Position numbers and translations under genes: made by a program | NCBI RefSeq assembly: GCF_003334355.1 | Contig: NZ_QOWP01000007.1 | Length of the DNA stretch: 64,000 bases | Direction: 5' to 3' (one strand) | Source of the DNA: Escherichia coli | GTDB lineage: Bacteria; Pseudomonadota; Gammaproteobacteria; Enterobacterales; Enterobacteriaceae | Notes under the pieces: generated by a model | What the model saw: the letters and a program-made list of their open reading frames with translations, nothing else | Databases searched by the model: none | What the model was told of the DNA's origin: nothing | Shown here: positions 1 through 64,000 of the stretch, piece by piece | Layout of the letters: each line of letters opens with the position of its first letter | Position numbering within the stretch: the first letter of the stretch is position 1

Positions 1-2
1 GT

Positions 3-1175
3 TTGAGCGTACTCGGTTTTCTGGCAACCGATATGTATCTGCCTGCTTTCGCCGCCATACAGGCCGACCTGCAAACGCCTGCGTCTGCTGTCAGTGCCAG
101 CCTTAGTCTGTTCCTTGCCGGTTTTGCCGCAGCCCAGCTTCTGTGGGGGCCACTCTCCGACCGTTATGGTCGTAAACCGGTGTTATTAATCGGCCTGACA
201 ATTTTTGCGTTAGGTAGTCTGGGGATGCTGTGGGTAGAAAACGCCGCTACGCTGCTAGTATTGCGTTTTGTACAGGCTGTGGGGGTCTGCGCCGCGGCGG
301 TTATCTGGCAAGCGTTAGTGACGGATTATTATCCTTCACAGAAAGTCAACCGTATTTTTGCGACCATCATGCCGCTGGTGGGTCTGTCTCCGGCACTTGC
401 TCCCCTGTTAGGAAGCTGGCTGCTGGTCCATTTTTCCTGGCAGGCGATTTTCGCCACCCTGTTTGCCATTACCGTGGTGCTGATTCTGCCTATTTTCTGG
501 CTCAAACCCACGACGAAGGCCCGTAACAATAGTCAGGATGGTCTGACCTTTACCGACCTGCTACGTTCTAAAACCTATCGCGGCAACGTGCTGATATATG
601 CGGCCTGTTCAGCCAGTTTTTTTGCATGGCTGACCGGTTCACCGTTCATCCTTAGTGAAATGGGCTACAGCCCGGCAGTTATTGGTTTAAGTTATGTCCC
701 GCAAACTATCGCGTTTCTGATTGGTGGTTATGGCTGTCGCGCCGCACTGCAGAAATGGCAAGGCAAGCAGTTATTACCGTGGTTGCTGGTGCTGTTTGCT
801 GTCAGCGTCATTGCGACCTGGGCTGCAGGCTTCATTAGCCATGTGTCGCTGGTCGAAATCCTGATCCCATTCTGTGTGATGGCGATTGCCAATGGCGCGA
901 TCTACCCTATTGTTGTCGCCCAGGCGCTGCGTCCCTTCCCACACGCAACTGGTCGCGCCGCAGCTTTGCAGAACACTCTACAACTGGGTCTGTGCTTCCT
1001 CGCAAGTCTGGTAGTTTCCTGGCTGATCAGTATCAGCACGCCATTGCTCACCACCACCAGCGTGATGTTATCAACAGTAGTGCTGGTCGCGCTGGGTTAC
1101 ATGATGCAACGTTGTGAAGAAGTTGGCTGCCAGAATCATGGCAATGCCGAAGTCGCTCATAGCGAATCACACTGA
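3..1175 (+). CDS. ydhC: Inner-membrane MFS transporter YdhC (5' end cut by window edge)
   Basis: 390-aa open frame running from window edge, multi-TM hydrophobic profile, sits immediately upstream of cfa as in K-12. Confidence 0.8.
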
Positions 1176-1465
1176 TCTATATCGATATACTTATACTTAG
1201 GCTGCTAACAAAATTTTGTTGTATGATTGAAATTAGCGGCCTATACTAATTTCGAGTTGTTAAAGCTACGATAAATATTATGTTTTTACGGGGACAGGAT
1301 CGTTCCCGACTCACTATGGATGGTCATTTTGGCAAGGGTTCCTCCTTTCCCTCTGTTCTACGTCGGATTATAGACTCGCGGTTTTTTCTGCGAGATTTCT
1401 CACAAAGCCCAAAAAGCGTCTACGCTGTTTTAAGGTTCTGATCACCGACCAGTGATGGAGAAACT

Positions 1466-2614
1466 ATGAGTTCATCGTGTATAGAAGAAGTCAGCGTACC
1501 GGATGACAACTGGTACCGTATCGCCAACGAATTACTTAGCCGTGCCGGTATAGCCATTAACGGTTCTGCCCCGGCGGATATTCGTGTGAAAAACCCCGAT
1601 TTTTTTAAACGCGTTCTGCAAGAAGGCTCTTTGGGGTTAGGCGAAAGTTATATGGATGGCTGGTGGGAATGTGACCGACTGGATATGTTTTTTAGCAAAG
1701 TCTTACGCGCAGGTCTCGAGAACCAACTCCCCCATCATTTCAAAGACACGCTGCGTATTGCCGGCGCTCGTCTCTTCAATCTGCAGAGTAAAAAACGTGC
1801 CTGGATAGTCGGCAAAGAGCATTACGATTTGGGTAATGACTTGTTCAGCCGCATGCTTGATCCCTTCATGCAATATTCCTGCGCTTACTGGAAAGATGCC
1901 GATAATCTGGAATCTGCCCAGCAGGCGAAGCTCAAAATGATTTGTGAAAAATTGCAGTTAAAACCAGGGATGCGCGTACTGGATATTGGCTGCGGCTGGG
2001 GCGGACTGGCACACTACATGGCATCTAATTATGACGTAAGCGTGGTGGGCGTCACCATTTCTGCCGAACAGCAAAAAATGGCTCAGGAACGCTGTGAAGG
2101 CCTGGATGTCACCATTTTGCTGCAAGATTATCGTGACCTGAACGACCAGTTTGATCGTATTGTTTCTGTGGGGATGTTCGAGCACGTCGGACCGAAAAAT
2201 TACGATACCTATTTTGCGGTGGTGGATCGTAATTTGAAACCGGAAGGCATATTCCTGCTCCATACTATCGGTTCGAAAAAAACCGATCTGAATGTTGATC
2301 CCTGGATTAACAAATATATTTTTCCGAACGGTTGCCTGCCCTCTGTACGCCAGATTGCTCAATCCAGCGAACCCCACTTTGTGATGGAAGACTGGCATAA
2401 CTTCGGTGCTGATTACGATACTACGTTGATGGCGTGGTATGAACGATTCCTCGCCGCATGGCCAGAAATTGCGGATAACTACAGTGAACGCTTTAAACGA
2501 ATGTTTACCTATTATCTGAATGCCTGTGCAGGTGCTTTCCGCGCCCGTGATATTCAGCTCTGGCAGGTCGTGTTCTCACGCGGTGTTGAAAACGGCCTTC
2601 GAGTGGCTCGCTAA
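1466..2614 (+). CDS. cfa: Cyclopropane-fatty-acyl-phospholipid synthase
   Basis: 382-aa ORF with SAM-methyltransferase motif VLDIGCGWGG; recognised sequence and length. Confidence 0.95.
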   Translation: MSSSCIEEVSVPDDNWYRIANELLSRAGIAINGSAPADIRVKNPDFFKRVLQEGSLGLGESYMDGWWECDRLDMFFSKVLRAGLENQLPHHFKDTLRIAGARLFNLQSKKRAWIVGKEHYDLGNDLFSRMLDPFMQYSCAYWKDADNLESAQQAKLKMICEKLQLKPGMRVLDIGCGWGGLAHYMASNYDVSVVGVTISAEQQKMAQERCEGLDVTILLQDYRDLNDQFDRIVSVGMFEHVGPKNYDTYFAVVDRNLKPEGIFLLHTIGSKKTDLNVDPWINKYIFPNGCLPSVRQIAQSSEPHFVMEDWHNFGADYDTTLMAWYERFLAAWPEIADNYSERFKRMFTYYLNACAGAFRARDIQLWQVVFSRGVENGLRVAR

Positions 2615-2624
2615 AGGCTATTCT

Positions 2625-2647
2625 ATCGCCCCCTCTCCGGGGGCGAT
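2625..2647. terminator. GC-rich hairpin between convergent cfa and ribC (weak U-tract)
   Basis: ATCGCCCCC-tctcc-GGGGGCGAT inverted repeat in a 39-bp convergent intergenic gap. Confidence 0.35.
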
Positions 2648-2653
2648 TTCAGA

Positions 2654-3295
2654 TCAGGCTTCTGTACCTGGTTGATTCATGGCATTTTCTCGTGCCGCCA
2701 GCACACGTTCTACCGTATCTACCACTGCCTGAGTTTGTGGATCGATTTCAATGTTGACGCGTGCGCCAAGTTTTTTCTTCCCAAGAGTCGTGCGTTCCAG
2801 TGTTTCCGGAATTAAATGGACGCAAAAACGCGTTGGCGTGACTTCGCCGACGGTCAGGCTAATACCGTCGATGCCAATAAATCCTTTGTACAGAATATAT
2901 TTCATCAACTGACTATCCTGGACTTTAAACCAGATCTGGCGATTATTTTCCGAGGTTAATATTTTCGCCACTTCAGCGGTGGTCATAATATGACCTGACA
3001 TTAAGTGTCCGCCAATTTCATCACTGAATTTCGCCGCACGCTCAACGTTTACCCAATCCCCCACTTTTAAATCGCCAAGATTGGTAATGCGTAACGTTTC
3101 TTTCATCAGGTCAAAACTGACATGGTTGCCGTTAATTTCCGTCACGGTCAGGCAGCAACCGTTATGCGCCACGGACGCACCAGTTTCCAGGCCGTCCAGC
3201 ATGTGGTCGGGTAACTCCACCACATGCGTACGAAAATTTGGTTTCTCGTCAATCGACACCAGTTTTGCGGTGCCCTGTACAATCCCCGTAAACAT
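2654..3295 (-). CDS. ribC: Riboflavin synthase alpha subunit
   Basis: 213-aa ORF beginning MFTGIVQG, internally duplicated lumazine-binding fold. Confidence 0.9.
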
Positions 3296-3488
3296 ACTTA
3301 CAACTCCTGAAATCAGTTAAGACATTCTGTTCAGCACAATAGCAGGTGGCAAACGCCCTTACCAGTGAAGGGGTAAGAATGACTATTTTTTCACTGGAGA
3401 ATTAATAAATCCTCGCTACAATAGACTGAATTTCCCCTGCTTCTTCTTTTTGCTGCCCATTCAGGCGGCTTTTTAGTCTCTCATATAA

Positions 3489-4883
<1,395 letters not shown>

Positions 4884-4891
4884 TAAAGACA

Positions 4892-4927
4892 AGGCGCAAC
4901 CTTCACGGGTTGCGCCTGTATTTTTAC
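4892..4927 (+). terminator. Rho-independent terminator after mdtK (overlaps ydhQ stop)
   Basis: AGGCGCAACC-ttcacgg-GTTGCGCCT hairpin followed by GTATTTTTA. Confidence 0.55.
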
Positions 4928-6180
4928 GCAGGCTGGAGCGTTGCGCCAATCCCGTCTTCGTCTGGCTGTAGTTTCAGTGCGTTACACAGAGTTTGCCGAC
5001 TGGCATCTGTTATCTCAACGTGTATATCACCGGTAACTTCCCCTTTCACATTGATGAAGTCAGGTGAAATTTCTTTCGCACTGGTTTGCAGGCAAATCGC
5101 TCCCTCTCCGCGCAGGCGTTTCACTTTCAGTTGCACATGCGTTGCCGCACCAGTGATCAGCCACAGTTTTCCGCCATTCAGATTGATGTTACCAACACTG
5201 AAAGTGACACTGTCACCTTTTACCGTACTGCCGTCGAGAATCAACACACCGCCCTGCTGTACAGTAATCGTTGATTGTTGCAGCTCTGCGCCATAACCAA
5301 TAATCATTGAAGCGCCGTCCAGTAATGCAACACTCCCGGTCAGTTCAACCGGTGCGCGATCTTCCTCTACGACAAAATTTTCGTCCGCGCTGGTGGGTGA
5401 CAACAGGATCACTGTTCCACCTTGTATTACCGCATTTTCCAGCGTACCGGCATGCACTTCAGCCCGACCACCCACATTCACGGACAGGTTTTGCGTCTTA
5501 CCGGAACTGTAGAGCTGAAGGCCATCCGTCCCCAGACGATAAATGGATCCATTCTCAACAATAGTGTCAGAGTCTTCACCACCGAGATTATTCATGGTGC
5601 CACCAGCAAGCAACGTATCACTGGCTTTCCCGGCCAGCATAAAAACGCCGCCCTGATTAATCTCACAATTGCTGGCTTCCCCACCTGGATACACCAACAA
5701 TTCACCACCTTCATCTACCACGACCGCTGAGGTTGTCCCATTAACCAACAGGCCGCCCTCTTGATCGAGAATGATTTTTTCCGCGCGATGGCCTTCCAGT
5801 ACACGCAGGTTACCGCCATTTTCCAGCAACAAACCGCAGGCATAACCTTTATCAACGCTGAATTCACCTTCGGGATGGCGGCCATTAACCGTAGCGAGCG
5901 TAGAGAGACTAATTGCGCCTCCCTCGGACTGAACAATATCTGTGGCAATGGCACCGTCGCTGACCGATAGCGTGCCATTGTTACCGTACTGTGTGCATTT
6001 GGCGATCCCACCGGTTGCCACTTTCAACCAGCCAGCCCCCGTGACCACGGTATTTTCGGCTCTTCCGCCAGCTTCAACAATCAACTCGCCTTCAGTAAGT
6101 TGCGTCGCGCCAATGACCTCGCCGGTCTTAACAATTTGCACATTCCCGTCGCTCATCAAGTTTTTCGCATCAGATCCCAT
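4924..6180 (-). CDS. ydhQ: Autotransporter-adhesin-related repeat protein YdhQ
   Basis: 418-aa ORF, Gly/Thr/Val-rich beta-helical repeat composition, position matches K-12. Confidence 0.8.
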   Translation of the reverse strand: MGSDAKNLMSDGNVQIVKTGEVIGATQLTEGELIVEAGGRAENTVVTGAGWLKVATGGIAKCTQYGNNGTLSVSDGAIATDIVQSEGGAISLSTLATVNGRHPEGEFSVDKGYACGLLLENGGNLRVLEGHRAEKIILDQEGGLLVNGTTSAVVVDEGGELLVYPGGEASNCEINQGGVFMLAGKASDTLLAGGTMNNLGGEDSDTIVENGSIYRLGTDGLQLYSSGKTQNLSVNVGGRAEVHAGTLENAVIQGGTVILLSPTSADENFVVEEDRAPVELTGSVALLDGASMIIGYGAELQQSTITVQQGGVLILDGSTVKGDSVTFSVGNINLNGGKLWLITGAATHVQLKVKRLRGEGAICLQTSAKEISPDFINVKGEVTGDIHVEITDASRQTLCNALKLQPDEDGIGATLQPA

Positions 6181-6487
6181 GATTTATTCCTTTGCTGCAT
6201 CTGTGTGCCTTTATTGCTACCTAAGTGTAAAGGCTACGGAGGATTTATCCACGACAGATTTGAGATGGTGGCAAACAACTCTGTTTAAACTCTGATACAC
6301 GAATTATTGGGTTGTATCAGATGTAAATGCGATCCTGAATAAAAATCGCCCTTGCAAATCAACAAAATATAGCCAATTTGCTTAAAAGCTCTGCAAACGG
6401 TCGAAATAGCGCAGAAAATTACGTTTTGCCTCTTGCCACCTTCCCACTCTGCCGCTAATATTCGTCCCCGTTGTCACCTACAACGTT

Positions 6488-6564
6488 GCGTTCATAGCTC
6501 AGTTGGTTAGAGCACCACCTTGACATGGTGGGGGTCGTTGGTTCGAGTCCAATTGAACGCACCA
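6488..6564 (+). tRNA. valV: tRNA-Val (GAC)
   Basis: 77-nt cloverleaf GCGTTCATAGCTCAGTTGGTTAGAGC...anticodon loop CTTGACAT...GGTTCGAGTCC...ACGCACCA, encoded CCA end. Confidence 0.95.
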
Positions 6565-6568
6565 TCCT

Positions 6569-6645
6569 GCGTCCGTAGCTCAGTTGGTTAGAGCACCACC
6601 TTGACATGGTGGGGGTCGGTGGTTCGAGTCCACTCGGACGCACCA
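6569..6645 (+). tRNA. valW: tRNA-Val (GAC), second tandem copy
   Basis: 77-nt near-identical copy 4 bp downstream of valV with differing acceptor and T stems, encoded CCA. Confidence 0.95.
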
Positions 6646-6676
6646 GATTTTCTTAATCTGGTCTTTTCCTTTTTCC
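6643..6676 (+). terminator. Rho-independent terminator of valVW
   Basis: CCAGATT-ttctt-AATCTGG hairpin followed by TCTTTTCCTTTTTCC. Confidence 0.5.
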
Positions 6677-6752
6677 CTCTGTTTCTTCTCTGTATCCAAT
6701 ACGTTAAAAGATTTACACTATCTTCGTATGCGTTATCAGAAGGAGAATCGCT

Positions 6753-7058
6753 ATGGCAACTTTGTTACAACTTCATTTTGCTTTTAATGGCCCATTTGGC
6801 GACGCAATGGCTGAGCAGCTTAAACCGCTTGCTGAGTCGATTAATCAGGAACCTGGTTTTCTGTGGAAGGTATGGACAGAAAGTGAAAAGAACCACGAAG
6901 CCGGTGGGATCTATCTTTTTACTGATGAAAAAAGCGCCCTTGCCTATCTGGAAAAACATACTGCCCGACTTAAAAATCTCGGCGTTGAGGAAGTTGTCGC
7001 CAAAGTTTTCGATGTCAATGAGCCACTGAGTCAAATCAATCAGGCAAAACTCGCCTGA
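6753..7058 (+). CDS. ydhR: Putative monooxygenase YdhR (dimeric alpha/beta barrel)
   Basis: 101-aa [19 protein letters not shown]..., recognised. Confidence 0.85.
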
Positions 7059-7183
7059 CAGAATTTAATCAAGGGCGGTTAGCGCCCTTTTCATCCCTGT
7101 CTGAAATTTCTCAAATTCTAAAAATCTCAACCAAACTTATCTGATAACACTAAATTCGAAAGAATGCGTACAGGTAAGTAACA

Positions 7184-8788
7184 ATGAAAAAAATTGCTAT
7201 TGTGGGTGCCGGGCCTACGGGGATCTACACCTTATTCTCGCTTCTACAGCAACAAACTCCACTTTCTATTTCTATCTTCGAGCAGGCTGACGAGGCCGGT
7301 GTCGGGATGCCATACAGTGATGAGGAAAACTCAAAAATGATGCTGGCAAATATTGCCAGTATTGAAATACCGCCGATTAATTGTACGTATCTCGAATGGC
7401 TACAAAAGCAAGAAGCCAGCCATCTCCAGCGTTATGGCGTTAAAAAAGAAACCTTGCACGATCGTCAGTTTTTACCGCGAATTCTGCTGGGCGAATATTT
7501 CCGCGATCAATTTTTACGATTAGTAGACCAGGCACGAAAGCAAAAATTTGCAGTGGCTGTTTATGAATCATGCCAGGTTACCGATCTGCAAATTACAAAT
7601 GCTGGCGTCATGCTCGCTACAAATCAGGGTTTACCCAGAGAGACGTTTGATTTAGCGGTGATTGCCACGGGTCACGTCTGGCCTGATGAAGAAGAAGCAA
7701 CCCGAACGTATTTTCCCAGCCCGTGGTCAGGCCTGATGGAAGCAAAGGTCGATGCGTGTAACGTGGGTATTATGGGAACATCCTTGAGCGGACTGGATGC
7801 GGCAATGGCAGTGGCTATTCAGCATGGTTCGTTCATTGAAGATGATAAACAACACGTCGTTTTTCACCGCGATAACGCAAGTGAAAAGCTAAATATCACG
7901 TTGATGTCGCGCACGGGTATTTTACCCGAAGCCGATTTCTATTGCCCTATTCCCTACGAGCCCTTACACATTGTCACCGATCAGGCATTAAATGCTGAGA
8001 TTCAAAAAGGCGAAGAGGGCCTTTTGGATCGGGTATTTAGATTGATAGTAGAGGAAATCAAGTTTGCTGATCCAGACTGGAGCCAACGCATAGCCTTAGA
8101 GAGCCTGAATGTCGATTCCTTTGCTCAAGCCTGGTTTGCCGAGCGCAAACAACGCGACCCATTTGACTGGGCAGAAAAAAATCTCCAGGAAGTCGAACGC
8201 AATAAACGAGAAAAACATACTGTTCCCTGGCGTTATGTCATTCTGCGCCTGCATGAAGCCGTACAGGAAATTGTTCCACATCTGAATGAACACGACCATA
8301 AACGGTTCAGTAAAGGCCTTGCCCGGGTTTTTATCGATAATTATGCGGCAATCCCTTCAGAGTCTATTCGTCGGCTGCTGGCCTTACGTGAAGCGGGGAT
8401 CATTCATATTCTCGCCCTCGGTGAAGACTACGAAATGGAAATTAATGAGTCGCGCACCGTCCTGAAAACGGAAGACAACAGCTACTCGTTTGACGTTTTT
8501 ATTGATGCCCGCGGACAGCGTCCACTTAAAGTGAAAGATATTCCTTTCCCTGGGCTACGCGAGCAATTACAGAAAACAGGGGATGAAATCCCTGATGTTG
8601 GCGAAGATTATACGTTACAGCAACCCGAAGATATTCGTGGACGCGTAGCGTTCGGCGCGTTGCCCTGGTTGATGCACGACCAGCCTTTCGTTCAGGGACT
8701 TACGGCATGTGCAGAAATTGGTGAGGCGATGGCTCGGGCGGTCGTAAAACCTGCATCCCGTGCACGTCGGCGTCTTTCGTTTGATTAA
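7184..8788 (+). CDS. ydhS: FAD/NAD(P)-binding protein YdhS
   Basis: 534-aa ORF with N-terminal Rossmann motif IAIVGAGPTG. Confidence 0.85.
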   Translation: MKKIAIVGAGPTGIYTLFSLLQQQTPLSISIFEQADEAGVGMPYSDEENSKMMLANIASIEIPPINCTYLEWLQKQEASHLQRYGVKKETLHDRQFLPRILLGEYFRDQFLRLVDQARKQKFAVAVYESCQVTDLQITNAGVMLATNQGLPRETFDLAVIATGHVWPDEEEATRTYFPSPWSGLMEAKVDACNVGIMGTSLSGLDAAMAVAIQHGSFIEDDKQHVVFHRDNASEKLNITLMSRTGILPEADFYCPIPYEPLHIVTDQALNAEIQKGEEGLLDRVFRLIVEEIKFADPDWSQRIALESLNVDSFAQAWFAERKQRDPFDWAEKNLQEVERNKREKHTVPWRYVILRLHEAVQEIVPHLNEHDHKRFSKGLARVFIDNYAAIPSESIRRLLALREAGIIHILALGEDYEMEINESRTVLKTEDNSYSFDVFIDARGQRPLKVKDIPFPGLREQLQKTGDEIPDVGEDYTLQQPEDIRGRVAFGALPWLMHDQPFVQGLTACAEIGEAMARAVVKPASRARRRLSFD

Positions 8789-8799
8789 AGGTAAAGCTA

Positions 8800-9612
8800 T
8801 CAGCACTCAACAAACTGATGCTGTTCATTAAGACGATAGCGGACTCCGGCTCGAATATTGTTTTCACCTTCAATGGCGACGGCGAAGCGAACTCTTTCGC
8901 CGTCATGATATGCCAGTGCGGCGCTTCCCCCTGGCCCGAGAATAATTGAGTCGACCACGCCCGTGCTCACTACCGTTGAATTTTCACCGCTGGCAATGAT
9001 GTGTACATTGTCGCCGCTGTTGGCAATTCTGGCGTTTGCGCCAAAGCTGGCGATTTGCGCCAGGTCACCATTACTGGCGACATGACACCGTTCACCCAAT
9101 GTACAAACGCGTACTCGCATTCCGGTGTTCGCAATCCGACTACTATCTCCAGCGCTGCTTATCCGCGAAGAATTACCGGTTACAGCAACCCGTGCGCGTT
9201 CACCGGAGCTGCCAATGTGACTGTTAAAGCCGACACTTCCAATCCGCACGCTATAACCCATACTGGCAATTTGCGCGGCATACCCAGCGGTTGCGATTCG
9301 GGCGTTATCCTCACAACAGCCGATGCGAGCATGATCGTCGCTGCGGGCAAACTGACTGCAAAATGGTATCTCTCCGGGGTCTGTGGCCAGTTTTTGCATA
9401 GAGGAAACTTCCTGATGCGCGAAGTTTTCATCCGCCAGCCATTTTTTCCACGCATACTCAACCAGACTCTCCGCCCAGTCCGTATATCCTTCCTCAATCA
9501 GTGCATGATGAATATCGGCATAACTACCGCCGCGTGGGAAATGGCGCAGGAACCAGCGATACATCACCGCTCCGATACGCCATTCTCGCAGGTCTGCTCG
9601 TGTAATGATCAT
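8800..9612 (-). CDS. ydhT: YdhT, last gene of ydhYVWXUT operon
   Basis: 270-aa ORF, operon position. Confidence 0.8.
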   Translation of the reverse strand: MIITRADLREWRIGAVMYRWFLRHFPRGGSYADIHHALIEEGYTDWAESLVEYAWKKWLADENFAHQEVSSMQKLATDPGEIPFCSQFARSDDHARIGCCEDNARIATAGYAAQIASMGYSVRIGSVGFNSHIGSSGERARVAVTGNSSRISSAGDSSRIANTGMRVRVCTLGERCHVASNGDLAQIASFGANARIANSGDNVHIIASGENSTVVSTGVVDSIILGPGGSAALAYHDGERVRFAVAIEGENNIRAGVRYRLNEQHQFVEC

Positions 9613-9615
9613 TCG

Positions 9616-10401
9616 TTAGTGCCGGTGATAGCCATCGACCATGCTTTTAAAGGTTTCGTGTGGCGTACGCCCCGTAGTGCAAAGATAAAGATGACCGAAG
9701 ATAAAAAAGAGGCTTATAAATGCCAGAGCAAAATGCGCCTGCAATAACCAGTATCTTACGCCAGGAAACACATCTCCCACGGCTTGCGGATAGAGACACA
9801 ACAGCCCCGTCAATAGTAACAACGGCAGCAATCCATACATGACACCAACATAGGCGACCTGCTGTAAGGGATTAAATTTAGACTGTGTTGTTGCCGGTAA
9901 AGGATGTTCTTCCCCCTGCATAATGCCAAACAAATAAAATCGCGTTTGTTTTGCCGCTCGTTCCAGCCACCCCTGACGACGAATGCGATAGTGGTGACCA
10001 TTATCCCCAACGGCATTGATCAGCACAAAGCCGAGCCAGCATGCCAGTAACAAAAATCCGCAAACTTCATGCACCGCAACCAGACTTTTAACCGCAGTTG
10101 CGCCCACCATCGCAAAGTGATTTATCAGCCCACTTGCCAGCAACAATACAAAGAGTAACGCATTCGACCAGTGCCATAATCTGACCGCTTTGCTGTAAAG
10201 ATAAACCTTCTCACCATGATCGGTGGCTGATTTCTTCACGCCACGAGCACGAAGCAAGGCGTGCAGCCCCAGCACCAACCACACCCCAACCAGCAATACT
10301 CCGGCAATGATCAACCACACCGGCCAAAATTCGGGAGTGAACTGTGGCACATAGTTCGCTAACTGGCTCTGAAACTGTTCAGCATGTTGCGACGGGTTCA
10401 T
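9616..10401 (-). CDS. ydhU: PhsC-like membrane cytochrome b subunit YdhU
   Basis: 261-aa polytopic ORF, 4-bp overlap with ydhX. Confidence 0.8.
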   Translation of the reverse strand: MNPSQHAEQFQSQLANYVPQFTPEFWPVWLIIAGVLLVGVWLVLGLHALLRARGVKKSATDHGEKVYLYSKAVRLWHWSNALLFVLLLASGLINHFAMVGATAVKSLVAVHEVCGFLLLACWLGFVLINAVGDNGHHYRIRRQGWLERAAKQTRFYLFGIMQGEEHPLPATTQSKFNPLQQVAYVGVMYGLLPLLLLTGLLCLYPQAVGDVFPGVRYWLLQAHFALAFISLFFIFGHLYLCTTGRTPHETFKSMVDGYHRH

Positions 10402-11066
10402 ACATTTTCCTTTTTAATCAAATGTTGACCGAACCGGCGATACAGATGCGGTTTCCCGGCACCAGGTAGCTGATATTGATAGTATTTATTATCCTGCAAC
10501 CACGCCTGAATTTCTGGGCTATCTTCGCGACCAAAGATCAATGCGTGTTCCGGACAGGCGCTGACGCAAATGGGCGGAAAGCCTTTTGCCAGTCGGGACT
10601 CAGCGCAGAAATCACATTTATCTGCCACTTTAGTGACAGGGTTAAGGTAGCGAACCTGGTACGGACAAGCGCCAATGCAATAACTGCAGCCGATGCACTG
10701 CGATTTTTCTACCCGCACGATCCCCTGCTCATCACGCCACGATGCCCCCGTCGGGCATACGTCGATGCACGGAGCATCTTCGCAGTGCTGACATGACTGG
10801 CGAAAAAAGTGATACTGCGTTTCGTTGTCGTTATCGGTGACTGGAATGTGTGCTATCGATAAACGGCTTCCCTGAGCGGGGACGTGGTTAGTTTTACGGC
10901 ATGCGCGGGCGCAAATATTACAGCCATTGCACCGTGACTCGTCATGAATCATGGCATACCGAACTTCCTTTTCTTGCCTCGTGTTCGCTAACAGAGAAGA
11001 CGCAGAACCAGTAAAAAAGATTACTGTTCCCATCCCCAGAACAAATTTGCGTCGAGTGAAGGACAT
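10398..11066 (-). CDS. ydhX: Tat-exported 4Fe-4S ferredoxin-like protein YdhX
   Basis: Twin-arginine signal TRRKFVLG and multiple CxxCxxCxxxCP clusters; start trimmed from ORF-track 11117 to the Met before the RR motif. Confidence 0.8.
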   Translation of the reverse strand: MSFTRRKFVLGMGTVIFFTGSASSLLANTRQEKEVRYAMIHDESRCNGCNICARACRKTNHVPAQGSRLSIAHIPVTDNDNETQYHFFRQSCQHCEDAPCIDVCPTGASWRDEQGIVRVEKSQCIGCSYCIGACPYQVRYLNPVTKVADKCDFCAESRLAKGFPPICVSACPEHALIFGREDSPEIQAWLQDNKYYQYQLPGAGKPHLYRRFGQHLIKKENV

Positions 11067-11129
11067 CTGATTATCCCCTAATGCAGTGGCTGCAACTGTC
11101 CACCCTATCCATGACATCTCCCTGAAATT

Positions 11130-11777
11130 TCAGGGGTTCTGAAACTGCTCTACCTCGAACCATTCGCATAAGCCATAAGCCTTGCCATAGGTCATAAATC
11201 GCTCGCTAAACAAGTACAACACCGCCGTCGATGACTCCACCTGCCGTATATCGGCATATTCAGGTGCAACATCCATCGCGGCGATCGCGGCTTCAATCTG
11301 CGCTTCCTGGAAGTAATATGGCGCTTGCATCAGCATGGCGACTTTGTAAGGACGAGGATACGTCTGGCACTCAAAACGAACGGCGTGTGCAATGGCGCGA
11401 CAAATGTCCTGCTCCACAACTTGCAAAGACATCGCCGCGTAGTTTTCACTCATGGCCTGCGTTGAGTAATAGTAATCATCCTGACTTCCCGTCATACAAG
11501 CGATATCCGCGTAGTCTCCGTTCTGCTTAATGCTTTCCAGCAAAACTGACAGTTCCTCTTCTGCAACCGAATAGGGTGGCGAGAGAAACACGGCGCGCGC
11601 CACCAGCTGCCCAGCCGCAGAATGCTGGCGAATGAACTCTGCCAGGATTTCAGCCGGTTCTGGTTCGGTTACCGTATCAACGGGGTGACGCATCCCCTGT
11701 AACCATTGCCGCTTCGCCTCGTCAACTTCGCTGACTTTCGCTAACGGCAATTCATCCCGATGGTTCATCTCACCCAT
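11130..11777 (-). CDS. ydhW: YdhW
   Basis: 215-aa ORF in operon. Confidence 0.8.
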   Translation of the reverse strand: MGEMNHRDELPLAKVSEVDEAKRQWLQGMRHPVDTVTEPEPAEILAEFIRQHSAAGQLVARAVFLSPPYSVAEEELSVLLESIKQNGDYADIACMTGSQDDYYYSTQAMSENYAAMSLQVVEQDICRAIAHAVRFECQTYPRPYKVAMLMQAPYYFQEAQIEAAIAAMDVAPEYADIRQVESSTAVLYLFSERFMTYGKAYGLCEWFEVEQFQNP

Positions 11778-11780
11778 TCC

Positions 11781-14530
<2,750 letters not shown>

Positions 14531-14731
14531 TTATTTCGCATCCTCTTCGCAAACACAGTGCTGACAATTCAGCAGCCTGATATTAAGCATTCAACTAATA
14601 CGCTGCTGACTCTGTCCCCAACACCAGATATTTTCCCTAACCCGATAGTGTATGAGAAAAGATTTAACGCCGATAAACTAATCCTTTATGGTTAGGAGAA
14701 AAAATAATGTGATTATTCTGAGCCCTTAACA

Positions 14732-14745
14732 TTGATCGTTATCAA
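14732..14745. promoter_or_regulatory. Candidate FNR site upstream of ydhY operon
   Basis: Exact TTGAT-N4-ATCAA palindrome (TTGATcgttATCAA) in AT-rich region upstream of ydhY. Confidence 0.45.
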
Positions 14746-14985
14746 TTAAAATTACAAAGCAAGAAATTATAAGTGAACTGATATTTATTATCATTTGAAA
14801 TAAATTTAACTTAAGCGACAATTATTTGTGACGTTCATTGCAGAAAATAAAAATAATATTATCGTTATAAATTAAAATACATACCGCAATTCGTATAATT
14901 TCAGCAGTTGTTATTTAGAATGATTAACTGGACCGCAACTGAAGCAAGAATATCAGGATGAAGCTTACCGCCTCATCCTGAATGG

Positions 14986-15195
14986 TCATTTTACCAGTGC
15001 GTTAATGACGGTTTCCATCGCCTGCTTTTCCAGCTCACTGCGCTGAATGCGTTTATTGGCTAATGCTGTACGTAATACGCCTGCGATAACAATATGCTTT
15101 GGTTCCTGCCCCAGATCGCGCATTTCCAGCACAACTTTACCGACAACTCTGCACATTTCTCGGTACAGTTCATCCTCTTTTGTCCGATTTCCCAT
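14986..15195 (-). CDS. fumD: Small protein YdhZ (fumarase D)
   Basis: 69-aa ORF, position between ydhY and pykF. Confidence 0.7.
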   Translation of the reverse strand: MGNRTKEDELYREMCRVVGKVVLEMRDLGQEPKHIVIAGVLRTALANKRIQRSELEKQAMETVINALVK

Positions 15196-15751
15196 TCTTT
15201 ATACCTATTTATCATGCCAACTATCAGCATATATCAATCTAACCAATTAAACAAAAATCAAACAAAATCAGACAAATAACGCGATAAATTATTTTAACTG
15301 TAGCAATTGAGCGATGATATATTTATACACCGGATGAACTTTCACTTATCCTCACACTGACAACTTCGGCACCAGACGTTGCGCAAACAGCGAAGTTTTT
15401 GCGTAACCTTTTCCCTGGAACGTTAAATCTTTGATAACAATTTATTGTCTAACAAGTTGTATATTTTTTGAAACGCTGTTTTTGTTTTCCTTTTGGATTA
15501 ATTTCAGCGTATAATGCGCGCCAATTGACTCTTGAATGGTTTCAGCACTTTGGACTGTAGAACTCAACGACTCAAAAACAGGCACTCACGTTGGGCTGAG
15601 ACACAAGCACACATTCCTCTGCACGCTTTTTCGATGTCACCTATCCTTAGAGCGAGGCACCACCACTTTCGTAATACCGGATTCGCTTTCCGGCAGTGCG
15701 CCCAGAAAGCAAGTTTCTCCCATCCTTCTCAACTTAAAGACTAAGACTGTC

Positions 15752-17164
15752 ATGAAAAAGACCAAAATTGTTTGCACCATCGGACCGAAAACCGAATCTG
15801 AAGAGATGTTAGCTAAAATGCTGGACGCTGGCATGAACGTTATGCGTCTGAACTTCTCTCATGGTGACTATGCAGAACACGGTCAGCGCATTCAGAATCT
15901 GCGCAACGTGATGAGCAAAACTGGTAAAACCGCCGCTATCCTGCTTGATACCAAAGGTCCGGAAATCCGCACCATGAAACTGGAAGGCGGTAACGACGTT
16001 TCTCTGAAAGCTGGTCAGACCTTTACTTTCACTACTGATAAATCTGTTATCGGCAACAGCGAAATGGTTGCGGTAACGTATGAAGGTTTCACAACTGACC
16101 TGTCTGTTGGCAACACCGTACTGGTTGACGATGGTCTGATCGGTATGGAAGTTACTGCCATTGAAGGTAACAAAGTTATCTGTAAAGTGCTGAACAACGG
16201 CGACCTGGGCGAAAACAAAGGTGTGAACCTGCCTGGCGTTTCCATTGCTCTGCCAGCACTGGCTGAAAAAGACAAACAGGACCTGATCTTTGGTTGCGAA
16301 CAAGGCGTAGACTTTGTTGCTGCTTCCTTTATTCGTAAGCGTTCTGACGTTATCGAAATCCGTGAGCACCTGAAAGCGCACGGCGGCGAAAACATCCACA
16401 TCATCTCCAAAATCGAAAACCAGGAAGGCCTCAACAACTTCGACGAAATCCTCGAAGCCTCTGACGGCATCATGGTTGCGCGTGGCGACCTGGGTGTAGA
16501 AATCCCGGTAGAAGAAGTTATCTTCGCCCAGAAGATGATGATCGAAAAATGTATCCGTGCACGTAAAGTCGTTATCACTGCGACCCAGATGCTGGATTCC
16601 ATGATCAAAAACCCACGCCCGACTCGCGCAGAAGCCGGTGACGTTGCAAACGCCATCCTCGACGGTACTGACGCAGTGATGCTGTCTGGTGAATCCGCAA
16701 AAGGTAAATACCCGCTGGAAGCGGTTTCTATCATGGCGACCATCTGCGAACGTACCGACCGCGTGATGAACAGCCGTCTCGAGTTCAACAATGACAACCG
16801 TAAACTGCGCATTACCGAAGCGGTATGCCGTGGTGCCGTTGAAACTGCTGAAAAACTGGATGCTCCGCTGATCGTGGTTGCTACTCAGGGCGGTAAATCT
16901 GCTCGCGCAGTACGTAAATACTTCCCGGATGCCACCATCCTGGCACTGACCACCAACGAAAAAACGGCTCATCAGTTGGTACTGAGCAAAGGCGTTGTGC
17001 CGCAGCTGGTTAAAGAGATCACTTCTACTGATGATTTCTACCGTCTGGGTAAAGAACTGGCTCTGCAGAGCGGTCTGGCACACAAAGGTGACGTCGTAGT
17101 TATGGTTTCTGGTGCACTGGTACCGAGCGGCACTACTAACACCGCATCTGTTCACGTCCTGTAA
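15752..17164 (+). CDS. pykF: Pyruvate kinase I
   Basis: 470-aa product from [19 protein letters not shown]; ORF-track start 15536 is an in-frame upstream extension. Confidence 0.95.
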
Positions 17165-17194
17165 TATTGCTTTTGTGAATTAATTTGTATATCG

Positions 17195-17220
17195 AAGCGC
17201 CCTGATGGGCGCTTTTTTTA
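17195..17220 (+). terminator. Rho-independent terminator of pykF
   Basis: AAGCGCCC-tgat-GGGCGCTT hairpin followed by TTTTTTA. Confidence 0.8.
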
Positions 17221-17462
17221 TTTAATCGATAACCAGAAGCAATAAAAAATCAAATCGGATTTCACTATATAATCTCACTTTATCTAAGATGAATCCGATG
17301 GAAGCATCCTGTTTTCTCTCAATTTTTTTATCTAAAACCCAGCGTTCGATGCTTCTTTGAGCGAACGATCAAAAATAAGTGCCTTCCCATCAAAAAAATA
17401 TTCTCAACATAAAAAACTTTGTGTAATACTTGTAACGCTACATGGAGATTAACTCAATCTAG

Positions 17463-17711
<249 letters not shown>

Positions 17712-17726
17712 TAGTACCTGTGAAGT

Positions 17727-17759
17727 GAAAAATGGCGCACATTGTGCGCCATTTTTTTT
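17727..17759 (+). terminator. Rho-independent terminator of lpp
   Basis: AAAAATGGCGCAC-attg-TGCGCCATTTTTTTT. Confidence 0.85.
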
Positions 17760-17774
17760 GTCTGCCATTTACCG

Positions 17775-18779
17775 CTACTGCGTCGCGCGTAACATATTCC
17801 CTTGCTCTGGTTCACCATTCTGCGCTGACTCTACTGAAGGCGCATTGCTGGCTGTGGGAGTTGCTCCACTGCTCACCGCAACCGGATACCCTGCCCGACG
17901 ATACAACGCTTTATCGACTAACTTCTGATCTACAGCCTTATTGTCTTTAAATTGCGTAAAGCCTGCTGGCAGTGTGTATGGCATTGTCTGAACGTTCTGC
18001 TGTTCTTCTGCCGATAGTGGTCGATGTACTTCAACATAACGCATCCCGTTAGGCTCCACGGAATATTTCACCGGTTCGTTGATCACTTTCACCGGCGTTC
18101 CCGTCCGCACGCTGGAGAACAAGGCTTTAATATCCGGTGCATTCATGCGAATACACCCTGAACTGACGCGCAAACCGACGCTGTCCGGCGCACTGGTGCC
18201 ATGAATGAGGTATTCGCCATTACCATGCGCGAGGCGCAGTGCGTAACGTCCTAGTGGGTTATTTGGCCCGGCAGGGACGACTGGAGGTAATTTAATGCCA
18301 CGCTCCAGCGAACGCTGACGAATGCCTGCCGTAGGCGTCCAGGTTGGGTTAGGGATTTTCTGCCCCACACGCGTTTCCATCACCGGCGTTTCCAGCCCCT
18401 GCAAGCCAATACCTATCGGATAAACCTGCACGATATTTTCTCCCGGCGGATAATAATAAAGGCGCAGCTCTGCAAGGTTAACGATAATCCCCTGACGCGG
18501 CGCATCAGGTAATAACAGTTGCGAAGGAATAGTTATCGTCGTACCAGGTTTTGGCACCGGGGCGATAGTGTTATTGGCTTCAAGGATCAACATTGCCGCA
18601 GTATCAAAACGACGGGCAATAGCCTGAAGGTTTTTATCCCCTTCCTGCACCGTATACGTTTGATTTTGCCCAACCAGTCGGCTTCCGGTTGGTGGTAGCG
18701 GATAATCAACCGCCCAGGCAGCCTGGATGGCGCTAAAAGCGCCGATAAGCGTGAGTGTAAGCAAAGACGCGCGTTTCAT
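17775..18779 (-). CDS. ldtE: L,D-transpeptidase LdtE (YnhG)
   Basis: 334-aa ORF, signal peptide, catalytic HGxxxxxxxSxGCIR motif ([20 protein letters not shown]). Confidence 0.85.
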
Positions 18780-18927
18780 TGTAAACCTCCTGTATTTGCC
18801 GGAGACTCACGCTGAAACGTCGGATGGCGCTTATGTTCACCTGAAACCGAAACACTCCTGTGCAGGTCAGTGTAAACATTGACCATCCGGCAATGTGAGC
18901 CAACCGGATGAAAGCTGTCCCTTTAGT

Positions 18928-19344
18928 TTAGCTAAGTGCAGCGGCTTTGGCGCGAATTGCGCGAATTATCGCTTCCAGACCTTGTGAACGAGATGGGGTG
19001 AGATGTTGGGTGAGCGCCATTTTTTCAAACCACGGACGCACATCGAAACTGACAATATCCTGCGGCGTCATCTGATCGTAGAGAATAAAGACGACCGCAA
19101 TAAGCCCTTTCACAATCGCCGCATCGCTGTCGCCCTGCAATTCAATAATTCCCTGCGCATTCTGGCGCATGACAATCCACACCTGACTCTGGCAGCCCTG
19201 AATGCTATTTTGTGGGCTTCGGTCTTCGTCGCGTAATTCTGGCAGACGCTGGCCCAGCTCAATAATGTAGAGATATTTCTCTTCCCAGTTGGCGCAGCGT
19301 AAAAAATTACGCAGCAATTTTTCTTTATCCGGCAATACAGCCAT
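18928..19344 (-). CDS. sufE: Sulfur acceptor SufE
   Basis: 138-aa ORF, recognised. Confidence 0.9.
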
Positions 19345-19356
19345 AGTGCCTCCCTG

Positions 19357-20577
19357 TTATCCCAGCAGACGGTGAATACGTTGCAATCCGGTCACCAGAC
19401 GATCCACTTCTTCATGGGTGTTATACATGGCCAGCGACGCCCGACACATCGCAGAGACGTTGTAATAGGCCATCAATGGCATTGCGCAGTGATGTCCGGT
19501 ACGCACAGCAATGCCGTAATTATCGAGAAAACTGCCAACATCATAGGCGTGGTGTTTACCGAGATTAAAAGCAATAACGCCAAGCCTGTTTTGTGGGCCA
19601 TAGAGAGTGAGATCCGGTACAGATTCCAGCTGTGATAGCGCATAATGCATCAGATTCTGTTCATACTCGGCTATGTTATTAAGCCCCAGCGCCGAAACAT
19701 ACTCCAGCGCCGCGCCAAGACCAATGATGCCCCCGGTATTGGGTGTACCGGCTTCAAACCGCCATGGTGCTTTGGTCCAGGTAGTGCCTTCACTCAGGCT
19801 GACGGTGGCGATCATAGAACCGCCCCCTTCCCACGGCGGCATCTCCTGCAACAAGGCTTCTTTGACATAAAGAATGCCAATTCCGGTGGGGCCATACAGT
19901 TTATGCCCGGAGAACACGTAAAAGTCGCAATCCAGCGCCTGAACATCCACCAGATGATGCATCACCGCCTGAGCGCCATCCACCAGCACTTTTGCGCCAT
20001 GCTGGTGCGCAAGCGTGATCATTTCCGCCAGTGGATTTTCTGTGCCAAGCACGTTGGAGACATGAGTAATTGCCAGCAGGCGAGTTTTCTCATCAAACAG
20101 CGTAGGCAGCGTCTCCAGTTGCAACGTACCGTCGGGATTGAGCGGGATCACACGCAGCTCTGCGCCAACGCGTGCGCAAAGCATCTGCCAGGGAACAATG
20201 TTAGCGTGGTGCTCCATCTGACTTATGATGATGTTATCGCCCGCCCGCACGTTGCTGTTGCCCCAGCTATTGGCGACCAGATTGATCCCTTCCGTCGTGC
20301 CGCGGACGAACACCAGCTCTTCCGCCGAACGGGCGTTGATAAACAACGATGCCTGCTTGCGTACGTTCTCCATTTTCTCGGTCGCCTGGGCGCTTAAGGT
20401 ATGAATACCGCGATGCACCGCCGCGTAGCCGTGACGATAAAACTCGGCCTCGGCGTCAATCACCTGGCCCGGTTTCTGCGCACTGGCGGCGCTGTCGAGA
20501 TAAGCCAGCGGCAAACCGTTTACCTCACGAGAAAGCACCGGAAAGTCGGCCCGCACTTTGTCGACGGAAAAAGTCAT
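19357..20577 (-). CDS. sufS: Cysteine desulfurase SufS
   Basis: 406-aa PLP enzyme, recognised. Confidence 0.95.
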
Positions 20578-21845
20578 CTTACACCTCCTGGCAGTCGTTG
20601 ACCGATTCGGGCCAGCACCTGCTGTTTAAGCCCCTCATCACGCAGTGCTTCCGTCAGTTCAGCAGCAAAGGCGTAAATGATCATCTGCTGGGCATCCTGC
20701 TGATTGATCCCGCGCGAGCGCAGATAGAACATCTGTTCATCATCAATACGCCCCACCGTCGCGCCGTGGCTGCATTTCACATCATCTGCATAGATTTCCA
20801 GCTGCGGTTTCGTATCCACTTCCGCCAGTTTGCCCATCAGCAGATTATTGTTGGTCATCTGACCATCCGTTTTGATGGCGTGCTGCGCGACGTTGATCAA
20901 ACCGTTAAATACCGCGCGGCCTTTGTCGCTGACGATAGTTTTGTGCAACTGTCGGCTGTTACAAAAACCTTTATTGTGTTCCAGCCAGGTGCGGGTATCA
21001 CACACCTCGTTTTTCACCGGCATCGCCAGGCTATTGATCCGCAGCGTGCTGTTTTCGCCATTGAGTTGCGTACTGGTGTTGTGTCGTAACACTGCGCCAC
21101 CCAGCAGGAAACTATGGCTAAATGCGGTGGCATCGTCAGCCAGCAACAAATCGTTATGGGCAAAGTGGTGACTGACCGGGTTTTCAAACGCCAGCTTGAT
21201 ATGCTGCAAGTGGGCGTTCGCTGCGACATTGATAGTGAACCGTGCGCCGGTGAAGTGACGAGCATCATTAAGGCTGACAAAATGTTCGATCACCGTTGCT
21301 TCGGCACCTTCCGCCAGATCCAGATGATGTCGGTAATGGGCAGTGTTGACCTCTTCACCTGCCACGCCCTGGGTAATATGCATTAACAGCAATGGCTTTG
21401 CCGGCCGTTGACCGCGCTTCACGGCGATATGCGTCACGCTTTGTGCCAGGCTTTCCGTCAAATGCAGAAACACTTCCGCCTGAATAGCGTCGGGTACCCC
21501 CTGACGGTCGTCGTTAATGCTCACTTCATACCCGCTGCCTTCAGTCGCATCGCTCAGTGCTGACACGTAACGTCCATCGACAAAAACCAGCCGCACAGCG
21601 TCTAATGTTAACGCTAAGGCATCACGCTGCTGTGGGGATATCTCTCCCGCAATGCTGACAAACTGGCTATTGGTCAGCCCTTCCAGCGGCGTATATTTCC
21701 AGTTTTCATGTTTACGTGTCGGCAGTCCGGTACGCAGCAATTGTTGTAAATGCTGCTGTGCTTGCGGAGAGCGTTTCGCTCCGTCAGCTTCAAACAAGTG
21801 ATGCCACTGTTGCAGCGCGTTACTGCTGTTCGGTAAGCCAGCCAT
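20574..21845 (-). CDS. sufD: Fe-S cluster assembly protein SufD
   Basis: 423-aa ORF, overlaps sufS by 4 bp. Confidence 0.9.
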
Positions 21846-22566
21846 AACCCTGCTCCTCCAGTTGTTTGACCAACGTGAAATCGCCGGATTTCACAATTCG
21901 TCCCTGATACAGCACATGGACGTAATCAGGCTTGATGTAGTCGAGAATGCGTTGGTAGTGCGTAACAATGATGAATGAACGCTTGCCGTCACGCAGCGAG
22001 TTCACGCCATCGGCAACCACTTTTAATGCGTCAATATCCAGCCCGGAGTCTGACTCATCAAGAATGCATAACTCCGGTTCCAGCACCGCCATTTGCAAAA
22101 TATCGTTGCGCTTTTTCTCGCCGCCGGAAAAACCAACGTTTACCGAACGGGTTAATAAATCTTCCGGCATCTTCAGGAGAGCGATTTTCTCTTCCATCAA
22201 ATCCTGAAAATCAAAGCGGTCGAGCGTTTCCTGGCCGCGATAGCTGCGCACCGCATTAAGTGCCGTTTGCAGGAAAAACTGGTTACTGACGCCGGGAATT
22301 TCCACCGGATACTGTAAGGCCATAAAGATGCCTTCGCCCGCGCGATCTTCCGGCGACAGCGCAAGCAAATCTTTGCCTTTGAACTCAACCGTGCCGCCCG
22401 TCACTTCATAATCTTCTCGCCCGGCAAGCGTTGCCGATAAGGTACTTTTGCCCGAACCGTTTGGCCCCATAATGGCGTGAACTTCGCCGGGATGAACGTC
22501 GAGGCTTAATCCGCGCAGGATAGCTTTATCTTCCACGCTGACGTGTAAATCTTTAATACTTAACAT
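21820..22566 (-). CDS. sufC: Fe-S cluster assembly ATPase SufC
   Basis: 248-aa ABC ATPase, Walker A GPNGSGKST. Confidence 0.95.
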   Translation of the reverse strand: MLSIKDLHVSVEDKAILRGLSLDVHPGEVHAIMGPNGSGKSTLSATLAGREDYEVTGGTVEFKGKDLLALSPEDRAGEGIFMALQYPVEIPGVSNQFFLQTALNAVRSYRGQETLDRFDFQDLMEEKIALLKMPEDLLTRSVNVGFSGGEKKRNDILQMAVLEPELCILDESDSGLDIDALKVVADGVNSLRDGKRSFIIVTHYQRILDYIKPDYVHVLYQGRIVKSGDFTLVKQLEEQGYGWLTEQQ

Positions 22567-22575
22567 GTTTATTCC

Positions 22576-24063
22576 TTATCCGACGCTGTGTTCAAGACTG
22601 ATGGCGAGGAGTTTTTGTGCTTCAACGGCAAATTCCAACGGCAGCTCCGAGAACACGTCTTTGCAGAAACCGTTAACAATCATCGAGATGGCGTCTTCTT
22701 CGCTGATCCCGCGTTGCAGGCAGTAAAACAGTTGATCTTCACCAATACGTGATGTCGTTGCCTCGTGTTCCAGTTGCGCACTATTGTTACGACACTCAAC
22801 ATACGGGAAGGTATGCGCCCCACAATTAGCGCCAATCAGCATTGAGTCGCACTGAGTGAAATTGCGCGCATTGGTTGCCGTCGGCATGATTTTCACTAAG
22901 CCGCGATAACTGTTCTGACTATGTCCGGCAGAGATCCCTTTCGAGATAATGGTCGATTTGGTGTTTTTACCGATGTGGATCATCTTGGTGCCGGTATCCG
23001 CTTGCTGATGACCGCTGGTCAGCGCCACTGAGTAAAACTCACCAATGGAGTTATCGCCGCGCAAAATGCAGCTGGGATATTTCCACGTAATCGCTGACCC
23101 GGTTTCTGATTGCGTCCATGACATTTTGCTGTTTTCGCCTTCGCACAAAGCACGCTTGGTGACGAAGTTGAGAATACCGCCGGTGTTGTTATCGCCAGGG
23201 AACCAGTTTTGTACCGTGGAATATTTCACCTCGGCGTTTTTATGGATGATGACTTCCACCACTGCCGCGTGTAACTGATAGCTGTCACGCACCGGAGCGG
23301 AACAGCCTTCAATGTAGCTGACGTAGCTGTCTTCGTCGGCCACCAGAATGGTGCGCTCAAACTGCCCGGTTTTTTCCGCGTTAATGCGAAAATAGGTGGA
23401 AAGTTCCATAGGGCAGCGCACACCTTTAGGCACATAAATAAACGTACCGTCAGAGGCTACCGCCGCATTAAGCGCGGCAAAGAAGTTGTCATTCCCCGGT
23501 ACCACGGTGCCGAGATATTTACGCACCAGTTCCGGGTGATCGTGGATCGCCTCACCAAAGGAACAGAAAATAATTCCCTGCTCCGCCAGTTTTTCACGAT
23601 AAGTGGTGGCAACCGAAACAGAGTCGAAAATGGCATCCACCGCCACCTCTTTGCCTTCCCGCACGGGAACGCCCAACTGCTCAAACGCCGCCTCCACCTC
23701 TTTACTTAAAAAGGCGTTCGCGCCAGTTTGCTGCACCGCGCCGGGTTCAGACGCGCAAGTGTCGTCACAATTACCGCACGATGGTGCTGAGTAGTAGCTG
23801 TAATCCTGATAATTCAGCTTGTCGTAGTGCGCTTTCAGCCAGTGCGGCTCTTCCATCTCCAGCCATGCGCGATAGGCATTGAGACGAAACTCCAGCATCC
23901 ACTCCGGCTCATTACGCTTCGCCGAAATTGCGCGCACCACCTCTTCGTTTATCCCCTTTGCCAGCTCATCGGTGGCTAACTGGGTGAAGAATCCTTCTTT
24001 ATAATTCAGCGGGCCGCCGGTCCAGGTTTTGACATCGTCAGTTGCTTCAGTATTACGAGACAT
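22576..24063 (-). CDS. sufB: Fe-S cluster scaffold SufB
   Basis: 495-aa product from [10 protein letters not shown]; ORF-track 24102 start is an extension. Confidence 0.9.
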
Positions 24064-24071
24064 AGTACCGC

Positions 24072-24440
24072 CTATACCCCAAAGCTTTCGCCACAGCCAC
24101 ATTCATTCTGGGCTTTAGGGTTGTGAAATTTGAATATCTGATTAAGTCCTTCACGAACGAAATCGACTTCCGTGCCATCAATAAACGGCATCGCTTGCAG
24201 CGGGACAAACAGCTTCGCGCCGTCGTGTTCAAACAGCAGATCGTCTTTGTCCGGCTCGCTAACACTGTCGAGCACATAGCCAAAGCCCGCGCAGCCCGTT
24301 TGCTTCACGCCTAAGCGCACGCCGACCATACCTGGCTGCTTTGCCACCAGCTCGCGGATGTGTATCGCCGCTGCGGGTGTCAACGTTAAGCCTTGCCAGG
24401 CGAAATCTTGTGGGTTAAAGGTTCCTGAATGCATGTCCAT
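24072..24440 (-). CDS. sufA: A-type Fe-S carrier SufA
   Basis: 122-aa ORF with C-terminal CGCGESF motif. Confidence 0.9.
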
Positions 24441-24485
24441 CGATTTACCTCACTTCATCGCTTTCAGCGTATAACAGCATGTTAG

Positions 24486-24504
24486 TGATAATGATTATCA
24501 GTTC
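24486..24504. promoter_or_regulatory. Fur-box-like sequence in suf promoter region
   Basis: TGATAATGATTATCAGTTC resembles the GATAATGATAATCATTATC consensus, about 50 bp upstream of sufA start. Confidence 0.4.
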
Positions 24505-24726
24505 AACCCAGCAAACGCAGGGGCTTTACCGTAAAACATGCTTTTTGCCTGCTTTTAATAAGCATAGACCCTGATGTGTGGGTTAACAGGCACGCTAAGA
24601 ATTAGGTATCTCATTGTTAGATAATGGTTATTATCTAAGGAGCATTAAGGCTGTGATGAAAAAGAAAAAGTTGTATTGAAAATGACTATTTAAGAGATAG
24701 GTAAAAAAGTGCAGCGTTCAGAAATA

Positions 24727-24797
24727 AGAAAACCCTTAAGTCTGTGCGACACAGGCTTAAGGGTTTCTACCCCATCCGGCGCTTATCTCCGGCACTC
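24727..24797 (-). ncRNA. rydB: Probable small RNA RydB (approximate bounds)
   Basis: Minus-strand hairpin CCCTTAAGcctgtgtcgcacagaCTTAAGGG followed by a U-tract at the expected sufA-ydiH intergenic position; 5' end not determinable by eye. Confidence 0.4.
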
Positions 24798-24987
24798 TCA
24801 GTGGCTTAGCTCTTGAAGGGGCGATAAGAATAATCTCATAAAGCTAACCCGCCGTTTTAACACAAACTGCGATTAGTATTATTTTTGAACAATATCAGGC
24901 GGTAGATAAGCAGTATTAAGAAGGTCATCGAACCTGGACGGAGGTTAATCCAGGTCGATTTGGCGAACTTGCGGCATTAAGTCAGGA

Positions 24988-25176
24988 TCAATGCACGCCC
25001 AGACGCCAGGCAAAGTAGATTTCTTCTTTTAATTCAGCAGAAGAGAGAGTAAGCAGGTCAGCAAATTCAAGTTCTAGTTGTTTCAGACGTTTGAGATATT
25101 GGGCAGGTGAAAGATTGCTCTGGTCACGGCGTAAAAATTCAATGGCCAGCTGGGTGGGATCAAGTTGAGTAGACAT
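24988..25176 (-). CDS. ydiH: Small protein YdiH
   Basis: 62-aa product from MSTQLDPTQL with GAGGA RBS; ORF-track start 25257 is an extension. Confidence 0.6.
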   Translation of the reverse strand: MSTQLDPTQLAIEFLRRDQSNLSPAQYLKRLKQLELEFADLLTLSSAELKEEIYFAWRLGVH

Positions 25177-25275
25177 AGCATCCTCGCTTTTAGACAAGAC
25201 CTGCACAGTATACCACCGTTTACTGTGCAGATAATGACCAAAAGCAATATGCGTCACACTTTTCTGGTGACAACG

Positions 25276-25686
25276 TCACAAAATGGCGGTCGTCAATCGT
25301 GACGAACAGCACAAACGCCCTTTCTCATCGAAGATTTCAATCTGCCAGACCTGGTGACGCGAACCGAGATGCAACGGTTTGCATACGCCGCGCACCCGCC
25401 CTTCTCGTGCCGAGCGGACGTGGTTAGCATTGATTTCCAGACCAACCACTTTTTGCTCACCTTCGGTACATAAATAACCGGCAACGGAACCGATACTTTC
25501 GGCCAGTACCACGGATGCTCCTCCATGCAGCAACCCGAAAGGCTGCTTTGTCCGCGAGTCTACTGGCATTGTCGCTTCAAGGGTGTCATCACCAATATGT
25601 TCAAAGCGAATATCCAGGAACCCCACCATGTTTCCTTCACCCATAGCATTCAGTGCTTCCAGGGTGATTTTCCGTTTCCATATCAT
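25276..25686 (-). CDS. menI: 1,4-dihydroxy-2-naphthoyl-CoA hydrolase (hotdog thioesterase)
   Basis: 136-aa hotdog-fold ORF, position between ydiH and ydiJ. Confidence 0.85.
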   Translation of the reverse strand: MIWKRKITLEALNAMGEGNMVGFLDIRFEHIGDDTLEATMPVDSRTKQPFGLLHGGASVVLAESIGSVAGYLCTEGEQKVVGLEINANHVRSAREGRVRGVCKPLHLGSRHQVWQIEIFDEKGRLCCSSRLTTAIL

Positions 25687-28600
25687 TTAATAATCTCCAG
25701 TAAAGCCTGCACAGGATGGCGTACCCCCGTGCCTTCAACCCGTTTTACCTGGCTACGGCAGGAATATCCGGTCGCCAGACAGCGGTTACGCGGCAGTCGC
25801 TGCATAGCCTGATGCCAGGATAACTCATAGATCCCGAGCGAATTTTCATGGTTTTTCGCTTCATGTCCGTAAGTCCCTGCCATGCCGCAGCAACCCACGC
25901 TGACATTTTCCAGTTTCGCGCCAAAACGGGCAAATATCGCGGCCCATTGTGCTGGCGCACCCGGCAAGGCGGTAACTTCGGTACAGTGACCAAAGAAATA
26001 CCATGATTCACCGCTGACTGTAGCCACTGGCTGTGACTCAAGTGCGCTTGCCAGCCATTCATTCGCCAGTAAGACGTTAAACTCGCCACGTTCCTCGCCC
26101 AGTGCCAGTTTATATTCATCGCGATAACAAAGTACCAGCGCCGGATCGACGCCTACCATTGGCATACCCAGCTTCGCCATACGGTTGAGGAAATCCGCCG
26201 TCTTTTTCGCCGTCTTCGCAAAACGATTAAGAAAGCCTTTGATATGCTGGGCTTTGCCATTTGGTGAAAATGGCAGTAACACAGGCTGGAAACCTAATTT
26301 TTCGACCAGACGGACAAAATCCGCCACCACTTGCGCATCGTAATAGCTGGTAAAGGGGTCCTGCACCACCAACACCGTGCGCGCTTTCTGCTCTGCATTG
26401 AGAGCTTCAAGCTGTTCCAGCGTCATGTTTGCCGAGCGATGCCCCACCATTTGTTGTTGTAGCGAGGGGACCGACAGCAGTGGCAAATCAACCATGCCGA
26501 TATGTTTTTCCGAGAGTTTGCGCACCAGCGGCTGGTTAATGAAGAAGTTAAAGGTTTTCGGCGCACGTGCCATCAGCGGCGCGTAGCTCTCGACCGTAGC
26601 GACGAGGTGGTCGCGCAGCGGACGTAAATAACGGGTGTGATAGAGCTGCAGAAAACGAGAGCGAAACTCCGGCACATCAATTTTGATGGGGCACTGGGTC
26701 GAACACGCTTTACAGGCCAGACAGCCCGACATCGCCTCTTTGACTTCGTGTGAGAAGTCATATTCGCCTTTATTCGCATGCCAGCTATTGCGCGTGCGGG
26801 CAATTAACGTCCGCAAACTGACGCCGGATTCAGGCAGTTCTTGTTCCAGTTTGAGTGGATCAACGCCGCGATCCGCCAACAAACGCAGCCATTCACGCAC
26901 CAGCGTTGCGCGCCCTTTCGGTGAATGAATCCGGTTCTGGGTGATCTTCATCGACGGACACATCGGACTACGGGCATCAAAGTTGAAGCATAAACCGTTG
27001 CCGTTACACTCCATCGCACCGCGCCACTGCTGGCGTACCGCAATGGGGATCTGCCGATCGAATGTACCGCGCTTCACCGCGTCCACTTTCATCATCGGCG
27101 CATCGAGACCTTCTGGCGGGCAAATCTTCCCTGGGTTGAGTCGGTTATGCGGGTCAAATGCCGCTTTCACTTTGCGCAGTTCTGCAAAAAGTTCCTCACC
27201 GAAAAACGCCGGGCTGTATTCAGCGCGAAAACCTTTGCCGTGCTCGCCCCACAACAAACCACCATATTTCGCAGTCAGCGCCACCACGTCATCAGAGATT
27301 TGCTTCATCAAAATCTCTTGTTGCGGATCGCACATATCCAGTGCCGGACGGACGTGCAAGACACCTGCGTCGACGTGACCGAACATACCGTAGCTTAAGC
27401 CGTGGCTGTCGAGCAGCGCGCGAAATTCAGCAATATAATCGGCCAGATGTTCCGGCGGTACGCAGGTATCCTCAGCAAACGGAATTGGCTTAGCGGCACC
27501 TTTGGCATTGCCAAGCAGACCAACGGCTTTTTTGCGCATTGCATAGATACGTTCAACCCCCGCCAGCTCACGGCACATCTGCCAGCCGATGACACCTGCT
27601 TGATGACTGGCGATCAGCTCATCCAACCGCACACAGAGTGCATTTACCCGCTCGTCAATCAGCGCCTCATCATCACCAGCAAATTCCACAATGTTCAGCC
27701 CAAGCATCTCTTTGTCAGGCACATCGGTAATCAACTCGCTGACGGAATGCCAGACAATATCTTCCCGCGCTAGATTCAGCACTTTTGAGTCCACCGTCTC
27801 TACCGAAAGCGCCCGCGCCTCAACCATAAACGGCGCGTTACGCAGCGCTGAGTCAAAAGAGTCATATTTGACATTCACCAGACGGCGCACTTTAGGCAAG
27901 GGCGTAATATCCAGCCGCGCTTCGGTAATAAAGGCCAGCGTCCCTTCTGAACCCGTCAGAATGCGCGTCAGGTCGAACTCGGTCATCTCATCGTTAAAGA
28001 CATGACGCAGATCGTAACCGGTAAGAAAGCGGTTAAGTTTGGGGAAGTTGTCGATGATTAACTGGCGTTGCTGACGGCAACGTTGATAAACCGTGTTATA
28101 AATTCGCCCGATTGTGGTATTGGATTTACCCAGCGTTTCCGCCAGCTCGACGGGTAAAGGTTGCGTATCGAGAATATCGCCCCCCAACAACACCGCGCGT
28201 ACGCCAAGTACGTGATCTGACGTTTTGCCATAGACCAGCGATCCCTGACCAGAAGCATCGGTATTGATCATCCCACCGAGCGTTGCCCGGTTGCTGGTCG
28301 AAAGTTCCGGCGCAAAAAAGTAGCCGAACGGTTTCAGGTACTGATTGAGTTGATCTTTTATCACCCCGGCCTCAACGCGCACCCAGCCCTCTTCAGGGTT
28401 AATTTCGATGATGCGGTTCATATGGCGGGACATATCAACAATAATCCCCTGGTTGAGCGCCTGACCGTTAGTGCCGGTGCCGCCGCCGCGGGGGGTAAAG
28501 ATCAGCGATGAATAGCGTTCCTGCGCGGCAAGACGGGCGATCAGCGCCACATCTGCGGTTGAACGCGGAAATACCACCGCATCGGGGAGAAGTTGGTAAA

Positions 28601-28739
28601 TACTGTTGTCGGTCGACATTGTCAGACGATCGGCATAACTTGTCGCCGTATCGCCGGTAAAACCTTGTTGCTCCAGCTCTTGCAAAAAATTAAGCACCAG
28701 TTGAACGACGCCGGGTGCCTGGGAAATCTGTGGAATCAT
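25683..28739 (-). CDS. ydiJ: FAD-linked oxidoreductase with C-terminal Fe-S/CCG domains YdiJ
   Basis: 1018-aa ORF, FAD-binding N-terminus, CxxCxxCxxxCP motifs. Confidence 0.85.
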   Translation of the reverse strand: MIPQISQAPGVVQLVLNFLQELEQQGFTGDTATSYADRLTMSTDNSIYQLLPDAVVFPRSTADVALIARLAAQERYSSLIFTPRGGGTGTNGQALNQGIIVDMSRHMNRIIEINPEEGWVRVEAGVIKDQLNQYLKPFGYFFAPELSTSNRATLGGMINTDASGQGSLVYGKTSDHVLGVRAVLLGGDILDTQPLPVELAETLGKSNTTIGRIYNTVYQRCRQQRQLIIDNFPKLNRFLTGYDLRHVFNDEMTEFDLTRILTGSEGTLAFITEARLDITPLPKVRRLVNVKYDSFDSALRNAPFMVEARALSVETVDSKVLNLAREDIVWHSVSELITDVPDKEMLGLNIVEFAGDDEALIDERVNALCVRLDELIASHQAGVIGWQMCRELAGVERIYAMRKKAVGLLGNAKGAAKPIPFAEDTCVPPEHLADYIAEFRALLDSHGLSYGMFGHVDAGVLHVRPALDMCDPQQEILMKQISDDVVALTAKYGGLLWGEHGKGFRAEYSPAFFGEELFAELRKVKAAFDPHNRLNPGKICPPEGLDAPMMKVDAVKRGTFDRQIPIAVRQQWRGAMECNGNGLCFNFDARSPMCPSMKITQNRIHSPKGRATLVREWLRLLADRGVDPLKLEQELPESGVSLRTLIARTRNSWHANKGEYDFSHEVKEAMSGCLACKACSTQCPIKIDVPEFRSRFLQLYHTRYLRPLRDHLVATVESYAPLMARAPKTFNFFINQPLVRKLSEKHIGMVDLPLLSVPSLQQQMVGHRSANMTLEQLEALNAEQKARTVLVVQDPFTSYYDAQVVADFVRLVEKLGFQPVLLPFSPNGKAQHIKGFLNRFAKTAKKTADFLNRMAKLGMPMVGVDPALVLCYRDEYKLALGEERGEFNVLLANEWLASALESQPVATVSGESWYFFGHCTEVTALPGAPAQWAAIFARFGAKLENVSVGCCGMAGTYGHEAKNHENSLGIYELSWHQAMQRLPRNRCLATGYSCRSQVKRVEGTGVRHPVQALLEIIK

Positions 28740-28824
28740 TATATTGACCCTTTCCTGCGGTCTGTGATGTAGGTCGATACACTATTCTTTCAGGCGGCTG
28801 CAATAGCGCACTGAAAGGTGATGT

Positions 28825-28965
28825 TTATTTACTCTATGGATTTCGAGTTGCAGGAAGGCGGCAAGCGAGTGAACTCCAGGAGCTTACAATAGTAAGTGAC
28901 TGGGGTGAACGAACGTAGCCGCAGCACATGCAACTTGAAATACGACGAGTAAATCGTTTGCGTGT
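28825..28965. repeat. ERIC/IRU enterobacterial repetitive intergenic element
   Basis: Contains AGTAAGTGACTGGGGTGAACG and CCAGGAGCTTAC cores matching the ERIC consensus and primer sites; lies in ydiJ-ydiK intergenic gap. Confidence 0.55.
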
Positions 28966-29127
28966 TGCCTGAGTTGTTGTACCACATTTTTTTCTAACAC
29001 GCCCATCAGAATTAAGGGCAGAATCGGCCTGTTAAAAATCGCTGAAATTGCTCATCATTATGCAGGTGAGTTTCGCGTATTCACGTCGCGTCGACGATTT
29101 GACGCACAAAAAAGGTGAAAAGTAGTT

Positions 29128-30240
29128 ATGGTAAATGTTCGTCAGCCCAGGGATGTCGCACAAATTCTGCTTTCGGTGCTGTTTTTAGCCATCATGATTG
29201 TGGCATGTCTGTGGATTGTTCAACCCTTTATTCTCGGCTTTGCATGGGCCGGTACGGTGGTTATCGCCACCTGGCCGGTATTGTTACGTTTGCAAAAGAT
29301 CATGTTTGGCCGCCGCTCTCTCGCCGTTCTGGTGATGACGCTGTTATTAGTGATGGTGTTTATCATCCCTATTGCTTTGCTGGTTAACAGTATCGTCGAC
29401 GGCAGCGGCCCGCTAATTAAAGCCATTTCCAGCGGTGACATGACGTTACCCGATCTGGCGTGGCTTAATACCATTCCGGTGATTGGCGCGAAGCTGTATG
29501 CAGGCTGGCACAACTTGCTGGATATGGGGGGGACGGCGATCATGGCGAAAGTCCGCCCTTATATTGGCACCACCACCACCTGGTTCGTTGGGCAGGCGGC
29601 GCATATCGGGCGCTTTATGGTGCATTGTGCGCTGATGCTTCTCTTCAGTGCCCTGCTGTACTGGCGCGGTGAACAGGTTGCACAAGGCATTCGCCATTTT
29701 GCAACCCGTCTGGCAGGCGTTCGCGGAGATGCCGCCGTACTGCTGGCGGCACAGGCTATCCGCGCGGTGGCGCTGGGTGTGGTGGTGACGGCGTTAGTAC
29801 AGGCAGTGCTTGGCGGTATCGGCCTCGCCGTTTCCGGCGTACCTTATGCAACTTTGCTAACGGTGTTAATGATCCTCTCCTGCCTTGTCCAGCTTGGCCC
29901 GTTGCCGGTACTGATTCCGGCGATTATCTGGCTCTACTGGACCGGCGATACCACCTGGGGAACGGTATTGTTAGTGTGGAGCGGTGTGGTTGGCACGCTG
30001 GATAACGTCATCCGCCCAATGTTAATTCGCATGGGTGCCGATTTACCGCTGATCCTGATCCTCTCTGGCGTTATTGGTGGTTTGATTGCTTTCGGGATGA
30101 TCGGTCTGTTTATTGGTCCGGTTCTGTTAGCCGTTTCCTGGCGTCTGTTTGCCGCGTGGGTGGAAGAAGTCCCGCCGCCGACGGACCAACCGGAAGAAAT
30201 TCTCGAAGAACTTGGCGAAATCGAGAAACCGAATAAGTAA
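29128..30240 (+). CDS. ydiK: AI-2E/UPF0118-family inner-membrane transporter YdiK
   Basis: 370-aa polytopic ORF. Confidence 0.85.
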   Translation: MVNVRQPRDVAQILLSVLFLAIMIVACLWIVQPFILGFAWAGTVVIATWPVLLRLQKIMFGRRSLAVLVMTLLLVMVFIIPIALLVNSIVDGSGPLIKAISSGDMTLPDLAWLNTIPVIGAKLYAGWHNLLDMGGTAIMAKVRPYIGTTTTWFVGQAAHIGRFMVHCALMLLFSALLYWRGEQVAQGIRHFATRLAGVRGDAAVLLAAQAIRAVALGVVVTALVQAVLGGIGLAVSGVPYATLLTVLMILSCLVQLGPLPVLIPAIIWLYWTGDTTWGTVLLVWSGVVGTLDNVIRPMLIRMGADLPLILILSGVIGGLIAFGMIGLFIGPVLLAVSWRLFAAWVEEVPPPTDQPEEILEELGEIEKPNK

Positions 30241-30425
30241 TTTCTCATCAGGCGGCTCTGCCGCCTGATTGTTAACCACCGCTAATTGATATTTGCTTGC
30301 TCTTCCCCATATTTTCCTGCTTACCGCCATTCAGCTGGTAGTACCTGTCGCAAATTCTTTACAGTTTTTAAACTAATGAGACGAATCTGATCGACGCAAA
30401 AAGTCCGTATGCCTACTATTAGCTC

Positions 30426-30530
30426 ACGGTTATAAATCAACATATTGATTTATAAGCATGGAAATCCCCTGAGTGAAACAACGAATTGCTGTGTGTAGTC
30501 TTTGCCCATCTCCCACGATGGGCTTTTTTT
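30426..30530 (+). ncRNA. rprA: RprA small regulatory RNA
   Basis: Recognised sequence ACGGTTATAAATCAACATATTGATTTATAAGCATGGAAATCCCCTGAGTGAAACAACGAATTGCTGTGTGTAGTCTTTGCCCATCTCCCACGATGGGCTTTTTTT including terminator. Confidence 0.85.
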
Positions 30531-30668
30531 TAACATTTTTCCGCATCGCTACCTCGCCCCTCACTCTTTCCAATAATGTTGCACAAGATACTGTGACTCT
30601 CTTCAAGCCGTCAGCAGGCTGATAATGTTATTTATATTTTATTGTTTATTTCATGCAGCCATTACACG

Positions 30669-31025
30669 ATGAACGCTTATGAACTCCAGGCACTCCGCCA
30701 TATTTTTGCCATGACTATTGATGAATGCGCGACCTGGATTGCCCAGACCGGTGACAGTGAAAGCTGGCGTCAATGGGAAAATGGCAAGTGTGCCATTCCT
30801 GATTGTGTAGTCGAGCAACTGTTGGCTATGCGTCAGCAAAGAAAAAAACATCTTCATGCGATCATAGAGAAAATAAATAACCGCATCGGCAACAACACCA
30901 TGCGTTTTTTCCCCGACTTAACCGCGTTTCAACAAGTCTACCCTGATGGCAATTTTATTGACTGGAAGATCTATCAATCGGTAGCCGCTGAATTATATGC
31001 ACACGATCTGGAGCGGCTTTGTTAA
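30669..31025 (+). CDS. ydiL: YdiL
   Basis: 118-aa product from MNAYELQALRHIF; ORF-track start 30642 is an extension. Confidence 0.7.
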   Translation: MNAYELQALRHIFAMTIDECATWIAQTGDSESWRQWENGKCAIPDCVVEQLLAMRQQRKKHLHAIIEKINNRIGNNTMRFFPDLTAFQQVYPDGNFIDWKIYQSVAAELYAHDLERLC

Positions 31026-31124
31026 TTTCTCCACAAAAAGGAATTGTCGTTGTTACAACAATAATGAACGGATACTGACACAACATCGCTACACTTTTTA
31101 AAGCACCTTTGCTAAGTAGAACCT

Positions 31125-32339
31125 ATGAAAAATCCCTATTACCCTACCGCACTTGGGTTGTATTTTAATTACCTGGTGCATGGTATGGGCGTCATTTTGA
31201 TGAGCCTGAATATGGCCTCGCTGGAGACACTTTGGCAGACTAATGCCACGGGTGTCTCGATAGTTATCTCATCGCTGGGCATTGGTCGATTAAGTGTCTT
31301 GCTTTTTGCAGGATTATTATCCGATCGCTTTGGTCGCCGCCCTTTTATCATGCTCGGGATGTGCTGCTATATGGCCTTCTTTTTTGGCATCCTGCAGACC
31401 AATAACATCATTATCGCTTATGTTTTTGGCTTTCTGGCGGGAATGGCAAACAGTTTTCTCGATGCAGGCACTTATCCCAGTTTGATGGAAGCTTTTCCAC
31501 GCTCACCTGGGACAGCCAATATTTTAATTAAAGCATTTGTTTCCAGCGGACAATTTTTATTACCGCTAATCATTAGCCTGTTAGTGTGGGCTGAACTGTG
31601 GTTCGGTTGGTCCTTTATGATTGCTGCAGGCATTATGTTTATTAACGCTCTGTTTTTATACCGTTGTACGTTCCCACCCCATCCGGGTCGTCGCTTACCT
31701 GTCATAAAGAAAACCACCAGCTCTACGGAACATCGCTGTTCAATTATCGATTTAGCCAGTTATACCTTATATGGCTATATCTCAATGGCAACGTTTTATC
31801 TGGTTAGCCAGTGGCTGGCACAGTACGGACAATTTGTTGCAGGCATGTCATACACTATGTCGATCAAACTACTCAGTATCTACACCGTGGGTTCGCTGCT
31901 TTGTGTATTTATTACCGCTCCACTCATTCGTAATACCGTTCGCCCAACAACATTACTGATGCTGTACACCTTTATCTCATTTATTGCTCTGTTTACCGTC
32001 TGCCTGCATCCCACATTTTATGTGGTGATAATATTTGCTTTTGTCATTGGTTTTACCTCTGCTGGAGGTGTTGTGCAAATTGGCCTGACGTTAATGGCTG
32101 AACGTTTCCCTTACGCTAAAGGTAAAGCTACAGGGATCTATTACAGTGCGGGCAGTATTGCGACCTTTACTATTCCGTTGATTACGGCTCATCTGTCCCA
32201 AAGAAGTATTGCCGATATTATGTGGTTCGATACCGCCATCGCTGCCATCGGTTTTTTACTGGCACTGTTTATCGGCTTACGCAGCCGCAAAAAAACGCGG
32301 CATCACTCGCTAAAGGAAAATGTCGCTCCGGGTGGGTAA
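31125..32339 (+). CDS. ydiM: MFS transporter YdiM
   Basis: 404-aa 12-TM ORF. Confidence 0.8.
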   Translation: MKNPYYPTALGLYFNYLVHGMGVILMSLNMASLETLWQTNATGVSIVISSLGIGRLSVLLFAGLLSDRFGRRPFIMLGMCCYMAFFFGILQTNNIIIAYVFGFLAGMANSFLDAGTYPSLMEAFPRSPGTANILIKAFVSSGQFLLPLIISLLVWAELWFGWSFMIAAGIMFINALFLYRCTFPPHPGRRLPVIKKTTSSTEHRCSIIDLASYTLYGYISMATFYLVSQWLAQYGQFVAGMSYTMSIKLLSIYTVGSLLCVFITAPLIRNTVRPTTLLMLYTFISFIALFTVCLHPTFYVVIIFAFVIGFTSAGGVVQIGLTLMAERFPYAKGKATGIYYSAGSIATFTIPLITAHLSQRSIADIMWFDTAIAAIGFLLALFIGLRSRKKTRHHSLKENVAPGG

Positions 32340-32565
32340 TGCAATATTCTTTTCAGGTCATGCAAGATCTTACGGATAAATAACTCTTTCTGCGCTAACT
32401 AAGGAAAATCGAGATCAAAAACAAACTATGACATGCAATATTCCTGGAAACATAAACTTTATGCCATGTACCCAGGGAAAATCATCTTCAGTATAGTAAT
32501 TATGTAAACCGTCGGAGAACAATACGTACGGTAACGAAATTATCTTTCAGCAAGGAGCTGTGAAA

Positions 32566-33831
32566 ATGTCTCAAAATAAGGCTTTCAGCACGCCATTTAT
32601 CCTGGCTGTTCTTTGTATTTACTTCAGCTACTTCCTGCACGGCATTAGTGTTATTACGCTTGCCCAAAATATGTCATCTCTGGCGGAAAAGTTTTCCACT
32701 GACAACGCGGGCATTGCCTACTTAATTTCCGGTATCGGTTTGGGGCGATTGATCAGTATTTTATTCTTCGGTGTGATCTCCGATAAGTTTGGTCGTCGGG
32801 CGGTGATATTAATGGCAGTAATAATGTATCTGCTATTCTTCTTTGGTATTCCCGCTTGCCCGAATTTAACTCTCGCCTACGGTCTGGCAGTGTGCGTAGG
32901 TATCGCTAACTCAGCGCTGGATACGGGTGGCTACCCCGCGCTCATGGAATGCTTTCCGAAAGCCTCTGGTTCGGCGGTCATACTGGTTAAAGCGATGGTG
33001 TCATTTGGGCAAATGTTCTACCCAATGCTGGTGAGCTATATGTTGCTCAATAATATCTGGTACGGCTATGGGCTGATTATTCCGGGTATTCTATTTGTAC
33101 TGATCACGCTGATGCTGTTGAAAAGCAAATTCCCCAGCCAGTTGGTGGACGCCAGCGTAACTAATGAATTACCGCAAATGAACAGCAAACCGTTAGTCTG
33201 GCTGGAAGGTGTTTCATCGGTACTGTTCGGTGTAGCCGCATTCTCGACCTTTTATGTGATTGTGGTGTGGATGCCCAAATATGCGATGGCTTTTGCTGGT
33301 ATGTCAGAAGCTGAGGCATTAAAAACCATCTCTTATTACAGTATGGGCTCGTTGGTCTGTGTCTTTATTTTTGCCGCACTACTGAAAAAAATGGTCCGGC
33401 CCATCTGGGCTAATGTATTTAACTCTGCACTGGCAACAATAACAGCAGCCATTATCTACCTGTACCCTTCTCCACTGGTGTGTAATGCCGGCGCCTTTGT
33501 TATCGGTTTCTCAGCAGCTGGCGGCATTTTACAGCTCGGTGTTTCGGTCATGTCAGAGTTTTTCCCAAAAAGCAAAGCCAAAGTCACCAGTATTTATATG
33601 ATGATGGGTGGACTGGCTAACTTTGTTATTCCGCTGATTACCGGTTATCTGTCGAACATCGGCCTGCAATATATCATTGTTCTCGATTTTACTTTCGCGC
33701 TGCTGGCCCTGATTACCGCAATTATTGTTTTTATCCGCTATTACCGCGTTTTTATTATTCCTGAGAATGATGTGCGGTTTGGCGAGCGCAAATTTAGCAC
33801 CCGGTTAAACACAATTAAGCATAGAGGTTAA
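32566..33831 (+). CDS. ydiN: MFS transporter YdiN
   Basis: 421-aa product from [11 protein letters not shown] with AAGGAG RBS 8 nt upstream; paralogous to ydiM. Confidence 0.8.
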
Positions 33832-33842
33832 AGGAGTTAATT

Positions 33843-34709
33843 ATGGATGTTACCGCAAAATACGAATTGATTGGGTTGATGGCTTATCCTATCCGCCACA
33901 GTTTATCGCCTGAAATGCAGAATAAAGCCTTAGAAAAAGCGGGATTGCCATTTACCTATATGGCCTTCGAAGTGGATAACGATAGCTTTCCCGGAGCAAT
34001 TGAAGGATTAAAAGCTCTAAAAATGCGCGGAACTGGTGTATCAATGCCGAACAAACAACTGGCGTGTGAATATGTTGATGAATTAACGCCAGCAGCCAAA
34101 CTGGTGGGTGCCATCAACACCATCGTTAATGATGATGGCTACCTGCGCGGCTATAACACCGACGGCACGGGCCATATTCGAGCCATTAAAGAGAGCGGTT
34201 TTGATATCAAAGGCAAAACAATGGTGCTGTTAGGGGCCGGAGGTGCCTCAACGGCGATTGGCGCGCAGGGGGCAATTGAAGGTTTAAAAGAAATTAAACT
34301 CTTTAACCGTCGGGATGAGTTCTTCGATAAAGCCCTCGCCTTCGCGCAGCGGGTTAACGAAAACACCGATTGTGTCGTCACGGTTACCGATCTCGCCGAT
34401 CAGCAAGCCTTTGCTGAAGCCCTGGCTTCCGCCGACATTTTAACCAATGGCACAAAAGTGGGTATGAAACCCCTTGAGAATGAATCATTGGTTAATGATA
34501 TCAGTCTGTTACATCCGGGACTGCTGGTCACTGAATGCGTGTATAACCCGCATATGACGAAGTTATTGCAGCAGGCGCAACAAGCTGGTTGCAAAACGAT
34601 TGATGGATACGGCATGTTGTTGTGGCAAGGGGCTGAACAGTTCACGTTATGGACTGGCAAAGATTTCCCTCTGGAATATGTTAAACAGGTCATGGGGTTC
34701 GGTGCCTGA
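33843..34709 (+). CDS. ydiB: Quinate/shikimate dehydrogenase
   Basis: 288-aa ORF, Rossmann motif GAGGAS, immediately upstream of aroD. Confidence 0.9.
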
Positions 34710-34739
34710 CAGGCTGACCGCGTGCAGAAAGGGTAAAAA

Positions 34740-35498
34740 ATGAAAACCGTAACTGTAAAAGATCTCGTCATTGGTGCGGGCGCACCTAAAATCATCGTCT
34801 CGCTGATGGCGAAAGATATCGCCCGCGTGAAATCCGAAGCTCTCGCCTATCGTGAAGCGGACTTTGATATTCTGGAATGGCGTGTGGACCACTTTGCCGA
34901 CCTCTCCAATGTGGAGTCTGTCATGGCGGCGGCAAAAATTCTCCGTGAAACCATGCCAGAAAAACCGCTGCTGTTTACCTTCCGCAGTGCCAAAGAAGGC
35001 GGCGAGCAGGCGATTTCCACCGAGGCTTATATTGCTCTCAATCGTGCAGCCATCGACAGCGGCCTGGTTGATATGATCGATCTGGAGTTATTTACCGGCG
35101 ATGATCAGGTTAAAGAAACCGTCGCCTACGCCCACGCGCATGATGTGAAAGTTGTCATGTCCAACCATGACTTCCATAAAACGCCGGAAGCCGAAGAAAT
35201 CATTGCCCGTCTGCGCAAAATGCAATCCTTCGACGCCGATATTCCTAAGATTGCGCTGATGCCGCAAAGTACCAGCGATGTGCTGACGTTGCTTGCCGCG
35301 ACCCTGGAGATGCAGGAGCAGTATGCCGATCGTCCAATCATCACGATGTCGATGGCAAAAACTGGCGTAATTTCTCGTCTGGCTGGTGAAGTATTTGGGT
35401 CGGCGGCAACTTTTGGTGCGGTAAAAAAAGCCTCTGCGCCAGGGCAAATCTCGGTAACTGATTTACGCACAGTATTAACTATTTTACATCAGGCATAA
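34740..35498 (+). CDS. aroD: 3-dehydroquinate dehydratase type I
   Basis: 252-aa ORF, recognised. Confidence 0.93.
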
Positions 35499-35642
35499 GC
35501 AATAATATTTCGGCGGGAATATCCTCCCCCGCCGAACTAAAAAAATATATTCAACCGTATTTAATAAAAATATTTCGTGAGTCTCTGTGCGCTAATTATC
35601 CATCTGGCGTAGGGAAAATCACACCTGAATCAGGAATTAACA

Positions 35643-37238
35643 ATGAAACCTGTAAAACCACCTCGTATTAATGGACGAGTGCCGGTCCTGTCGGCACAGG
35701 AAGCGGTGAATTATATTCCCGACGAAGCAACACTTTGTGTGTTAGGCGCTGGCGGCGGTATTCTGGAAGCCACCACGTTAATTACTGCTCTTGCTGATAA
35801 ATATAAACAGACTCAAACGCCACGTAATTTATCGATTATTAGTCCAACAGGGCTTGGCGATCGCGCCGACCGCGGTATTAGTCCGCTGGCGCAAGAAGGT
35901 CTGCTGAAATGGGCATTATGCGGTCACTGGGGACAATCGCCGCGTATTTCTGATCTCGCAGAACAAAATAAAATTATTGCTTATAACTATCCACAAGGTG
36001 TACTTACACAAACCTTACGCGCCGCCGCAGCCCACCAGCCTGGTATTATTAGTGATATTGGCATCGGGACATTTGTCGATCCACGCCAGCAAGGCGGCAA
36101 ACTGAATGAAGTCACTAAAGAAGACCTGATTAAACTGGTCGAGTTTGATAACAAAGAATATCTCTATTACAAAGCGATTGCGCCAGATATCGCCTTCATT
36201 CGCGCTACCACCTGCGACAGCGAAGGCTACGCCACTTTTGAAGATGAGGTGATGTATCTCGACGCATTGGTTATTGCCCAGGCGGTGCACAATAACGGCG
36301 GTATTGTGATGATGCAGGTGCAGAAAATGGTTAAGAAAGCCACGCTGCATCCTAAATCTGTCCGTATTCCGGGTTATCTGGTGGATATTGTGGTGGTCGA
36401 TCCGGATCAAACCCAACTGTATGGCGGTGCACCGGTTAACCGCTTTATTTCTGGTGACTTCACCCTTGATGACAGTACCAAACTTAGCCTGCCCCTAAAC
36501 CAACGTAAATTAGTTGCGCGGCGCGCATTATTCGAAATGCGTAAAGGCGCGGTGGGGAATGTCGGCGTCGGTATTGCTGACGGCATTGGCCTGGTCGCCC
36601 GAGAAGAAGGTTGTGCTGATGACTTTATTCTGACGGTAGAAACAGGTCCGATTGGCGGAATTACTTCACAGGGGATCGCCTTTGGCGCGAACGTGAATAC
36701 CCGTGCCATTCTGGATATGACGTCCCAGTTTGATTTTTATCACGGTGGCGGTCTGGATGTTTGTTATTTGAGTTTTGCTGAAGTCGACCAGCACGGTAAC
36801 GTCGGCGTGCATAAATTCAATGGTAAAATCATGGGCACCGGTGGATTTATTGATATCAGTGCCACTTCGAAGAAAATCATTTTCTGCGGCACATTAACTG
36901 CGGGCAGTTTAAAAACAGAAATTACCGACGGCAAATTAAATATCGTCCAGGAAGGACGGGTGAAGAAATTTATTCGGGAACTACCGGAAATTACTTTCAG
37001 CGGAAAAATCGCTCTCGAGCGAGGGCTGGATGTTCGTTATATCACTGAGCGCGCAGTATTCACGCTGAAAGAAGACGGCCTGCATTTAATCGAAATCGCC
37101 CCTGGCGTCGATTTACAAAAAGATATTCTCGACAAAATGGATTTCACCCCAGTGATTTCGCCAGAACTCAAACTGATGGACGAAAGATTATTTATCGATG
37201 CGGCGATGGGTTTTGTCCTGCCTGAAGCGGCTCATTAA
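35643..37238 (+). CDS. ydiF: Fused alpha/beta-subunit CoA-transferase YdiF
   Basis: 531-aa ORF. Confidence 0.85.
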   Translation: MKPVKPPRINGRVPVLSAQEAVNYIPDEATLCVLGAGGGILEATTLITALADKYKQTQTPRNLSIISPTGLGDRADRGISPLAQEGLLKWALCGHWGQSPRISDLAEQNKIIAYNYPQGVLTQTLRAAAAHQPGIISDIGIGTFVDPRQQGGKLNEVTKEDLIKLVEFDNKEYLYYKAIAPDIAFIRATTCDSEGYATFEDEVMYLDALVIAQAVHNNGGIVMMQVQKMVKKATLHPKSVRIPGYLVDIVVVDPDQTQLYGGAPVNRFISGDFTLDDSTKLSLPLNQRKLVARRALFEMRKGAVGNVGVGIADGIGLVAREEGCADDFILTVETGPIGGITSQGIAFGANVNTRAILDMTSQFDFYHGGGLDVCYLSFAEVDQHGNVGVHKFNGKIMGTGGFIDISATSKKIIFCGTLTAGSLKTEITDGKLNIVQEGRVKKFIRELPEITFSGKIALERGLDVRYITERAVFTLKEDGLHLIEIAPGVDLQKDILDKMDFTPVISPELKLMDERLFIDAAMGFVLPEAAH

Positions 37239-37251
37239 CAGGAGTATAATG

Positions 37252-38403
37252 ATGGATTTTTCTTTAACTGAAGAACAAGAACTGCTGCTGGCCAGTATTC
37301 GCGAACTGATTACGACTAACTTTCCGGAAGAGTATTTCCGCACCTGCGATCAAAACGGGACATATCCGCGTGAGTTTATGCGGGCGCTGGCGGATAACGG
37401 TATTTCCATGCTTGGCGTGCCGGAAGAATTTGGTGGTATCCCTGCGGATTACGTCACCCAAATGCTGGCGCTGATGGAAGTGTCAAAATGCGGTGCTCCG
37501 GCATTTTTAATTACCAACGGTCAATGTATTCACAGTATGCGCCGTTTCGGTTCTGCAGAGCAGCTACGTAAAACGGCAGAAAGCACCCTGGAAACCGGCG
37601 ACCCCGCCTATGCCCTGGCGTTGACGGAACCAGGTGCTGGCTCAGATAACAACAGTGCCACCACCACTTACACGCGTAAAAACGGCAAGGTTTACATCAA
37701 CGGACAGAAAACCTTTATTACCGGTGCGAAAGAGTACCCGTATATGCTGGTGTTGGCGCGCGATCCGCAACCGAAAGATCCCAAAAAAGCCTTCACCCTG
37801 TGGTGGGTCGACTCCAGTAAGCCCGGCATTAAGATTAACCCGCTGCATAAAATCGGCTGACATATGCTCAGCACCTGCGAAGTCTATCTCGACAACGTGG
37901 AAGTTGAAGAGAGCGACATGGTGGGCGAAGAAGGAATGGGTTTCCTCAATGTGATGTACAACTTTGAGATGGAGCGCCTGATCAACGCCGCGCGCAGCAC
38001 CGGCTTTGCCGAATGCGCCTTTGAAGATGCCGCCCGCTATGCCAACCAACGTATCGCTTTTGGTAAGCCCATTGGTCATAACCAGATGATCCAGGAAAAA
38101 CTGGCGCTGATGGCGATTAAGATTGACAACATGCGCAACATGGTGCTGAAAGTGGCATGGCAAGCCGATCAGCATCAGTCACTGCGCACCAGCGCGGCGC
38201 TGGCAAAACTGTATTGCGCACGTACCGCAATGGAAGTCATTGATGATGCGATTCAAATCATGGGCGGTCTGGGCTATACCGATGAAGCGCGCGTCTCCCG
38301 CTTCTGGCGTGATGTCCGTTGTGAACGTATCGGCGGCGGTACAGACGAAATTATGATTTACGTAGCAGGTCGGCAGATCCTGAAAGACTATCAGAACAAA
38401 TAA
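37252..38403 (+). pseudogene. ydiO: Acyl-CoA dehydrogenase YdiO interrupted by in-frame TGA at 37858..37860
   Basis: Two same-frame ORFs (202 aa and 179 aa) separated only by TGA-CAT; together 383 codons, the length of intact ydiO. Confidence 0.7.
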
Positions 38404-38445
38404 TCTGCAGGCGGCGCAGCTTCTTAACAAACTGCGCCGCCAGAT

Positions 38446-39357
38446 TTATCCAACAAGACTTACCGGTTGAGGAAATTCAGATAGGATTTCTTGTTCCGCA
38501 AAACAGTTTTTAAATTGCCTGCGGTAATCGCTGGGTGAACAGCCGACATGGCGCAAAAACAGTTTGCCAAAGTGATCGACATTTTCATAACCCACACGCC
38601 AGGAGATCTCTGCCTGTGATAATTCAGTATTAGTGAGTAACCATTTCGCTTCCGTCATACGCCGTTGAATAACATAGTTAATTGGGGAAATACGATACTC
38701 TTTGGTAAATTCATGGCAAATATAACTGACGCTGGCACGAAATTTTTTCGATAACTGTTCTAAAGTGATTTTTTCGCGATAATTATTATTCAGATAGAAA
38801 AGAATATCTTTTATCAGAACATCTTTTTTAATATACCCCTACTCCGAACGATAAGCATTTTTAAAGTTTTCGTAGTAAAGAATTGCTAATGTATAGGCAA
38901 ATGCATCCCATAACGAAGATGTTTGGCTATTTTTACTTTGCGGCAAAATCACACTTAGCTCATTAAATAAGGTTTTAATGACTTCTTTTCCCTGCCCCGC
39001 GGCAATTACCGGACAAGAATGCGGTTGCAGTAGATGATTTTCCTCAGCCCCCTGAAACTGAAAGCCGTACAGCGCACAGGTACACGTCGTTGCCGGATCG
39101 TTAACGTCAGAGGCCACCGCATGCAGCCTGCCGCGTTCTATCACCACTATATCATCTGCATGCGCGACATATAACGAAGAATCGATGGTAAACCTTGCCA
39201 CCCCTTTCTTGACGTAAATCAGCTCGGTTTCATTGTCATGAACGTGATGTCCAGACTCCCATTTTGGATCATCGCTAAATGCAAAACGTGAAAGCCGTGG
39301 CGTTTTACCAGCGACAAACAGCGTTTCACTGGCATTATCAAAACAGCGTTGATACAT
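38446..39357 (-). pseudogene. ydiP: AraC-family regulator YdiP interrupted by in-frame TAG at 38839..38841
   Basis: N-terminal cupin ORF (172 aa) ends at TAG; the frame continues uninterrupted for 60 codons into the 70-aa C-terminal HTH ORF; total 303 codons. Confidence 0.7.
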
Positions 39358-39672
39358 GACAACCTCCCTATTCCATGAGCAAGCAAAAACAATATATGCC
39401 GGATAAAATACGGCGTGTATTGCGGTTATACAACCGCGTTTAGCGAGAGCTAAACAAGATTATTTACACTGAATGCAAGATTGTACGGTCATGGAATAAC
39501 TATATTGCCGCAAATTGCACTTTTGTTTTAGCGATCGCATTTTTTTTGCAAGATTGTTGGCAAGGAAAACAGCTTGCTCCGTCGAAAACCCCGCACCGCT
39601 ATCGCACACTATTTTCAGGCCATTTTTACCTTCCATCGGAGATGGTTCCGTATGCGACTCACAGGAGAAATC

Positions 39673-40437
39673 ATGAAAATAATAACCTGCTTTAAGCTGG
39701 TGCCTGAAGAACAGGACATTGTTGTCACTCCAGAATACACCCTGAATTTCGACAATGCCGACGCCAAAATCAGCCAGTTCGATCTCAATGCCATTGAAGC
39801 TGCAAGCCAGCTTGCAACAGATGACGATGAGATAGCCGCGCTGACCGTTGGCGGCTCATTGTTGCAGAACTCGAAAGTGCGCAAAGACGTGCTATCCCGC
39901 GGGCCGCACAGCCTGTATATGGTGCAGGATGCACAACTTGAGCATGCACTGCCTCTCGATACCGCAAAAGCGCTGGCGGCAGCAGTTGAAAAGATCGGCT
40001 TCGATTTACTGATCTTTGGTGAAGGTTCCGGCGACCTTTATGCCCAGCAGGTTGGCTTGCTGGTCGGAGAAATTCTGCAACTTCCGGTGATTAATGCAGT
40101 GAGTGCTATTCAGCGTCAGGGCAATACACTGGTGATTGAACGCACGCTTGAAGATGACGTTGAAGTTATTGAACTCTCTGTTCCAGCCGTGCTCTGCGTC
40201 ACCTCCGATATTAACGTGCCACGCATTCCTTCGATGAAAGCCATTCTCGGCGCGGGTAAAAAACCGGTAAATCAGTGGCAGGCAAGTGATATTGGCTGGA
40301 GCCAGAGCGCACCACTTGCTGAACTGACCGGCATTCGCGTACCGCCGCAAACAGAACGTAAGCACATCATTCTCGATAACGATTCGCCGGAGGCCATTGC
40401 CGAGCTGGCGGAACATCTGAAGAAAGCCCTGAACTGA
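39673..40437 (+). CDS. ydiQ: Electron-transfer flavoprotein beta-like subunit YdiQ
   Basis: 254-aa product from MKIITCFKLVPEE; ORF-track start 39574 is an extension. Confidence 0.85.
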   Translation: MKIITCFKLVPEEQDIVVTPEYTLNFDNADAKISQFDLNAIEAASQLATDDDEIAALTVGGSLLQNSKVRKDVLSRGPHSLYMVQDAQLEHALPLDTAKALAAAVEKIGFDLLIFGEGSGDLYAQQVGLLVGEILQLPVINAVSAIQRQGNTLVIERTLEDDVEVIELSVPAVLCVTSDINVPRIPSMKAILGAGKKPVNQWQASDIGWSQSAPLAELTGIRVPPQTERKHIILDNDSPEAIAELAEHLKKALN

Positions 40438-40456
40438 AGCCTACGGAGAAGAAACG

Positions 40457-41395
40457 ATGAGTCAATTAAACAGCGTCTGGGTCTTTAGCGATAATCCTGA
40501 ACGTTATGCTGAACTGTTTGGCGGCGCTCAGCAATGGGGCCAACAGGTGTATGCCATTGTACAAAATACCGACCAGGCGCAGGCAGTTATGCCTTATGGT
40601 CCAAAATGTATTTATGTTCTTGAGCAAAACGACGCGCTGCAACGCACTGAAAATTACGCCGAAAGCATTGCTGCTCTGCTGAAAGATAAACACCCCGCTA
40701 TGTTGCTACTGGCCGCGACGAAACGTGGTAAAGCTCTGGCAGCACGGTTAAGTGTGCAACTGAATGCGGCGCTGGTGAACGATGCCGCGGCGGTGGATAT
40801 TGTCGATGGTCACATTTGCGCCGAACACCGGATGTATGGCGGGTTAGCGTTCGCTCAGGAAAAGATCAACAGCTCGCTGGCGATCATTACCCTTGCACCC
40901 GGTGTTCAGGAACCGTGCGCCAGTGATAACTCTCATCAGTGCCCGACAGAAACGGTACCTTATGTTGCTCCGCGTCATGAAATTCTCTGTCGCGAGCGCC
41001 GTGCGAAAGCGGCAAGCAGCGTGGACCTGAGCAAAGCAAAACGTGTGGTTGGCGTCGGTCGTGGTCTGGCAGCGCAGGATGACCTGAAAATGGTCCACGA
41101 ACTGGCGGCGGTGCTGAATGCTGAAGTCGGCTGTTCACGTCCAATTGCCGAAGGCGAGAACTGGATGGAGCGTGAACGTTATATCGGTGTCTCCGGCGTG
41201 TTGCTGAAATCCGATCTCTACCTGACGCTGGGGATCTCCGGGCAGATCCAACATATGGTTGGCGGCAACGGCGCAAAAGTGATTGTCGCCATCAATAAAG
41301 ATAAAAATGCGCCAATCTTCAACTATGCCGACTACGGTCTGGTGGGCGATATCTACAAAGTCGTCCCTGCCCTGATTAGCCAGTTGAGCCGCTAA
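40457..41395 (+). CDS. ydiR: Electron-transfer flavoprotein alpha-like subunit YdiR
   Basis: 312-aa ORF. Confidence 0.85.
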   Translation: MSQLNSVWVFSDNPERYAELFGGAQQWGQQVYAIVQNTDQAQAVMPYGPKCIYVLEQNDALQRTENYAESIAALLKDKHPAMLLLAATKRGKALAARLSVQLNAALVNDAAAVDIVDGHICAEHRMYGGLAFAQEKINSSLAIITLAPGVQEPCASDNSHQCPTETVPYVAPRHEILCRERRAKAASSVDLSKAKRVVGVGRGLAAQDDLKMVHELAAVLNAEVGCSRPIAEGENWMERERYIGVSGVLLKSDLYLTLGISGQIQHMVGGNGAKVIVAINKDKNAPIFNYADYGLVGDIYKVVPALISQLSR

Positions 41396-41450
41396 TTCCC
41401 CTTTCAACCACATCTCCCGCTGTAAACGCAGCGGGAAGGGAGCATAACGC

Positions 41451-42740
41451 ATGTCGGATGACAAATTTGATGCCATTGTGGTCGGTGCGGGCGTTGCTGG
41501 TAGCGTTGCCGCACTGGTCATGGCACGAGCCGGGCTGGATGTCCTGGTGATAGAACGCGGCGACAGTGCCGGATGTAAAAACATGACCGGCGGGCGCCTT
41601 TATGCCCACACACTTGAAGCAATCATTCCAGGCTTTGCAGCATCAGCGCCGGTAGAACGCAAGGTCACACGCGAGAAAATCTCCTTCTTAACCGAAGAGA
41701 GCGCCGTTACCCTCGATTTTCACCGCGAGCAACCAGATGTTCCGCAACACGCATCTTATACCGTATTGCGTAATCGTCTGGACCCGTGGTTGATGGAACA
41801 TGCCGAGCAGGCGGGCGCACAGTTTATCCCGGGAGTTCGCGTCGATGCGCTGGTTCGTGAAGGAAACAAGGTAACTGGCGTGCAGGCTGGGGATGATATT
41901 CTCGAAGCGAATGTGGTGATTCTGGCTGATGGCGTTAACTCGATGCTTGGCCGCTCGCTGGGAATGGTTCCCGCTTCCGATCCGCATCATTACGCTGTTG
42001 GTGTTAAAGAGGTTATTGGCCTCACACCAGAACAGATCAATGATCGCTTTAATATTACGGGCGAGGAAGGTGCCGCCTGGCTGTTTGCCGGTTCCCCTTC
42101 TGACGGCCTGATGGGTGGCGGATTCCTCTATACCAACAACGATTCCGTATCGTTGGGGCTGGTTTGTGGATTGGGTGATATCACCCATGCGCAAAAAAGC
42201 GTGCCGCAAATGCTGGAAGATTTTAAACAACACCCCGCCATTCGCCCACTAATTAGCGGCGGCAAACTGCTTGAATATTCCGCGCATATGGTGCCAGAAG
42301 GCGGTCTGGCAATGGTGCCGCAGCTGGTTAACGATGGCGTGATGATCGTTGGTGACGCCGCAGGCTTCTGCCTGAATTTGGGTTTTACAGTTCGTGGCAT
42401 GGATTTAGCCATTGCATCGGCTCAGGCTGCCGCCACAACGGTGATCGCCGCCAAAGAACGCGAGGATTTCTCCGCCAGCAGTCTGGCGCAATACAAACGA
42501 GAGCTGGAACAAAGTTGTGTTATGCGCGATATGCAGCATTTTCGCAAGATCCCGGCGCTGATGGAAAACCCGCGCCTGTTTAGCCAATACCCACGAATGG
42601 TAGCCGACATCATGAACGAGATGTTCACCATTGACGGCAAACCAAACCAGCCGGTACGCAAAATGATCATGGGACACGCGAAGAAAATTGGGCTGATCAA
42701 CTTGCTGAAAGATGGCATTAAGGGAGCAACCGCGCTATGA
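41451..42740 (+). CDS. ydiS: ETF-quinone oxidoreductase-like flavoprotein YdiS
   Basis: 429-aa ORF, FAD motif VVGAGVAGS. Confidence 0.85.
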   Translation: MSDDKFDAIVVGAGVAGSVAALVMARAGLDVLVIERGDSAGCKNMTGGRLYAHTLEAIIPGFAASAPVERKVTREKISFLTEESAVTLDFHREQPDVPQHASYTVLRNRLDPWLMEHAEQAGAQFIPGVRVDALVREGNKVTGVQAGDDILEANVVILADGVNSMLGRSLGMVPASDPHHYAVGVKEVIGLTPEQINDRFNITGEEGAAWLFAGSPSDGLMGGGFLYTNNDSVSLGLVCGLGDITHAQKSVPQMLEDFKQHPAIRPLISGGKLLEYSAHMVPEGGLAMVPQLVNDGVMIVGDAAGFCLNLGFTVRGMDLAIASAQAAATTVIAAKEREDFSASSLAQYKRELEQSCVMRDMQHFRKIPALMENPRLFSQYPRMVADIMNEMFTIDGKPNQPVRKMIMGHAKKIGLINLLKDGIKGATAL

Positions 42741-43030
42741 GCCAGAACGCTACGGTTAACGTCGACATCAAATTAGGCGTCAATAAATTCCATGTTGATG
42801 AGGGCCACCCGCATATCATTCTGGCGGAAAATCCCGATATCAATGAATTCCGTAAATTAATGAAAGCCTGCCCTGCCGGACTTTATAAGCAGGATGATGC
42901 AGGAAACATTCATTTTGATTCCGCCGGTTGTCTGGAGTGCGGCACCTGTCGGGTGCTGTGCGGTAACACTATTCTCGAACATTGGCAATATCCCGCAGGC
43001 ACCTTCGGTATTGATTTTCGCTACGGCTAA
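42737..43030 (+). CDS. ydiT: Ferredoxin-like protein YdiT
   Basis: 97-aa ORF, 4-bp overlap with ydiS, Cys cluster CLECGTCRVLC. Confidence 0.85.
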   Translation: MSQNATVNVDIKLGVNKFHVDEGHPHIILAENPDINEFRKLMKACPAGLYKQDDAGNIHFDSAGCLECGTCRVLCGNTILEHWQYPAGTFGIDFRYG

Positions 43031-43086
43031 TCATGCATCCCACAGGCCCGCATCTCGGGCCTGATGTTCTGTTTCGAGAGTCCAAC

Positions 43087-44733
43087 ATGAAAGTGACATT
43101 AACGTTTAACGAACAACGTCGTGCGGCGTATCGTCAGCAAGGGCTATGGGGCGATGCTTCGCTGGCCGATTACTGGCAGCAGACCGCTCGTGCGATGCCA
43201 GACAAAATTGCCGTGGTCGATAATCATGGTGCATCGTACACCTATAGCGCGCTCGATCACGCCGCGAGCTGTCTGGCAAACTGGATGTTGACGAAGGGTA
43301 TTGAATCAGGCGATCGCATCGCATTTCAACTGCCTGGCTGGTGTGAATTTACCGTTATCTATCTTGCCTGCCTGAAAATCGGTGCGGTTTCCGTACCGCT
43401 GTTGCCTTCCTGGCGGGAAGCAGAACTGGTATGGGTACTCAATAAGTGTCAGGCAAAAATGTTCTTTGCACCGACGTTGTTTAAACAAACGCGTCCGGTA
43501 GATTTAATCCTGCCGCTGCAAAATCAGCTTCCACAACTACAACAAATTGTCGGCGTGGACAAACTGACTCCCGCCACCTCTTCCCTCTCATTAAGTCAGA
43601 TTATCGCCGACAATACCTCACTGACCACGGCGATAACGACCCACGGCGATGAATTAGCTGCGGTGCTGTTTACCTCCGGAACCGAGGGTCTGCCAAAGGG
43701 CGTGATGCTTACGCATAACAATATTCTCGCCAGTGAGCGGGCTTATTGCGCGCGGCTGAATCTGACCTGGCAGGATGTCTTTATGATGCCTGCGCCACTC
43801 GGCCACGCAACGGGCTTTCTGCATGGCGTAACAGCACCATTTTTGATTGGTGCTCGCAGCGTGTTGTTAGATATTTTCACTCCTGATGCGTGTCTCGCGC
43901 TGCTTGAGCAGCAGCGTTGCACCTGTATGCTCGGCGCAACGCCGTTTGTCTATGATCTTTTGAATGTACTAGAGAAACAGCCCGCAGACCTTTCAGCGCT
44001 GCGTTTCTTTCTTTGCGGCGGTACCACAATCCCCAAAAAAGTGGCACGTGAATGCCAGCAGCGCGGCATTAAATTATTAAGTGTTTATGGTTCCACAGAA
44101 AGTTCGCCGCATGCGGTGGTGAATCTCGATGATCCTTTGTCGCGCTTTATGCACACCGATGGTTACGCTGCCGCAGGTGTAGAGATTAAAGTGGTCGATG
44201 ACGCACGCAAGACCTTACCGCCAGGTTGTGAAGGTGAAGAAGCCTCGCGTGGCCCCAATGTGTTTATGGGGTATTTTGATGAACCTGAATTAACCGCCCG
44301 TGCGCTGGATGAAGAAGGCTGGTATTACAGCGGCGATCTCTGCCGCATGGATGAGGCTGGCTATATAAAAATTACCGGACGCAAAAAAGATATTATTGTC
44401 CGCGGCGGCGAAAATATTAGCAGCCGTGAAGTAGAAGATATTTTATTGCAGCATCCTAAAATTCACGATGCCTGTGTGGTTGCAATGCCCGATGAACGTT
44501 TAGGTGAACGATCATGCGCTTATGTCGTGCTGAAAGCGCCGCATCATTCATTATCGCTGGAAGAGGTGGTGGCTTTTTTTAGCCGTAAACGGGTCGCAAA
44601 ATATAAATATCCTGAACATATCGTAGTGATCGAAAAACTGCCGCGTACAGCCTCAGGTAAAATACAAAAATTTTTGTTAAGGAAAGATATTATGCGGCGA
44701 TTAACTCAGGATGTCTGTGAAGAGATTGAATAA
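43087..44733 (+). CDS. fadK: Short-chain acyl-CoA synthetase (anaerobic) FadK
   Basis: 548-aa product from MKVTLTFNEQ; AMP-binding motif; ORF-track 43033 start is an extension. Confidence 0.85.
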   Translation: MKVTLTFNEQRRAAYRQQGLWGDASLADYWQQTARAMPDKIAVVDNHGASYTYSALDHAASCLANWMLTKGIESGDRIAFQLPGWCEFTVIYLACLKIGAVSVPLLPSWREAELVWVLNKCQAKMFFAPTLFKQTRPVDLILPLQNQLPQLQQIVGVDKLTPATSSLSLSQIIADNTSLTTAITTHGDELAAVLFTSGTEGLPKGVMLTHNNILASERAYCARLNLTWQDVFMMPAPLGHATGFLHGVTAPFLIGARSVLLDIFTPDACLALLEQQRCTCMLGATPFVYDLLNVLEKQPADLSALRFFLCGGTTIPKKVARECQQRGIKLLSVYGSTESSPHAVVNLDDPLSRFMHTDGYAAAGVEIKVVDDARKTLPPGCEGEEASRGPNVFMGYFDEPELTARALDEEGWYYSGDLCRMDEAGYIKITGRKKDIIVRGGENISSREVEDILLQHPKIHDACVVAMPDERLGERSCAYVVLKAPHHSLSLEEVVAFFSRKRVAKYKYPEHIVVIEKLPRTASGKIQKFLLRKDIMRRLTQDVCEEIE

Positions 44734-44758
44734 GTTTCATCTTCGGGGATCACATAAA

Positions 44759-44795
44759 CCCGGCGACAAAACGCCGCCGGGGATTTATTTTATTT
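44759..44795 (+). terminator. Hairpin plus T-rich tract between convergent fadK and ppsA
   Basis: CCCGGCG-N9-CGCCGGG followed by GATTTATTTTATTTCTT. Confidence 0.4.
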
Positions 44796-47168
44796 CTTCA
44801 GTTCAGCCAGGCTTAACCAGGTTTGCACCACGGTGTCCGGGTTCAGAGACAGGCTATCGATCCCCTCTTCCATCAACCATGCGGCAAAGTCTTCGTGGTC
44901 GGACGGACCCTGACCGCAAATCCCGACATATTTGCCCTGTTTCTTCGCGGCACGAATCGCCATCGACAGCAGTGCTTTCACCGCATCGTTGCGCTCATCG
45001 AACAATTCAGACACCACGCCGGAGTCACGATCCAGACCGAGCGCTAGCTGCGTCATGTCGTTTGAGCCAATTGAGAAGCCGTCGAAATATTCGAGGAACT
45101 GCTCGGCCAGCAAGGCGTTGGACGGGATTTCACACATCATGATGATTTTCAGCCCGTTCTCACCACGTTTCAGCCCCTGACGCGCCAGTTCCTCAACCAC
45201 CGCTTTCGCCTGATCTACGGTACGCACGAACGGGATCATGATCTCAACGTTGGTCAGCCCCATGTCGTTGCGCACACGTTTCACTGCTTCGCACTCCAGC
45301 GCGAAACAGTCGCGGAAGCTGTCGGAAACATAGCGGCCCGCGCCACGGAAGCCGAGCATCGGGTTCTCTTCATCTGGCTCGTAACGCTCACCACCGACCA
45401 GGTTGGCATATTCGTTCGATTTAAAATCAGAGAGACGGACAATGACGCGCTTCGGATAAAACGCGGCACCCAGCGTCGCGATCCCTTCAGTCAGACGACC
45501 AACGTAAAATTCACGCGGAGAATCAAAACCTTTCATCATCTCGCGGATTTCGTTTTGCAACTGCGGTTCCTGATCGTCAAACTCAAGCAGTGCGCGTGGG
45601 TGGACGCCAATCATACGGTTGATGATAAATTCCAGACGCGCAAGGCCCACGCCTTCGTTCGGCAGACAGGCGAAGTCGAAAGCACGGTCCGGGTTACCGA
45701 CGTTCATCATCACTTTCAACGGCAGATCCGGCATCGTTTCTACGCTGGAGCTTTTCACGCTAAATTCCAGCAACTCCGCATAGACGTAACCGGTATCACC
45801 TTCGGCACAAGAAACAGTGACGTTCTCACCGTCTTTCATCCGTTCTGTTGCATCTCCACAGCCCACTACCGCCGGAATGCCCAGTTCACGAGCGATGATC
45901 GCCGCGTGACAGGTACGACCGCCACGGTTGGTGACGATGGCAGATGCTTTCTTCATGATCGGTTCCCAGTCCGGGTCGGTCATGTCAGTAACCAGCACGT
46001 CGCCAGGTTCGATGCGGTTCATTTCGCTGATGTCATGGATGACTTTCACCGGACCCGCGCCGATGCGATGACCGATAGCACGGCCTTCGGCGATAATCTT
46101 ACCCTGTGAATGCAGCGTATAACGCTCCATGACCTGACCGCGTGAGCGCACGGTTTCCGGACGCGCCTGCACAATGAACAGTTTGCCGGTGTGGCCATCT
46201 TTCGCCCACTCAATATCCATTGGGCGACCGTAGTGTTTCTCAATTTGTACGGCCTGTTTTGCCAGTTCCTGCACTTCTTCGTTGGTCAGCGAGAAGATGT
46301 CACGCTGTTCCTGCGGTACGTCTTCGATTTTAACCTGCTTGCCGTGCTCCTGGGTCGGCGCGTAAACCATGCGGATTTTTTTCGACCCCATGGTGCGGCG
46401 CACGATAGCCGGGCGATTCGCCGCCAGTGTCGGTTTATGCACGTAAAACTCATCCGGGTTAACCGCACCCTGCACGACCATTTCCCCAAGGCCCCATGCG
46501 GAAGTGATAAACACCACCTGGTCAAAGCCGGATTCGGTATCAATGGAGAACATCACGCCAGAAGATGCGAGGTCGGAGCGCACCATCCGCTGAACACCGG
46601 CGGAGAGCGCCACGCCACGGTGATCGTAACCCTGGTGCACACGATAAGAGATGGCGCGATCGTTAAACAGAGAAGCAAATACATGTTTCACTGCCACGAG
46701 AACGGCGTCAAAACCCTGAACGTTGAGGAAGGTTTCCTGCTGACCGGCAAAGGAAGCGTCCGGCATGTCTTCTGCGGTGGCGGAGGAGCGCACCGCAAAA
46801 GAGGCGTTTTCGTCATCGGCGGAAAGCTGTGCATAGGCTTCGCGTATGGCATTTTCCAGCTCAGGCTGGAAGGGAGTGTCGATAATCCACTGGCGGATTT
46901 GCGCGCCCGCTTTCGCAAGCTGGCTAACATCGTCAATATCCGTTTTATCCAGCAGTTCATAAATGCGCTGGTTTACGCCGCTTTGGTCCAGAAACTGGTT
47001 AAACGCGTCGGCGGTTGTGGCGAAACCATTCGGAACGGAAACACCCATTCCGGAAAGGTTAGTAATCATTTCACCCAGGGAGGCATTTTTGCCCCCAACC
47101 CTGTCTACATCATTCATGCCGAGTTGGTTATACCAAAGCACCAGCGGTGACGAGCCATTGTTGGACAT
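44790..47168 (-). CDS. ppsA: Phosphoenolpyruvate synthase
   Basis: 792-aa ORF, recognised including catalytic His region [13 protein letters not shown]. Confidence 0.95.
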
Positions 47169-47254
47169 CGAACAATCCTTTTGTGATAAATGAACGGTTT
47201 GAGAAACACATTTCTGCGCATTTATCTTTGCATATTTAACCGGATGAAAAAAAC

Positions 47255-47270
47255 GGTGAATCGTTCAAGC
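47255..47270. promoter_or_regulatory. Candidate Cra (FruR) site in ppsA promoter
   Basis: GGTGAATCGTTCAAGC matches the TGAAWCSNTHHW-type Cra half-palindrome upstream of ppsA. Confidence 0.45.
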
Positions 47271-47500
47271 AAATATATTTTTTTACTTTTTAAGACTGAT
47301 CCCAGCGTTGCGCAAACCTGCTCTATTCGACAATTTCCACATAAACCATCGGTATAAACGAAACCATAAAAATGAAATGCTGTTTTCATAAAAAATAAAA
47401 TTGAAGGTTCATTTTATAAACCAGACATTACGTCCTACGCTTCTGTGCGTTTTTAATTTATGCTTTCATAGAATTATGTCTGCATCACGGGAAGAACAAA

Positions 47501-48334
47501 ATGGATAATGCTGTTGATCGCCACGTTTTTTATATTTCTGATGGTACGGCAATAACTGCGGAGGTATTAGGACACGCAGTAATGTCACAATTTCCCGTCA
47601 CTATCAGCAGCATTACGCTGCCGTTTGTCGAAAATGAGAGCCGTGCACGGGCAGTGAAGGATCAGATTGACGCCATTTATCACCAGACAGGTGTGCGCCC
47701 GCTGGTCTTCTACTCCATCGTGTTGCCGGAGATTCGCGCCATCATCTTGCAAAGTGAAGGCTTTTGCCAGGATATCGTTCAGGCGCTGGTTGCCCCGCTA
47801 CAACAAGAGATGAAACTGGATCCAACGCCGATTGCTCATCGTACCCATGGTCTTAACCCTAATAATCTCAATAAATATGATGCGCGCATTGCGGCGATTG
47901 ATTACACCCTCGCCCACGATGACGGCATTTCGTTGCGCAATCTGGACCAGGCTCAGGTGATCCTGCTCGGTGTTTCTCGCTGTGGTAAAACCCCCACCAG
48001 TCTGTATCTGGCAATGCAATTTGGTATCCGTGCGGCAAACTACCCCTTTATTGCCGACGATATGGACAACCTGGTGCTACCCGCGTCGCTCAAACCGCTT
48101 CAGCATAAATTGTTCGGCCTGACTATCGACCCGGAACGTCTGGCGGCGATTCGCGAGGAACGTCGGGAGAACAGTCGCTATGCCTCGCTTCGTCAGTGCA
48201 GGATGGAAGTCGCGGAAGTGGAAGCGTTGTACCGTAAAAATCAGATCCCGTGGATTAACAGTACCAATTATTCGGTAGAAGAGATTGCCACCAAGATCCT
48301 CGATATCATGGGGCTTAGCCGCCGAATGTACTAG
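47501..48334 (+). CDS. ppsR: PEP synthase regulatory kinase/phosphotransferase
   Basis: 277-aa ORF divergent from ppsA, P-loop GVSRCGKT. Confidence 0.9.
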
Positions 48335-48345
48335 AGAACTAGTGC
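48328..48345. promoter_or_regulatory. TrpR operator in aroH promoter
   Basis: GTACTAGAGAACTAGTGC, a near-palindromic Trp-box (consensus GTACTAGTTAACTAGTAC). Confidence 0.55.
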
Positions 48346-48490
48346 ATTAGCTTATTTTTTTGTTATCATGCTAACCACCCGGCGAGGTGTGACACACCTC
48401 GCACTTGAAATCAGCAGCGATTGGTTTATCGTGATGCGCATCACTTCCCGGCAGTCCTGCCGTAGAAGCAACAAATTTCTGAGACTTGTA

Positions 48491-49537
48491 ATGAACAGAA
48501 CTGACGAACTCCGTACTGCGCGTATTGAGAGCCTGGTAACGCCCGCCGAACTCGCGCTACGGTATCCCGTAACGCCTGGCGTCGCCACCCATGTCACCGA
48601 CTCCCGCCGCAGAATTGAAAAAATACTGAATGGTGAAGATAAGCGACTGTTGGTCATTATTGGCCCCTGCTCGATCCACGATCTCACCGCTGCAATGGAG
48701 TACGCCACCCGTCTGCAGTCGCTGCGCAACCATTACCAGTCACGGCTGGAAATCGTAATGCGCACCTATTTTGAAAAACCACGAACTGTTGTCGGCTGGA
48801 AAGGGCTAATCTCCGATCCGGATTTAAACGGCAGCTATCGGGTAAATCACGGTCTGGAGCTGGCGCGCAAATTACTTTTACAGGTAAATGAGCTGGGTGT
48901 CCCTACCGCGACTGAGTTTCTCGATATGGTGACCGGTCAGTTTATTGCTGATTTAATCAGTTGGGGCGCGATTGGCGCTCGTACTACCGAAAGTCAGATC
49001 CACCGCGAAATGGCTTCAGCACTCTCCTGTCCGGTAGGTTTTAAAAATGGTACCGATGGCAACACGCGGATTGCTGTGGATGCTATCCGCGCAGCCCGCG
49101 CCAGCCATATGTTCCTCTCGCCAGACAAAAATGGTCAGATGACCATCTATCAGACCAGCGGCAACCCGTATGGCCACATTATTATGCGTGGCGGCAAAAA
49201 ACCGAATTATCATGCCGATGATATCGCCGCAGCCTGCGATACGCTGCACGAGTTTGATTTACCTGAACATCTGGTGGTGGATTTCAGCCACGGTAACTGC
49301 CAGAAGCAGCACCGTCGCCAGTTAGAAGTTTGTGAGGATATTTGTCAGCAAATCCGCAATGGCTCTACGGCGATTGCTGGAATTATGGCGGAAAGTTTCC
49401 TGCGCGAAGGAACGCAAAAAATCGTCGGCAGTCAGCCGCTCACTTACGGTCAATCCATTACCGACCCGTGTCTGGGCTGGGAAGATACCGAACGCCTGGT
49501 CGAAAAACTCGCCTCTGCGGTAGATACCCGCTTCTGA
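48491..49537 (+). CDS. aroH: DAHP synthase, Trp-sensitive
   Basis: 348-aa product from MNRTDELRTARI; ORF-track start 48368 is an extension. Confidence 0.93.
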   Translation: MNRTDELRTARIESLVTPAELALRYPVTPGVATHVTDSRRRIEKILNGEDKRLLVIIGPCSIHDLTAAMEYATRLQSLRNHYQSRLEIVMRTYFEKPRTVVGWKGLISDPDLNGSYRVNHGLELARKLLLQVNELGVPTATEFLDMVTGQFIADLISWGAIGARTTESQIHREMASALSCPVGFKNGTDGNTRIAVDAIRAARASHMFLSPDKNGQMTIYQTSGNPYGHIIMRGGKKPNYHADDIAAACDTLHEFDLPEHLVVDFSHGNCQKQHRRQLEVCEDICQQIRNGSTAIAGIMAESFLREGTQKIVGSQPLTYGQSITDPCLGWEDTERLVEKLASAVDTRF

Positions 49538-49549
49538 ATGCGTGCCCAT

Positions 49550-49578
49550 TCCTGATGGGATGGGCATTTCTGCGCAAC
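49550..49578 (+). terminator. Hairpin after aroH
   Basis: TGCCCAT-tcctgatggg-ATGGGCA followed by TTTCTG. Confidence 0.4.
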
Positions 49579-49626
49579 TTGTTGTCTTCTCAACACATTA
49601 CTGCTTGCTCTGGCCTGCCATAATAT

Positions 49627-49644
49627 TGATAATAAGAATCATTG
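49627..49644. promoter_or_regulatory. Fur-box-like sequence upstream of ydiE
   Basis: TGATAATAAGAATCATTG resembles Fur consensus; ydiE is HemP-like. Confidence 0.4.
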
Positions 49645-49668
49645 TTATATCAATTATTATTAATTTTT

Positions 49669-49860
49669 ATGCGTTATACGGATAGCAGAAAACTCACGCC
49701 TGAAACGGATGCCAATCACAAGACCGCTTCCCCGCAGCCCATCCGGCGAATTACCAGCCAGACACTGTTAGGTCCGGATGGCAAACTGATTATCGATCAT
49801 GACGGGCAAGAATATCTGCTCCGTAAAACTCAGGCTGGCAAGCTGCTGTTAACTAAGTAG
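49669..49860 (+). CDS. ydiE: HemP-like small protein YdiE
   Basis: 63-aa product from [10 protein letters not shown]. Confidence 0.75.
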
Positions 49861-49863
49861 CCT

Positions 49864-50517
<654 letters not shown>

Positions 50518-50551
50518 GGGGCACCTTTACCCCACCAACCTGATACCATTA

Positions 50552-51829
50552 TCAGATGGTTGATAGATCGACCCCGTAGTTGAGTTCCTCTGCGAAGTCC
50601 GGCAGTCCGTAACCGATGGTTTTCTTGTAGAACGGAGAGACCTTCGCGGTCGGGGCCTTCTTCTTGTGCTTCGTGGTGTAGAGCATTCGTGCCCGCATCA
50701 CCTCGAAGGAGTAACCACGTCCTTCACGGTTCTTGTCCTTGGCCAGTCGGTTGATGGACTCCGTGTAAGCGTTGGTGACGGGCATGTCCGTCTCGAAGTA
50801 GGTCATGATCTCTTCGCGCCAGTTGCCTACAGCCCTGACCAGATCGCTCCAGACTTCCTTCTGGCCCTTCGGGATGGTGGCTATCCACTCGTCCAGGGCG
50901 GCTTCTGCCTGGGGCCGTGTGGTAGCGTCCCAGATGCCGTAGAAACGTTCCTTGTGCTCGTAGGCGGCCAGCAGTTGTGGGAATGCGCCGGTCCAGGTCT
51001 CCATGATGAGGCGTTCCCGGTTTGAGACTTCGTGAGCGCGTTTCAGCAGGATTTTCCGGTCACCCTTGAGGGTTCGGCTCTGGGAGGGCATCAGCTCCTT
51101 CCTGAGGCCCTTGCGCACCTTCTCCAGGGCATCGTTGGCCATGCGCACCACATGGAACTTATCGACCACGATGCGGGCCTGTGGCAGCACCGCCTTGACC
51201 GCTGCTCGGTAGGGATTCCACATGTCCATGCTGACGATCTTGACCTTCTGCCGGTCTTTCATCTTCATCAGGTAGTTGGTCACCACGTCCTGACGGCGGG
51301 TGGCCAGCAGGTCGAGCAGGGTCCTCTCCTCGATGTTGGTCAGGATGCAGCGGTAGCGCTTGTTCAGGTACAACTCGTCAATGCCGAGAATGCGGGGCGT
51401 CTCGAAGCGGTGCCAGCGCCCCAGGAATTCGGCGCGGGCGTTGAAAATGTCGCGTACCGTCTTCTCGTCCAGGCCCGTGGTATCAGCCACGTAGGCGTAG
51501 GGGTGATTGAAGGCTTCCTTCTCCACGTACTCATGCAACCGCAGCGTCATGCGGAAGCCGTCCACCATCTCCGGTAGCTGGGGCCTGAAGGTGGTCTTGC
51601 AGGCCCGGCAGGTGTACCGGCGACGAACTACCCAGAGGGTGACCCGCTTGCCGTGGATGGGCAGGTCACGATAGGGAACATCACGCTTGCCGAACCGCAC
51701 GAACTCACCCTGCACGCCGCACCCCTCGCAGGCTACTGGTGTAGGAGCTTCAAGCCGAAAATGTATGTCTTCATTCTGCTCATCAGAATCCACCAACTGG
51801 TACCCAGGAAGGCTTAACGAATTAATCAT
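50552..51829 (-). CDS. tnpA: ISL3-family DDE transposase
   Basis: 425-aa ORF; N-terminal zinc ribbon CEGCG...CRAC, overall ISL3 transposase architecture. Confidence 0.88.
   Translation of the reverse strand: MINSLSLPGYQLVDSDEQNEDIHFRLEAPTPVACEGCGVQGEFVRFGKRDVPYRDLPIHGKRVTLWVVRRRYTCRACKTTFRPQLPEMVDGFRMTLRLHEYVEKEAFNHPYAYVADTTGLDEKTVRDIFNARAEFLGRWHRFETPRILGIDELYLNKRYRCILTNIEERTLLDLLATRRQDVVTNYLMKMKDRQKVKIVSMDMWNPYRAAVKAVLPQARIVVDKFHVVRMANDALEKVRKGLRKELMPSQSRTLKGDRKILLKRAHEVSNRERLIMETWTGAFPQLLAAYEHKERFYGIWDATTRPQAEAALDEWIATIPKGQKEVWSDLVRAVGNWREEIMTYFETDMPVTNAYTESINRLAKDKNREGRGYSFEVMRARMLYTTKHKKKAPTAKVSPFYKKTIGYGLPDFAEELNYGVDLSTI

Positions 51830-64000: not shown

Follow-up and report, generated by a model that had tools for sequence, protein, structure and literature searches.

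A full-length ERIC element in the ydiJ–ydiK spacer of Escherichia coli and its presence/absence polymorphism among strains

Results

Organization of the ydiJ–ydiK spacer

The window, which denotes here the whole 64,000-nucleotide stretch of Escherichia coli DNA that was analysed (contig NZ_QOWP01000007.1 of assembly GCF_003334355.1), contains the divergent gene pair ydiJ (minus strand) and ydiK (plus strand). The two genes are separated by a spacer of 388 nt, inside which lies an ERIC element. The function of YdiJ as D-2-hydroxyglutarate dehydrogenase is taken from PMC9504171. The genes and the parts of the element are as follows.

25683–28739, minus strand: ydiJ, D-2-hydroxyglutarate dehydrogenase, an open reading frame of 1018 codons assigned from matching RefSeq records; its leader contains the ERIC element
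28827–28852, no strand: left terminal inverted repeat arm (26 nt; the two arms are 81% complementary, with 76 nt between them)
28828–28953, plus strand: full-length ERIC (IRU, RU-1) element of 126 nt, delimited by end-to-end alignment to the consensus
28890–28911, plus strand: conserved central core, equivalent to the ERIC2 primer site (2 mismatches in 22 nt), located by matching the primer sequence
28929–28954, no strand: right terminal inverted repeat arm, which abuts the conserved block ATCGTTTGCGT
29128–30240, plus strand: ydiK, AI-2E family transporter, an open reading frame of 370 codons assigned from matching RefSeq records

We surveyed this spacer by searching one genome per species with YdiK, which gave 80 loci (L004–L083); E. 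fergusonii, E. marmotae, E. ruysiae, S. enterica subsp. enterica, and S. bongori are not part of this set. Among these Enterobacteriaceae, the architecture of the spacer is strikingly constant. The first conserved block, ATCGTTTGCGT, precedes a second block, TATCACATTTTTTT, by 26–29 nt in all but three of the loci that have both, and the second block stands about 130–150 nt before the ydiK start in most loci. The single variable distance is the one between the ydiJ start codon and the first block, which ranges from 23 to 235 nt. This hypervariable point lies between the ydiJ ribosome-binding site and ATCGTTTGCGT (28740–28960 in the window and about 1100–1500 in the surveyed loci). Unrelated inserts of 35–200 nt are found at this point, among them many small palindromes and four independent ERICs; for the unrelated inserts of other genera, the range is 35–170 nt.

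In Citrobacter amalonaticus S646 (L021, about 1130–1350), an ERIC-like palindrome with a large internal insertion is found between both conserved blocks and represents a different insertion point within the same spacer. Elsewhere in the window, the features that reach the Rfam gathering level are two tRNAs with an overlapping HPnc0260 antisense hit, rydB, RprA, STnc540, and the Phe leader, at 6488–6769, 24762–24822, 30426–30533, 58202–58360, and 62200–62324. Matching records were checked for rydB, RprA, and the Phe leader, and these three are consistent with the annotation of the suf-ydi-pheST region in E. coli.

Identity and fold of the element

ERIC is a known type of element. Under the names ERIC, IRU, and RU-1 it was reportedly treated by Sharples and Lloyd in 1990, Hulton et al. 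in 1991, and Wilson and Sharp in 2006. These elements have been known since 1990–91, and ERIC-PCR typing rests on them. The sequence at 28828–28953 is an ordinary full-length copy. We aligned it semi-globally with the 127-nt E. coli ERIC consensus from Table 1a of Delihas 2007 (PMC2759123; there after Wilson and Sharp 2006), which yielded 103 identities in 127 positions (81%) with one 1-nt gap. The agreement with the Salmonella reference copy SeRU-1 is even higher, at 109 of 127 (86%). The original prediction had named the element from its core and had placed it at 28825–28965; the position was right, with a slightly generous right edge. A poor fit outside the short core, against which the prediction itself had cautioned, is not seen, as the alignment is far longer than the core and runs from end to end.

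The ERIC2 primer core AAGTAAGTGACTGGGGTGAGCG matches 28890–28911 with 2 mismatches, one of which sits 3 nt from the 3′ end of the primer, and the 21-mer core quoted in the original prediction has 1 mismatch at this locus. The ERIC2 core match is the only one in the 64 kb, and none of 100 shuffled sequences produced one. For the ERIC1R primer, nothing is found at up to 3 mismatches; this half of the element is degraded by an indel and by mismatches, and goes unmatched because of the indel. With the ERIC2 mismatch near the 3′ end and a degraded ERIC1R half, the ERIC-PCR primers fit this copy poorly. The consensus (“ERIC2-sense”) orientation of the element is on the plus strand, and therefore the ydiJ mRNA holds the reverse complement of ERIC.

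The termini of the element read TTTAC…GTAAA (28828–28832 and 28949–28953), compared with TATAC…GTATA in the consensus. This double change keeps the complementarity of the ends and is common to all Escherichia orthologues. It is compatible with a self-templated correction of the palindrome. A duplication of a TA target has been described for ERIC (PMC3184786). The dinucleotides that flank the E. coli ydiJ–ydiK copy are TT and AA, so that an intact TA duplication is absent. In the RefSeq record of K-12, neither a repeat nor an RNA feature is annotated within the ydiJ–ydiK spacer.

A long hairpin is predicted for both strands of the element; its minimum free energy is −58.8 kcal/mol (z = −9.5) for the plus and −41.2 kcal/mol (z = −5.2) for the minus strand. 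None of 200 shuffled sequences folds as well as 28828–28953. For most ERIC copies the “forward” strand folds 10–17 kcal/mol better than the reverse strand. The ydiJ mRNA bears the weaker-folding strand, and the copy in an Enterobacter locus described below (L049) is oppositely oriented, which together argues against strong selection on RNA structure. The seven Escherichia orthologues of the element have only about 10 variable columns, too few for a covariation test.

Copy family and age

With a 128-nt ERIC query, 56,464 places were found in the complete E. coli genomes. All 5426 genomes contain the family, with a median of 12 places per genome (range 2–18), and the twelve best-matching genomes listed have 11–16 related places each. 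Related copies also occur in loci of Enterobacter, Buttiauxella, and Yersinia that had been fetched for other purposes. All sequence-level defining features of ERIC are thus present at 28828–28953, and the identity proposed by the original prediction is borne out by the full-length consensus alignment, the inverted arms, the hairpin fold, and a multicopy family in every E. coli genome.

The copy resembles the ERIC family in length (126 versus 127 nt), in its end-to-end match including the ERIC-PCR core, and in forming an imperfect palindrome. Like other members, it is intergenic yet transcribed, belongs to a dispersed multicopy set, and is present or absent depending on the strain. It differs in its altered termini, the lack of an intact TA, and the degraded ERIC1R site, and also in that the polymorphism at ydiJ–ydiK includes a linked, unique segment of 58 nt.

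At the identical position, a divergent “E. coli” representative, Escherichia sp. E1V33, E. albertii, and E. whittamii have orthologous ERICs with 96–99% identity. Orthologues at the same position across Escherichia species indicate that the ydiJ–ydiK copy is ancient and has not moved. ERIC is not known to have a transposase, and the element at this locus would be an old, immobile copy of a non-autonomous MITE.

A further ERIC was noted in the ybtP–ybtA spacer of the E. coli plasmid pH222-1 (L003, 1501–1690), where about 81 bp of inserted DNA interrupt it. This copy sits in the promoter region of the yersiniabactin island, which is plasmid-borne there.

Filled and short alleles of the spacer

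ERIC content is reported to vary from strain to strain (PMC10969869), and the same had been predicted for this copy, correctly so. Using a 651-nt spacer query at a coverage of at least 80%, we found the filled allele in 4256 of the 5426 complete E. coli genomes (about 78%). About 1169 genomes (about 22%) carry a short allele; in nearly all genomes without the filled allele, the query matches as two pieces that together span 476 nt. K-12, B, O157:H7 EDL933, and O104:H4 strains have the filled allele, and strains 536 and CFT073, which we take to be B2 archetypes, have the short one. Alignment of the alleles defines two further features.

28769–28826, no strand: 58-nt companion segment with a small predicted hairpin of its own, TTTCAG…CTGAAA (−14.9 to −15.5 kcal/mol)
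28770–28951, no strand: polymorphic block of 182 nt, in whose place the short allele has the 7 nt AGAGATT (from aligning the window with K-12 and strain 22AR0322)

The spacer is 388 nt long in the filled allele and 213 nt in the short allele, so that the net difference amounts to 175 bp and not to 127. The 4256 ERIC-bearing genomes, and no others, have the 58-nt segment, as a single copy at one place in each. Intermediate alleles with the ERIC only or the 58-nt segment only were not found among the 5426 genomes. The short allele is therefore not an empty site that differs by the element alone, as the difference comprises the ERIC, the 58-nt segment, and junction changes. An indel of 175 bp rather than 127 bp indicates that a single, simple insertion does not account for the history of the locus.

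The 3′ part of the 58-nt segment resembles an insert at the same site in Salmonella arizonae (p of about 0.002, uncorrected for 12 tests). We also considered the segment as a decayed, centrally deleted ERIC of the kind present in L042 and L029; this was rejected, since its local alignments with ERIC consensus sequences and with those remnants score no better than those of shuffled sequences (p = 0.09–0.97), and since it is single copy in E. coli. One genome gave a deviant match to the spacer query, with 93% coverage and a span of 627 nt (NZ_CP018109.1, E. coli MRSN346595; H102). A “hypothetical protein” is annotated there where ydiK is expected, and the strain may carry a further rearranged allele.

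Distribution of the alleles among backgrounds

Outside E. coli, the filled allele is also found in E. albertii and E. whittamii, and the short allele also in Escherichia sp. MOD1-EC7003. Within E. coli, the short allele occurs on at least two flanking haplotypes, one with B2-type flanks and one that is K-12-like. The latter is represented by strain 22AR0322 (L086), whose flanks show 0 differences in 440 nt and 2 in 593 nt to K-12 (L084), whereas the flanks of strain 536 (L085) differ from K-12 by about 2.7%. The left flank of 22AR0322 matches K-12 for 500 nt or more, and its right flank for 300 nt or more. In an evenly spaced listing, the 22AR0322 type accounts for about 2 of 13 short-allele genomes. 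The closest markers that tell the B2 type apart are at −104 and +75, which points to a very short conversion tract or to an unsampled donor.

Outgroup Escherichia species with a filled allele and E. coli genomes with a short one are at odds with one insertion event along a clonal tree. The presence of both alleles in other Escherichia species and on different haplotypes argues for a reshuffling by recombination, and homologous recombination that moves the alleles among backgrounds is probably the simplest account. The original prediction had regarded the element as a potential recombination site. This part is unsupported: the data show recombination around the locus, and nothing found here points to recombination through the ERIC itself. 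The proposed use of the locus as a strain marker holds insofar as the marker is clean and binary; it is not strictly clonal, because the short allele is found on at least two flanking haplotypes. The practical gain is an exact, quantified binary marker (a spacer of 388 versus 213 nt), to be used with the caution that recombination has shifted the alleles among backgrounds.

The short spacer has the same length (213 nt) as that of five Citrobacter loci (L011, L012, L014, L016, and L027), which have a similar junction, GTGAATTTAATCG. The spacer of C. amalonaticus is 205 nt long and has the closest junction (GAGAGTTAATCG versus GAGAGATTAATCG). Considering the Citrobacter-like length and junction, together with a sequence AGAGATT that is not derivable by simple deletion, we read the short allele as probably ancestral-like. 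The AGAGATT heptanucleotide and a spacer length shared with Citrobacter likewise make it unlikely that the short allele arose by simple deletion.

Recurrent ERIC insertion beside the conserved block

Three of the other loci carry an ERIC in the same stretch of the spacer. In Enterobacter sp. JUb54 (L042) the element has the same plus orientation as in E. coli, and in Enterobacter genomosp. O (L049) it is in the opposite (minus) orientation. L051 has one ERIC in plus orientation and a second one closer to ydiK. The first ERIC in each of the three loci ends 0–3 nt from the first conserved block ATCGTTTGCGT, and TA is found at both sides of the element in L042 and L049. The contig of L051 is titled Chryseobacterium sp. 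18061, yet it encodes enterobacterial YdiJ and YdiK that are 83–87% identical to those of E. coli, and is probably a mislabelled or contaminated assembly.

The ERICs of L042, L049, and L051 are 69–74% identical to the E. coli copy, and copies from unrelated loci 68–69%. Every copy is nearer to the consensus (76–85%) than to another copy (64–81%), indicating that the insertions in the three other lineages were independent. The E. coli copy would have entered at the point that TA bounds on both sides of the element in L042 and L049; this point adjoins the conserved ydiJ/ydiK promoter block and is situated in E. coli about 86 nt ahead of the ydiJ start codon.

Transcription through the element

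The 5′ ends mapped for the ydiJ region in K-12 by Kim et al. 2012 (PMC3415461, Table S1) were placed on the window by subtracting 1,737,970 from the NC_000913.2 coordinates, and the positions were checked against the printed upstream sequences.

28819, minus strand: second ydiJ 5′ end (NC_000913.2 1766789, 25 reads, 80-nt untranslated region; PMC3415461)
28898, plus strand: very weak 5′ end inside the ERIC (1766868, 3 reads; PMC3415461)
28968, minus strand: main ydiJ transcription start (NC_000913.2 1766938, 49 reads, 229-nt 5′ untranslated region; PMC3415461)
28976–28984, minus strand: putative extended −10 element TGGTACAAC for the ydiJ start, from reading the sequence upstream of the mapped start
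29066, plus strand: weak ydiK start (1767036, 2 reads; PMC3415461)

The main promoter of ydiJ is on the far side of the element, and the ERIC thus constitutes nucleotides +16 to +141 of the 229-nt ydiJ leader on the minus strand. The ydiK start at 29066 is downstream of the element, which places the ERIC outside the ydiK transcript. The putative TGGTACAAC element falls in a block that is conserved across genera. A consensus σ70 scan of 28650–29200 called no promoter, including TGGTACAAC; given that 5′ ends have been mapped there, the scan is uninformative. The Cappable-seq supplement (PMC4782308) contains no start-site coordinates for the ydiJ–ydiK region, and the paper on the ydiJ enzyme (PMC9504171) does not mention the native promoter.

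Folding of the complete leader predicts a self-contained ERIC hairpin (126 nt) and, after it, a separate small hairpin from the 58-nt segment. The leader of the short allele would be about 54 nt long, and the predicted pairing around the ydiJ ribosome-binding site is identical in the filled and the short leader. The 5′ end at 28819 lies 9 nt past the ERIC, in an AU-rich linker between both hairpins that is single-stranded in the predicted fold. This end represents either an RNase cleavage or processing site or a weak internal promoter.

Comparison with other transcribed repeats and RNA families

In the accounts that PMC10969869 and PMC3184786 give of De Gregorio et al. 2005, Yersinia ERICs are likewise cotranscribed with a flanking gene, form an RNA hairpin, and are associated with a 5′ end in an adjoining AU-rich stretch. 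In contrast to the ydiJ copy, which lies in a 5′ leader, the Yersinia elements in these accounts mostly occupy gene 3′ ends, and their action depends on an RNase E site that lies within the terminal repeat.

Three Rfam families align to the arms and core of the element, namely V_AS5 (RF02818), Ysr49 (RF02766), and STnc70 (RF02069), with E values of 5e-08, 8e-04, and 0.18. In a search of the whole window, none of them reached its gathering threshold (42.7 versus 96, 29.5 versus 95, and 18.6 versus 40 bits, respectively). STnc70 matches the arms alone and skips the 76-nt centre. The sub-threshold alignments to V_AS5 (Vibrio), Ysr49 (Yersinia), and STnc70 (Salmonella) fall at 28824–28992. The three families appear to be ERIC-related transcripts of other genera and not of the ydiJ–ydiK locus.

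The Correia elements of Neisseria resemble the ydiJ ERIC in being short, non-autonomous MITEs with inverted repeats that are cotranscribed and form a hairpin. Correia hairpins may serve as an RNase substrate or carry a promoter, and their effects have been demonstrated experimentally. They differ from the ydiJ ERIC in their unrelated sequence and host range.

A 52-codon open reading frame with an ATG start (28829–28987, minus strand) spans the whole ERIC, and its C-terminal part is similar to the “RU-1 ORF” of Delihas 2007 (PMC2759123). We found no sign of translation of this reading frame.

Discussion

It is highly likely that the ydiJ–ydiK ERIC is an old and immobile element that rides as a near-neutral passenger in the ydiJ leader, with a short allele that is ancestral and alleles that have been moved among backgrounds by recombination. 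The polarity of the two alleles could also be the reverse, with the short allele having arisen in the E. coli lineage by a secondary deletion of the ERIC and neighbouring DNA, for example stimulated by the palindrome. The filled allele is carried by E. albertii and E. whittamii, both of which diverge outside the E. coli clade, as expected from such a deletion; the missing block exceeds the ERIC in size, and the likeness of the 3′ part of the 58-nt segment to the Salmonella arizonae insert suggests that the longer form may be old. We nevertheless regard a secondary deletion as unlikely. The heptanucleotide AGAGATT is absent from the filled allele, so that no simple deletion yields the short one, and the short spacer is exactly as long as in five Citrobacter loci (213 nt), with a junction like that of C. 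amalonaticus, GAGAGTTAATCG. In addition, the same short junction is found on a different haplotype in Escherichia sp. MOD1-EC7003.

With regard to function, a near-neutral passenger appears most likely, and a modest effect, if there is one, would be exerted solely via the stability or processing of the ydiJ mRNA. The route would be either a 5′-proximal stem-loop or a cleavage in the AU-rich linker at the second 5′ end. If the 28819 end were a genuine promoter inside the ERIC, the element would have a transcriptional role, which would count against a mere passenger. A stronger proposal is that selection maintains the ERIC and the 58-nt hairpin as a cis-regulatory module in the ydiJ leader, a 5′-proximal stabilising stem-loop or an entry site for RNase E/III, that tunes D-2-hydroxyglutarate dehydrogenase, in which case carriers of the short allele would express ydiJ differently. 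A stretch of 15 nt separates the ERIC from the 5′ end mapped for the ydiJ mRNA, the second 5′ end follows directly after the hairpin in the AU-rich linker, and the parts of PMC10969869 and PMC3184786 on Yersinia report that transcript ERICs alter mRNA levels via an RNase E site. The same leader position is held by four independent ERIC insertions across genera, and the terminal base changes keep complementarity. Yet the ERIC is missing here from about 22% of E. coli and from most enterobacterial genera, and the same-site inserts of other genera are mutually unrelated. The strand that is transcribed is the weaker-folding one, L049 is reversed, the predicted structure of the ribosome-binding site is unaltered, and self-correction of the palindrome accounts for the paired terminal change without selection. 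A selected module is therefore quite improbable in our view. An independent small RNA or small protein encoded by the region, in place of a mere repeat, is less plausible by far and would be very surprising. The sub-threshold Rfam matches (V_AS5, 42.7 bits; Ysr49, 29.5 bits; STnc70, 18.6 bits), the plus-strand 5′ end within the ERIC (3 reads), and the 52-codon minus-strand reading frame, of a kind that PMC2759123 notes for ERIC generally, could be taken to suggest it. However, these scores are far under the gathering thresholds of 96, 95, and 40 bits, and the alignments run through the ERIC palindrome; the 3 reads at 28898 do not rise above noise, the ydiJ–ydiK intergenic region contains no terminator-like site after the element, and K-12 RefSeq has no annotation here. 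The reading frame itself is a generic by-product of the ERIC sequence.

As a near-neutral passenger, the ERIC is of little import in itself. The filled and short alleles do provide a simple natural system in which to relate an ERIC hairpin in a 5′ leader to expression. It is conceivable, albeit rather unlikely, that the point beside the ydiJ promoter block is a preferred site for the landing or retention of ERIC hairpins, that the hairpin alters the stability or processing of the ydiJ mRNA, and that short-allele strains, including 536 and CFT073, differ heritably in this respect. If this were true, a MITE would give short-allele E. coli a heritable difference in D-2-hydroxyglutarate dehydrogenase expression.

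Follow-up and report, generated by a model that had tools for sequence, protein, structure and literature searches.

ydiO as a probable recent nonsense pseudogene in a small clone of Escherichia coli

In the strain of Escherichia coli from which the DNA analysed here was obtained, the acyl-CoA dehydrogenase gene ydiO is very probably a nonsense pseudogene of recent origin that is restricted to one lineage. At position 37860 of the window, as we call the whole stretch of 64,000 nucleotides that was analysed, a spontaneous G:C to A:T transition changed the codon for Trp203 (TGG) into an opal stop (TGA). The gene acts together with ydiQRST in anaerobic fatty-acid beta-oxidation (PMC10318755, PMC3967523), and it is still counted among the poorly characterised genes (PMC6412132). 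The stop had already been noticed in a preliminary description of the window, and the present analysis supports that description and its interpretation as correct, apart from one sum of codons given below.

The interrupted reading frame and the truncated protein

The disrupted gene and its parts are as follows:

37252..38403, plus strand: disrupted ydiO, coding for the acyl-CoA dehydrogenase of the anaerobic beta-oxidation cluster; 383 codons, interrupted by one internal stop
37858..37860, plus strand: premature stop TGA, codon 203 of ydiO, from TGG (Trp) by G to A at 37860
37252..37857, plus strand: N-terminal fragment of ydiO, 202 codons, with the Pfam domains Acyl-CoA_dh_N and Acyl-CoA_dh_M
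37864..38403, plus strand: C-terminal fragment of ydiO, 179 codons and stop, with the Acyl-CoA_dh_1 helical domain; its first codon is that of Met205 in the intact protein

Translation of the 1,152-nt frame (37252-38403, plus strand) yields a 383-codon YdiO with an internal stop at codon 203, flanked by the residues ...INPLHKIG on one side and H MLSTCEVYLDNVEV on the other, which confirms the in-frame TGA at 37858-37860 by which the preliminary description had seen ydiO split. The two halves of 202 and 179 codons were found as it had given them, but they do not sum to the 383 codons of the intact gene as it had also stated: 202 + 179 = 381, and the remaining two codons, the stop (203) and His204, separate the two open reading frames. 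In the program-made list of open reading frames the upstream one starts at ATG 37198 and is 220 aa long; the start annotated in relatives is 37252, not ATG 37198.

The ydiO of E. coli HS differs from that of the window by 1 mismatch in 1,152 nt, which is A in the window vs G in HS at 37860, the third base of codon 203 (W203*). TGG is found at this codon in HS, PSS-12, ATCC 8739 and many other loci, and A at 37860 is derived on the branch of the window when PSS-12 is compared with ATCC 8739 as outgroup. With a single difference from HS and TGG as the ancestral codon, the single-base nonsense change that had been thought plausible is borne out. It had also been asked whether the reference ydiO might itself be two genes; it is one, annotated as a single 1,152-nt CDS in complete genomes, with at least 80% of it present in one piece in 5,358.

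The gene lies in the standard order aroD-ydiF-ydiO-ydiP-ydiQRST-fadK-ppsA, and the window runs collinear with the annotated regions of PSS-12 and ATCC 8739. Many complete E. coli genomes have a ydiO that matches this region at 99.9% identity. Against NF008997, the NCBIfam model of YdiO with 382 positions, the 202-aa piece matches positions 1-202 with 380.8 bits and the 179-aa piece positions 205-382 with 376.4 bits. The two pieces are thus collinear over the whole of the NF008997 / PRK12341 model, so the pattern is not one of chance open reading frames. Each fragment alone scores below the curated whole-protein cutoff of NF008997 (537 bits), and since the frame is also broken at codon 203, the gene is a disrupted member of the family, that is a pseudogene, and not an intact one. 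In Pfam terms the first fragment carries PF02771 and PF02770 and the second PF00441, which together make up the three-domain architecture of acyl-CoA dehydrogenases (ACADs). With the frame restored, YdiO matches 55 solved ACAD sequences, best of all 4rm7 (E=9.5e-59, residues 5-381).

The stop sits where the Acyl-CoA_dh_M domain gives way to the Acyl-CoA_dh_1 domain. In the ACAD fold, the C-terminal helical domain supplies the last part of the flavin and substrate site and of the oligomer interface. Translation would end after the N-terminal and middle beta domains, leaving the C-terminal helical domain absent from the protein, and judging from the sequence the truncated YdiO should be inactive, save for a small full-length fraction arising from natural readthrough of UGA. 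The stop has no polar effect on any gene downstream, because ydiO is the last gene in its transcription unit and ydiP converges on it.

Carriers, recurrence and lineage history

How rare is the allele? Carriers were counted with queries of 35 nt that have the variant in the middle, where no megablast seed of 28 nt can avoid it. By such queries neither TGA nor TAG is present at ydiO codon 203 in any of the 5,426 complete E. coli genomes (0/5,426 for each), while as a positive control the stop in the neighbouring ydiP was retrieved in 2/5,426. Identity bands of 71 nt were dropped as a means of counting carriers, because a TGA genome with one nearby SNP resembles a TGG genome. In the much larger body of draft assemblies and sequencing runs, 59 contigs, listed in 86 index blocks, encode exactly the 202-aa product. 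It is already on record as WP_286040009.1/MDL5428728.1, an 'acyl-CoA dehydrogenase family protein, partial'.

At least four other backgrounds carry independent hits at codon 203: TGA stands there at 52-53 and 80 differences from the window, and TAG at 56 and 81. Such recurrence raises the question of a mutational hotspot, for which W185* serves as a control. Genuine internal TAG or TGA stops at this codon lie inside long contigs on at least seven backgrounds, and W185* occurs in 123 index blocks vs 86 for W203*. As W185 repeats the pattern of W203, codon 203 is not a hotspot. Ten other truncation products of ydiO that are one transition away were also looked up; 10/10 are on record, on 2-244 contigs each vs 59 for W203*, W185* alone among these ten being confirmed as an internal stop and the other nine standing as product counts only. 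Raw contig counts of truncated products were rejected as a hotspot control because, as a calibration with pheS revealed, they are inflated by genes cut at contig ends: the 158-aa 'partial' product of this essential gene is listed on 225 contigs, and all 24 contigs examined collapse to two contig-end places, with 22 further similar places. Many public contigs break at the identical point in pheS, after codon 158 (L031, L032; at about 61518 of the window, where pheS occupies 61008-61991 on the minus strand). Counts for ydiF (2-24 contigs) are not comparable with those for ydiO, as exact matching depends on the frequency of the YdiF sequence of the window.

Two local mechanisms of mutation were considered and discarded. 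The context of the mutated base is GCTGGC and not CCWGG, which on direct reading of the sequence removes a Dcm-site hotspot. Templating by a quasi-palindrome, or stabilisation of the hairpin that spans the stop (GCUGAC-AUAU-GCUCAGC), was rejected as well, because the mutation weakens this hairpin (-5.7 kcal/mol in the mutant vs -7.8 in the TGG allele) and W185 behaves as W203 does. Codon 203 is not exceptional, and ydiO collects independent null alleles at low frequency.

What do the other null alleles look like? Those of E. coli and Shigella include W185* (TAG or TGA), the confirmed internal stop, which arises by the same G:C to A:T change at a Trp codon and is likewise a set of rare, scattered, independent events. 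They also include, as product matches only, a 280-aa protein as from Q281* and a 302-aa protein as from W303*, the latter in Shigella boydii ATCC 9905. Insertions of IS903B and IS1 in ydiO elsewhere reach the same outcome in the same gene by another mechanism. Besides these IS insertions in ydiO, the disruptions of the cluster extend to HS, in which ydiF is frameshifted and ydiP is truncated by IS1. These many independent nulls of low frequency indicate that the gene is dispensable in many niches and point to weak selection on it. The clone of the window differs from other ydiO null alleles in that it adds ydiP Q173* and an ISL3-family insertion in selO.

The first of these additional lesions lies close by:

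38446..39357, minus strand: ydiP, AraC-family regulator (= CsiP), disrupted; 303 codons, broken by a stop at codon 173
38839..38841, minus strand: premature stop TAG, codon 173 of ydiP (Q173*), from CAG (Gln) by G to A at 38841 on the plus strand

The ydiP stop is about 1 kb from that of ydiO and is found also on another background (L015). The gene is intact as a 912-nt CDS in PSS-12 and ATCC 8739; the two complete genomes with Q173* are FLI21 and 99COLEC, in both of which PGAP flags an 'internal stop'. Loci that differ from the window by 1-7 SNPs over 34840-38700 have the ydiP TAG together with ydiO TGG, and among the close relatives over this interval the ydiO stop is confined to the subgroup identical to the window. 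Because close relatives thus combine the ydiP TAG with an intact ydiO, ydiP was hit first and ydiO second. On the same ydiP-null haplotype, FLI21, L016 and L019 have ydiF Q108* (CAA to TAA) with ydiO intact; in FLI21 (L037, NZ_CP139808.1) positions 320-1915 are the equivalent of the window ydiF at 35643-37238. This ydiF Q108* is a separate secondary hit in the ydiF/ydiO pair within the ydiP-null haplotype.

Over 15-64 kb the window has ten derived SNPs, eight of them G:C to A:T and two of them the nonsense changes in ydiO and ydiP. Derived amino-acid changes of the window are also seen in Fe-S assembly genes, namely SufS P375S (19455) and SufC F84L (22315). On the branch of PSS-12, 4/9 derived SNPs in 15-64 kb are amino-acid changes in ydi genes: YdiN Y230F (33254), YdiF A208V (36265), YdiO M71I (37464) and YdiO G90S (37519), four changes that are consistent with weak constraint on the cluster. 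PSS-12 also differs by a copy of IS1203 (IS3 family), which lies between rprA and ydiL and is missing from the window (30691-30695; PSS-12 locus L002 1239-2452). Compared with the window, L013, L016 and L019 have 3-5 differences across aroD-ydiP and about 45 further ones between about 39.9 and 43.4 kb; this jump, at about 39900-43356, suggests a recombination boundary in the ydiQ-ydiS region.

The interruption of selO in the window is of another kind. A 2,985-bp element of the ISL3 family (50494-53478) splits the gene, of which remnants are left at about 49864-50493 and 53479-54293 on the minus strand. The element is bordered by an 8-bp target duplication (CAAATAAA), has imperfect terminal inverted repeats of about 24 bp, and carries the following genes:

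50552-51829: ISL3 transposase
51842-52876: metal-efflux-like permease
52976-53302: ArsR-type regulator

Plasmids such as pSY3626_190k_tetX carry a unit with 99.4% identity to it, in which lnu(G) interrupts the transposase. No complete E. coli genome has 80% or more of window 49800-54400 in a single place, and the element is accordingly at this selO site in none of them.

Was the loss of the module favoured by selection? A precedent for its decay exists in Salmonella, where extraintestinal serovars show an excess of decayed genes among ydiFO, ydiQRST and fadHIJK (PMC3967523). There, too, the ydi cluster has been pseudogenised repeatedly with several genes of the module hit per lineage, and the counterpart in the lineage of the window is ydiP with ydiO, or ydiP with ydiF. 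The Salmonella decay is, however, tied to a documented change of lifestyle across serovars, whereas the carrier here is a very small clone of E. coli of commensal type, for which no change of niche is known. An adaptive reading would hold that inactivation of the anaerobic beta-oxidation module, in ydiP and then in ydiO or ydiF, was advantageous. Of about 8-9 coding SNPs derived on the branch of the window, two are nonsense changes, in adjacent genes, and the probability of two or more is about 0.045-0.056 under a G:C to A:T model, a value suggestive at most; two separate secondary stops (ydiF Q108* and ydiO W203*) arose within one ydiP-null haplotype; and null alleles recur on many backgrounds. 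On the other hand, the numbers are small and the locus was picked after the fact for containing a stop, every carrier belongs to a rare terminal lineage and there is no sign of a sweep, and recurrence at low frequency is what weak purifying selection leads one to expect in very large samples. We therefore regard selection for the loss as unlikely.

The order of events might also reflect a functional link that has gone unrecognised, the early loss of ydiP opening the way to the stops in ydiO and ydiF. If YdiP/CsiP were needed to express the anaerobic beta-oxidation module, loss of ydiP would silence the module and let ydiFO decay, and ydiP would then have a role beyond the cold-shock function reported in K-12. 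The suggestion derives from the divergent position of ydiP beside ydiQ (ydiQRST-fadK). In K-12, YdiP has been characterised as a regulator of cold-shock genes and renamed CsiP (PMC9283627). The part of the supplementary text on YdiP ChIP-seq that was available, which concerns cold-shock conditions, makes no mention of ydiQ, ydiO, ydiF or fadK and to that extent lends the link no support (PMC9283627). It seems a doubtful explanation.

Readthrough, sequencing error, restart and recoding

Could the cell still make the whole protein? UGA is the leakiest stop of E. coli and is misread mainly as Trp (PMC11126739), so that with Trp as the ancestral residue at codon 203 the readthrough product would be wild-type YdiO. 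Readthrough rises at low temperature and under nutrient scarcity (PMC11126739). The W203* allele may accordingly be a hypomorph rather than a null. It would be a further step to suppose that near-cognate tRNA-Trp restores wild-type YdiO at a useful level, leaving the gene attenuated or expressed conditionally, and that the allele is kept by selection for this reason, and several observations speak against it. TAG, which is not read as Trp, occurs at the same codon on other backgrounds; truncations from Gln to stop are recorded in similar numbers, which gives no sign of an advantage specific to Trp and UGA; and the allele is confined to a tiny clone. The published rates, moreover, come from K-12, which is described as having a weak RF2, and it is disputed what a C following the stop does (PMC11126739). 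A useful leaky allele maintained by selection is therefore improbable. Nor is there any mark of programmed readthrough, unlike which the ydiO stop has neither conservation nor an identified stimulatory element: it is private to a small clone, no Rfam element is found in 37700-38100, and the hairpin is weaker in the mutant.

An error of sequencing or assembly, with G as the true base at 37860, might be suspected from a single-base difference that is absent from all 5,426 complete genomes. The same base is, however, shared by three separately deposited datasets (GCA_014464935.1, SRR3951466 and SRR3823860) on a haplotype that matches the window without a difference for about 5 kb, both stops included, and in a comparison of about 61 kb with PSS-12, the nearest complete genome, the window shows 27 SNPs and not one small indel, which is not the picture of a noisy assembly. 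The TGA is thus taken as real on the basis of independent assemblies rather than of read pileups, and a random sequencing error is very unlikely.

The two halves might alternatively work as a split gene, the 202-aa product and a 179-aa product restarted at ATG 37864 assembling into an active enzyme. The break at a domain boundary would suit such an arrangement, and with an in-frame AUG 3 nt after the UGA some restart product is possible. The anti-Shine-Dalgarno duplex at ATG 37864, however, amounts to -1.7 kcal/mol vs -6.9 at the native start, which is weaker than the median of -2.6 for all ATGs inside ydiO. As far as can be read from the DNA, this ATG is without Shine-Dalgarno support and could be fed only by termination and restart across the 3 nt past the stop. 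The two-gene arrangement is found in no E. coli genome or solved homologue, and the allele is recent and rare, all of which makes a functional split gene highly improbable.

E. coli has the machinery for selenocysteine (Sec). Like the selenoprotein genes of the fdhF type, then, ydiO has an in-frame UGA in an oxidoreductase gene of a host with this machinery, and the 81 nt around the stop form a more stable fold than shuffled sequences do (z = -2.76). Recoding of the UGA as selenocysteine can nevertheless be dismissed as having a vanishingly small probability, in agreement with the earlier opinion that it was unlikely for want of a SECIS-like hairpin: a search of 37700-38100 with Rfam families including the SECIS models gave no match even at E<=10, the structure is that of ordinary coding sequence common to all TGG alleles, the ancestral residue is Trp, the residue aligned to YdiO 203 in solved acyl-CoA dehydrogenases is Gln or Leu and never Cys or Sec, and TAG alleles of codon 203 occur on other backgrounds. 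Unlike the fdhF-type genes, ydiO thus has no SECIS and no homologues with Cys or Sec at the position, and its UGA is derived and private to one clone.

Meaning for annotation and for the ydi cluster

The correct annotation is one disrupted ydiO with an internal stop, not two short acyl-CoA dehydrogenase genes and not a candidate for recoding. Tallies of truncated proteins taken from large assembly collections run too high, because they include genes cut off at contig ends. A change from Trp to UGA is the sole kind of nonsense mutation whose readthrough yields the wild-type protein, so that "pseudogene" need not mean "null". W203* is one of many null alleles in a dispensable cluster, present in a small clone, and possibly a weak hypomorph. 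The ydi cluster for anaerobic beta-oxidation is dispensable and decays piecemeal in E. coli, as has already been described for Salmonella.

Follow-up and report, generated by a model that had tools for sequence, protein, structure and literature searches.

An inherited nonsense allele of the AraC-family regulator gene ydiP in Escherichia coli and the probable piecemeal decay of the neighbouring ydi cluster

The window analysed in this study, that is, the whole 64-kb stretch of DNA, is a segment of the Escherichia coli chromosome with punC/cfa towards one end, pheST/infC towards the other, and the suf operon and the ydi genes between them. Within it, the gene for the AraC-family regulator YdiP (38446..39357, minus strand) is interrupted by an in-frame TAG at 38839..38841, and a second stop codon lies about 1 kb away in the adjacent gene ydiO. 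The locus therefore raises two questions: whether the ydiP stop is a true and inherited loss of function, and whether two broken neighbours say anything about selection on the genes around them. The initial annotation had offered two answers to the second question, namely relaxed selection on the pathway in this lineage or an artefact shared by both sites.

The ydiP frame extends on the minus strand from an ATG at 39357 to a TAA at 38446 and comprises 303 codons and a terminal stop, 304 in all. Frame reading, alignment and Pfam assignments agree in describing it as a pseudogene through one internal stop, located at codon 173 in the context NAYRSE-stop-GYIKKDVLIKD, with no frameshift and no indel. 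The ancestral codon is CAG (Gln), which an alignment places at position 173 in BL21, MG1655 and PSS-12, where the window has TAG; the underlying change is G to A at 38841 on the plus strand. The comparison with intact homologues that the initial annotation had suggested thus recovers the original codon, and its description of a single-codon nonsense change in a 303-codon frame that continues unshifted into the helix-turn-helix domain is borne out. The annotated gene is matched at 97.5-100% DNA identity, with the same neighbours, in 5,374 of 5,426 complete E. coli genomes, and the synteny at the locus is the expected one, with ydiO and ydiQ on either side, ydiP being convergent with the former and divergent from the latter. 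The ydiP sequence of the window is 100% identical over 912 bp to the ydiP pseudogene of FLI21, differs from that of BL21 at the stop site and one other base, and differs from that of PSS-12, the closest complete genome, solely in the stop codon.

When the stop is repaired, the protein shows both hallmarks of its family, an N-terminal cupin/AraC-type domain and a C-terminal double helix-turn-helix. Pfam places Cupin_2 at residues 30-89 (E 7.6e-11), AraC_binding at residues 28-143 (E 9.4e-10) and HTH_18 at residues 202-281 (E 7.6e-21), the last in the same frame as the cupin part, and the SUPERFAMILY limits published for the DNA-binding part of YdiP are 179-230 and 232-284 (PMC8464067 supplement). 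Codon 173 falls in the interdomain linker, so that the stop removes all of the DNA-binding domain. What remains at the N-terminal end is a frame of 172 codons (38842..39357, minus strand) that according to the frame list and Pfam holds the cupin / AraC ligand-binding domain only, whereas the orphaned 3' part (38446..38838, minus strand) holds both helix-turn-helix motifs. Downstream of the TAG, the nearest in-frame ATG, GTG or TTG would yield only 70 amino acids with a single helix-turn-helix. The canonical product is accordingly predicted from the sequence to be a 172-residue sensor fragment without a helix-turn-helix, which should be unable to bind DNA. A stop thus stands where intact orthologues have a sense codon, and the DNA-binding domain downstream of it is lost, as in a nonsense pseudogene.

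The TAG is present in the organism and is not the error of one assembly. Two further assemblies, the Logan assembly of SRR3951466 (L006) and GCA_014464935.1 (L009), match the window at 100% over 10,519 bp, a span that includes the ydiP stop, the ydiO stop and the window-specific fadK A161T; a third, from SRR3823860 (L015), matches at 100% over 6,416 bp, ends in ydiQ and spans both stops only. At least three draft or SRA assemblies therefore combine ydiO W203* with the ydiP TAG. The exact 172-residue YdiP fragment occurs on 33 contigs in the public protein collection, where it is deposited as a 'cupin domain-containing protein' (e.g., EEU1999450.1), and the exact 202-residue YdiO fragment occurs on 59 contigs with GenBank accessions. 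Among complete E. coli genomes, a 41-mer that depends on the TAG matches two of 5,426, FLI21 and 99COLEC, and a 63-mer around the site differs by at least one base in 5,334 of the 5,335 genomes that it matches. NCBI flags ydiP as an 'internal stop' pseudogene in both FLI21 (U0532_RS02175, NZ_CP139808.1) and 99COLEC (JR895_RS23900, NZ_CP070902.1), and in both RefSeq pseudogenes codon 173 has likewise gone from CAG to TAG, on a local haplotype shared with the window. A sequencing or assembly error hiding a true CAG in ydiP and TGG in ydiO, as might be suspected from a pair of stops separated by 981 bp within a single assembly and from both changes being G to A on the plus strand, can be dismissed as extremely improbable, given the agreement of three further assemblies (two over 10,519 bp, one over 6,416 bp), the many deposits of both exact truncated proteins, the occurrence of the TAG in two finished RefSeq genomes, and the nature of the changes, which are substitutions outside homopolymers and Dcm/Dam motifs. 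The artefact half of the original suggestion is thereby refuted. An error caused by a methylation motif or a homopolymer was considered separately and rejected, as direct reading of the sequence context found no homopolymer, Dcm (CCWGG) or Dam (GATC) motif at the ydiP and ydiO stop sites and the other assemblies agree. The ydiP TAG is an ordinary nonsense pseudogene, the exact allele of which was already public and flagged by the NCBI pipeline.

Two routes by which a real stop codon might leave function intact were also weighed. Readthrough or recoding, whether by an amber suppressor, a near-cognate tRNA or a programmed signal, would have to leave enough full-length YdiP to work. A near-cognate tRNA-Gln on UAG, or a supE-type suppressor, would give back Gln, and UGA followed by C, as in ydiO, is a known leaky context for tRNA-Trp. 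However, TAG and TGA differ in kind, so a single suppressor cannot rescue both genes, and the amber suppressor named in the initial annotation as a possible refutation counts for little, given the TGA in ydiO. No suppressor tRNA for UAG was found within the 64-kb window, the tRNA genes of which are two tRNA-Val(GAC) only, and a search of positions 35000-41000 for recoding RNA elements (Rfam, including SECIS) gave no match even at E<=1. The ydiP stop is derived and rare (2 of 5,426 genomes) rather than conserved, the ydiO TGA is found in none of the 5,426, and carriers of the TAG gain further hits in the cluster, which is unexpected under retained function. Readthrough is thus very unlikely, and programmed recoding in particular was rejected because the stop is not conserved among orthologues and the Rfam scan was empty.

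The second route is a split regulator, in which translation would restart after the TAG, for example at the ATT of codon 176, to give a sensor-free protein consisting of the DNA-binding domain. The sequence GGAGTAGGGGTATATT has GGAG, a run of Shine-Dalgarno-like purines, 9 nt before this in-frame ATT, the NCBI annotation of some assemblies calls a 128-residue HTH_18 product from it, and isolated AraC DNA-binding domains can show activity. Nevertheless, E. coli very rarely starts translation at ATT, initiation at the first canonical codon in frame leads to the 70-residue, single-motif product noted above, and the 128-residue call is an output of annotation rather than evidence of expression. 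The ongoing decay of the cluster in carriers speaks against kept regulation as well, and a working split regulator is considered highly improbable.

The second stop in the window lies in ydiO (37252..38403, plus strand), an acyl-CoA dehydrogenase gene of 383 codons that is a pseudogene via TGG to TGA at codon 203. The opal codon occupies 37858..37860 and results from G to A at 37860, which converts Trp203; it is separated from the ydiP stop by 981 bp, in accordance with the initial annotation, which had described a second, independent stop at about this distance. According to the Pfam marks, the truncated YdiO retains the N-terminal and middle domains and loses the C-terminal Acyl-CoA_dh_1 domain. 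To judge from their sequences, ydiP and ydiO should both be null. Since ydiP is monocistronic, convergent with ydiO and divergent from ydiQ, no polarity on downstream genes is expected from its stop. A 41-mer specific for the ydiO TGA matches none of the 5,426 complete E. coli genomes, and among strains of the window-type haplotype this TGA is private to the sub-lineage of the window.

Loss of the same ydiO codon is seen on other backgrounds as well. Three haplotypes have TGA at Trp203, namely the window type, a K-12-like one (L017, L019, L020, L023 and L025) and a third represented by L022, and two others, those of L016/L021 and of L024, have TAG. The codon has clearly been made a stop several times independently. 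One of these strains, L020 (Logan ERR8651211), combines ydiO W203* (TGA) on the K-12-like haplotype with a single-base insertion in ydiP, a +1 frameshift at the equivalent of position ~38780 of the window that leaves a product of 215 amino acids. Most ydiO-null strains keep an intact ydiP. A rule that the regulator is always lost first was therefore discarded, as L017, L019, L023 and L025 share the ydiO TGA with an intact ydiP and only L020 adds the frameshift. Both genes are broken in L020 and in the window, and many other strains carry a null ydiO beside a sound ydiP.

The Logan contigs L014, L015 and L020-L025 (~33.66 kb), which come from unrelated samples and haplotypes, all end 582 nt into ydiQ. 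Probably the assembly graph breaks at this point because ydiQ has a k-mer in common with a paralogue (fixA or ygcR). An IS insertion in ydiQ was considered and set aside, since a repeated k-mer is the better account of one end point on unrelated haplotypes and the window has an unbroken ydiQ.

The relationships among carriers suggest an order of events. PSS-12 differs from the window by 27 SNPs and no small indels over ~61 kb, and its ydiP and ydiO are both intact. FLI21 is ~99.1% identical to the window overall, and a near-identical block at ~33-41.4 kb contains the TAG. Related loci were fetched by their carriage of these alleles and inspected over ~5 kb of flank per side, so that the comparison covers hits within these flanks and hits elsewhere are invisible to it. 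On the window-type haplotype, the ydiP TAG is found in four small branches that are one to four changes apart over a shared 6.4 kb. The branch of the window adds ydiO W203*. The branch of FLI21, L008 and L011 adds one silent change, two intergenic single-base insertions and Q108* (CAA to TAA) in ydiF, a CoA transferase gene (35643..37238, plus strand) that is intact in the window. The branch of L012 and L013 (GCA_038744455.1 and GCA_918382545.1) adds Q152H in ydiO, one silent change in ydiF and a junction with IS1 inside fadK, where homology with the window breaks at 44208, beside an IS1 InsA fragment. The fourth branch, L014, adds ydiQ P171S. In the window itself, ydiQ-ydiR-ydiS-ydiT-fadK (39673..44733, plus strand), divergent from ydiP, are all intact, and A161T of fadK is the derived state.

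Outside these branches, in L007 and 99COLEC, the immediate surroundings of the TAG are again of the window-type haplotype, set in an otherwise different background. The local haplotype in these mosaics points to one origin followed by recombination rather than repeated mutation, and a recurrent origin of the ydiP TAG is for this reason not supported; the BL21-like L010 is the sole candidate for a possible second origin. Parsimony makes the ydiP stop the earlier event, with the ydiO stop later and private to the sub-lineage of the window. The same allele thus occurs in different company: the window combines the ydiP TAG with ydiO W203*, FLI21 combines it with ydiF Q108* and an intact ydiO, and 99COLEC, unlike the window, carries it without a second cluster hit. 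The attribution of the loss to this lineage alone accordingly needs amendment, as the ydiP TAG is not private but an older allele that sits on one local haplotype in several mosaic backgrounds.

A number of further differences were noted in the same regions. The start of fadK is ambiguous, with 566 amino acids from the ATG at 43033 (frame to 44733) versus 548 amino acids from 43087 in RefSeq, and both lengths occur among the gene calls of related contigs. In PSS-12, an IS1203 element (IS3-family) lies between rprA and ydiL without a counterpart in the window (30691-30695 versus L004 15697-17009), and because of this insertion ydiL is annotated shorter in PSS-12. The 50-kb region of FLI21 (L005, NZ_CP139808.1 425000-474999) has a high pseudogene load that includes an internal stop in ydhV, frameshifts in ydiJ and ydiK (as annotated), ydiN::IS1, ydiF Q108* and ydiP Q173*; in addition, IS903B adjoins btuC in FLI21 and is followed by ompN where ihfA-pheT would be expected.

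Whether the losses are specific to the cluster was addressed by comparing 56 genes of the window with PSS-12 codon by codon. Three of them are broken, ydiO, ydiP and selO (the last by a transposon), and internal stops occur only in ydiO and ydiP; there are no indels between the window and PSS-12 outside two mobile-element differences. From ydiF to fadK, the two sequences differ by six protein-altering changes (ydiF A208V; ydiO M71I, G90S and W203*; ydiP Q173*; fadK A161T) and no silent change, whereas the other genes of the window show seven protein-altering and nine silent changes. This skew of 6:0 versus 7:9 gives p=0.023 in a one-sided Fisher test, which was applied post hoc. Over the longer distance to K-12, omega is 0.04 for ydiP, 0 for ydiO, 0.09 for ydiF and 0.04 for fadK; values of 0-0.09 indicate that these genes are normally conserved in the species and that the stops are recent. 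As statistical support for relaxation specific to the cluster the skew is thin, and among recent bacterial mutations an excess of protein-altering changes is the general rule. In PSS-12, ydiP is unbroken, and yet ydiF and ydiO together show three amino-acid changes, so relaxation may not depend on the loss of ydiP. Overall, relaxed selection on the ydi cluster in the clade of the window appears to be the best reading of these sequence comparisons, with the skew, the second hits in sister branches and the double loss in L020 lending it modest support; to this extent the suggestion of relaxed selection stands. The units ydiF-ydiO, ydiP and ydiQRST-fadK would on this basis behave as a single selective unit. 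A genome-wide decay of the Shigella type was rejected for the window, in which only ydiO, ydiP and selO are disrupted among the 56 genes, while FLI21 does show wider decay.

The mutational spectrum was polarised for positions 15000-64000. Ten SNPs relative to PSS-12 fall on the side of the window, of which eight are G:C to A:T transitions and two are G:C to T:A transversions, with none from A:T to G:C; on the plus strand, the two stop mutations each read G to A. A change at 60859 was left out of this set, as FLI21 is without that region and the change is therefore unpolarised. The spectrum fits the usual mutational bias.

The third disrupted gene, selO (ydiU; 49864-54293, minus strand), is split by an ISL3-family transposon of 2,985 bp (50494-53478). 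The element is bounded by 24-nt terminal inverted repeats that are 83% complementary and is flanked by an 8-bp target duplication, CAAATAAA. Its cargo comprises an ISL3 transposase (425 amino acids), an ArsR/SmtB regulator (108 amino acids) and an SO_0444-like permease of 344 amino acids that scores below the curated cut-off of its family. The insertion is absent at the same site in PSS-12 and FLI21. At >=99% identity, the element is found in 99 records, and overall it occurs in 124 of 5,426 E. coli genomes, with about half of the copies on plasmids.

Selection in favour of the losses is a further possible explanation, in which inactivation of ydiP, and then of the cluster, would have been favoured in a niche and not just tolerated. 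The persistence of the TAG and its arrival in several backgrounds are consistent with such selection, as are the at least four knockouts of the ydiO Trp203 codon, through both TGA and TAG on different haplotypes, and the 6:0 ratio of protein-altering changes in the cluster. The alleles are very rare, however, at two (ydiP) and zero (ydiO) of 5,426 complete genomes, and no sweep-like frequency is seen. A Trp codon can also become a stop through either of two single G-to-A changes, and a query with the exact sequence pools recurrences from a very large collection, so that repeated hits are to be expected without selection. With alleles this rare and a searched collection this large, adaptive loss is not needed to explain the data and is judged quite improbable.

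What is published on YdiP and the surrounding genes bears on how strongly the two losses should be linked. ChIP-exo in K-12 grown in glucose minimal medium identified five YdiP sites, at sdhC, uxaB, secG, cspA and yihQ, and zero sites at the ydi cluster (PMC8464067 supplement). A genetic-interaction study renamed ydiP as csiP and linked it to cold-shock genes (PMC9283627), and the published targets comprise cspA, cspE and a few unrelated promoters (PMC9283627; PMC8464067 supplement). The anaerobic fatty-acid role of ydiQRST-fadK is a proposal for which a review finds no experimental support; a fadK single mutant shows normal growth on fatty acids, and YdiQR has no proven role (PMC9329746). The portrayal of an anaerobic acyl-CoA cluster under a YdiP regulator thus retains the standing of a proposal (PMC9329746), and there is no ChIP-exo site to join YdiP to it (PMC8464067 supplement). 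Putative control of the flanking operons by YdiP derives from the divergent gene arrangement alone. In this respect the locus resembles the AraC-araBAD arrangement, with a cupin sensor followed by two helix-turn-helix motifs and with ydiP divergent from ydiQRST-fadK; it differs in that the published targets of YdiP are cspA, cspE and the few unrelated promoters already mentioned, and control of its neighbours is only putative.

A further alternative is that two unrelated neutral nonsense mutations fell by chance in neighbouring dispensable genes without any link through a pathway. The normal growth of the fadK mutant and the unproven role of YdiQR (PMC9329746), the ChIP-exo result at the cluster and the retention of ydiP in most ydiO-null strains are all in line with such a coincidence. 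Moreover, the cluster makes up ~16% of the coding sequence of the window, so that a second hit would fall there about once in six times. On the other side, the double hit arose twice independently (in the window type and in L020), three distinct second hits are found on the single ydiP-TAG haplotype, and the 6:0 versus 7:9 skew is not what unconnected mutations would lead one to expect. Coincidence is for these reasons considered unlikely.

Combined, these results make it probable, with good confidence, that the window carries a genuine, inherited loss-of-function allele of ydiP that arose once and was followed by piecemeal decay of the cluster. Through one G:C to A:T transition, Gln173 (CAG) became an amber stop, placed in the linker that joins the ligand-binding and DNA-binding domains. 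By parsimony, the TAG was probably born once on a phylogroup-A-type ydiP haplotype and tolerated long enough for descent and recombination to carry the allele into several backgrounds. A later transition from TGG to TGA at Trp203 in the lineage of the window, likewise placed by parsimony, would have deprived YdiO of its C-terminal catalytic domain. With one member of the unit broken, selection on the other members may relax and the cluster decay piece by piece, a step for which support is moderate; the second hits differ among sister branches (ydiO W203*, ydiF Q108* and fadK::IS1), and in the unrelated lineage of L020 the order appears to be reversed, with the ydiO stop first and the ydiP frameshift after.

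The formation of a pseudogene by a point nonsense mutation and the subsequent stepwise decay of a pathway are best documented in Shigella and host-restricted Salmonella. The ydi locus shares with these cases a single-base stop in a conserved gene, independent hits in linked neighbours and a mix of nonsense and IS mutations. It differs from them in that the loss in the window is local, with 3 of 56 checked genes broken, and does not amount to general reduction.

The ydiP pseudogene on its own has little significance. For annotation, the consequence is that ydiP, ydiO and selO of the window genome should be marked as pseudogenes. That ydiP has repeatedly been broken together with ydiO, ydiF or fadK, in independent branches, provides a weak hint from natural genetics that these genes form one functional unit, and the pattern of joint loss could steer experimental work on what the ydi cluster does and how it is regulated. 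A stronger proposal, which is put forward tentatively and is at present doubtful, is that the co-loss is itself a functional signal: YdiP would be the dedicated regulator of ydiF-ydiO and ydiQRST-fadK, such that one loss makes the rest dispensable, or such that loss is favoured in some human-gut lineages. If this were true, the natural null alleles would offer a ready-made genetic test of the set of operons.
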